Assembly (NCBI GenBank): GCA_964016885.1 | Contig: OZ024744.1 | Span: 26,226,001-26,290,000 of the forward strand | Source of the DNA: Eledone cirrhosa | Taxonomy: Eukaryota | Length of the DNA: 64,000 nt | Reading direction: 5' to 3' | Shown here: piece by piece, positions 1 to 64,000 of the stretch | Layout: every line of letters begins with the position of its first letter | Position numbering within the stretch: position 1 is the first letter of the stretch | The notes under the pieces: model-generated | Database searches by the model: none | Told to the model about the DNA's origin: nothing | What the model saw: only the letters and a program-made list of their open reading frames with translations | Position numbers and translations under genes: made by a program

Positions 1-5
1 AGAGA

Positions 6-977
6 TGGCAGTGGTAAGGGCCATGGTGTCGAGAAACGACAATAGAGGTTCCCTGAAACCTCCACCCGATTTCTTCAAAGACCACAGCTGCGCACGGTGA
101 CATACCGCACCGTAAGCAAAATATCTCATCGGGTGGAGAGAGCCACGGAGGCTCAAATCCAAAAGGCCTTGGGGTGCGTCTGGGCGCGAAAAACCCACAT
201 CACCCGAGGCAAAAAGTACGCTACTGTAGACGTACTTTTCGCCACCCCCCAAGAGGCGAAGTCTCACTCTTTGGAAACCCTAAAGAGTGAGGAGATAGTC
301 TTGGTGCACTCCTACTGCGGGCAGAAAATTGTGAGGGTCAAAGTGACCCAGGTCCCACCCGACGTGCCCATACCTTGGCTGGTCGCGTCAGTACTGGCTG
401 GAATCGAGGAGTGGACTACCATACTGCACATACTGAGAATGGGAAGAGAGACCTGGTCAGGAATAGGCATGCGAATGCTAATACAGTCTGACAAGGAGTG
501 CATCTAGGCCATCCCAGACCTCATAGACCTCAAAGAAGAGCTCCATCTCCTTATAATCGTGGAAGGAAGGCGCCCAAAATGCTATCTCTGTGGGCACAAG
601 GGTCACCCCAGGGCCTTCTGCCGCAGAAGACAGCCAAGAAGAGGGCCCGCCTCCTTCCGACGCCTTATCCGCTGTTACCAAGAGCAAGGCAGGCAACAGA
701 GGCAGAAGACAGTTCCATAGTGAGTAGGAGGGCAACGTCCGTGGCACCCATACCAAGGCCACAGACAACTAAAGCAGCGGCAGCAGTCGCGGCGACACCA
801 ACAGTCACAGTAGCTACGCCGGCGGTAAAATCGCCGGAGCGGGCTCCACTACCACCACCAACGGCAGTGGAGCTCATGCCCATCCCGGACGCTGCGGAGT
901 CCGACATGGAGTGTGAGGCGGGAGGGAAATGGCAAACGGTCTGCCACAAACAAAAGAAAAAAGAAAAAAAACCCTAA
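6..977 (+). pseudogene. ORF1 (gag-like) remnant with CX2CX4HX4C zinc knuckle
   Basis: 580-621 encodes CYLCGHKGHPRAFC. There is a stop at 505-507 and a frameshift, then a basic end (WQTVCHKQKKKEKK). Confidence 0.75.
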
Positions 978-985
978 CTTCAGCC

Positions 986-3738
986 TCCCAAAACTACACG
1001 GACCGCAAATTTGTGATCTGTGAAGTTGACTTAGATAGACTCCATAGGCAAGGGCCCGGCTACTGGAAGCTGAACGCGTCGTTCCCAGCGCGCAAAGCTT
1101 ACAGAGACCGGATTAGCGAATTAGTTAAGCGTGCGTTGACGGGTGCGGTCGTCAACAACAGGTGGTGGTTTACCCTGAAAAGGGGTATTAGAGTAGAATC
1201 GATAAGGTTTAGCAAAGGAGTAGTGATAGAGGAAAATAGAGTAGAGGGAGAGTTAGAAAGCTAGAAGAGGCGTTTAGGACAGGCATCGCAACCGACGTGC
1301 TTGCGGCGAGATTGGCAATCGAGCAATTCTTCAATGCAAAGCATGAAGGCTGCGTTGTCAGAGCTAGAACTGGTGCTCTAAGACACGAGGGGACGAAAAC
1401 CGTTCAATGGGCTCGGGTGGTGGAGGCACGATGTGGCAACAAGTCCACAATTCAGTCTTTGCCTCATCAAAACGGGCGCATGTCGCTCGAACCCAAGCAG
1501 ATGTGTGCGGCTTTTCAAAAGCACTTTGCTCAATTTTTCGGAAGCGCCAGCGGGCCGGATCGGAGTATGGACTTCGGTGCATACCTCGACGGACTGCCGC
1601 GGCTCTCGACGACCGCAGCGCAGTGCTGCGAATGCCGATAAAAACAGGCGAAATACGGGAAGCGATGTCTGACAGAATGAGAGGTAAATCGCCAAGTTTG
1701 GATGGTTTGCCCTACGAGCTTTATGCGTATATGCCAGATTGTTCGGCGACCTCTTGGCAGATGTCTACTGCAACTCACAGCAGAAAGGGAGCATTCCCAG
1801 TTTTGTGAGCCGGGGAGCGGTGGCGCTGCTGAGAAAAGACCCGAACAAGGGGGACGTTATAGACAACTTCAGGCCCATAACTCTGCTAAACGCAGAGTTT
1901 AAGATTTTGGCCAAGGTGTTAGCAAATAGATTGGCGCTTGTGATCGGTGATCTGGTGGGTGAGGAGCAGACATGCGCCATCCCGGACTGAGCTATCCACG
2001 ACAACCTCCATCTCATGCGATACATTATAGTGAGAGTGGTTAAGGAACCTGGCACGGGTGGGGCCCTGATCAACTTGGATCAATCCAAAGCATTTGATAG
2101 GGACGACCATCGGTACCTGGCTGCGGTCATCGAGGCAGCTGGCTTCGGGCGTTTTCAGGGGCTGTATCGCTGCGATGCACAGCGTCATCTGCTCGATTGT
2201 GAGGGTGAATGCTCACCTGACGCAGCCTTTCAGCATCATGAGCTCGGTCCACCAGGGTTGCCCCCTCTCATCCATCTTGTACGTACTGGCCCTAGAGCCT
2301 TTACTACACAAATTGGAGACGATGAGGGAGGTCCCACGCGAACTGAGATACGGGAGATCCATGTCAGCTTGTGCCGACGATGTTACCGTGCTGGTGTCGA
2401 GCACCAAACATTTCCAGATGCTCGGCACCGCTCTCAAGGAATACGAAGCGGTAACAGGAGCAAAGATAAACCACGACAAGTCGGTGGGCTTGCAACTTGG
2501 CACCTGGAGAGGCAAGTCCATGCCGTCCGACAGCGTCGCGGGGCGCTGGATGGAAGAATCGGTTAAATTGCTCGGGGTCTGGTTCGGTCCGAATCTCCAG
2601 ATGGAGAAAAACTGGAGCGAGGTGACGATTAGGGTGGGCTCTCTCACACAGAAATGGGCCGAGAGGAGGCTGTCTCTGAAAGGTCGGGCGGAGGTAGCGA
2701 ATGCGTACATAGCGTCCGTCATATGCTACCGCCTGACCGTCGTACCTTTCCCCGCCCAACACTGACCAAAATGGAGCGCCTTCTTTCCGCTTTTTGTGGA
2801 AGGGACATGCTCCCATGGTCAGTCGATCAATTTGCTGTCAACACCCGTTGCGTGGAGGACTAGGCATGCCGTGGCTGATGATTCGCAAACATGCGCTGAG
2901 GCTGCGACATCTCTGGTGCTTCCTTGATGGTGAACAGGTGTGGTCGCTGTTTGCCAGACGCGCTTTTCCCCAGCTCGTCTCCTTGACGGAGCTGAAGTCC
3001 TGGATCAAGAAAAGACCGAGGAATAGCGCTTGGAAGATGGGATTTCTCCAAGCGCTCACCGCCCTCTACCGGCTGGGCATTAGTATCGGTGGAACATCCA
3101 CCTCAGCGTTTTATAGAGGGCTAGTGGAGGGAAAGAGCGACGACGTTCTTGGGGATACCCTGGGCGTCGAAGACGATAAGCTGTTCGTTCTCTTCAAGAA
3201 AACTTTCAGACTGGGGCCTATGTACAACTTCCAGAAATCCCTGGCCTGGCAGTGCTACCACGAAGCGTTGCCGGTTCGGGATAAGCTCTACAGGCACGGA
3301 GGTGCTGTCAGCCGAGCCTGTCCGAGATGCGCGCAGGGCCACGAAACTGTCCTGCACGCACTCGATCAGTGCCCGAGGATTGCTGACTTGTGGAACTATG
3401 TCGAACAGCTGCTGTCGCGTGTAGGACGGATCCGGTTATCGACTGAGGCCTGTGTGCAGATAGCCCCGCCATCCTACTTTAAAGAGGAGGAAGGGCAGGC
3501 AGTTTTCATCTGCCTGGTGGTCATGGCGAAAGAGATTGTGTGGTGGACAAGGTTGAAAGGGTTGAAGACGGGCACCTTCCTCTCCGGCCAATCCCTGATT
3601 AACTTTTTCAAGTTTCACTTGAAGAGGAAAATCAGGGTGAAGAGGCAAGTGCTGCTTTCTAGCAAGTTTGTTGAAAGGTGGGTGAATGTAGCGAGTCTGG
3701 TCCGAGTGAACGGGACCGCTCTGAATATACGTGTGTAG
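986..3738 (+). pseudogene. ORF2 remnant (end of APE, reverse transcriptase, C-terminal zinc-binding domain)
   Basis: RT motifs are spread over ORFs 929-1264, 1297-1641, 1739-1990, 2094-2765 and 2794-3738, with frameshifts and stops. Confidence 0.9.
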
Positions 3739-4042
3739 TTTGAAAAATGGAAAAATTGAGAGAGGGCACTTTCCTTGGTGGTCAAGGTGGCCGTGGTCTT
3801 TTGTGTGGTTTTCGCCACGAGTAACCCTCGGAGGTCCCCCCCCCCCCCCCCACACAATCGGGGACTTTTTGATTGTTTCAATTTTCATTTTTATTGTTTA
3901 AATATATATATGTTTCTCTGTCCTTTTTTTTCTTTTCTTATATAAATAATAAAAATCTTTACACGCACAAAACCCACATCGTACCGTCATGTGCCGTCTG
4001 TAATGTTTTTCTTGGTGTCAGCCCTTGTGGTTAATAAAGAAA

Positions 4043-4043
<1 letters not shown>

Positions 4044-4074
<31 letters not shown>

Positions 4075-5115
4075 GTTATTACTCTTCGAGTCTCAGTCAT
4101 TGATGTTAGTTAACTGGAAAGTTTGTTGAGATGAATATCAAGCCACTACCTGCAGCCTCAGATATTCAGGACGTATCGGAGGGTTCTTGCTGTTCCCAGC
4201 AAGCATGCCTTTTGAAGCGTTCCAAAAAGCGTGAAGGGGCCAATTTTCTTTAACCATCCCTGGAAACCTTTTGAGATAGTCCCTAGTGCGCCTATGACAA
4301 TCGGGACCACTTTCACTTCATGGCAGTTCCAAATCCTTTTTACCTCCCACTTTAGGTCCTGGTATCGGTTAATTTTCTCCCTCTCCATCTCTTGCACTCA
4401 CGTGTCGAATGGGCAGGCCACATCCACAATCAGGCACGATCTTTTTTCTTTGTCCCAAACCACCAGGTCAGGTCTATTGTGTTCCAGTTTCTTGTCCGTC
4501 TGTATCCTAAAGTCCCACAGCACCTTCACCTGATCGTTTTCTATCACCGACTCTGGCTTATGCTCATACCACTTCTCAGAATGTGGTAAATTGTTTAGTT
4601 TGCATAGGTGCCAGTGGATCACCCTGCCCATCATATCATGTCTCCAGCCTTTATAGTGAGTCTGGGCTAGATGTTTACACTCGGATACAATGTGAGCCAC
4701 AATCTCCTCTCTCTCCACAGATCCTGCACAGTGGGCTAGCCTCCTCCTTGTAAATATGGTGTTTCAACCACTTCCTTTTGAAGGCCTGCTCTTGCGCAGC
4801 CATTAAAATTCCTTCTGTAGCCTTTTTAAGGTTTCCTCTTTTCAACCAGTTCCATGTCTGTGGATCTCTGAATTCAGTTTTCTCAAAGAAGGTACTATGA
4901 AGGGATTTTTCCTGAAGGTTGCTCATTCTCCTCGATGTTATTTGCTCCTTGGACATCCCCTGGTCTATTGTCCTCTCCTTCAATACACTTCTGAGCATTT
5001 GCTCCTTACTATCAGTCACGTATTTGTGTAGGTTGTTTTTCTCCATCTGAACACAGTCCTCTATGCTGATAAGACCTCTTCCATCCTCAGATCTCCTTAA
5101 GTAGAGTTTATCGAC
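4044..5115 (-). mobile_element. R4/Dong-like non-LTR retrotransposon 3' fragment (zinc knuckle + restriction-like endonuclease) abutting (TAA)n
   Basis: Minus-strand ORFs read CRICGE..E..AHIVSEC, RHDMMGRVIHW, LWDFRIQTDKKLEHNRPDLVV..CLIVDVACP, EKINRYQDL and VPIVIGALG. An (ATT)n run lies at 4044-4080. Confidence 0.85.
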
Positions 5116-5233
5116 TTGGGGAGTTATGTCGAACAGCTACTGTCGCGTGTAGAACGGATCCGGCTATCGGCCGAGTCCATAGTCAATATCGACCCGCCGC
5201 CTTCTTTGGTCAGGAAGAGCAGGAAATGTTCCT
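5116..5233 (+). mobile_element. Short fragment of Tx1/L1 ORF2 3' end
   Basis: Near-identical to 9941-10058 (ggagttatgtcgaacagct...gacccgccgccttc). Confidence 0.85.
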
Positions 5234-5654
5234 ATCATGAAAACAAATAGCGACAACACCAACGGCAACAATACCAACTGCACCGAGAACAACGGTGGCA
5301 ACAAAGACAACAATGATAACAGCGACAGTGATAACAACAACACCAACAAGAACAACGTCAACGACAGCAACACCCCCAACAAAAACAAGAAGAACACTTT
5401 CGCTGCGGCAGCAGCAAAAAAGAGGCAATGCTTCAACATGGACCTATCATGAAAACAAATAGCGACAACACCAACAGCAACAATACCGACTGCACCGAGA
5501 ACAACGGTGGCAACAAAGACAATGATAACAGCGACAGTGATAACAACAACACCAACAAGAACAACGACAACGGCAACAACACCCCCAACGAAAACAAGAA
5601 GAACACTTTCGCTGCAGCAACAGCAAAAAAGAGGCAATGCTTCAACATGGACCT
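5232..5654 (+). repeat. ~213-bp tandem duplication of the Asn-rich ORF1 start
   Basis: cctatcatgaaaacaaatagcgacaac...cttcaacatggacct occurs twice (ATGs at 5237 and 5449). Confidence 0.9.
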
Positions 5655-6911
5655 CTCAAAAAAAGATGAAAAGCAGAACGGTGCATTATAGATGCATCTC
5701 AGCATAAACCAAAACGGCAGCTTTAATCCCACAAGAAGATGTCGAAGTCTCGCTGAGGTGCATCAGAGAAGACACCGAATACATAGAAAGGGGCAGACAG
5801 TACGGCACCATTTCGGTGTTGTTCAAGTCAGAAGCCCTCGCTATAAAAACACGCTATGACTCCTTGCAAAACCAGCAAGGTCGTAATGTACCCCTCCCAC
5901 ATGGGAAAAAGAACGGCCCGTCTCCGCATTCCCAGAATCACACCAGGCTTTTGTTTGTGGAAAAAAACCCATTTGCGAGCCTTCTGCCCTCAACTGCTGA
6001 AAGAGGCAAGGGATCGAAAGGCTCCACTGCTGCCGGCGCCGGGGCGAGGACCACAAACAACACCAGCACCGACAAAACCACCAACAACAACACCAATAGA
6101 AAGACCAACACCAACATTGACCACCCAGGGAGGAAACGAAGAAAGCTGTCAAATCCCCCCCCCCCCAAAAAAAATATACACCAATAAAACCATAAACATA
6201 CATACAGACACACTTACAGACACAGACCCCTCATCTACCAGTAGTGAAGATGAGGGAAAACCAAAATCCCCCAAAATACAATAAAGGGAACACAAAAAGA
6301 AAAAAAAACTCAACAAAGCACAAAATCATCCACAATAAAAAACGCAGACACCACCCACGCAAACATCTCTCCAATAACACCAACATCAACACCACCATCA
6401 CCATCACCAGAATTCCCCAAACGCAAACAACCTAAACAGACGCAAGAACAAATATACACACAAACATCTGAAACCACAGACACCGCACTCACAATAAACA
6501 CAGATACAACCGAAACAACACCACCAAAACCATCATCACCACAACCACGCAAACAAATAAAATCACACCAACAAAACATATAAAACTTCGTGCTCGTCAG
6601 GAGGGCCAAGAAGGAACTGATGGCCCTCGTAGTACGAAGTGAAAATATACAAAAAGAGGGGGACATTTTTAAATCGAGCACATTTCGCGTGCCGGAAGAT
6701 TGGCTTCTGGTGCGAATGTCGATCAAATTATACAAAGAAATACGAGACAGCTTTCCTCGGGACGTGGGAACTCCGAACGTAAAACAAACTTCAAGACTTT
6801 TAAAGGGGTTCCCAAAAGAAACCCCACCAACTATGGAGGTCGACAACCCGACCTTCACAAGAGCCCGGAAGGTAAGTAAACCTTTCCTCTTTCTCTTTTT
6901 AACCTGCCAAC

Positions 6912-9900
6912 ATGGCCGTATTAAGAGTAGGATGTTTAAATGTTCGAGGCCTGGGATCGTCCTGGAAGCAGGGTCACCTGCTCAATGATCTCAGGTCTCT
7001 AGAAATGGATGTAATTGCCGTCAGCGAGACCAGAATTTTCGACAAGCGCGCACTAGCCCCCATTTTCGACGACTATCAGATCTTAGTATCTGTTAGCCGG
7101 CCAGGAATGGGAGGCGGGGTGGAAGTGCTGTTTAGGAAAGGCCTGGATCTCGAGGTAAGGTCGATCTTCCGGGATCCGGACGGGAAGTTGGTGGTCCTGG
7201 ACGTGAACAACAACGAAGGTGGTGCCTTTAGACTGGTGGCCGTCTATGCTCCTACTGGGGCAGGACGGCAGGACTTCTTTAGACGCCTGGAAGCTTTTCT
7301 GGGCACGTCTCGCCCTTTACTGATAGCGGGGGACTGGAACGGCATCTTAGACGGACGCTGGGACTGTATGAGAGTATCCGATAGGAGCGGGGGGGGGGGG
7401 GGGCAAAAGCCTCAAGAACCTGATCAGCCAGTTCTAACTGTCTGACAGGTACCGACTAGATTTCCATAATGCGCCTGTGTAGATCTGGGCTAAACGCATA
7501 GGGTCATCTAGATCGTATATAGACAGAATATTCATTAGGAAAATAGACAGAAATAGTGTAAGCTGTCCACGTTTTGAAACGGTCGCCTATTCAGATCACA
7601 AGTTTGTGATCTGTATGGTCGACCTAGATAAGACGCGTAGGTTAGGACCTGGTTACTGGAAGCTAAACATGTCATTTCCGGCACGTAAGGCTTACGGGGA
7701 CCGAGTCAACAATTTAGTTAAGAAAAAGTTGACAGGGGGAGTCGTCAACAATAGATGGTGGGGAGCTCTCAAAAGAGATTAGAGTAATGTCGATAGGTTT
7801 AGAAAAGAAGTAGCGTTAGAGAAAAATAGAAAGGAGGGAGAGTTGGTAGATAAGTTAGACGAGGTTATTGGTAGTGGCATTGCAACTGATGTGCTAGCGG
7901 CGAGAATGGCATTAGACCATTTCTTCAATGCGAAAACTAAGGCGCGTGCTCTGACAAACGAGGGAACCAAAGCTGTTCGATGGGCCCGCGTGGAAGAGGC
8001 GCAGCGTGGTAATAAAACCACGATTCGGTCTTAGACGGACCGAGACGGACACGAGCTGAGCGATTCCAAGCGGATATGTGAGGCCTTTCGCCAACATTTG
8101 GCTCGGTTTTTCGGGGGAAGGGGCGGGTCAGAGATGGTGGCGGAGACTTCAGTCCCTACCTCGCTGGCTTGCCGCAACTCTCGACGGCTGCCGCTGGGCG
8201 CTGCGAAAGGCCAATTACTTCAGACGAGATTCAGGATGCCCTTGTCGGCTGCATGAGCCTCAAGTCACCCGGTTTGGATGGTCTGCCCTACGAGCTTTAC
8301 GTAAATATGCCAGACATGTTCTCCAATCTCCTCGAAGCCCTTTACTGGAACTGGCAGCAAAATGGGAGTATTCCCAGTTCTGTGAGCCGGGGCGTAGTGA
8401 CGCTGATAAGGAAAGACGAGAACAAGAGGGACACATTAGACAATTTCAGGCCATTAACTCTGCTCAATACAGAGTTTAAGATTTTGGCCAAGGTGTGAGC
8501 AAAGAGATTGGCGCTTGTCATCGAGGATTTGGTTGGGGAGGCGCAAACTTATGCAATCCAGACCAGGTCCATACACAATAAACTCCACCTAATGCGATAC
8601 ATCATAGAGAGGGTAGGGTGTAAACCTGGCTTCGGAGGGGCTCTGATCAATTTAGATCAATCGAAAGCATTCGATAGGGTTGATCATCGGTACCTGGAGG
8701 TCTTCAGAAGCCGGATCGCTGCAATGCACAGCGCCACCTGCTCGATGGTCAAAATTAATGGCCATCTCTCAAACCGTTTCAGGTCTCCCGATCGGTCCGT
8801 CAAGGGTGCCCTCTCTTCTCCCTTCTGTACGTATTGACTCTCGAGCCTTTACTGTAGAAGCTAGAGCTGTTGCAGGATATCCCGCTCGAACCGGGATGCG
8901 GAAAGGCTGTGTCGGCTTATGCAGACGACATCACCGTGATAGTGTCTGACACCTCAGAAATCGATGTGGTCGGCAACTTATTGGAGGAATATGAAAGGTT
9001 GACGGGAGCAAAACTTAAGCCGGAAAAGTCGGTGGTCTTGCAACTCGGCACCTGGAGAGGCAAGTCCATGCCGTCCAACAGCGTCGTTAGGCACTGGACG
9101 GACGGACCGGTAAAGTTGCTAGGGGTTTGGTTCGGGCCAGACCTCCAGGTGGATAAGAATTGGGACGAGGTGACGGGCAGCGTAGCCAGTCTCACCCAGA
9201 AATGGGCTGGGATGAAGCTATCACTGAAAGGTCGGGCGGAGGTGGCGAACGCGTACATCGCGTCCGTCACCTACTACCATCTGACCGTCGTCTCTTGCCC
9301 CCGTTTGCGCCTCGCCATCTTGGAGCGACTCCTCTTCAAATTCTTGTGGAGGGGTCAGGTTCCGCTGGTGCGGCGTTCCATCTGCTGCCAGCACCCTCTA
9401 CGTGGAGGGCTGGGCATGCCGTGGCTAAAGATGCGCAGGCCCGCGTTGAGGCTGCGGCATCTCCAGATATTCTGCCTAAACGGTGAACAGATGTGGTCGC
9501 CGTTTGTCAGACGAGCCTTTCCGCAGCTCGTTTCTTTGATTGAGCTGCAGTCCTGGGTCAAGAAGAGACCGAGACTGGGTGACTGGCATCTGGAATGTTG
9601 CCAGGCACTCACTGCCCTCTACCAAGCGGGCAATGTGGTCAGTGGAATTTCCACTCTCGAGTTCTATAGAGCATTAGTGGTGGGTAAGTGCAACGACGCA
9701 ATCGGAGAGGCTCTGGGAGTCAACGAAGTCGAACTAACCAGTCTGTACCGGAGGACTTTCGAGCCGGGGACGATGGATAATTTCCAAAAATCCCTCGCTT
9801 GGCAGTGCTACCTGGGGGGCACTGCAGGTTCGAGATAAACTCTACAGGCACGGAAGTGCTGTCAGACGGACCTGCCCGAGATGCGCGCAGAGCGACGAAA

Positions 9901-10150
9901 CCGTTCTGCACGCACTCGTCCAGTCTTCGTGCATTACTGACTTGTGGAGTTATGTTGAACAGCTGTTGTCGCGTGTAGAACGGATCCGGCTATCGGCCGA
10001 GTCCATAGTGAAGATCGACCCGCCGCCTTCTTTTGGCCAGGAAGGGCAGGCAATTTTCCTCTGTCTGGTGGCAGTAGCGAAAGAGGTTGTATGGTGGACG
10101 AGGTTGAAAGGACTGAAGACAGACACTTTCTCTTCGGCCAATCCCTCATC
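6912..10150 (+). pseudogene. ORF2 remnant (APE endonuclease + RT) of copy 2
   Basis: ORFs 6912-7445, 8169-8498, 8508-8837 and 8870-9838, broken by frameshifts and stops. Confidence 0.9.
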
Positions 10151-13100
10151 CGGTTTAAACGTTGAGGCGAAGAATGACACCAACAACAGCAGCAACAACG
10201 ACTACACCACCAACAACAGTGAACATTTAAATATCAAGAAAAAGGACAACACCAATAACAGCAAGACCAACGACAATAACATTGAACATACAAATATGAA
10301 CAAAAATGACAACACCAATAACAGCAACAGCAATGACAACAACGACAACACCAACAGGAACAACAACAACAATAAGAACAACGGCAACAACAAGAATAAC
10401 GACAATACCAGCAACACAATCGACAACAACAAGAACACTTTCGCTGCCGCAGCAGCCAAGAAAAGGTCATGCTTCATCATGGACTTGACAGACAAGGAGA
10501 CAAAGTTGGCCCAGGCATGGAAGCTCATCAAACAGGAGCAAACCTGGGCCAACTTAAAAGTCCCGGCGGAGGCCATGGAAGCCGTGGAGAGAAGAACTCT
10601 GGTCTTCAGATGCATCTCAGGTGAGACGAAAAGAGCTACAAACTCTCTCAAAGCAAACGTCGAGGTTGCGCTGAGGAGATATAGAGTATGTAGCGCAGGG
10701 TCGACAATACGGCACCATCTCGGTGCTGCTTAAGTCAGAGGACCTCGCTTTGAAGCACTCGACGATCCCTTGCAAAACCAGCAAGGGTATTATGTACCCC
10801 CCACAAGGGAAAAAGAACGAGTTGAGTCCGCATTCCCAGGATTCCACCTGGACTAGATATGTGGTGGCTCTTGAGATGCGTGATTGTGGAGAGGTCAGAT
10901 GCCGTCCCAATAGAGATAACCAGGACAGGAAGAGAGAACTGGTCCGGATTGACCTGGAGACACTTCTCCAGAACAAACCTGAAGAAATAAAGAAAATCCC
11001 GCAGCAGATCCGCCTCCAAAACGGCTCCACAAGTAATGGTCGAGGGCAAAAGGCTGTACTGTTTCGGTTGCGGCGAAAAAACACACTTGCGAGCCTTCTG
11101 CCCTCAGCTGTTAAAAAATGCAAAGAGTTAAAAGTCTCTGCTGCTGCCGACGCCGGGCCCTCATCCCGAAGTAACAACACCAACAACAAAATCTACAGCA
11201 GCAACACCAGCAGAACCAACAACAACTGCAAAGACCACCAAGACCACCCAGATGCCACTCCAAAGAAGCCCCCCCCCCTCAAACACACACACGCACATTG
11301 AAACACACACGCTCCCACTTACATCTGACACAAACCCAGAAACTCTTCATCACTGAGCGAAGATGAGGAGGAACACAAAAAGCCAAAAAAAGAAAAGAAA
11401 AGAAAAAAGAAAACACAATAAGAAATCTCACACACCAACACAAACAGCAAACAAAAAAGACACATTCGCACCAAACAGACACACATACTACAACACCCAC
11501 CCCCGCAACAACACAGCCATCAACACCACAAACACCATCTACACCAACAACACTACCACTAACCCAAACAAATAAAAGAAAACACACACAGCAGCAACTC
11601 ACAACCACAACAACACCTAACTTTGTGTCAGTGAGGAAATCGAACACAAAACTATTGAACCACATAACACGCAGCAAGGAAATAGAGAAAGAGGGGGAGG
11701 CGTTTAACACCTGCACCTTAAAGGTGCCACAAACAAGTTTGCTGATGCGAATGGCATTAAGCAATTATAAAACAATTAGGGAGAGCTTCCTCAACGATGT
11801 GGGAACACCAAGTGTAAAAGCCTCAAGTAGAAACCCAAAAGAAACCCCACCAACTATGGAGGTCGAACCACCCGACCTTCACAAGAGCCCGGAAGGTAAG
11901 TAAACCTTTCCTATCTCTTTTAGCCTGCCAACATGGCCATATTAAGAATAGGATGTTTAAATGTTCGAGGCCAGGGATCGTCCGGAAAGCAGGGTCACCT
12001 GCTCAACGACTCAGGTCTCTAGAAATGGATATAATTGCCGTCAGCGAGACCAGGATTTCTGGCACGCAAGCACTAGCCCCCATTTTCGATGACTATCAGA
12101 TCTTAGTATCTGTTAGTTGACCGGGAATGGGAGGCGGGGTGACAGTGCTGTTTAGGAAGGGCCTGGATCTCGAGGTAAGGTCGATCTTCCGGGACCCGGA
12201 CGGTAAGTTGGTGGTCCTGGACGTGAACAATAGCGAAGGTGGTGCCTTTTAGACTGCTGGCCGTCTACGCGTCTACCGGGACAGGACGGCCGAACTTCTT
12301 TAGACGCCTAGAAGCCTTTCTGGGTACGTCTCGCCCTTTACTGTTAGCGGGAGACTGGAACGGGATCTTAGACGCACGCTGGGATTGTTTGGGAGTAGCT
12401 GATAGGAGCAAGGAGTGCAAAAACCTCAAGAACCTGATCAGCCAGTTCCAACTGTCTGACAGGTACCGATTAGATTTCCCCAATGCGCCGTTGTAGACCT
12501 GGACAAATCGTTTAGGGACATCTAGAGCGTACTTAGTAGGTTTCTAATTAGATTAGTGGATACGGATAGTATAGGGTGTCCACAATTACATACGGTCGCC
12601 TATTCAGATCAAAGTTTGTGATCTGTATGGTCGACATAGATAAGATGTGTAGGTTAGGACCTGGTTACTGGAAGCTGAACATGTCGTTTACGACACGTAA
12701 GGCTTACAGGGTCCAGGTCAGCAATTTAGTTACGAAAAAGTTGACAGCGTGAGTCGTCAACAATAGATCGTGGGGGGCTCTCAAAAGAGAGATTAGAGTA
12801 ATGTCAATACGGTTTAGCAAAGAAGTAGCGTTAGAGAAAAATAGAAAGGAGGGGGATCTGGTAGATAAGTTAGAAGAGGCTATTTGTAGTGGCATTGCAA
12901 CTAACGTGCTAGCGACGAGAATGGCATTAGATCATTTCTTCAGTGCGAAACACGAAGGTTGCTCTCTCAGAGCTAAGGCACGTGCTCTGAGAAACGAATT
13001 AAGCAAAGGTATTCGATGGGCCCGCTTGGCAGTGATGGAGCGTGGTAATAAAACCACAAAACGGTCTTGACGGACCGAGACGGACACGAGCTGAGCGATT

Positions 13101-15245
13101 TCAAGCGGATGTGTGAAGCCTTTCGCCAACATTTTGCTCGGTTGTTCGGGGGAAGTGGCGGGTCATGGATGGTGGCGGACTTCAGTCCCTACATCGATGG
13201 CTTGCCGCAACTCTTGACGGCAGACGCTGAGCGCTGCGAAAGGCCGATTACTTCAGCCGACATTCAGGATACCCTTGTCGGTTGCACGAGACGCAAGTCA
13301 CCCGGTTTGGATGTTCTGCCCTAGGAGCTTTACGTAAATATGCCAGACTTGTTCTCCGATCTCCTCGAAGCGTTCTACTGCAATTAGCAGCATAACGGAA
13401 GTATTCTCAGTTCTGTGAGCCGGGGTGTAGTGAAGCTGATAAGGAAAGAAGAGAATAAGAGGGACACATTAGACAATTTCAGGCCCATAACTCTGCTCAA
13501 CACAGAGTTTAAGATTTGTTAGCGAAGAGGTTGGCGCTTGTCGTCGGGGATTTGGTTGGGGAGGCGCAAACTTACGCAATCCCGACCAGATCCATACAGG
13601 ATAAACTCCACCTGATGCGATACATCATAGAGAGGATAGGGTGTAAACCTGGCTTTGGTGGGGCTCTGATCAATTTAGATCAATGTAAAGCATTCGATAG
13701 AGTCGACCATCGGTACCTGGAGGCTGTCCTCCAGGCAGCTGGCTTACGCCCTGTTTTCAGAAGCTGGAACGCTGCAATGCACAGCGGCACCTGCTCGGTG
13801 GTCAAAGTTAATAGCCACCTCTCGGAACCGCTTCAAGTCTCCCGATCGGTCCAACAAGGGTGCCCTCTCTCCTCCCTTCTGTACGTATTGACTCTCGAGC
13901 CTTTACTGCGGAAGCTGGAGCTGTTGCAGAGCATCCCCTTCGAACCGGGACGTGGAAAGGCTGTGTCGGGTTATGCAGACGACATCACCGTGATGTCGGG
14001 TTATGAAATCGAGGTGGTCAGCAACTTATTGGAGGAATATGAAAGGTTGACGGGAGCAAAACTTAAGCCGGAAAAGTCGGTGGGCTTGCAACTCGGCACC
14101 TGGAGAGGCAAGTGCATGCTCTACGTGGAGGGCTGGGCATGCCGTGGCTAATGATGCGCATACATGCGCTGAGACTGTGGCATCTCCAGATATTCTGCCT
14201 AAACGGTGACCAGGTGTGGTCACCGTTTGTCAGGCGGGCATTTCCGCAGCTCGTCTCATTGACGGGGGTGCAGTCCTTGGTCAAAAAAAGACCGAGACTT
14301 GGTGACTGGCATCTGGAATATTGCTGCCAGGAACTCACTGCCCTCTACCAAGCGAGCAATGTGGTCAGTGGAACTTCCACTCTCGCGTTCTATAGAGGAT
14401 TAGTGGTTTGGCATGTGCGACGACGCACTCGGAGCGGCTCTCGTCGTCGACGAAGACGAACTAACCAGTTTGTTCCGGAGGACTTTCGAGTCGGGGACGA
14501 TGGATAATTTCCAAAAATCTCTCGCTTGGCACTGCTACCTGGGAGGCACTGCCGTTTCGAGATAAACTCTACAGGCACGGAAGTGAGTAGATGCACACAG
14601 AGCGACCAAACCGTTCTGCACGCACTCATCCAGTGTCCGTGCATTAATTACTTGTGGAATTATGTCGAACAGCTGTTGTTGCATGTAGAACCGATCCAGC
14701 TATCGGCCGAGTCAAATAGTGAAGATCGACCCGCCGCCTTCGTTTGGCCAGGAAGGGCAGGCAATTTTCCGTTGTCTTGTGGCAGTACCGAAAGAGGTTG
14801 TATGGTGGACTAGACCAATCCCTCATCAACTTTTTCAAGTTTCAACTCGAAAGGAAGGTGAGGGTGGAGAGAGAACTGCTTTACCCCAGTACATTTGCTG
14901 AAAGGTGGGTGAATGTGACGAGAATGGCCTGTGTGAATGGGCCTACTCTGACCATGCGCCTGTATGTGGGTGAATATGAGGAGGAGAGGGGTGTACTTCC
15001 CGGGTGCTCTCGAAGCGTCGGGTGATTCAGGATTGGTGGGGTACCTGAGTGAGCCCTGGGTGATTATTCCGCACCACGCCCCCACCCCCCATATTGGGGA
15101 ATTTTCATTGTTGTATTTTTCTTGTTATTTTGTATTTGTTATTTATATTGTTTACACGTGGTTACACGTTGTATATGTAAACCCTCACTGTCCCGTTCTT
15201 TTGATTGTCCCCTATATGTCGGCCCTTGTAGCCAATAAATGAAAC
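10151..15245 (+). mobile_element. Tx1/L1-clade LINE copy 3 (near full length, degraded)
   Basis: Asn-rich ORF1 (NTFAAAAAKKR). ORF2 starts at ATG 11933 and parallels copy 2, with a deletion near 14115. The 3' UTR ends ggcccttgtagccaataaatgaaac, like copy 1. Confidence 0.9.
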
Positions 15246-15289
15246 TAACGTTGGATTGGCAGTATCGTAAAGGCCCATAACTCAGCATG

Positions 15290-15425
15290 GTGTTACGGGC
15301 CTTTACGATCTGAGTTCAAATCCCGCCGAGGTTAACTTTGCCTTTCATCCTTATGCGGTCGATAAAATAAAGTACCAGTAATGCACTGGGATAATTGCTG
15401 GTCTTGTGTCAAAAGTAGAAACAAT
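15290..15425 (+). mobile_element. SINE (MetaSINE-like central domain)
   Basis: B-box-like gagttcaaatcc followed by gcctttcatcc..ggtcgataaaataaagtaccag. The family recurs at about 16140, 21875, 27310, 28150, 38970 and 50545. Confidence 0.7.
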
Positions 15426-16134
15426 TATTATTATTATCATAATTATTATTACTGTTGTTGTTATTGTTGTTGACATTATTACTATATGAATGCGCCAAGT
15501 TTGAGTTGGTCTCTGCTTGAGAGTCTTATTGTTTATACCAGTGAAAATAAAAGAAGAAAAACGCACTTAAATCATGTTTAGTTCACTGTCAAAGCAACGT
15601 TGAACTGTTGTCACCAACACCTCATAGATCATTGAGGACACTGACCTGTAGTCATGATATAACTCTCTAACCAAAGGTTGCAAACAAAAATAAATCGTGC
15701 AAAATTAACTGTCAGCTAAGTAAATCTCTTGTAAATCTGTTTTCCAAGTAGTTTTCTTTTGTAGCTTTTGTTAATGGACGTGTCTACGTTAATATAAAGA
15801 CACCTGTAGTGTTTAGGATCAAAGAATGTCTGCGTGAATTTCGCCAATCATCTCATTTGCTAGTTCTTTATTATTATTATTTTTGTGTATGTGTTTTGCC
15901 CTTTTATTTTCTTCTTCATAATGTTCCATGAATAAAAAAAAAATAGAATAGAATAGAAAAAAGAAAGTAAAGTAAAATGAATGAATGGATGGCTTAATGA
16001 AAGAAAAGAAGAGAAATTCGAAGCTGATTCCTAAGAAACGCACTAATCTCTTTATTACAGCAATTGCCTTCTCTCCTCTAAAAATTATCATTTAAGTAAT
16101 TACAATTCTGAAACCTTTTAAAGGTATAAAATGG

Positions 16135-16310
16135 TTTCTAATTTAAGCACAAGGCCAGCAAATTTTCTCTTATTCTTATTTTTGTTTTGCGTTGGGAAAG
16201 AGGGCTATTTATATCGACTTTAGTGTTTGATTGGTTCTTTGTTTCATCGACTGCGGAAGGATGAAAGGCAAACGTGACCTCGGAAGGATTAGAACTCAGA
16301 ACATAAAAAC
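16135..16310 (-). mobile_element. SINE, diverged copy of the same family
   Basis: gcacaaggccagcaa ... tcgactgcggaaggatgaaaggcaaa..gacctcggaaggattagaactcaga. Confidence 0.6.
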
Positions 16311-16446
16311 AACTGAAAGAAATGCTACAAGATAATTTGCCCAATACCTTAATGTGTCTGCCAATACACTGCTCTGTGTAAACAATATAAAACAAATAAT
16401 AATTGACTTAAGGCATTAAATATTTTCTGACATCAATCTTAAACAA

Positions 16447-16835
16447 TCCCGATGGAATCACCCTCTTTCCGCTGAAGGAGGTAGATCCCTCATCTGGGAC
16501 ACCACATGTTGTGACACGTTCTGCGCGTCCAACTTAATCGCTTCGGCCACAAACCCCGATACTCTGCCCACAATGCAGAGGAAAGGAAGATATACAAATA
16601 CCGGAGATTGTCCGACCACTTCCTCTTCACACCAGTCACCGTCGAGACCTCAGGCGTGCTTGGACACCATACTGTCGAGCTCCTCCGCAACATCGGAACG
16701 TCGGTGGCCCATCTGAGGAAGGAGCCACGCAAGGTGGGATGGTTGTTGAAGTGGGTGTCGCTGGCCATTGTCAGTGGGAATACCTTTGCTGTCTTGTCCG
16801 CGGAGCAAGCCCCAGTACCGCCGTGCCCTAGGCCC
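16447..16835 (+). mobile_element. CRE-like non-LTR retrotransposon 3' fragment (restriction-like endonuclease)
   Basis: Translates as PDGITLFP..GRSLIWDTTCCDT..AEERKIYKY..FTPVTVETSGVLG..VSLAIVSGN. Confidence 0.8.
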
Positions 16836-17695
16836 AGAGTTTTCCCTCCCTTTTCCGTTTTCTTTTTTTCTTTATATTTTCCTATTTTACATTCCATTCT
16901 TCTCAATCTAAATTTTCTTTGTTTCTTTTTCTATTAAATTGTATTTACATGATATATTCCATAAAGAAATACAATTTCCACCATTTCAAACATAGGTAAT
17001 ATATTTTATTCTTATTGTCGACCGACATGGAAAGCCACAGGGAATCATATCCTGTTACATGCGCTAAATCACTGAGTACGTGGCCAAATCATTGAACTTT
17101 CAAATGGCCCAGTTCACGTAAATGTCACTGGGTTCAATGATATAGAAATAACACAACACTTTCAAAGCAGAAACTTAAGTAATTGAAGTGAACTGAATTT
17201 ATTCTGTAGATATATATATATATATACATGATGATGATGACTGCAACTCGATTTCTAGTACTGCCATCGCTTGATACTTATGCATGAGTATCACAGACGT
17301 GGCTTTTTAGTCCAGCTCGTGACTCGTCTATGGCCAGCAATACCATGCATCGCTAAAAATGTCACATATCAACAATGCCTGTGCTTGAAGCTTTTTTAAG
17401 TGAGGAAAGGCTTTGCACGGGTCCAATCCCACTATCTGAACATTTACCCCCAAACAAGAACTAGTCTACATCATTGGATGTAAACGAAGTCACAGGTTCG
17501 TAGTGACCCTCTTCTAGAAAGATGCCTTAATGAAGACTAGGAGTCTTTCACTCCACAAAACCTTTATTCGATGGCCGTTGACTCTCCTGAGTTCCTTCGC
17601 CCTTTGAGGGGTATTGCTTTTCATACCGCAGGGTGTCCAAATTCACCTTCCTAGGGTACCTAGAGTATGTGTTATGACACGTATTATATAAAATA

Positions 17696-17907
17696 CTAGC
17701 TACTCCGTGCCGTCAAAAATGATGGTTAATTGTAATATATACACATAATATAAAAAAGATATGTTTGTCGGTTGGTTCCTTCACGCTCACCCCTTCCTTC
17801 CTCAGTCAACGTTATCACCCCTTCCTTCCTCAGTCGACGTAATCCCCCCTTCCTTCCTCAGTCATCTTTACTACGTTCCGAAAAAATACTCAAGGCTTTT
17901 ATATAGA
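17696..17907 (-). mobile_element. Short non-autonomous Helitron
   Basis: The minus strand starts TCTATATA and ends with hairpin ccatca-tttt-tgacgg then CTAG, between A and T. An internal ~28-bp unit (ccccttccttcctcagtc) occurs three times. Confidence 0.7.
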
Positions 17908-18870
17908 TTGGGTTTTTTTGTCAATGCATAAGTATCCCACGTTTATAACAGATTGAAAGCTAAATGTGGTGGAGATGTCTTTCTAAAAGATATTAACATC
18001 ATAATTGTAATGAAATGATTCCATGTGAGAACCAAAACCGTGTTGCAGGCCTGACTAACTGGGATATTATCTTCTGCCCTAAATCTATCACCATAGGACG
18101 TTGCGAAGTTAAATAGCTCTTAACCGGATGTCGCCAGGAACTTTTCTCTTTCTTTACGCTACTCGTCAAACTGATAGATAAAATATGACAGGTTTAAATA
18201 TGGTTGACATTTTGTCTACTAAACGATTAGTTTATATTTGATAAAGATGTAAGAATTTCAGAAGGAGCAGTATGTTCATTTCATAATGACATTATTAAGT
18301 CAATAAACTGTCTAACAACAGGCCGAAAAGTTCGATAGCTCATATTTATATAAAGGATAGAGTCAATTCCCACTTGGCTCAACCCACCGAACTATAGATG
18401 GATACAATTTGAAGAAATATTTATCAACTGTAGCTAGAGAAATCAGGGCAAATGTATTTGTTTATGAATGAACAAAGACAAATTTTAGAGTAGAAAAGCG
18501 AATCAATTTAATGGAATTGAATCTAGTATGCTGTTTATTTTCATTTTAAAGAGAGTAACATTCAACATATGTAAAAGAACGAGTCTAAAAACATGGATTT
18601 ACGGAGATTATTCAAGAAAAATCCATGTAAGGTGTTTAAAACTTTTAAAAAAGCACAGTATAAACTATGGTCATGTTTTAGATTTATTAGACCTCCTCAG
18701 TCACGAGAACATTCGTTAAAACAGCAAAAGGCTGAGGTCGGCATCAGAGAACAGAGACCACCGGTCAGTGGTCAAGAGCGATACAATCCACATGGAGGGT
18801 GGCAAGCAGATGAAATATAGACACGATTGAAAGAGGAGGGGTGAAGGAGAAGTATGCTGGCGCACATAAG

Positions 18871-19046
18871 TGACTGGAAGAGGAAATAAAAACAGGTGAA
18901 TAGAAGACAAGTTTGCACACACACATCTTCACCCTCAATCCAGCAAAATGGTTTCGCACGATTTAATTGAGAGCTAATGAGGGTGAAGATGTGTGTGTGT
19001 AAATTTGTCTTGTACATCACCTTTCTTTATTTATTTCTTCCAGTCA
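18871..19046. repeat. Imperfect inverted repeat (~67-bp arms, ~40-bp spacer)
   Basis: tgactggaag...acacacatcttcaccctca versus tgagggtgaagatgtgtgt...cttccagtca. Confidence 0.75.
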
Positions 19047-19700
19047 ATTGATTGTTTGTTATCCTCTGTCTGAGCAATTCTTCATTCCTCCACATTACCA
19101 TTCTCATTTTTACTTTTTCTATCCTTCTCTGGTGCTCCACATTCTAAGGGATGAAGATATTTTGCTCATGTTTTGCTCCCACAAATTGTGACATTTCTCA
19201 CAGCCAACAACTTACCATTCAGTTTCAGTGGTATTCCTATCCTCATTAACACGCCACTCACTTCCCAGAACTTCTAATATTTGTTTGTGGGTCACTCAGT
19301 GACTAAAACGAAAATACACAGCAAATTAACAAATTGTACATTTAGTGCACAAAATTGTATTTGACAGTTTATACATCTAACATTTAAACGTATAAAACTG
19401 ATTTTCTAATTATTAAGCTGGTATTCAGAACATAATATAATAAAGGATTTTTCATAAAATGTTGATGAAAGTTTTTTTAATAAATTAAACACTTTAAAAC
19501 AGTTTTGTATTGTAAAGCCATTTTCAGTTGATTTTGTATCAAACCTGTATTTCACTAGAGAGGTTACATTTTAAAATTCAACACTTAAGATACATTTATG
19601 CTTTTACGATATATTTTAACAAATCTTCATAATGGTAAATAATTTACTTACATGTGAATAGCAAGTAATAATTGAGACAAATGTTTTGCTACCTATAAAG

Positions 19701-19745
<45 letters not shown>

Positions 19746-19949
19746 GACCAGAGACTGAAGAGAGAGGATCAGATTTTACATTGCTACACATTTTCTTTGA
19801 ATTTCAAATACATCAGTCCACTACCAGGCCATGAGGTCAAATCCTGGAGACAGCCGCCTCAAGACGACGCTCTAATGTGGTTGGTGATAGAAATGGCATC
19901 GAGCTAGAAAAGTCAGTCCCAAACTATGAAAACTATAATATAAGAGTCT

Positions 19950-20275
19950 AACGACTAAACCAGGCTCTACTGTACTTCGGGATGAGGATGGTAACCTCTC
20001 CAAATATCGGTCGTTCTCCGACAGTTTTGCAGTCGAGCCCATAACAATAGAAAGTTCTGGTGTTCTTGGTCCTAGCATCACCTCCCTACTCACCGCCATC
20101 GATACAGTGTTGGCTACCCATAGGAGATGAGACTTCTGGCGTCTTTGGCCCTAGGGCTACCTCCAGAGTTACCACCATAAGCGCAGAGCTGGCTAGCCAC
20201 AGGTGTGATCCTTGCGAGCTGGAATGGCTCTTCTAGCGCATCTCCCACACCATCCTCCGGGGAAATACCTTCTCT
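19950..20275 (+). mobile_element. Diverged CRE-like endonuclease fragment
   Basis: Translates as KYRSFSDSFAVEPITIESSGVLGP... and ..TILRGN, parallel to 16600-16800. Confidence 0.6.
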
Positions 20276-20587
20276 ATTCTCTCTCCACGGGCCGCGGGGC
20301 GGCCAGCGCGTGACCCCATTTGCTTATAATAGTAGGGAGGGGGAGCGGGAGACGGGGGCAACGACAGTGGGAGTTTGGTTCCTATGTGTTCGGACCTGGT
20401 GTATATGTGATATAGGGAGAGAGTGGGAGAGATGGAGGCGATGACAGTGGGAGTTTGGTTCCTCTGTGTTCGGGACCTGGTGTATATGTGTGTGTAATTT
20501 TACACTTATTTTTGGCTTTTACAGCTATTGTAACAAACAAAGGAATAAACATAAAGAGTCACACTAATTTCGTATATAAGTCTAATG

Positions 20588-20810
20588 CTAGTCATGTTAG
20601 TACTATGCAGGGCAATGTATCGGGTTACGAGGGCCATATGTAAAAATACCTAGTCATGTTAGTACTAGGCAGTGTAATGTGTCGGGTTACGAGGGCCATA
20701 TGTAAAAATACCTAGTCATGTTAGTACTAGGCAGGGTAATGTGTCGGGTTACGAGGGCCATATGTAAAAATACCTAGTCATGTTAGTACTAGGCAGGGTA
20801 ATGTGTCGGC
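20588..20810 (+). repeat. 62-bp minisatellite, ~3.6 copies
   Basis: ctagtcatgttagtactaggcagggtaatgtgtcgggttacgagggccatatgtaaaaatac starts at 20588, 20650, 20712 and 20774. Confidence 0.95.
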
Positions 20811-21099
20811 TAATGGGGACCATATAAAAAACACCTCCGCCGTTATCAACTATTTGCTCACCCAGTTTCCATTTCAGGTGCAGAAAACTATATAAAAGCA
20901 AAATGAAGTAGTTCTTTAATTCTATTTTAAGATCGTTTCGGGGTGCAAAATAACCGATGTGCAGACTAATCGATGGACGTTATACAACACCATATCATCA
21001 CATTCGAAATATCGTCGATAAAACACATCCAATCTGCTGTCTATGTTCAGGAGACATACTACACACACGCACCCACACTTAATCACATGATTGCCGACC

Positions 21100-21633
<534 letters not shown>

Positions 21634-21702
21634 CTTCTAGCACTGACAGAGACCATCATTATTTATATCGATGTCATTTTTTATATCGATATTACATGGG
21701 CA

Positions 21703-21826
21703 TCCACTGATGAGTTATAAGGGCCCAGCTTGTGTGTATATCTATGGATTATATACAAGTTTCTACATAACCTGGACATTATTTATCCCAACGTGTAGAA
21801 ATCTTATAACGAAACGATCGTATGGA
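21703..21826 (+). ncRNA. Type I hammerhead ribozyme with branched stem II
   Basis: tcca-CTGATGA-gttataag[81 nt]cttataac-GAAA-cgatcg-TA-tgga. Stem III (acgatcgt) is palindromic. Confidence 0.8.
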
Positions 21827-21869
21827 AGGAAAATGAGATTTATTTAATTATGTCTCATATAAAATAATT

Positions 21870-22040
21870 GTTTCTACTTTAGGCACAAGGCCAGCAATTA
21901 CCCAGTGCATTAGTGGTACTTTATTTTATCGACCCCGTAAGGATGAAAGGTAAAGTTAACCTCGGCGGGATTTGAACTCAGATCGTAAAGGGACGTAACT
22001 ATGCTGGAAAGCATGGCGTCCGACCCTCTACCGATATTGC
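21870..22040 (-). mobile_element. SINE (MetaSINE-like)
   Basis: Reverse complement of 50537-50712. Confidence 0.75.
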
Positions 22041-22098
22041 CATATAAAATAATACAACCATATATATACACACGTATATATATATATATATTCATATA

Positions 22099-22130
<32 letters not shown>

Positions 22131-22139
22131 CATATATAT

Positions 22140-22216
<77 letters not shown>

Positions 22217-22227
22217 CACATATATAT

Positions 22228-22270
<43 letters not shown>

Positions 22271-22403
22271 CATATATATATATATATATACACATACATA
22301 TATATATATATACATACATATATATATATATATATATACATATATATACATATATATATATATATACATATATATATACATATATATATATATACATATA
22401 TAT

Positions 22404-22782
22404 ATGCAAAAGTTCTATTTAAAATTGTTGGGATACAACAAGTAAATATTTTTATAACTGATATAAAGCACTCGACAAGAATTTGGAGTAGATATACGAT
22501 ATTAATAAATGGAAACTATATTTATAAAACCATATTTATTTCATTATACATATTTCAGGGATACCAAATTAAATGCGACCATTATTTTTGGAAGCCATCT
22601 GGATGGCTTCCAAAAATAATGGTCGCATTTTAAAAGGGTACGTCAAAGCTTATTTGTAAAACTGTTATATATTGTATTTTGTCTGATGAAGGCATACCAT
22701 AATTTAATTTGGTATCCCTGAAATATATATAATGAAATAAATATGGTTTTATAAATATAGTTTCCATTTATTAAAATCGTAT
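22404..22782 (+). mobile_element. PLE-type terminal fragment in (TA)n with an inverted partial end and a perfect hairpin
   Basis: 22495-22574 is the reverse complement of 22702-22782. A hairpin spans 22571-22630. A second copy lies at 26110-26385. Confidence 0.65.
22675..22739 (+). ncRNA. Type I hammerhead ribozyme
   Basis: tattttgt-CTGATGA-aggcatacca..tggtatccct-GAAA-tatata-TA-atgaaata. Confidence 0.8.
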
Positions 22783-22811
22783 ATACATATATATATACAC
22801 ATATATATATA

Positions 22812-22968
<157 letters not shown>

Positions 22969-22979
22969 ATGTATATACA

Positions 22980-23013
<34 letters not shown>

Positions 23014-23099
23014 CATATATATATATACATTATGAAGAGAGAAGAAACATTTAGATATAATTAGTAATAAAATGTATCATACCTAAACTGCTCCTAAAT

Positions 23100-23189
23100 T
23101 CCTCGACTACGTAGTTTCGTGGCATAAACAAAAACAATATATCATAAAGATATAGAGTCCCTGCGAGGTCTGCCGACTTATCAAGAGGA
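23100..23189 (-). ncRNA. Type I hammerhead ribozyme, U3:A8 core variant (UUGAUAA), long stem II insert
   Basis: Minus strand: tcctc-TTGATAA-gtcggca[~45 nt]tgccac-GAAA-ctacgtag-TC-gagga. Stem III (actacgtagt) is a perfect palindrome. Confidence 0.75.
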
Positions 23190-23437
23190 TACCTCATTTT
23201 ACTAGTCTCAAGAACGCGTCTACACGACGTGAGAAAGAATCCCAAAAGGCGGAGAGGGAGATAGTCACGCGATATAACGGTCGAGAAACAGAGCTAAGCC
23301 TCCTATAACCACGAAGAAAATACCACGGAGGCGGAGGGGGTATTCATATCGAGGCCGCAGAAGAGGTGGTGAAGAAGGCTAGAAGTATGAGTAATGGAAG
23401 CTTTCCAGTTGTCCCCACACTTCAAAGATTGCTCGAC

Positions 23438-23477
<40 letters not shown>

Positions 23478-23486
23478 AATATATAC

Positions 23487-23582
<96 letters not shown>

Positions 23583-23583
<1 letters not shown>

Positions 23584-23796
23584 AAACGAAGGAAATGTGG
23601 TAAGCAACCAGATGGACCATAACGCACCAAAGTACTCAATACTTAGGGTAGTAGAGTTGGTAATAGGAACGAGTAGGACCCCGACGGCTGAGCTCAAGCC
23701 GTTTCGACGGGTAATTCTGGACTAAAATAGTCCAGAATTTTAGTCCAGAATTAGCCGTCGAAACGGGTTGAGCTCAGCCGTCGGGGGTCCTACTCG

Positions 23797-23800
<4 letters not shown>
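23583..23800. mobile_element. Fold-back terminal fragment of the U3:A8-HHR PLE family (truncated in stem II)
   Basis: gaccccgacggctgagctcaagccgtttcgac...gtcgaaacgggttgagctcagccgtcgggggtc, flanked by (TA)n. Confidence 0.75.
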
Positions 23801-23847
<47 letters not shown>

Positions 23848-23850
<3 letters not shown>

Positions 23851-24313
23851 TAAATCATGTCTTTAGAATCATCAGATAAAATATATACTATTTCTTCTTC
23901 TAATTAGCATAATTAACCACATAAAAAATCAATTAGACGAAGCTATAAGAAGTAAGGCTCTTATGAAGAAATCTCCGTCAAATAACTGAAAGTGGCCTCT
24001 TCGCGGTGGCCCCAATAGATTATTTATCCAACATTTCGACAGCATGTAGAAACTGACTAAATATATCGTCAACCATACACAATTAGGTGTAAAATTAAAC
24101 TTAGAAGAAATGCGTACTTACTGTAATTATATATCTACCATGGTTTCTTCCTTATTTTTAGACATCCAAATAATAGGAATGTCCTGAGTTAGGATTCATC
24201 AGGAGACAAACTCAAAATCAGGCATCTAATTGATTTTTATATGGTTAATTATGCTAATTAGAAGAAGAAATAGTATATATTTTATCTGATGATTCTAAAG
24301 ACATGATTTATGA
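23848..24313. repeat. ~90-bp inverted repeats flanking a decayed hammerhead
   Basis: 23848-23937 is the approximate reverse complement of 24226-24313. Confidence 0.8.
24128..24210 (-). ncRNA. Decayed type I hammerhead candidate
   Basis: Minus strand: tgtctc-CTGATGA-atcc...aataaggaa-GAAA-ccatgg-TA-gatata. Stem III is palindromic and stem I is imperfect. Confidence 0.55.
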
Positions 24314-24372
24314 TATATTGCTCTGATTTTTTAATTTATTAATTCTTCATAGAGCTTAAAAGTGACCAGTTG

Positions 24373-25043
<671 letters not shown>

Positions 25044-25399
25044 TTACACAAATATGACCCTCCACAAGTATAACAATATTTGTGTCGACACACGATTTCA
25101 TATAAAAAACCTCTTAAAACTAATTCATCGCCGCTACATATATATATATATATATATTAATAAGAGGAATTCCAACTTTGTCTTGTTTACTCGTTTTATT
25201 TACAATCCTTTAAAATTTATAAGGGTATTAGAATGAAATAATATGATAGAATATTAAATGTTAAGTGTTAATTGAACAAGTACTTTCATGCTTTCGCAAT
25301 CTTCAGTTTCATAATGTGTGGTGACAGTCAAATTTGCAATTTTCAACTGTTGAAAATTGCAAACTTGACTGCATGATGTGGAAAATGTTTCATCATCAC

Positions 25400-25762
25400 T
25401 TCCCAAATACACCCAACGCTTGGGCTCCGTGCTATCCGTCCCAAACAAAAATCTAAATCGCAACTCATAACAAAAATACGGCACAATTATTTCACCTCAA
25501 TTGGCCCTGCTCTCTTCAACATCACACCAGGACACTCCAAAACAGAAACTGACCACACAAAATTCAAGAAGTCTTTGGGCAAATTCCTCCAAGTAATCCC
25601 GGACAAACCACCTACACCCAGATATGTCTCCGCAAACAGTAATTCTGTTCTCGAATGGGCCATGGTGCCCAAATCCTGAATTGAAAGACTTCGCCAGGTG
25701 GTGCTATTAAGTTAGACATGGCCTGGGCCAATACTGGCCAAAACATTTCAAAGTTATTCAAA
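25400..25762 (+). mobile_element. CR1-like LINE 3' end
   Basis: Translates as YFTSIGPALFNITP..KFKKSLGKFLQVIPDKPPTPRY..NSVLEW. Confidence 0.6.
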
Positions 25763-25764
25763 GT

Positions 25765-25795
<31 letters not shown>

Positions 25796-25865
25796 GTATA
25801 TGTATATATATATGTATATATATATATATATATATATGCATATATATATATGTATATATATATAG

Positions 25866-25990
25866 TGAAGGGGTGTGGCTGAGTGGTTAGATAACTGGAT
25901 TCGCAATCGTGAGGTTGTGAGTTCGATTTCTGGACCGGGCGATGCGTTATGTCCTTGAGCAAGACACTTTATTTCACGTTGCTCCTTCTA
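25866..25990 (+). mobile_element. tRNA-derived SINE head
   Basis: A box tggctgagtgg and B box gagttcgatttc, followed by CORE-like tgtccttgagcaagacactt. Confidence 0.7.
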
Positions 25991-26279
25991 CCTGGAGTTG
26001 CGACCGATAGATAGTATTAGCAATTGGAAAGACCAATGGAAACACTGTTTCCTCGGTCCGATTTGACGAAAGTCGATCGTTAGGAATATATATATATATA
26101 CATACATATATGCAAAAGTTCTATTTAAATTGTTGGGATACAACAAGCAAATATTTTTATAACTGATTTAAAGCACTCGACAAATATTTGGCCATCAGAC
26201 TATCCTGATGACCTCCAAAAACAACGGTCAATTTTTAAAGGGGTACGTCAATGTCTATTTATAAAACTGTTATATATTG

Positions 26280-26343
26280 TATTTTGTCTGATGAAGGCAT
26301 ACCATAATTTAACTTGGTATCCTTGAATATATATAATGAAATA
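26280..26343 (+). ncRNA. Hammerhead paralogue of 22675, probably inactive (GAAA reduced to GAA)
   Basis: tattttgt-CTGATGA-aggcatacca..tggtatcctt-GAA-tatata-TA-atgaaata. Confidence 0.6.
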
Positions 26344-26384
26344 AATATGGTTTTATAAATATAGTTTCCATTTATTAATATCGT

Positions 26385-26423
<39 letters not shown>

Positions 26424-26428
26424 TATAC

Positions 26429-26461
<33 letters not shown>

Positions 26462-26508
26462 CATACAAATATATATATATACATACAAATATATATATAT
26501 ACATACAA

Positions 26509-26590
<82 letters not shown>

Positions 26591-26705
26591 ATATATATAT
26601 TTGTATGTATATATATATATTTGTATGTATATATATATATTTGTATGTATATATATATATTTGTATGTATATATATATATTTGTATGTATATATATATTT
26701 GTATG

Positions 26706-26780
<75 letters not shown>

Positions 26781-26825
26781 TTGTATGTATATATATATAT
26801 TTGTATGTATATATATATTTGTATG

Positions 26826-26902
<77 letters not shown>

Positions 26903-26903
26903 G

Positions 26904-26936
<33 letters not shown>

Positions 26937-26937
26937 G

Positions 26938-27008
<71 letters not shown>

Positions 27009-27831
27009 TTATATTTATATGTATGTATGTGTATATATATATATACTAATTCATTTCTTTCTCTGCATTATTGTAGCATATTTTCTTTGGGCCTAGTTAG
27101 CATATGCCATCATTCTTTTTATATATATGTCCGTGTCCAGTCGTTTGATCGAAGTTAAAATTATGTGGATTTTCGGCGATGCCTATGAATGTGTGTGAGG
27201 TGTAGTTAAGTAAGTGAAGGTATGTTGTTTGAGGTGCAATGCACCTGGAGTTGAAGATGAACATGTTGACAGGATTCAGTAAGTTATTTTTTTTAAATCA
27301 TGGTCTCTGATTTAAGCACAAGGCTAACAATTTAGGGGGAAGGAGATAGTCGATTAAATCAGCTCCAGTGCGTTACTGGTACTTTATATTATCGACCCCT
27401 TTTTTAATAATGCTAGTGGAAACATGCAATTTTTCTTTTCTAAGGTCCGGAGTTAGGGAAAACGTGTTTGGTGGGAGGGTAAGATCAGTTCACCCTAAAT
27501 GTCTTCGCTCCAAATTAATTGCGCTCAAAATGTCTTCGCTCAAATGAATAGAACCATGTATGTCACCACAGATTTAACATAGTTTCTATTTCGTTCGAAT
27601 TTCTAACTTTCAGTATATTAAATTAAATAGAATGGACTTTCGTCGGGTTCGATTAGGAGTGCTTTCGTTGTCTTAACATTAGCTGAGCAATCCACCGACA
27701 CGTGTAGTATTAATATAATTCTCAGGGATATTTAGCATGAGTCACTTAGTAACTAAGTGACTTGGCTGAGTCGTAAGAACGTCGGTTAGAATATTTTGCA
27801 GTATTCGTTCTTTCTCTCTGTTCTCTTAGTG

Positions 27832-28146
27832 CAGAGGTTCTCAAAGTGGGCGCTACCATCCCCGGGGGGCGTTGAGAATGTCCAGGCGGCGCTGTGACCT
27901 AAAGAGATGGTGGTGGGCGGAAGAGATGATATAGTAGTATATTCATTATCAAATGATACATATTACATATAAATAGAGTAAAATAAAAAAATATATAATA
28001 TTTATACATAGTATATATTTTATGACTTATATATCACGTAACGATTTGATTTATTATATATTATTTACAATTTGTGTGTAGGGAGGTCTTCTGGAAATAG
28101 GGGTGAGGGCTGAGGGTATTACGTGGCCCCAAATGTTTGAAACCTG
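27832..28146 (+). mobile_element. hAT/Charlie-like MITE inserted into a SINE
   Basis: Ends are cagaggttctcaaa ... tttgaaacctg. The 8-bp TSD is tcttagtg (27824-27831) / tcttagta (28147-28154). The SINE resumes with caaatcccaccg..ttttcatcc..aagtaccagt. Confidence 0.75.
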
Positions 28147-30334
28147 TCTTAGTACAAATCCCACCGTGATCAACTTGGCTTTTCATCCAGTCAAGGTTGC
28201 TAAAAAAAGTACCAGTCTAGTGCTGGGGTTGATTCTTCCTCTATATCTCTTTCTCACTTCCATTCTCTCACTTTCTATCTTTCTCTGGAAGAAATCTGCT
28301 GTATTCAGGCCTGGAGAGGAGATGGGCTCCACCAGGTTTAAGGAAATACCCTAGAAACACCTATATAAATATGGTGCCCCTACGATTCCCTCGGGAGTTA
28401 CGGGACCATGTATGTATTCATACTGTGTAACCAGACTCACCATTTGAATCGCAGATACAGTAAAATTACTACAATTTCGGGGCGGCTCAAACATTATGAG
28501 TGAAATTGGGAAGTCGGAAAGTGATTGAATACCCTTTGGATTGACTGTATCTCTAATTGAAAGGTTCAGCTTGTCATGCAATGTGTCACGCTGAGTCTCT
28601 CTGAAAATTGCGTGCAGAGTATACGTGTATGTGAAATACTCTGTCACTTGTACATTAATTTTATGTACATGCCGTTCCTTTCTTCGAACAACTGGAACAA
28701 TCATCGTCGAAATCAACGGAGGCTCATTATTTTCTATTTCCCCACCAATACCACACACTAGTCAATTCTGTGGAAGTGTTTAGAAAACATTGGTACTTCC
28801 TCTCTTCTAGATCGATATATGAAAACAAAAGTGAAGGGTGAGCTGCTAAATATCAATTCTATGTTAACTGTCCCCAAATACAACAGTAACTTTTACCAAT
28901 GAGACAAAACAAAAAAAAAATTAAAGACGGAGATGTCTGCGTCTGTAATGTTTGTGTGATAAATTATTGCAGGAAGCTGGTGGCGATTTTATACTAGATA
29001 CACATATTACTTTGATAGTATTCTGTTTAAGTCAATCATACGAATGTGCACCGAGAGACTAAGCTAAATAGTAACATATTATTCATACTTTGAAAACAAT
29101 GATAAGCAGGTGTTATTTGTGGTTTTACCTGGGATCAATACTCTATCATAAACTGTCGTTTTCTCTTTTATTTTTTTCTATTTTTTTCTCTGTTTTGTTT
29201 TTGTTGAAAGATGGGCGGGTGATGAAAAAAAAAATGATCCACAGTCTTTTGTTGCAAAAGATTGAGCGTAAGGATAAATCAATAACTCACCACTAGACCA
29301 TGTATTTTTCTTGTGATGACAACGGCTGCTTGACTGTCAGCCGCGATAGGCGGATTGAGTGACAATGACTTCTGGTCACATTTCACGCATCATTGACTTT
29401 CCAAACCAATTATTTGATTTTCTGTAAACATTATCAGCCACATGAACTAACACTATGCTAATTATATATAAATAAACAATCGCGCTTTTTTTCTTCCTGC
29501 GTCCCTATCTTTGTCAAATAAGCAATTTCAGACATTGATTTTTTTTCTTTCTTTCTCTCTTCTCTTTCAACAGAATAAGTCTTCAATCGATGATAACTGT
29601 ATAAACGGATGACATTATTTCAGATTTTATCCAAGACACTTCAGTTGAACATATTTTTTTTTCATTCTTTTATTGAAGTTACAAACGCGTGTTATACTAT
29701 TTTGCATCTGAATCGATCTCTTTTGAAGACGGATATTTCTCAGACTTTGATAATTGCTGTTTAAATATCACTTGAAACACGTCCTCTTTTTCTAATGTTC
29801 TGTATTATTTCCTCGTTTTTTTTTATGCATCCTTTTTTTTTTTTTTACATTATTTCATCCTTTTTCTATCTTTCTTTCGTTCTTTCTTTCTTTCTTCTTT
29901 GTTGTTGCACAGAAATTCTTCAAATGGCTGCCTAAATTATAATTAACAAACATTTCTATTCACCATTTCCTTAACACCCCACCTCTCACTATTGAAATAT
30001 AGACAATTATTATCTTCTTTGTGGATGAAAGCGACGGAGAAAGAGGAGTGAAATTCCAGGAAAATATTGACAGCGTGATTGTAGTTTCTATCTTCAGTTA
30101 ATTCAAGTCCCCTTCTCTTAACCCTTGAATTATCTTTTGAGGAAAATCGTTTAGAGAAAGTTATCTCTTCTTTTGAAATATATATTCTTTGCAGCGACTT
30201 AGTATAGAATTTTCTCGATTATATTTGCTATCTTCAATTTGATATTCGTGCCATCCCTTACCTATGGACATGAATCTGAAAGAATACGATCACGAATACA
30301 AGCCGCTAAAATAGCTTGGAGATCAGAGAGTTAC

Positions 30335-30675
30335 TCCAGGTAGAGCTGCTGCTTCTCTAAATTGAGAGATCACAGCTCCAATACTATGGGTATGTGGTTA
30401 GAATGTCTCAGGAAAGAATCACTGGACAGATTTTACGGGTGAAACCAACCTGGTAGAAGAACCAGAGGTTGACCTGGAGCAAGTTGTTTGGATAACATCC
30501 AAGAGATTGGCTGGTCTAGCTTTGAGGATCCAGCCGGATCAGTTGGAGACGGTTGCTTCTGACAGGACCTGCTGGAAGGGGTGTTTAAGGACTCTGGCCC
30601 CATGATCCTCTCAGGAATAAGTGGATGAAGAAGAAGAAGAAGAAGAAGAAGAAGAAGAAGAAGAAGAAGAAGAAG
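30335..30675 (+). mobile_element. RTE LINE 3' end with (GAA)n tail
   Basis: Translates as IERSQLQYYGYVVRM..GRRTRG*PG. A second copy lies at 31525-31755. Confidence 0.7.
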
Positions 30676-31234
30676 ACATTTGCGAATTATCTAAAAACAA
30701 TGATAATGTGTCAAATTAATGTTTTAAGAATATTATTTCGTCATTTGCTATATTGGCCATGAGTTCAAATCTACTCCCGGTGTTTGGTTGTGTTTCAAGA
30801 TAAAACAGATACAACAGACCATATAGCTTTCAGCAATGGCCACCACATCATCGGAGAATGTCCAGCTACAAACATCCAGATCAAACAGTAATAACAAGGG
30901 ACTTGGCAATTATGATTATTGCTCTACTGTTGCTGCTGCTGCTGTTGCTGTTTCTACTGATACTGCTGACAAGGAAGGGTGTTTCTCAATACCCGTTCAA
31001 CCATGAGACAAGAGCGATAATCACATCGGTGCTATCTCTCCCGGAATAAGTATAACTGAGACTACAGTATACTGTGTGTTCTCATTTATTTACCATAGAA
31101 GTATATACTTTTAGAGAGATAGACTACTATTTCTACAATATGAGGCGACCACATATAGGTTCATTTGAACAAAGGGTGAGTCGAGTCTCAGTCTGACCTC
31201 TCAGACAGCGAGAAATAGCAACCAGATCTCCCTC

Positions 31235-32482
31235 AAACCACATTCCATAATGCTAGGTACACTAAACAAACGGGATGGTCATGTCCGTACATATATATAG
31301 CTACACAACAACCCTAGACAGAAGGAGATCAATTTACAGGTACAACAGATTTCCTACACCAGATTATCCATTGTTCCAGAAAGGAAACAAACAATATGGG
31401 AGGGAGGGCGTTTGATTAGAAACTTAAAATAGATTTGGAAATGTTTGCTTACATACATGTTCAAACATTGCAAAATTTGCTTCATCTAACAGATAGAGAG
31501 AGAGTCCATTTTTCTATGCTAAAATGAGAGATCACAGCTCAGATACTATGTCAATGTTGTTAGAGTGCCTCAGGAAAGAATCACTGGATAGATTTTACGA
31601 GCAAAACCAGCCAGCAGGAGACCCAAGCATAGACTCCGAGCAAGATGGCCGGATAACCCCCATGAGCATGGCTCGTCTCACCTGGGGACCCAGCCAGATT
31701 AGTTGGAGATGGTTGCTTCTGACAGGACTTGCTAGAAGGAGTGTTTGAGGACTGAACCATTAAGAGAGATTCAATATTGTTACAGAGTTTGTTGGGGGGT
31801 TATTCAACTCAATAGAAATCAAATAAAATATTTCAAAATTGTTTTTACTTTCTGAAGTTTCAGAGGGGGCTGCATTGGTCTTTGATTTTGGTCCTGAAAA
31901 GAAAAGGGTATATGTTTAAATAAAATAGATTGACGTGAGGTAAGAAGGAATAGGATATATATTTGTTGGTATAAATGTGTTAACACGAGGGAAAGACTAA
32001 ACAGTATATGTTTGTGAGTATAATATTGGCATTGGTGGGAGGGCAAAAATGAGTTTATTGATAAAAATCATGGGTATATATTAGTGGATATAGTTAGAAA
32101 TTAAATCTTTACTACTGTTGTCCCATCAACAGTGGAATTTCAGTATTTCAGTTGAAATTGTGTTTTTAGTAGCTAAAGAATTGTGGAAATGTTGGGTGGG
32201 AAGAATGAGGTATATATTTATGGATAAAAATCAATCGTTTTATGTGGAACAAGACACGGGTGTATATTAGTGGGTAAACTTACTAAAGAATGAAAAGGTT
32301 ATATTTGTAGGCAAAAATAAATTGACGAGGTGGGGGAGGGGACAATTATCAATCATTTGATCTGGAATAGGAAAGTAGGTATATATGATCTCCTTCTGTC
32401 TAGGGTTGTTGTGTAGCTATATATATGTACGGACATGACCATCCCGTTTGTTTAGTGTACCTAGCATTAAGGAATGTGGTTT
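31235..32482. repeat. ~95-bp inverted repeats about 1.05 kb apart
   Basis: 31235-31331 (aaaccacattcc..gaaggagatca) is the reverse complement of 32386-32482. Confidence 0.85.
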
Positions 32483-32576
32483 ATATATATAACAAAGGAA
32501 ATGTGGTAAGGAACCAGATGAACCATAACGCACCAGAGTACTCAATACTTAGGGTAGTAGAGTGGGAAATAGGAAA

Positions 32577-32686
32577 AAGTATGGCCCCGACGGCAGAGCT
32601 CCAGCCGTTTCGACGGCTATTTCTGGACTAAATTAGAATTTTTAGCCTGGTGAATAAATAGCCGAACTTGTCAAGGGGGTATTTCC
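32577..32686 (-). ncRNA. Type I hammerhead ribozyme, U3:A8 variant (UUGACAA)
   Basis: Minus strand: taccccc-TTGACAA-gttcggctattt..aaatagccgtc-GAAA-cggc(tggagctct)gccg-TC-gggg. Confidence 0.8.
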
Positions 32687-33290
32687 TTATATGGGAAGAT
32701 TGTAGTTGTCAAGAGGATTGGTTAAAATTTGTTGTAAACACAAATAAGTCTATCATGGCATTTGGTGGGAGGTAGGGGTGGCTGAACTTGCCTGTAGAAG
32801 AATAGGGGAGTGAGTGGAGCCGGTCAAGCGTTGAAAGCGATATGTATACAGCAGATTCTAAGGATAGTGTATGAAGTGGAGGAGGGATGTTATAGAATAG
32901 GTTAATCGAATGAGAGTAGGAGACAATAAAAGATACTAGAAATAAATAAAAAATATATAAAATTAGATAGTGAGAAATGAATTAAAAGAATCACAATGCT
33001 ATCTTACAATTACAGGTTAATAAGTTGAGTATAGAAAAAAATGTGTAGAAATTACAAAACTGATACACAATTAAAGTGGTTTAACACATCTGCTATAAGT
33101 AGTTAGTAAAACGTATTAGGCCAATTCTATCTTAAAATGACAGGGGTGGGGGAACTGATGCTACAGAGGCCCGATGGGCTGCATCGGGGTAGGCGAAAGG
33201 GGAAAAGCAGACGAGGAAGAAAATAGATTTATTTGTGTTTACAACAAATTTTAACCAATCCCCTTGACAACTGCAATCTTCCCATATAAG

Positions 33291-33399
33291 GAAGTACCCC
33301 CTTGACAAGTTCGGCTATTTATTCACCAGGCTAAAAATTCTAATTTAGTCCAGAAATAGCCGTCGAAACGGCTTGAGCTCTGCCGTCGGGGTCATACTT
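33291..33399 (+). ncRNA. Type I hammerhead ribozyme, U3:A8 variant (UUGACAA)
   Basis: aagtaccccc-TTGACAA(33302-33308)-gttcggctattt..aaatagccgtc-GAAA(33365-33368)-cggc(ttgagctct)gccg-TC-ggggtcatactt. Predicted cut is after C33387. Confidence 0.8.
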
Positions 33400-33402
33400 T
33401 TT

Positions 33403-33442
<40 letters not shown>

Positions 33443-34447
33443 TAAATTTAGCGAGAATCGCATTTCGGCGGGTAGAAATTAGCGAAACGCAACATCCGTA
33501 TTGTGTAGACAAGCGCTCCATGGATATGAAGATACCAGAGCTATAAACATAAGTTAAAATGGTCATACAAACAGAGACGATGGTTAAGAAGCCATTAACC
33601 ACCTTAGCCAAAAAAGCGAACAAGATAAACGGGTCAAACAAAATAAGATATGATTGTAGAAAGTTTTAAAACGATCAAATTTTATATATATACCCTATCT
33701 ACACTAAGACCTGTTGACAAACACCTAACTCCTTTGTTGAATGTGTGTGAATATATATATATATGTGTGTATATATGTATATATATATCTCAGTGGATGC
33801 GATCAGATTTCAACACAGCAACAACAACTACAACAGCAACTACAACAATAGCGACAGCAACAACAACAACAGCAACAACACCATTGTCTGTGTTGAATGT
33901 GTGTGTATGTATGTATATATATATATGTGTGTATGTATATATATATGTATGTGTATATATATCATACTCGCGAAGCGAACAAATTTGAAAATTTCAACCC
34001 AGCGACTACAACAACAGCAACAACAGCAACAACAGCATTGTCTGCAGCAGCATCAGTGAAATGAACAACAACAACTCACACCATCCACCATCTTCTCGAC
34101 TACCACAACCACCACCATCACTGGCCCCATCCACCACCACCACCATCACTAACACCATCCACCACCACTATCACCAGCGATCAGGCCTTAAAAACAACTA
34201 TAATAATTGTTTCTACTTTTGGCACAAGGCCAGCAATTACCCAGTACATTACTGAATACTAACTAACTATTCTGTTCTTGGCATGGGGCAGCGACTGTCC
34301 CAGCGCATTGCTGGTGCCTTGTTTTTTTTTTGGGGGGGGGGGGGGGCGTTGCTCTATGCTGTAAAGCAAAAATTATTATTATATAAAAACTGAATTGGAA
34401 AAGTCAACAGTTGACATGATTTTGATTTTGTATCAGTACTGACGGTA

Positions 34448-34482
<35 letters not shown>

Positions 34483-34599
34483 AGTGGTGTATGTGTTTGT
34501 ATGCATGAGTGTTGGTGTGTAAGTTGCGTGTGTGTTTGTATGCATGAGTGTTGGTGTGTGTGTGTGTGTGTGTGCCGTGAGTGTCAATAAGTGTTTTTT

Positions 34600-37500
34600 T
34601 TATGACCATGCTGTAAAATGGAGGGGTAGAGAGGGCACATGAGTCCAGTAAGACATCCTCTCTAGTGCTGGTGGCACAAATAAAAGCACCCAGTCCATGC
34701 TGTAAAGTGGCGCTGGTGTTAGGAAGGGCATCCAACCAGTATATCAATGCCAAAACGATTATAAGCACAGCAACAAGTATATAGGAACAACAAAATATGA
34801 AGACGTCGCATCTCAGAGTTGCAACACTTAATGTTGGCACTCTCAGAGGTAGATCTGCTGAAATAGCGGAAATGCTGGACAGAAGGCATGTGGATGTGTT
34901 CTGCGAACAAGAGGTGAGATGGAGAGGTGCCTCTGCGAGACTAGTCGCAGGCAAACATCTAAGCTATAAGCTTTTCTGGGTAGGTAAGGATGATGGGTTA
35001 GGGGGAGTAGGCATTTTCCTAGCTGAGAGATGGATCAATAAGACAATAGAAGTAGTTCGAGTTAGTAATCGAATAATTAAGCTTAGATTAGTTGTAGGTA
35101 GGAGACTACTGACAATCCCCAAGCAGGCATAGGCAAAGAAAGGAAAGACTGCTTTTAAGAGCAACTTTTACAAACAGCCGCAATGACAGAGGACGGAGAC
35201 ATCGTTATGCAAGCAGGGGAATTCAATGGTCATGTTGGACAGTTCCAGGATGGTTACACTGGGGTACATGGTGGGCACTGTTACGGCTCAAGAAATGAAG
35301 GAGTGAGACTTCTTGAATTTTGTGATGCAAGTACACTAACTATTTTCAACATTAACTTCCAGAAACCTGCCAACCACCTAATAACCTACAAGTCAGGCGA
35401 GCACATAAGCCAGATTGACTTCTTACTAGTTAGGCAGCGGGACAGGCAGATGGTGTCTAATACCAAGGCATACCCTGGGGAAGAATGTACCCCACAGCAT
35501 AGGTTAGTCGTTAGTGATATCTCAGTAAGCAAGAGATGGAATGAGACATATAGGAAGGTCTGGAGAAGAAAGGTTTGGAAGCTTAAAGACCTTTCACTAA
35601 AATACAAATTTAGGAAAGCCCTTCAAGTTGTGTATGACGAAAAAGAAGATGATTTAGAGACGTATGACATAGATAATAACTGGAATTTCTTACGTGACAA
35701 CTTACTGCAGGCTACTGATGAAACTTGTGGTTCCAACAGAGCTCCAACCAGACAGAGAGTGACCTGGTGGTGGAACAGCACTGTAGATAAGGCCATTAGA
35801 GACAAAAGACTAGCATGGAAGGCTTGGAAAAGGGTGGGAGTAGAGAAGGATATACAGCCGCTAAGAGAGAAGCTAGACGTCAGGTGTACTTAGCACGCAG
35901 GGAAGCTGAGAGTAGGAGGTTTGCCAATGTTCTGCGACGGGAAGATCAGTGGCTTGCGGTGTTCCACATTGCAAAGCAGTGTGTCAATGCAAATCAGGAT
36001 GTTGTTGGAGATAAATGTGTCCGGAATGATGCCGGTGTACTTAGTGTCACGAATGATCAGAAAAAGGAGGCCTGGAAATGTCATTATGAGAGACTGATGA
36101 ATGTGGAGAACAAATGGGAGAGAGAGAAATTACCCCCAGTAGACCCGACAGTGGGACCAGCTATGGAGATTGACGAATATAGGGTCCAAGAGGCGATTAA
36201 GGAAATGAAAAATGGTAAGGCTGCCGGACCATCGGGAATAACTGCTGAGATGCTGAAGGCATCTGGAGACGTAGGCACTAAACTGGTTGCACACATCATC
36301 AATCAGGCTATATATGGTGGAGTCATACCCAAAGACTGGTGCAGCAATATTCTCATAAATTGCTACAAAAGTAAAGGGGATGCACTGGACAGGAGCAATT
36401 ATAGGGGTATAAAACTGATGGATCAGGTTATGAAAGTGGCAGAAAGGATTTTAGCACAACTAATTAGAGAAAGGGTCAAACTAGATGAGATGCAGTTTGG
36501 ATTTGTGCCTGGGAAGAGTACAACAGATTCCCTCTTCTTGGTGAGACAAGTAGAAGAGAGATTCTTATAGAAAAATAAGCCACTATACTTAGCCTTTGTT
36601 GACCTAGAGAAGGCCTTTGATAGGGTACCCCGATCTGACATCTGGTGGCCCTTAAGGAAACTAGGTGTTGAGGAATGGCTTGAGAGGACAGTGCAAACTG
36701 TGTACAGAGGTACTGTCAGTAAAGTCAGTGTACGAATGGAGTTTAGTGAGGAATTCCATATACAAGTAGGTGTACATCAAGGTTCGGTCCTCGGCCTGCT
36801 CTTGTTCATTATAGTCCTCCAAGCCATAACAGAGGAGTTTAAGACTGGCTGTCCATGGGAACTTCTCTATGCTGACGATCTGGTTCTTATAGCAGAATCA
36901 GTAGAGGAGCTAGAGAATAAATTATGACTATGGAAACAGCAGTTGGAAGCAAGAGGATTGAGAGTGAACCTAGCTCAGACAAAAATGCTGATGAGTAGAA
37001 AAGAGGACAAAACTCAGGGAATTGGCCATGTTCGATATGCAGAAAAGGAACTGGCATAAATGCTATAAAATGCACACAATGCAGATCATGGGTACACAAG
37101 AGGTGTAGTGGGATAGCAGGCAAACTAACAGGTAGAGAGAAATACGTATGCAGTAGATGTACAGGAAAATTAGACAGTAGAAGTAGCATTGATAGACACA
37201 TTTTTCAAATGCTGGCCGATGCTGTAGAAGTGGTGGATAGCTTCCGGTACCTAGGAGATCAGATTAGCATGGGAGATGGGTGTTCCGAGGCCATAGTATC
37301 TAGAATAAGGACGGGTTGGAAGAATTTTAGGGAGCTGCTTCCTCTGCTGACGAAGAAGGGTTTCTCCCTGCGTACGAAAGGCCGGTTATATGATGCCTGT
37401 GTGAGGAGCGCGATGCTGCATGGTAGTGAGACATGGGCAGCAACTGCAGAGGATATGCGACGGCTGGAGAGAAATGAGGCAAGCATGCTCCGTTGGATGT

Positions 37501-37847
37501 GCAATGTCAATGTGAGTGAATGTGTTGAGAGAGAAAATGTGTCTGAGAGGGATAGAATGTAGTGTGCGAGAGAGGAGACTGAGGTGGTATGGACATGAGA
37601 TGCGCATAGAGGATGACCGATGGGTGAAGAAGTGTCAGGAAATGCCAGTTGAACGAACACGTGGTAGAGGTAGACGACGAAAAACATGGGCGGAGGTAGT
37701 GAGAACAGACTAAAGATCGCTGAAGCTCACGGTGGAGATGACGAAGGACCGTGACGAGTGGAGAGATGCTGTGCTGAATAAGACCCGTCCCACACTTCCA
37801 AGCAGGTATAAGCGGACGTAAAATGAAGATGATGATGATGATGATGC
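34600..37847 (+). mobile_element. RTE-clade LINE, near full length, degraded, (GAT)n tail
   Basis: APE (RVATLNVGTL, QEVRW, GEFNGHVG, SQIDFLL, QHRLVV), RT (KAAGPSGI, NYRGIKL, FVDLEKAFDRV, GVHQGS, LLYADD) and C-terminal RLRWYGH..RGRGRRRKTW. Confidence 0.92.
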
Positions 37848-37875
37848 TATATATATATAGTGTGTGTGTGTGTTA

Positions 37876-38070
37876 TGTCAGGTCACTCATGAGTGCTACT
37901 GGTAACATGTAACCCAGAACAACCTGTCGCATGGTTGGGTCGTCGGCGACTAAACCAGCAACCCCACCAAGTTTACTTGGTGAGAAGGGGATTTTGGAAA
38001 CCCTGCAGGACAAAAAACAAAACCTGACATAAGGCGGAAGAAGTCACAAAAGTTAACGGCCATCCCAAAA
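37876..38070 (+). mobile_element. 5' part of an RTE-related non-coding element (same family as 56382-57605)
   Basis: tgtcaggtcac..tgctactggtaacatgta..ggcgactaaac..aaccccaccaag. Confidence 0.7.
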
Positions 38071-38114
38071 TGTGTAAATATGTATATAAATGTATGCATG
38101 TGTATATATGTGTG

Positions 38115-38199
<85 letters not shown>

Positions 38200-38354
38200 T
38201 GTTATACTTTGGGAGGGTCATGTTGCCAATAAGAAACACACGCACCAGTTGCTTTCACTTCAATTTAATTTATTAAATATTTATAAATTTACAAATTTAT
38301 AAATTTCTGGTTGGTTGGTTGGTTCCACAACCAGATAGTTGTTTATATATATAT

Positions 38355-38398
38355 AGTCATAGTTCTTTCGTCACACACTCTGTGACCTCTCAGTGACT
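38355..38398 (-). ncRNA. Minimal type I hammerhead, core decayed (CTGAGAG)
   Basis: Minus strand: agtca-CTGAGAG-gtcac(agagtgt)gtgac-GAAA-gaac-TA-tgact. It lies in a repeat (38195-38470) also present at 53640-53915, where the motif is deleted further. Confidence 0.55.
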
Positions 38399-38484
38399 GG
38401 GGATTTCTTTCTTCGTTTCTGTGCCTTTCCTTTCTTCTATCCTACGCCATTTTCTACAAATTCAGAAGCGATATATATATACAC

Positions 38485-38521
<37 letters not shown>

Positions 38522-40446
38522 CGTGTGTGAGTGTATATGTGTGTGTGTGTGTGAGTATGTGTGTGTATGTATACATGTACATATGTATGTATATGCTCGG
38601 GGACATAGAAATAATCGGGTTGGATACGTGATCGCGCGGTTAAACCACTGGGTGTGACGGACCCCTATCCTTTGTCAGGGCATTCTTCTAGGAGAAGGCA
38701 ACTCAGGAAACTGGGATAACTCCGATATAAAACCTGCGACTCAGTAGTTACCGGCGACGTTGATCATTCTTCTTTTCGGGTTATAGCTACTGTCGCTCAG
38801 AGAGTGGGATTGGCTCAGTGCACAGTCTTTCCTCATTTAAAAAATATCTTCACGCACAGGCATTGCACTATAGAATTAATTAATAATTATTAATAATGGT
38901 ATATCGTGTAATGGCCATACTCGATAACGAGGGGGCAGCCATCTTCATGTATGTATGTATATATATAATTGTTTCTACTTTAGGCACAAGGCCAGCAATA
39001 ACCCAGTGCATTACTGTTACTTTATTTTATCGACCCCGTAAGGATGAAAGCAAAGTCAACCTCGACGGGATTTGAACTCAGATCGTAAAGGGACGTATGT
39101 ATGTATATATATATAATATTAGTGTATATGAAGATATTTATGCTATATAACGAACATACGAGAATCTCGCTTTGAATATTTTAATGTGGGATCATGTCAC
39201 AGTAGCTGCTGGGTTTTTAGGATAGCGATTTAAATCATTTAAAGCGATATTCTTGTATATTTAATATACTTAAGTATATCATAAATAATTTAATATACAC
39301 TCCTATTATACATCACGATATGTATATATATATATATATATATATAAGAAACAAGATTTCGCTTCAAGCATAGCTTTATACAAAAATGTATAGTCATTTC
39401 GAATTTCTAAAGAAACACGGTTTTAGAAAGCCGTAGCCACACAAACACCGAGAGCTAACGCTCTCTGGTGGTGTCCAGCAGAAGCAACGGGGACAACCGT
39501 CTATACATTACAGGCTTGACCTTCCACCGCTTGCTACCAGCAATCGTTCATCAGAATAAAAATTGAATATGGACGTAAGATATGAAATGAAAAACAAAGG
39601 CTATTACAATTGAAAGCAAGGCTGAAATATAATAAAATAAAGATAAGAAATATATAAAATAAAATAAAATAACAATACACACTGATGCAGAACGTAAGGT
39701 TACGGGTAAACATTAATACATATATATATGTGAAATGAAAGGAGCTGTGTGGTTACTAAAAATAAGGTTTAGGATGATGGAACAAAGTGAGAAAAGAAGA
39801 AAGGATCCTTCGTCAGTTGTAAATATCCACGATCAGATGTTTCGGTGCTGAATTACAGGACATCTGTAGCGATCGGGAGCGCCCAAGGCCTTTTATTAAT
39901 CAAAGGGCCAGGAGGAAAAGGAGAGAGAAAGGAGAGGAAAAAAGAGAGAAAAAAGAGAAAATAAGAAGGAAAAAAGTAGGAAAAGAGATAGAAGAACAGG
40001 GGGGGGGGAAGAGAGAAGGGAATAAAGGGGAGAAAAAAGTAGAAAAAATAGGGGAAGGTGAACAGATCCCATCGTGGAAAGACACAGGACAAAAAAAGAA
40101 GCAAATGAGTAACCGTGGAAAAATAGGGAGAGTAAGTTGTAGCCAACCTGGTAGACGTGAGCCTGGTGTTAGGCTCCAACTTGAAGACGGTATTACTTGT
40201 GTTGACTCTCTAGTAGACGAGAGAGAGAGTGAGAGAGAGACATGAGCAACCGGAAGTGAGAGGGTGAAGGGAAAGGGAGATAATAGAAAAGGGGTTTTTA
40301 CGACGGTGGTAAAAACGTGTCGGAAAAGATTGCGAACAGAGAAGTTTTTACGACATGTGTAAACATGTCAACAATCAAAACCGAACGGATGGAGATATAT
40401 ATATATATATATATATGTAATATATATATATATATATGTAATATAT

Positions 40447-40478
<32 letters not shown>

Positions 40479-40517
40479 TATATAATTATATATATATATA
40501 TATATATATGTAATATA

Positions 40518-40568
<51 letters not shown>

Positions 40569-40591
40569 CATATATATATATATATATATAT

Positions 40592-40632
<41 letters not shown>

Positions 40633-40694
40633 CATATATATATATATATATATAATTATATATTACATATATATATATATATATAATTATATAT

Positions 40695-40731
<37 letters not shown>

Positions 40732-40774
40732 TTGCGAGGTTTTTTATATGAAATTGTGTGTCGAAACAAATATT

Positions 40775-41063
40775 TAAGTTCAACGAGAAGATCTACACCT
40801 AAAATGAGGGAGCAGCCATTGGCGTCAGCATAGCTGGTGATGTTGCCAACCTGTTTATGGTATGGTGGGAAAGGAGACTTAAATATCTCCTTAATGAGAG
40901 CTCCATAGACCTCATCATGTACTCTCGTTATGTAGACGATATCAATATAGTTATAAGAACATCCCCACTAGAGAGCACTAACAAGTTTGATTTAGAACGT
41001 AGCACAATGGAAAGCATCCAGCAGATAGCTAATTCCATACACCAGAGTATAACTGTAACTATC
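40775..41063 (+). pseudogene. Penelope-like RT fragment
   Basis: Translates as FKFNEKIY..EGAAIGVSIAGDVANLFM..YSRYVDDINIV. Confidence 0.8.
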
Positions 41064-41200
41064 GAGTTTATGCCATACGGTGTTAAGGCATAAACTCAGG
41101 CTGTTCAGTTTGTTTACAAACGAACAAAGCGGCGTTATAGTAAGCGTCCGCTAAACTGATGCGTGCATATATGTATGTGTACCTGTATGTATATATATGT

Positions 41201-41261
<61 letters not shown>

Positions 41262-41503
41262 GTGTGCATGCTACTGTACGTCTGTATACATAGGTGTATG
41301 TACGTATACATACATACTTACATTTAAGTAAGTGCCATACTAAGAGTGAGAAATGAAATTTCGTTTTCATTTTTTTCAACTTATTGTTTTCGGTATGCCT
41401 GACCGATTTAACTCACTCAATATGCAAATTAGGCTGCTCAGCCGTTAATTTTCATAAGGAAAGTATATACTTTCGAACGTTCAACTATCTGGCAGATGGG
41501 TAT

Positions 41504-41546
41504 ACGGTGCTGATGATAGCTAACAAGCTTAAAACTAGTACATCGT
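41504..41546 (+). ncRNA. Minimal type I hammerhead (G12 mutated to A)
   Basis: acggtg-CTGATGA-tagc(taacaa)gctt-AAAA-ctag-TA-catcgt. Confidence 0.65.
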
Positions 41547-41704
41547 TCCTGTGTCAGTGTTGAACAAAAAGGTGACGTGGTTGCCTTAACACCGTATGGC
41601 ATAAACTCAGGCTGTTCAGTTTGTTTACAAACGAACAAAGCGGCGTTATAGTAAGCGTCCGCTAAACTGATGCGTGCATATATGTATGTGTACCTGTATG
41701 TATA

Positions 41705-41748
<44 letters not shown>

Positions 41749-41985
41749 CATGCTACTGTACGTCTGTATACATATGTGTATGTACGTATACATACATACT
41801 TACATTTAAGTAAGTGCCATACTAAGAGTGAGAAATGAAATTTCGTTTTCATTTTTTTCAACTTATTGTTTTCGGTATGCCTGACCGATTTAACTCACTC
41901 AATATGCAAATTAGGCTGCTCAGCCGTTAATTTTCATAAGGAAAGTATATACTTTCGAACGTTCAACTATCTGGCAGATGGGTAT

Positions 41986-42028
41986 ACGGTGCTGATGATA
42001 ACTAACAAGCTTGAAACTAGTACATCGT
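41986..42028 (+). ncRNA. Minimal type I hammerhead (weakened stem II)
   Basis: acggtg-CTGATGA-taac(taacaa)gctt-GAAA-ctag-TA-catcgt. Stem III (actagt) is palindromic. Confidence 0.7.
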
Positions 42029-42192
42029 TCCTGTGTCAGTGTTGAACAAAAAGGTGACGTGGTTGCCTTAACACCGTATGGCATAAACTCAGGCTGTTCA
42101 GTTTGTTTACAAACGAACAAAGCGGCGTTATAGTAAGCGTCCGCTAAACTGATGCGTGCATATATGTATGTGTACCTGTATGTATATATATG

Positions 42193-42272
<80 letters not shown>

Positions 42273-42324
42273 CATGCTACTGTACGTCTGTATACATATG
42301 TGTATGTACGTATACATACATACT

Positions 42325-42394
<70 letters not shown>

Positions 42395-42407
42395 TTTGAA
42401 AGATTAA

Positions 42408-43135
42408 GGACCACGAGGGCTGTGCTGCGGCCATTTTAACAGCTAGATCCGAACTGAAGTGCCGGTATTTACCCGAATACCGGCCGCTTCAATTCGGATC
42501 TATCTGTTGAAACGGCCGGAGCTCAGCCGTCGGGGTCCTGTATCTTTCATATTACCCACTCTACTAGCCCAAGTATCGAGTACTCTGGTGAATAATAAGG
42601 ACCTACCAATCTCTGAAGCTGAGCGCTTCCTCCTCGCCCGTGGTTTGCGTTTTATACCAACCACAGCTACCTGCACACGGACCGAGATTGAAGGGTTCTT
42701 CCGTCGATTGAAGCTGAAAGCTTTTTTTCACGACACTCCATCATCGATACAGACGGATGATTTCACTCGTATCAGTCACCGGCAATCACATTAGACGCCG
42801 AGCTCTAGCCAGTTCAGCACCCTCGACTTCTTTGTCGATCCTTCTATCTAACACACCCGTAATAATCTATGAAGACCAAACCAACAACATGAGGTCAATA
42901 TATATATACGTATGGTGGTGGGCCGGTTTAAAGAACGTTTCCTTAATCATCAGACGACAGTTAGACATTCGGGAAGCGATCGGCCACGAAGCTGGCAAGC
43001 TGCATATCGTCACTTAACGATTCAGACGTGGATTACTCCATTCAATGGAACCTTCTGACCAAACCTAGGCCATACAGAAATGGGAATTTGTCTTGTGGTC
43101 TGTGCATCATCGAACAATAAATATACTTCATCGAT
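42408..43135 (+). mobile_element. Heavily deleted Penelope-like element: fold-back HHR-family terminus, N-terminal ORF piece and GIY-YIG remnant
   Basis: gaaacggccggagctcagccgtcgggg runs into DLPISEAERFLLARGLRFIPT..FFRRLKLKAFF, and later IYV..FKERFLNH and DYSIQWNLL..CGLC. Confidence 0.75.
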
Positions 43136-44123
43136 TACGTAATAGTTCTCCTCCCTCTATGTCTCTCTTTCAATCTACTCTCTCACGACCACTATCTCTT
43201 TATCTCTATCCTTCTCTCTTTCTCTCTGTTTATGAAGGTATCCAGAAAACCCCATATCTCGGGAACCTGTGCTTCGATTTATGGGAAACTTGTTCAGAGT
43301 CAATTTCCTTTCAAAGTATTTTACCATTATGCGCCCCTTTGGCTGTATTACATTACAGACAAGCAAACAAGCGATCACAGACTTTTATATATAAAACGGA
43401 AGATGTCTGTCTCTGTGTGTGCATGATATTTATGCATTTCCACATTTCTCTACTGAATTTGATGATATTTTTCCAATGTGTTCCAAATTTACCAATGATG
43501 GTCAATGCGTAATAAACTTTGCCAAACATTTTCCTGCTTCTATGAAAAGAATCGATAAAACTAAATACATGCTGTAACCCTCTCTCCTACACGCTTATTC
43601 ACTCTCTCTAATACCCAACAGCGATAAAACTTCGTTTAGGAACGCGACATAAACTTTGAAAACTAAGCAACACATCATTTAATACAACAACAAACATAGT
43701 CATAACACTCTCTCCGTCGCTCTTCCCTCTCTCCATAATAGATCATTCCCCCTCTCTATAATTTAACTGCTTTACTCTCTTCGTGCTTGGAGGTTTAACA
43801 CACCTCCCTATAGTTTCTTAGCTTTACTCTCTCCATCGCTCTTCCCTCTCTCTATAATAGATTATTCCCCCTCTCTATAATTTAACTACTGGGGGAGTCA
43901 TTGGAGTTCCGTATTGATATACGGCTTTTCTGGGGTATTTTAAATCGGCTTATTGCAAATAACAACCCGCAAGATAACACTTCATATAACAGATTAATGC
44001 TATAGACATATGAATCGGAATGTTTAAATTATTTATTTTTTACGACTTTCATTGGTTAAATATTAATATGACAACACCCATAGTGTTGTACTTCTGGCAA
44101 TTCTGCTGAATACACAGCCAAGG

Positions 44124-44836
<713 letters not shown>

Positions 44837-45135
44837 AGTGTGTATGTGTGTGTATGGATGTATGTATATGGTTATATTGTTTATATTTGTGCATGTGTAT
44901 AACAAGATGCATCTTTTCATGTATGACCCTTTGTATGACCCATTGTGTAGCTTTATATGACTTTGTGTATATAACATTTTGGGGTATAGACAGATATATG
45001 TATGTATCTTTGTAGACGTGCGTGGGCTTGTAGTAATAGGCGCATATTTGTAAGAGTGTTTATGAGCCAGTGTGTGTGTGTATGTGTGTGTGTGGGTGCA
45101 CCCACTGTAGGGTAAGGGCTTGTTTGTGTGTATAT

Positions 45136-45214
<79 letters not shown>

Positions 45215-45283
45215 AAAAAGAGATGAAATCGAAAATGCAACTGGAGTCTTATTTTTTTTAAAAATATATATATTTATTTGGTT

Positions 45284-45320
45284 CTTTTACCGGTTTCGCA
45301 GTTCTTCTGCTTTTAAAAAG
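45284..45320 (-). ncRNA. Decayed minimal hammerhead, probably of U3:A8 type
   Basis: Minus strand: cttt-TT(g missing)AAAA-gcag(aagaa)ctgc-GAAA-ccgg-TA-aaag. Confidence 0.5.
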
Positions 45321-45399
45321 GTGAGTTGAGATGGAGGGTCTGTGGTTTTTCTCACAGTAAATAAAGGATTATGAGTTCATGCAATTGACTTATGTTTCG

Positions 45400-45461
<62 letters not shown>

Positions 45462-45476
45462 TATACACATATATAT

Positions 45477-46141
45477 ATATATAGTAGAATAATCGAGTAT
45501 CGAAAAATCGGCGCACGAGTTCACGATAAACAAAATTCGATATGAGCGGCAGAGATAAATCAGAGCTATAACTATCGTTAAAATACCGTTACACATAGAA
45601 CAAGTCTATAATCAACCGTACGATCGAAAATTTGCGATCCGGAAGATTCGGGACACTCAGATAAAGAATCAATAAATCAATAAATTAAATGAATGTAAAA
45701 AGCATACCCGGACCCGCTAAGAAGATGTTAAATCTAGCTTCTTGGGTTTCTGTAAATCCTTAAACTGTTATCTCTCAGCTCACATAAAAATATATAAGAT
45801 TTCTAGGTACCAGTGGACAGGAAAATTTACTTCTTCAACGAGCTTTGTCCAAGCGAATGAAATGGCATAACCCAAGCTAAATACGCACATGGAATTCGGC
45901 AAGGGAGATAACCTCTACATCCGCGAAAAATATTCGGGAAAATGTGGAAATACACATATCGAATAAGAGTGCTCAATAGACATGTTAAAATAAACAGGAG
46001 CTATTCATCATTTAATAGAATCGACAAAAAATGAACAATAAAATTAACTGGTCAATAGCTAGGTCTAGAGCTAAATATAGTAGAATAATCGAGTATCGAA
46101 AAATCGGCGCACGAGTTCACGATAAACAATATTCGATATAT
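45477..46141 (+). repeat. ~65-bp direct repeats about 597 bp apart
   Basis: atagtagaataatcgagtatcgaaaaatcggcgcacgagttcacgataaacaa at 45481 and 46077. Confidence 0.85.
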
Positions 46142-46306
46142 AGGTCTAGAGTTCGCAAATCGCTAGATGTTGCGTCAACCGAACTCCAATACTTTGTTTA
46201 TAACCATTTAATTCATCATCGCTCGCTCTGAAGAATTAACTGGTTATAAACAAAGTATTGGAGTTCGATTGACGCAACATCTAGCGATTAGCGAACTCTA
46301 GACCTA
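46141..46306. mobile_element. Palindromic MITE-like element (~75-bp arms), TA-flanked
   Basis: taggtctagagttcgc...gcgaactctagaccta. Confidence 0.75.
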
Positions 46307-47544
46307 CCAGATCAAAGAAACAATTGTCAGCACTATGAATAAAGTCCTTATTGTATAGACAACCATCTTACTCTTATCTCTTAAATTATTATTACTCCAA
46401 GTATAACCTACATACAAATCACCGTGAACTCGCTGCATCACTATGGAAGCGTCTTGTTGAGTCAAACTAAGCCATACGTTAATACCATCCACAACACAGA
46501 GTACTCTAACTGGACTACCTCTAAGTGGATTGCCTATAACGATAACTTGTTATCCCTTATATATATATATATGTATATATATATATGTTTGTCTGATGGT
46601 AACTAAGAAGCTTCCATAGGCGGTATGCCGGTTGAGCACTCTATGTTCTTACAGAGCAGAGTGTGATATAATATAAAACGAAAATCAGTGATACATCTGA
46701 ACTGAATTTATTGTGTGTTACAATTGTTTCGTCGGCAGACAGCTCGAGACACGATCATTGTGTGGATCTGTCTGATTCTGGATCTGCAGGTTCGTCGGAC
46801 ACTTCTAATAACTTCGGATCAAATTTTCTCACTGGGGTGTTAGCGTCAAAACACATCCGCTTCGCTCGTCCTGCTATTGGCTGTTGTTTTCCTATGTCAT
46901 CATACATTTTTACCAACAGGTACTGTCAAAATTGACCACCAGCTGTCCCTTTTCCTGCCACACTTCAATGAATCCCCGCTGGGTTTGGTAGTTCACACGT
47001 ACATGCGCGCACTCACACACATATCTATATATATATATATACACACACAATCATACACACACATACGCACACAATCATATAAATAACAACACATCCGTAA
47101 GCATATACTCCCGCTATACATACGCACCCATAAAACTATAGACATACACGTCCACAGACGCCTGCCTACATGCCCACGTACATCAACTCACACACACGCA
47201 CACAGGCGCACACACATGCATATGCGTATACCTACTCGTATACACAAACACGTACAGACATATACATAGACACGCTCACGCACATACACACACCTGTCCA
47301 TATATATATAGGCACAAAAATAGACACGTTCGCAAACACACAAATATATGTATATGTATATATATATATACATATATATACACTCAAACCAGCCCTTACC
47401 CTACAGTGGCTGCACATACACACACACACACACTGGCTCATAAACATTCTTACAAATATGCGCCTATTACCTACAGGCCCACGAACTTCTACAAAGATAC
47501 ATACATATATCTGTCTATACACAAATATGATATATACACAAAGT

Positions 47545-50065
47545 TTTAGCTCCACAATGAAAAGCATGGAAGAATGCCAGGATTTACTTGTGCCCTCGGA
47601 CAAAACTGGTAATGTATACATGCTTGACCGTTTTACATACAACGACTGCATCGGGGAAGAGGTTAGGAAAAATTACAGGACCACAGGACAGAACAACCTA
47701 GATAACATTAACGCCACGACCAAAAAGAAATAATGACCGGGCTAGGAATAGATGATAGGGCCGAAATATATGTACCTAGAAAACCTTGGATATCCATTAA
47801 GGATTATAAATTAGACTTTAGAACTAATCTACCTGTTAGGCTAATAGCACCCTCCAAATCAGAAATAGGTAGGACCAGCAAGAATATCATAGACAGAATA
47901 CTACCGGTACTTAGGAACAAAACTAGGCTTAGCTTATGGACCTTCACTAAGGAGGTAATTGACTGGCTCTCGCTAATAGATAGCAAACAGCAGGTAAATT
48001 GTATTTAACTTAGACATAGCGAATTACTACGTGTCAGTATCACCTGTAATAGTGAACAAGGCCCTCATGAGCGCCATGGCCAAGTTCACCTCACTAGGGA
48101 GGAGGCTAGCCTCATAGTAGCAACTAGAAAGACGCTAATTAGATTCGAAGACAAGTTATGGGAGGGGAGGGACAGATCCCACAGTTTCGATATTAACATG
48201 GGGTCAAGCGATTCGGCGCAGGTGACCGATCTGGTGGGGATCTATCTCCTCCATAGATTAGCGGAGGAGATCCCAGGGATCGGCGGAGGAATATACAAAT
48301 ATAACGCACTTTTTACCTTCCGTTCCCTAAACCCCAGCCAGATGGAGAGTATGAGGAAGCGGATATCGCATTGTTTTAAGCAACACGGCTTATCCGTGAT
48401 GATAGATCCTAGGACTAAGACGGTGAATTTCCTGGACGTTACCCTGGAAATGAATACGAGCATCCACCAACCTTATGACAAGAGCAATGAGAACCTGCAA
48501 TTTGTGAGCAGGCTATCGAACCAACCCAAGTCAGTCATAGAAACAATAGTTAAAGGGGTATCAAAACGCGTATCCATCTTGTCGGCCAACGCAGACGTGT
48601 TCAAACAGCACACCGACTATTATAATGAGGCACTGCGCAGGGCCGGTTACACAGACAGCATAGTGTATACAATAGACAGGGAAGAGCCTAGCGCTGAGCC
48701 ATGCGGATACGGCAATAGCTGTGGCACTTCCATAGGTAGAAGAACTGACTCGGTACTAGCCTCCAAGTACACGAGTAGCAAGCAGGACCGACAATAGGAC
48801 AGACGAAGACACACACGAGAGCTAGACCACCCAGTACACGTAGACAAAGGCCCGGCACGCACACCACATTCGTCGCGGTAACTAGAACTAAGGACAGGGT
48901 AACAAGTAAGGCCGTGGCGCCCGCTAGAGGGAACACCCGGCCTGGTAGCAGTTATAGCCCCGACAACAGCACCACATAGCATTAAAGAGACTAACAGTAG
49001 AGCCGACAATACAAAACGGAATACCTTAGTAAAGGAAAGGCGTAACCATGACGCCCACAGCAGACATATAGATAGAGGCAGCATAGGGGACGTAATAATG
49101 GGCGGGCAAAACTCGAGATGGACATCAGACCCAAGACACACTCACACTACTACACACACACGCGAAAAAACAAGACTAGATCTAAGGCCGTTACATGGTT
49201 TAACGTGGCGTATTCTAAACATGTACGCAGCAATGTGCAAGGGCTTTTTTTTCCAAGCGTTAGATGAGTGCTTCCCGCCGTGGAACAGATACCACAAGAT
49301 TTTCAACCGCCACACGTTGAAGTTTTCCTTCTCCACAGCACCTAACATGGCAGATACATGGCCAAAACCAACGCGGTAAAGCTGGGGAACCTCGACCGTC
49401 AACCGCGGCGGCAGAATGACCGTCCATCAGAGCCGGAGGGCCCCTCGAGGACCGGTCTTCCAACAACAACCCGGCCCTCGCGGCGGCCGCCACGCCCGCG
49501 GAAGGCGATACAATCCAACGCCGGGAGGGAACGAGTGGCGGGGGAGAGCACCTTGCCGGTTGAACAACACCCTGAGAATCGGGAGAGGGCCCTAGCAAAT
49601 CAAGGGCCAGGCGTCCGAAATGAACAAAATAACGACAGAACATGTAATTGCAGAGCGAGCACCCAGAGCCCCCTGCAGGGAAGATGCCTGACGATGGGCT
49701 TGGTATATAAATCTGTGGTTAGCACGCACCATAAAAAGCGCACCTACATCGGCGCAACATCCACGACCTTTAAATCGAGGATGTAAACCACACGAACGCT
49801 TTCAAGGACCGCAGTAAGAGGCACCCTACTAGGCTAGCGGATCTGGTGTGGGACTTGAAAGACAAGGACACCCCATACGCCCTTGACTGGAGTATCGTTC
49901 GGCACGCGAATGCATACTCGGTTGGAAGTATAAAGTGTAGCCTATGCCTATACGAGGCCATGGAGATAGTCAGACTGAAGGATGAAATCGGAAATAATCA
50001 TGACGTGCAGACACCAGAGAAGGTGCACACTCTCCGCATGGAATCCACCGGGAAGACAGGCTAAA
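47545..50065 (+). mobile_element. Penelope-like element: degraded RT + GIY-YIG ORF
   Basis: Translates as LLVPSDKTGNVY, IKDYK..PVRLIAPSKSEIG, MGSSDSAQVTDLVG, VNFLDVTL, FPP..YHKIFNRHTLKFSFS, CNCR..PLQGRCL..LVYK..TYIGATSTTFKSR and CSLCLYE. Confidence 0.9.
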
Positions 50066-50536
50066 GGCATGCGACGGAGCGCACGCCGACCTGAGCGGCG
50101 AAACGGGTTTAAGGGATCAGACACCATACCCTGATGACAGTATATGCCCCGTGGGGTAAACCAAAATAACACAAGATGCATACCCGACTCTGCACGCCAC
50201 CTTAGGCGAGAACATCACCTGAGCCACGACAGGTTGACCCGGATTCCACTGACTTTCAGTCAAATACCTTACACCAACATACCTCAAACACAGTAACAAC
50301 ATACCTCAAACACAGTGACATACTCCAGTATGGCCGGTCCACGCACCCCCATGCATGTGTACCTTTTCAATCGAGAATCCAGACTCTCTACGTATTCAAT
50401 TTTGGAACACATACTATAGCTCCGTATACAGGCCCAAGTGTACATCTCATACTCCTCTTATGTACTACCTCATACGCATACACGTCCCCCTTCTTCTTTT
50501 TTGTTGTATATCTCTGGGACATTATATGTATATTTT

Positions 50537-50712
50537 GGCAGTATCAGTAGAGGGTCGGACGCCATGCTTTCCAGCATAGTTACGTCCCTTTATGATCTGA
50601 GTTCAAATCCCGCCGAGGTTGACTTTGCCTTTCATCCTTACGGGGTCGATAAAATAAAGTACCAGTAATGCACTGGGTAATTGCTGGCCTTGTACCTAAA
50701 ATAGAAACAATT
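50537..50712 (+). mobile_element. SINE (MetaSINE-like)
   Basis: gagttcaaatcccgccgaggttgactttgcctttcatccttacggggtcgataaaataaagtaccag. Confidence 0.75.
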
Positions 50713-50935
50713 ATATGTATATTTTTAATATATAGTATATTTCTGTTTTATATGTGTGTATATATGTATGCGTATATGTATATATGTGTGTATATATAAA
50801 TATATATATGTATGTATATGTGTATGTGTATGTGTAAGGATGTATGTATATGGTTATATTGTTTATATATGTGTATGTATGTATGTGTATGTACATATGT
50901 GTGTGTGTATGTGTATATATATATATATATATGTG

Positions 50936-50970
<35 letters not shown>

Positions 50971-50992
50971 ACATTTATATATATATATATAT

Positions 50993-51090
<98 letters not shown>

Positions 51091-51153
51091 TTGTATATAT
51101 ATATATATATGTATGTATATATATATATATATGTATGTATATATATATGTATG

Positions 51154-51189
<36 letters not shown>

Positions 51190-51202
51190 TATGTATATGT
51201 AT

Positions 51203-51315
<113 letters not shown>

Positions 51316-51339
51316 TGTATATATATATATATATATATA

Positions 51340-51523
51340 TAGGAACGAGCAGGACCCCGACGGCTGAGCTCAAGCCGTTTCGACGGCTAATTCTGGAGTC
51401 CAGAATTACCGGTCGAAACGGCTTGAGCTCAGCCGTCGGGGTCCTGCTCGTTCCTATATATATATATATATAGTAGTTTGGTGCGTTATGGTCCAACTGG
51501 TTCCTTACCACATTTCCTTTGTT
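51340..51523. mobile_element. ~116-bp palindrome of U3:A8-HHR-family 3' halves plus tail, inside (TA)n
   Basis: aggaacgagcaggaccccgacggc...gccgtcggggtcctgctcgttcct. Confidence 0.8.
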
Positions 51524-51534
51524 ATATATATATA

Positions 51535-51673
<139 letters not shown>

Positions 51674-51730
51674 AAAATGTAATCTGAGTTTTTGGAATAT
51701 TAATAATAACATTCGATTCGTTTGCACATG

Positions 51731-52630
51731 TACACATGTACCAAACTACTAACAAAGATTATAATCGTTATTCTTTATTAAATGTATACCGTCCCATTAA
51801 TACTTAGTATATCTCTATATATTCGATTCGTTTGCAATTATGCAAACAACCCTCAATTTTATAGCCTTGTCAGTAGAATGAACCCTTCATTCTTTCTCTT
51901 GTGTCGAAAAACTCAGATTACAGTTATTGTATTCAGCCATGTAGAGCGAAACTTTTCTTTTTTATTTGAATTTGGCAAAGCCGGCCATTTATAGCTCGTA
52001 CACAGGAAACTGACTGGCCAGTCTGCTGATATGCAAATCTGGCTGATCAGTCAGATCTGCTAATATGCAGATCTGACTGATCAGCCAGTGTGTTAATATG
52101 CAAATCAGGCCGATCAGTCACTGTATATTTTTGAATATAGCATATACTTCCACTAGCTCTGACAGTTGACAGGTGAACAGTGAGCTGTACTGATGAAGAG
52201 TGATGCTCAGAAACATTAGTGTCTGTAGTTCTGTTTACATGCCAACACAAAAGTGTTAGTGGAAATATATGCTATATTCTAAAATAAACAGTGACTGATC
52301 GGTCTGATTTGCATATTAGCAGAGTGGCTGATCAGTAGACTGGCCAATCAGTTTCCTGTGTACGGGCTATAAATGGCCGGCTTTGCCAAATTCAAATAAA
52401 AAAGAAAAGTTTCGCTCTACATGGCTGAATACAATAACTGTAATCTGAGGTTTTCGACACAAGAGAAAGAATGAAGGGTTCATTCTACTGACATGGCTAT
52501 AAAATTGACGGTTGTTTGCATAATTGCAAACGAATCGAATATATAGAGATATACTAAGTATTAATGGGACGGTATACATTTAATAAAGAATAACGATTAT
52601 AATCTTTGTTAGTAGTTTGGTACATGTGTA
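51731..52630. repeat. ~900-bp fold-back (arms 51731-52155 and 52257-52630)
   Basis: tacacatgtaccaaactactaac... versus ...gttagtagtttggtacatgtgta. Mirror-image ORFs lie at 51782 (+) and 52579 (-). Confidence 0.95.
52183..52230 (+). ncRNA. Type I hammerhead ribozyme in the fold-back spacer
   Basis: agctgta-CTGATGA-agag(tgatg)ctca-GAAA-ca(ttag)tg-TC-tgtagtt. Confidence 0.7.
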
Positions 52631-53383
52631 ACTACGATTATGTTATTACACTAGATAAAGATATTTGCACAAACTATACATTGATATACTAGATATTAAT
52701 AAAACATAGCGATTACAAACAGTGTTAGTAGTTCCACCTCCAGTTTAGTGGAGATATAAACCAATATTTGTCTGCCAATATTGTTTGTTAAAAATACATA
52801 AAAAGCAAAGCGCAAAGCCAACTTTCTGAGTCTTCAAAAACCATCTCCAAATGAGTAAAATACATATATATATATATATAAAATACATACATATATATAA
52901 AAATGTAAACGCATGAATAATCCACAGTTCAAATTACAAATATGTTTATATTGTATAATAACATAATCATACTTATAGTTCGGTATATCTCTATATATAG
53001 TTTGTACAAATATATTTATATTGTATAATAACATAATCATAATTAGAGTTCGGTCTTCCCTAGAAGGTAGAACTAATATAATTTCTTAATATAATATATG
53101 AACAAATAATAAATTATAGTCTTGATATTATGATCAATACACACATATATATATATATAGCTGAAAACTCTGACATCTTTAGGTTTAATTATATAACCTG
53201 CTAATACTTTAGGCACTATAACTATTTAACAATAAATTCCTTAATAGTTATATCTGTAAATATCTCATAAATTATATTATAGAAAATGTTAGGGTATAAA
53301 TATTGAGTTTTATCATAAGTTAATTACTACCTTGATTAAATCTTAACCATCTAACATGTCCGGGTATGTCATGTATCATTTTA

Positions 53384-53446
53384 TTTTATCTGACGAGGAC
53401 GTACTGTTGAACTTAATTCAGTACCTCTGAAATATGTATAATAAAA
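53384..53446 (+). ncRNA. Type I hammerhead ribozyme
   Basis: ttttat-CTGACGA-ggacgtactg..cagtacctct-GAAA-tatgta-TA-ataaaa. Confidence 0.75.
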
Positions 53447-53912
53447 TTTTATTGATCACAAGAATATCTATTTTGTTAATATTGGAATTAATATTAATAA
53501 CTCTGGAAAATATCCACTGTAGAGTGCTTCCAATCTAATGTAAAACTCATTCTGTGATGTACTCATTGAATCTTGTTTAACTCTTTAATATATGCATATA
53601 TATATATTTCGTTTCTGAATTTGTTTAACAAGATCCTTTATCTGAAAACGTGTGTTGAAACCGATATTGTTATACTTTGGGAAGGTCATGTTGCCAATAA
53701 GAAACACACGCACCACTGCGTTCACTCCAATTTATTATAAATTAAATTTATAAATTTAAGAAATTTGTAAATTTCCGGTTGGTTGGTTGGTTCCACAACG
53801 GGATGGTTGTTCATATATTGTCAAAGTTCTTTCGTCACACCTCTTTAGTGACTGGGGATTATTTTCTTTGATTTGTGCCTCTCCTTTGTTCTGTACTACG
53901 CCATCTTGTTTT

Positions 53913-53987
<75 letters not shown>

Positions 53988-54417
53988 TGAGAGCGGGGTA
54001 TGAACCCGGCCGTGGCGCCGGTTTGACAATAGAATCTTTGATAAAATATGTAACCCTGTCGTTATAACTAACCATGTCATTGCCCTAGCGTGACCACAGC
54101 CTAATTTCTGAACCCAGTAAGAGAATAAAAGATGAATAGCATACTTCATGCATTTCTTTCCGACAAAGAACACCGATGGATTCTTTATATTCTTAATCTG
54201 ATCTTAGACGACCAGTAATTGCCGTGAAGATTTAAGGCATATTTAACGTTTCGTGGCCTTGTCCTTCGTTAGAGAATAGAGAAAAGTCCTATAATATTTT
54301 GTTAGGATAGCTATTTAGATATCACACACACACACGTTTATATATATACACACAACACACATATATATACACACGTATATGTAAGTATATATATATGCAT
54401 ATCTATATAAATATTGA

Positions 54418-55285
<868 letters not shown>

Positions 55286-55950
55286 GAAAATAGACAATCG
55301 AAAAAATTGTTTTAATTATTGGTTAAATGATATATTCCATACTTAAATGAGTGACCTACTTGTGAACAAATTATTTATTTATTTAATCAATTTAAACGTC
55401 AGTATAGAGCTAGTAAGCCATTGCAAAGTGAGAAAAGTTATCTAATCCCCCTTATAATTAAGAAACAAAACAATTAATATTTGATTATAATCATTTGGTC
55501 CACCAAAGACCAAACAAGCCAAACATATATCTTGTGAAGAATTTAGAAAATCAGGGTTTCTATCATACGCCTCATTCTCTTTCTTCTCTCCTCTCCTCTT
55601 CTCTCCTCTCCTCTTCTCCATCACATCTCTCTCTTTTCATACTGCATTCCCTTTCTCTCTCACTTCCCCTCTCCCTGTCTCCCTCTCCCTCTTTCACTCT
55701 TTCTATGTTTCTATCTGTTTCTATGTGCTTCTTTATTTTATATATTTACAGTTTATTTACAGAATTTATGAAATTCTTTGTAAATTTACATACATTTTAA
55801 CATTCCTCTCAAAATACCACAGTTAGTGATGTACTACATACACACAGAAATACACACACAGACACACTCACACAAACACACACATGCGTATGTGTTTGTT
55901 TTTCATATACACGTGTGTATGCATGTATGTATGTATGTATGTATGTATGT

Positions 55951-57612
55951 ATGGTACCATGGGCCCAGCACTATGTGTCAATAATTGTCACAAGTGTAGT
56001 GTTTGTACCAGAGTCACGCTCGTTCAGCGCATCGGTAGGGGTTCTCCTACATGGATATAAAGAAGTGGCCGTACTCGAAAACGAGTTAGCAGCCACCATG
56101 TATGTATGTTTGTATGTATGTATGTATGGAATAACTCTGATATAAAACCTGTGGCTCAGTAGTTACTGATGCTGTTGACCTTTTCTTCTTTTCGGGTTAT
56201 AGCTACTGTCGCTCAGAGAGTGGGATTGGCTCAGTGCACAGTCTGTCCTCACTTTAAAAAATATCTCACGCACAGGCATTGCACTATAGAATTAATTAAT
56301 AATTATTAATAATGGTATATCGTGCAATGAGCATACTCGATAACGAGGGGGCAGCCATCATCATGTATGTATGTATATATGTGGTAACATGTATCCCAGT
56401 ACAACCTGTCCCATGGTCGGGGTCGTTGGCGACTAAACTGGCAACCCCACCAAGGTTTCTTGGTGAGGAGGGTGACTTTGGACATCCTGCAGGACTATAA
56501 ACAAAACCTGTCAAAGGGCAAAGGAGCTCTTAAGAGTCAATGGCCATCCATAATCACCGGGAGAGATGACCCCTTAGCCTTTGTCAAGGCAGAATTCTAG
56601 GAGAAGGAAAACTCTGATATAACACCTGCAACCCTGATGGTATCCAATGATATTGAGTTGTTCTTCTTTTTGGTAAATATCATCTTGGTTAAGAGAGTGG
56701 GACTGGCTTTGTGCAGTGCCTTTGCTCATTATAAAAGCTTCAGGGCAAGGCATTGCTTTGTATATGGAGATCTCTCTGCACTTGTCGTCACATGGTACCA
56801 TGGGCCCAGCACTATGTGTCAATAATTGTCACAGAATTGTACCAGAGTTTTCAAGTCGCTGGCTGGACTAAAAAGTCACACTTGTTCAGCGCATCGGTAG
56901 GGGTTCTACATGGATATAAAGTAGTGACCGTACTCGAAAACGAGTTGGCAGCCACCATGTATGTATGTATGTATGTATGTATGTATGTATGTCAGGTCAC
57001 CACTTGGTGCTACTGGTAACATGTATCCCAGTACAACCTGTCTCATGGTCGGGTCGTTGGCGACTAAACTGGCAACCCCACCAAGGTTTCTTGGTGAGGA
57101 GGGTGACTTTGGACATCCTGCAGGACTAAAAACAAAACCTGTCGAAGGGCAAAGGAGCTCTTAAGAGTCAATGGCCATCCGAAATCACTGGGAGAGATGA
57201 CCCCTTAGCCTTTGTCAAGGCAGAATTCTAAGAGAAGGAAAACTCTGATATAACACCTGCAACCCTGATGGTATCCAATGATGTTGACTTGTTCTTCTTT
57301 TTGGTAAATATCATCTTGGTTAAGAGAGTGGGACTGGCTTTGTGCAGTGCCTTTGCTCACTATAAAAGCTTCACAGCACAGGCATTGCTTTATATCTGGA
57401 GATCTCTCTGCACTTGTCATCACATGGTACCATGGGCCCAGCACTATGTGTCAATAATTGTCACAAGTGTAGTGTTTGTACCAGAGTTTTCAAGTCGCTG
57501 GCTGGACTAAAAAGTCACACTCGTTCAGCGCATCGGTAGGGGTTCTCCTACATGGATATAAAGTAGTGGCCGTACTCGAAAACGAGTTGGCAGCCACCAT
57601 GTATGTATCTAT
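55951..57612 (+). mobile_element. Head-to-tail cluster of RTE-related non-coding elements (~640-bp unit) with (ATGT)n tails
   Basis: agccaccatgtatg ends at about 56090, 56950 and 57592. The RTE 5'-type motif ctaggagaaggaaaactctga is present. Related pieces lie at 37876 and 38596-38960. Confidence 0.75.
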
Positions 57613-57736
57613 GTATGTTTGTGTGTGTGTGTATGTATGTGTGTATGTATGTATGTAGGTATGTATGTATGTATATATATATGTATGTCTATACATTTAT
57701 ATATGCACATACATATGTATATATACACTTTCTTTG

Positions 57737-57794
<58 letters not shown>

Positions 57795-57839
57795 GTATGT
57801 GCATATATAAATGTATAGACATACATATATATATACATA

Positions 57840-60662
57840 CTATGGCCTTGAATGGGAGTAGAAAACATAGGAATCATAGAAATATTATAGATATATCCAA
57901 ACCGAACCCTAAGTTTAGCTACCGAAATAGTAGTCGGATTAGTGAGTCTAATGGTACGCATATCGAGATCAGTTCTAGGGAGCAGGATAGGCGCTCTGAA
58001 CGTTCACCCAGTGGTGATGTTTTAACTGCTTCTAATAGTGTTAATTCAACTGATCCTCATATTAACCCTGATCCTATTAATAGGATACCAAATTACGGTA
58101 GAGATAGTAAAGGAGGAGACTCAATACTTACTTTAACCCGGCTTTTGACCATGAAGTATTAACTAATATCCCTAGGTCTTTCTTTTCTATCTTAGAGAAA
58201 AATTTCCCTCCTACTAATAAATATCATGGTATATTTAATAAAAACGTAATTAAACTCTCCTTCTCTACCACCCCTAACATTAATGCTCATCTAGCTAACA
58301 CTAACAATAGGAAAATTAGGGATAGCTACTCCTCTTTGCGTACTGCTAATCTAGATAGCTCTATTGATAACTTACCGCCCGAGCAGATCTTATCTTATAA
58401 TAACCCTAGGAATAATGCATCGCGTAATCAGCTAGTCACTAGTACCCGGAAGTGTAATTGTAGAGTAAGTAATAACTGCCCTTTAAATGGTCACTGCCTC
58501 TCTAGGAACATTGTTTATGCTTGTGAAGTTAAGACTAATTCTTCTCGTAGCACATATATAGGCTCCACATCTAATACTTTTAAAACTAGGTTTAATTCAC
58601 ATATTTCTAATTTTAAGCATATCAAGTTTAAGAACTCTACTTCTTTGGCACACCATATATGGGATTTAAAAGGGGCTGGTATACCATATAGCCTAAATTG
58701 GCGAATAGTAGCACACTCTAATCACCTATCAACACACACTAAATTCTGTAATCTTTGTATCCGAGAGACCCATTCTATAATTTTCTCTAGGAGCATATTG
58801 CTTAATAGAAAATCTGAGATATTTTCTTCCTGTCCGCATGCCATTTCTAATTCTTTCTTCTATTAGAGACCTAAAAGTTCCGGTAGTTTAAACCGTATCC
58901 ATTAGCTGCTATATTTCCCTATCTCTTTGGTTTTAGTTCATTTTTATTACCATTATTATTAATTTTCTACGGTTGTTTCGATTTTCGAATTTTAGTTTTC
59001 ATAGTCGTATTAGCTACCTTACCATATCTATCATCTTAAACATTATTACATTTTTACTCATTATTATCGCCTTGTAAGTTTGTATCTTATTGAATAGTTT
59101 AAATTTTGAGTCTCCTACATCTAAAAGTAATGAACCTCCTCCTTTCCACACTTCATATTCGCCCCTTTTTATTATATTATATATTAATTCTACTTTTATA
59201 CTCCTTTTTATTATATTATATTATATATTAATTTTTACTTTTATGATCCTTCCTATCCTCCATAGTTTCACTTCTTTCTGTTCCCATTGGTCTACCATAG
59301 TTTTATTTAGAGTTTTTTCTTTGATAACGTAATTCATCTGATCGGATCGTAATATATATTATATTATAGTTTTTATTGAAATATCCTAATTGTATACGAC
59401 TTTGATGACTTAAACTTGATTCCATTTAGAGTTACTAATAATATCTTTTAGGCAATTTTAATATTAATTAATTTAATAAGGTTTTCTATTCAACTCTTTA
59501 GTTTAGAATAATAATACCTTCTATATTTACATAATGACTCGTTATACCTACGTACTGTGCTTGTTTTTGTTTTTTTGTTTTTGTTCTTCGTTTTATTTTA
59601 TTTTATTTATTTATTTTACTAACACTTGATGTATATCTTCCTATCATCATCATCATTACTTCTTCACTACCACTTGCTGTTTTGTCTTTCTATAATATGC
59701 TTTGCATCATAACATGCCTCCCTATATTAATATATTAATCGTGTAAATATCTCTTAAACAATTTCAATTGACTCTGCCAGTCTGCTTTTATATTTTTATA
59801 TTATTAAATTATTTATCATTATAATATTAACATTTATATATCATATTATTTCTATGTAATGGAATTATACGTATTATTTTATGTCTGATTTTTAAGGTAC
59901 TGTTTTGTTATATTTTATAATATTTTGTAATATTATGAATGTAAACTGCATATACCCCTATATACTTATTATCAATACTTTATGTATTTATGTATTTATG
60001 TATATATATATATTTTTCAACATACTCCAGTTTTATTTTGATATTTTTTCTTGCCCTGTGTAAAACTTTATATACAATTTGTTGACATTAAGTGATATGT
60101 ATGATGTAGTTTTGTATATTTTTGATGTCAGTATATTATTATATTATTTCTTGTATAGCTTATTTTTTGTATAGTTTATTTTTTGTATAGTTTATGCGCA
60201 CCGTCATGGTGATTTTTATATTATAAAGAGTATATTTATACTTATTAAGTGTTAGTATGTGTTTGTGTAAATGTGTATATATGTACATATATTAAGCTTT
60301 ATAGTTCTTATTACCCATTATATTGTATTGTAATTCTCATATTATATGACCATGTTGTATTTAATGTTTTTGTATTATACTGTAATTTCAACGTTGGTTT
60401 GACATTTTACTCACTTTCTTGCCCTATAGTATATATTTGTAACTGCAAACTTTTAGCTTTAGTATGCTTTTCCTTCATATCTCTCATAAGCTTTCATGGA
60501 TATGAATTCCCTATTCTTCTGAGTTTTGATGTTCTGGCCGTTAATTCTTCTTGTCTGTTTAATTGCCCTGATGAGTCCTTATTAATGGGACGAAACATTG
60601 TAGGCTAATAAAGACTTTTGATGTATTGAAGGCTTCTTTGTCTATTTTTATAATTTTTATAA

Positions 60663-60668
<6 letters not shown>
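57840..60668 (+). mobile_element. 5'-truncated Penelope-like element: GIY-YIG remnant, ~1.7-kb AT-rich tail, hammerhead, (TA)n
   Basis: Translates as FNPAF..NFPPTNKYHGIFNKNVIKLSFSTTPN and CNCRVSNNCPLNGHCL..IVY..TYIGST..FKTRFNSH..CNLCIRE. Confidence 0.88.
60562..60609 (+). ncRNA. Minimal type I hammerhead ribozyme
   Basis: gcc-CTGATGA-gtcc(ttattaatg)ggac-GAAA-cattg-TA-ggc. Confidence 0.85.
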
Positions 60669-60739
<71 letters not shown>

Positions 60740-60745
<6 letters not shown>

Positions 60746-60839
60746 AAAAAGAGATGAAATCGAAAATGCAACTGGAGTCTTATTTTTTTTAAAAATAAGA
60801 CTCCAGTTGCATTTTCGATTTCATCTCTTTTTCTTTATA
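60740..60839. repeat. Near-perfect ~100-bp palindrome; one arm equals 45209-45264
   Basis: taaagaaaaagagatgaaatcg..gtcttatt / aataagac..cgatttcatctctttttcttta. Confidence 0.9.
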
Positions 60840-61095
60840 CTTTCACTCGTGTAGGACACCTCGGTTATTTTTCATTTTGTAAAAAAAAACTAAAAAATAA
60901 AAAAAAACTTACTTTCTAATATATATATATATATATATAACAAAGAAAGTGTTGTAAGAAACCAGGTGGACCCTAACGCACCAGAGTCCTCGATACTCAG
61001 GGAGGTAGAGTGGGTAATAAGAAAAGAGTCACGATCCCGACGGCTGAGCTCCGGCCGTTTCGACAGCTAGATCCGAACTAAACGACTAATAACCT

Positions 61096-61195
61096 GTACC
61101 TCTTGATAAGTTCAGCTAGGTCTCTGCCGTCCTAATACTACTCATTTTATTCGGATTTAGCTATCGAAACGGCCGGAACTTAGCCATCGGGTTCC
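61096..61195 (+). ncRNA. U3:A8 hammerhead (UUGAUAA), diverged subfamily, partly decayed
   Basis: acctc-TTGATAA-gttcagctaggtct..ggatttagctatc-GAAA-cggc(cggaactta)gcca-TC-gggt. An inverted partial copy lies at 60938-61078. Confidence 0.65.
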
Positions 61196-61211
61196 TGACT
61201 CTTTCCCTATG

Positions 61212-61289
<78 letters not shown>

Positions 61290-61296
<7 letters not shown>

Positions 61297-63616
61297 AGAT
61301 CAAAAGATGGTTAAAGGAGTTCCATGTATTTTATTATGCGCATTTCAAAAACAAACATCATCATGCAATAATATTTGTGTTTTCATCAGATAAAACAGGA
61401 GAACATGATATGAAGGCTAAAAAACACTTGTTGATAGTGCAGTTTTAAATCAACATATGAAAAGTGGTTTTCGATTGATGTGTGATATTGGGAAAAATAT
61501 TTTATTTAGAGAGGGGGGTGGAAAGGATGAAAAGGGAAGGAGATGAGAGGGAGAGATGGGTGATAGAGAGAAAGAGATAGTTTTTATAACTGAGAGGAGA
61601 TATATTGTTTTACATAGAGAGGTTGAAAACCGTTGGAAGATAATGTATAAATTAAAAATTTTGAAAATTAACGAAGGGAGGATATGTGCGAGGAAAAAAT
61701 ATTTTATTTATGGAGGGGGGGTGGAAAGGATGAAAAAAAGGGGGAGGAGATGAGAGTGAAGGTGGAGAGGGAGAGATGGGTGATAGAGAGAAAGAGATAG
61801 TTTTTATAACTGAGAAAAAGATATATTGTTTTAACATAGAGATGTTGGGAACCGTTGGAAGATAATGTATAAATTAAAGGAATTTGAAAATTAACCAAGG
61901 GAATTTATGTATGAAGATAGAGAGAAAAAAATAATAATTGTGGATGAATATTCTAACGTCAAAAAAGAAATGTATGTATTGTGGCAATTTCAAAATTAAC
62001 GAAGAGAAAAATTATTAAGGTTTGTGTGTAGAAAGATTTGAGAAAAATAATGTGAAGTTAAAGTTTGTATATTGAAGGAATTGATATTATATGCGAATAA
62101 AGAGTTAATATGTATTAATAATGAGTTCGTTGATGGGGAGAAAAAAATAATAAATTAAGGATGAAATTGAGATTAAAAAGATTTATGATAGAGAGAAAAA
62201 ATAATAATGATTGTGGATGAATATTCTAACGTCAAAACAACAAATGTATATGTTATGATTTTACAAGGTGAAGATAGAATGAGGGTAATGAGTAAACAAG
62301 TATTATAGAGTGTATAATGCCCTTTAAAGTAAGGTAGATGGATATATTTTAAAGAGGTGTATGTATATGTGCCTTTGAGAAAAGATTCTAAATTGATAAA
62401 GAATTGAATATTAACTGTATACTTTGTGAAAAGTTCTATGGAATTTATGCAGGCAGATAGAAAACAAATCTGTGCGTCTATTTATTATAGAATCTAGGTT
62501 AGAGATAATGGTAAATTTTTCATTTAGGCAGAGATTACAGATTTTAGATAGAGAGCTGTTCAAGTATGAGGATGCAGAAGAAATCTTCTTCCAAAAGATG
62601 GTATATTTAATGTTTTTGTCTTTTAAGGACCATATGAGTTCTGAGAGAGCAGTGTTGGTTCTTTTAAGTTTGTATTTGAAAGATGAATGATGATTATAGA
62701 GACGAGCTTTAAAAGAGGTGGAAGTGGAGCCAAAATAGGTGAAGGAATTGGTGCTAGTTATAATTTTACATTAATAAATTAAGTTTTTATCGAGACAATG
62801 GTTGTTGAGAGGACATTTATTTTTAATGCGGCAGTTGCAATTAGAGAGATTATTAATGAGTGATCTAGTGTTATCTATAGAAGGAATTGGATTGGAGAAG
62901 TTGTTTGCGATAGGAATAATAGGAATAATAGTTTCTTGATTTAGAGTTGGATTATGAACATTTAGCGAAGTTGTGTTTGACGTTGTATTTGGGTTTACAG
63001 AAGTTAGCCTAGGGTTTACAATGACGTCGGGAGTACTATTACTGTTATTATGAAATTCAATATTGGAAGGAAGAGATTTAGTATTTAGTATTTTATTGTT
63101 GTGTTTAGAGATGATGTTGGAAATATTGGAGGATGTAGAATACGAAAATTTGATGGTGTGTTTGTTAAATATTTTACTATAGATATGTGAGGGAGGGAAG
63201 CATTTATTTAAGGCACTAAAAAATAATTTAGGAATATTGTTATTAATAGAGATGGAGAAAGGAGCATTATACCAGATTATGTTTTTGTATCTCGGTCTTT
63301 TATTAAAATTATTGGAATGGTCATGATTAATTATTCTACTGTAAGTTTTTCTAGAATTTGTTTCTTTACTATATTTGATTTTATCTGGATAGCCGGCTTT
63401 AGAAAGTGCGTTATTATAGTAATTGGCGTTAGCATCAAAGATGTTTTTATTAGAAGATATGTTAGATATTCTATTTCCAATATTATTAACAATAGCATTC
63501 TTGATATTGGTAGGATGGTTAGATTTAAAGTTAACATATTATTGCATGATGATGTTTGTTTTTGCGCATAATAAAATACATGGAACTCCTTTAACCATCT
63601 TTTGATCTTATATTAT
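61290..63616 (-). mobile_element. 5'-truncated Penelope-like element with inverted partial terminal repeat
   Basis: The minus strand at 63300-62400 reads KCFPPSHIYSKIFNKHTIKFSYSTSSN..CNCRIKNKCPLNNHCL..TYFGSTSTSFKAR..CNLCLNE. 63536-63616 is the inverted copy of 61289-61374. Confidence 0.88.
61327..61397 (-). ncRNA. Type I hammerhead ribozyme
   Basis: Minus strand: tgttttat-CTGATGA-aaacacaaatattattg..tgatgatgtttgttttt-GAAA-tgcgca-TA-ataaaata. Stem III (atgcgcat) is palindromic. Confidence 0.8.
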
Positions 63617-63835
63617 GCATACTCCAGTCCTACAAACTGTAGAGTGCTTCTTATCCGATATCTGCATTGCTTTATTGTACTACAATAAAACTCACCTCCT
63701 ACATATATATATATAATTGGTGTGGCATGCTTAATGCGTCCGTATGTGGTAGGCCGTTTGAGCACTCGATGCTCTTACAGAGCAGAGTATGATATCACAT
63801 AAGAAACGCACCACTGATTCACCGTTTCATATGTG

Positions 63836-63867
<32 letters not shown>

Positions 63868-64000
63868 TAATTTTTTGTGTTGGATATTTGGGCAAAAATG
63901 TATACACACTAGACCCTGTATGAGAAACTTGTTTGTCGATCTGTCTGTATACATACCTTCAGTTGGAGTTGCTATCTTTCTTAATTTGATATAGGTCCTA

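Follow-up and report, generated by a model that had tools for sequence, protein, structure and literature searches.

Hammerhead motifs with a U3:A8 core and an amplified C3·A8 mismatch state in Penelope-like elements of Eledone cirrhosa

Introduction

Which bases does a hammerhead ribozyme tolerate at positions 3 and 8 when it is carried by a mobile element? The C3–G8 pair belongs to the active core (PMC3884650), and the 3–8 pair is treated as essential in the active hammerhead. The question is raised by two inverted, outward-facing motifs in a window of 64,000 nucleotides from Eledone cirrhosa (contig OZ024744.1, positions 26,226,001 to 26,290,000), both of which have U3 and A8 in place of the canonical bases. 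A sequence-only reading had taken them for a functional variant at the terminus of a Penelope-like element (PLE), with C3U and G8A as compensatory changes. Here, we describe the fold, the host element and the subfamily history of this motif, and show that elements with a mismatched C3·A8 core nevertheless made at least 1,807 copies as well as later subfamilies. Published work is cited by PMC number.

Results

Two complete type I hammerheads in the window

The plus copy (33291–33399) and the minus copy (32577–32686) each place three helices around the core and are open at helix I, as is characteristic of type I. In the plus copy, stem I pairs 33298–33301 with 33388–33391, and core positions 3–9 occupy 33302–33308, with U3 at 33302, C at position 7 and A8 at 33307; the minus core lies at 32674–32668. 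The long, irregular stem II (33309–33364) starts with G10.1 (33309) paired to C11.1 (33364), followed by a 2 × 1 internal loop, a 9-bp helix, another internal loop and a distal helix. The 9-bp stem II of the sequence-only reading therefore does not abut the core. G12–A15.1 occupy 33365–33368, and stem III with its loop spans 33368–33387 (strands 33368–33372 and 33382–33386; 5 bp including A15.1–U16.1), up to C17 at 33387. A 6-base palindrome in the loop of stem III had been overlooked. U4, G5, A6, A9, G12, A13, A14, the A15.1–U16.1 pair and H17 are all present in the window copies; the 3/8 pair is Watson–Crick (U3:A8) in both, and the canonical C3 and G8 are absent. From hammerhead numbering, we infer cuts after C33387 in the plus copy and between 32589 (C17) and 32588 in the minus copy.

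Anatomy, folding and descriptor searches agree on two inverted, complete type I hammerheads with U3:A8. The hammerhead fold is dominant in both copies, with P of 0.97–0.98 for stem II and 0.90–0.93 for stem III. In shuffling experiments, 1 of 200 shuffles was as stable as the plus copy (z = −2.55) and 17 of 200 were as stable as the minus copy (z = −1.50). A relaxed descriptor gave six matches in the window, with both copies scoring 17, while no match in 20 shuffled windows reached 16. No Rfam hammerhead family matched the window at E ≤ 1 or positions 33240–33404 at E ≤ 10; as anticipated, CUGANGA-based descriptors, and Rfam as well, miss the motif. Other hammerhead-like descriptor matches lie at 45838 (−), 52190 (+) and 61389 (−), of which two have a canonical core and the third is U3·G8 and has long helices; the folding of all three is unremarkable (z from −0.35 to −0.57).

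Helix III, at 5–6 bp, is predicted to form in the monomer, and the palindrome in loop III also permits dimers. This is not the minimal hammerhead, in which helix III is absent or limited to 1–2 bp, unstable, and forces dimers. For the two window copies, a stem III self-duplex is predicted to outscore two hairpins by 13.9 and 16.3 kcal/mol. A mutually exclusive fold over 33308–33382 and its homologues was also seen with RNAalifold, pairable in 95.7% of cells across 20 copies with one double change; its pairing is possible since stems II and III have 3′ strands that repeat one another, and since the beginning of stem II can pair with loop III. The alternative could be an off-state released by dimerisation, and it is preferred in some other copies. 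We retain it as a lead only, since it is 4–5 kcal/mol worse than the hammerhead in the window copies.

The insertion and its host element

The inverted arms that carry the two motifs (32569–32753 and 33223–33407, 185 nt each) are 97% complementary, with 6 differences. The short arm (33223–33407, plus strand) consists of the final 185 nt of the pLTR, has no tail and abuts a (TA)n tract; many family copies stop at the same base, just before (TA)n. The long arm of 745 nt (32482–33226, minus strand) is the 3′ end of a 5′-truncated element, that is, the pLTR together with an 87-nt tail (32482–32568) corresponding to the first part of the ORF region of the element, and it matches loci L032–L034 at about 94% over 750 nt. 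The outward-facing pair is one inverted, 5′-truncated PLE insertion in the usual PLE arrangement, a tailed minus arm with a tailless inverted arm, as drawn in PMC8557442. A 97-nt inverted duplication (31235–31331 and 32386–32482, 99%), the right copy of which runs precisely up to the insertion's left end, may be a rearranged target flank.

A full element was found at locus L031, where hammerheads at 2923 and 6019 (3,096 nt apart) flank an ORF at 3052–5338. Between the pLTRs, this ORF carries RT and C-terminal GIY-YIG motifs in a broken frame, and its N-terminal frame matches 32548–32486 in the long arm (tblastn). The proposed location at a PLE terminus was thus borne out, with the motif in the pLTR and the ORF link at L031. 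The RT and GIY-YIG motifs were read by eye in the frames of L031 and L034, which are interrupted by stops and frameshifts; Pfam gave no match on three family fragments, and 472 homologues were counted. Clade motifs, also read by eye, are DKT, RWR (for RWK), a CxCX5C linker, and CxxC and CxH near the end of the EN, while the insertion sites of the family are (TA)n. By these sequence motifs and targets, held against the definition given in PMC8557442, the element is assigned to the Hydra clade of PLEs. A search of its own 3.0-Gb genome with the 125-nt motif gave 1,533 candidates, and at least 28 of the 41 matches listed are 100% identical to the window copy.

The sequence-only reading had drawn the ORF link elsewhere, at 42590. 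There, a 3′ half-fragment of the family terminus (42506–42590, plus strand) abuts an unrelated PLE-like ORF fragment, which turned out to be a one-off junction to a different repeat and not the element's own ORF: all 39 other genome matches start at query position 93–95 (~42598), and no meaningful similarity links the peptide to the family N-terminus (E 0.01). The peptide carries a GLRF motif that, in our own reading, resembles the GxKF of other PLE clades.

Further family members in the window include an older-subfamily fold-back at 60930–61247, whose plus arm has a U3:A8 core with U at position 7 (61103–61109), and fold-backs at 23576–23847 and 51315–51532 that are cut off inside loop II and lack the core. 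Diverged PLE fragments, with 27–44% identity to RT/EN pieces of the family, lie at 47533–48800, 49816–50037, 58111–58866 and 62429–63538, and one of them has a weak GIY-YIG match in Pfam.

Core states at positions 3 and 8

The tabulation of positions 3 and 8 that had been proposed for this genome was carried out with exact 19-nt patterns in two sequence contexts, counting cores with a pyrimidine at 3 and a purine at 8; reversed-pattern controls gave zero. U3:A8 accounts for 3,631 of the 5,511 exact matches (2,465 and 1,166 by context) and C3·A8 for 1,807 (598 and 1,209; 32.8%), followed by U3·G8 with 57 (46 and 11) and C3:G8 with 16 (13 and 3). These counts are lower bounds for the two contexts, as a third context is visible in sequencing contigs. 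A8 is near-fixed (98.7% of the 5,511), and G at position 8 stayed below the 4% cut-off in the contigs of three sequencing runs. The claim that U3:A8 is the family majority and not decay is therefore upheld, while strict compensatory covariation of C3U with G8A fails: C3·A8 is abundant, and C3:G8 was seen 16 times against 24 expected under independence of the two positions, in a comparison where copies are not independent observations. Position 7 varies freely across the family, as in hammerheads, and there is a small subfamily with a U3·G8 majority (6 of the 7 matches listed in its context).

A second sample was free of the core pattern and comprised 60 loci from the first 100 3′-half matches listed. 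Its 105 half-matches include 90 without a core, 8 U:A, 5 C·A, 1 G·A, 1 misaligned and no G8. The sample excludes close fold-back pairs and about six known U:A copies and includes three loci already known to be C·A, so that the C·A share is put at roughly a quarter to a third. Among the 15 core-spanning copies sampled in this way by the 3′ half alone, 14 retain U4, G5, A6 and A9, and one is misaligned.

The 3′ half has 23,365 exact matches as compared to the 5,511 of the core, and most family copies are short fold-backs. Their 5′ breakpoints cluster 39–50 nt past core position 3, on the 3′ side of loop II (in the window at 23663–23804 and 51339–51463), which suggests an RT stall or an RNA end.

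Subfamily history

Subfamilies were defined by clustering and trees, and the two agree. The tree contains 124 of the 187 collected copies over 345 nt, with positions 3, 7 and 8 masked and G8 copies oversampled by design; the other 63 copies, which had no full-length match, were dropped. It is midpoint-rooted with no outgroup, and the canonical ancestor is unseen, because a metagenome scan for outgroup elements found no relative; direction was taken from within-group divergence.

The tree has the form of a ladder that leads from old U:A and small G8 subfamilies to the U:A subfamily of the window and then to C·A. At a 100/96 node of 82 rows, the basal members are C3·A8 with G7, and eight further supported nodes on, a 100/96 node of 28 rows regains U3 (U3:A8). 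The internal path through the C·A state amounts to ~0.18 changes per site, with branch lengths summed by hand. A four-row, long-branch group of fold-back chimeras inside the C·A ladder is noise, and most C:G copies are isolated tips within C·A clades. Within-group divergence from the column majority, for 94 rows grouped by hand from the tree, is 0.098 and 0.067 in the basal groups, 0.025 in the group of the window, 0.046–0.049 and 0.027–0.029 in C·A groups, and 0.021–0.023 in the re-reverted groups. Coding sequence of the element itself is present at C·A loci (tblastn matches in 10 of 20). Because the C3·A8 ladder kept the rest of the fold and then reverted to U3:A8, the mismatched core appears to have stayed transposition-competent. 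These results suggest that the 3:8 pair is far less essential in this family than expected.

Selection on the fold

Along the entire ladder, changes fall in 9 of 50 core and stem columns as compared to 201 of 295 others, and the difference holds among columns that the search pattern leaves unfixed (8 of 33 against 201 of 295, p 1e-6). G12–A15.1, U16.1–C17, position 11.1 and the 3′ strands of stems I and III show zero changes, and three stem II pairs are altered on both sides between deep subfamilies, that is, in a compensatory way. For 20 hand-picked copies, there are 18 double-change cells over the whole structure, whereas shuffles give 10.4 and none of 500 reaches 18, in a control that ignores relatedness and in which two of five measures did not exceed the shuffles.

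In the C·A interval alone, 2 of 50 core and stem columns changed against 61 of 295 others (p 0.003). The difference weakens to p 0.06 among unconstrained columns (2 of 33 against 61 of 295), which behave no differently from loop II (3 of 33, p 1.0). Selection on catalysis during the C·A interval is suggested by the column changes. The 3′ half may be conserved for another reason, since the core is altogether missing from ~86% of the 3′ halves in the sample (90 of 105).

A second U3:A8 family

Another hammerhead family with U3:A8, unrelated in sequence, is found at 23025–23439 (minus strand, core start at 23184) and in loci L238–L257. It has a short palindromic helix III and the same 2 × 1 loop after G10.1–C11.1 as the first family. 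There are 486 candidates, and 40 of the 41 matches listed are 100% identical over 146 nt. It occurs as 595-nt tandem or partial-tandem units, with inversions, in (TA)n, and has no similarity to the pLTR of the first family. It is likely a young non-autonomous PLE derivative or a retrozyme. With metazoan non-LTR retrozymes (PMC7229834) it shares a short tandem unit and one type I hammerhead per monomer, whereas its unit length (595 nt as compared to ~300 nt), its U3:A8 core and its PLE-like partial tandems and inversions in (TA)n are different. Hydra-family RT/EN sequence (~90% identity) adjoins the 595-nt family in 2 of 20 loci (L242:1780–3025 and L256), which may reflect either nested insertion or co-mobilisation.

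Discussion

On balance, we favor a slow ribozyme for which any pyrimidine·purine pair at 3:8 suffices, and we consider this reading somewhat probable from the sequences compared here. The type I hammerhead of the pLTR would likely cut its own RNA slowly after C33387, which would free unit-length element RNA from tandem or read-through transcripts; after re-ligation or circle formation, reverse transcription could cross an intact junction. A re-ligation or circular-template model fits because every inserted copy runs unbroken across the predicted cut site; the same scheme, in which unit-length RNA is released and then ligated or used as a circular template, was put forward in PMC4209133. Besides acting singly, two pLTRs might cleave as a dimer through the palindromic loop III, in line with the dimer cleavage described for PLE hammerheads (PMC6765202). 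As for the rate, only a G:C swap rescued the C3–G8 pair in a deep scan (PMC9901934), from which one would expect U:A and C·A to be slow, and PLE hammerheads cleave poorly in vitro (PMC4209133). The constraint at 3:8 is probably one of pyrimidine·purine geometry, Watson–Crick or wobble, since masters spread with U3:A8, C3·A8 and U3·G8. In its protonated form, a C·A pair is near-isosteric with U·G, and a slow ribozyme would be enough for the element. More tentatively, it is possible that the hammerhead lineage stayed catalytically useful through successive C3·A8 masters, by a protonated wobble or a slip onto G7, with four pyrimidine·purine cores on one scaffold.

The fold might instead be a non-catalytic structural signal, used for RT or endonuclease binding or for 3′-end definition, with catalysis lost or irrelevant and position 3 free to drift. 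We regard this as unlikely, even though the mismatched core lasted over the whole ~0.18 changes per site and exact 3′-half matches far outnumber core matches. Naiad and most Chlamys PLEs also spread without canonical hammerheads, and the authors of PMC8557442 term the function of the HHR in EN+ PLEs unclear. What speaks against a purely structural role is that the unpaired catalytic G12–A14 and C17 are unchanged along the ladder, which is statistically modest alone, together with two further points of equally modest individual weight: the retention of U4, G5, A6 and A9 in all but the misaligned one of the core-spanning copies sampled by the 3′ half, and the return of the lineage to Watson–Crick U3:A8.

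A Watson–Crick pair could also be needed after all, if C3·A8 copies were inactive alone and served as substrate strands that U3:A8 copies of the same period cut in trans, by way of the palindromic helix III. The strong predicted self-duplex of helix III, the similar ages of subfamily A, which is U:A, and subfamilies C and D, which are C·A (0.025, 0.027 and 0.029 from the column majority), and the dimer cleavage of PMC6765202 are in its favor. However, the enzyme-strand parts of the C·A copies, superfluous in pure substrates, are near-unchanged, with one distal change in 18 columns (3′ strand of stem II, 11.1, G12–A15.1, 5′ strand of stem III), and rare RNAs would have to be co-expressed. We consider this account quite improbable.

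Very improbable, in our estimate, is a register slip in C3·A8 copies, whereby C3 would find its partner in G7, A8 would take the place of A9, and A9 would be left as an extra base before stem II; a C:G pair would thereby survive at the cost of the N7 spacer. A G stands at position 7 in 95 of the 100 C·A matches listed in one context and in 97 of the 100 in the other; G7 arises at the same node as C3, and U7 is back only after the U3 reversion. An extra base between 9 and 10.1 is, moreover, typical of PLE hammerheads (PMC4209133). Yet this was a single evolutionary event, which a founder effect explains equally well, and G7 persists in U3:A8 descendants. Loss of the spacer should also strain the U-turn.

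That the window copies are chance or decayed forms of a canonical CUGANGA family can practically be set aside: it would accord with File S2 of PMC8557442, in which each of the 26 hammerhead rows of the Hydra clade has C3 and G8 (the descriptor used there required a canonical core), but is refuted by the core counts, with C:G in a mere 16 of 5,511 matches, and by the identity to the window copy of at least 28 of the 41 matches listed.

If, as the slow-ribozyme reading would have it, a mismatched core cleaves well enough, the hammerhead consensus widens and descriptor searches undercount. If the PLEs of this clade need no cleavage, that bears on the role of hammerheads in pLTRs. Both readings can be put to the test, as the genome supplies natural copies of all four kinds (U:A, C·A, U·G and C:G) on a near-identical scaffold.

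Comparison with known systems

The novelty that had been allowed for U3:A8 itself does not stand. U3–A8 is present in ~1,300 PLE motifs of Schistosoma mansoni (Cervera and De la Peña 2014, PMC4209133), and C3–G8 covaries to U3–A8 in several natural hammerheads, with in vitro activity cited (Perreault et al. 2011, PMC3088659). The Cercyon PLEs of S. mansoni share with the present family type I motifs in pLTRs, U3–A8, a long helix II, G10.1–C11.1, a palindromic helix III region, and pairs that lie ~3 kb apart or on opposite strands at 100–700 bp (PMC4209133). In contrast to the Cercyon minimal hammerheads, the motif here has a full helix III of 5–6 bp with a palindromic loop and a stem II of ~55 nt with internal loops. 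The host is also different, being a Hydra-clade element, and there are large C3·A8 subfamilies, of which the accessible text of PMC4209133 makes no mention.

The C-terminal EN+ PLEs of the Hydra clade, including Hydra-1_Obim (Craig et al. 2021, PMC8557442), share DKT, an RWK-like RWR, CxCX5C, CxxC and CxH around a conserved E/N, (TA)n targets, a tail on one end and an inverted 5′-truncated copy. Their hammerheads are canonical and short in all 26 rows, the Hydra-1_oBim motif is different in sequence, and their units are generally <3 kb as compared to 3.1 kb here. Since all of these rows are canonical, the Hydra clade is a new host clade for the known U3:A8 variant. Our literature search met no natural C3·A8 hammerhead and no octopus PLE hammerhead variant, a weak absence given that subscription papers lie mostly outside its coverage. 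The variants of Perreault et al. are rare and compensatory, and the portions of PMC3088659 available describe no amplified mismatch state. The U3:A8 core alone is known and ordinary, while the amplified C3·A8 mismatch state is the finding worth testing.
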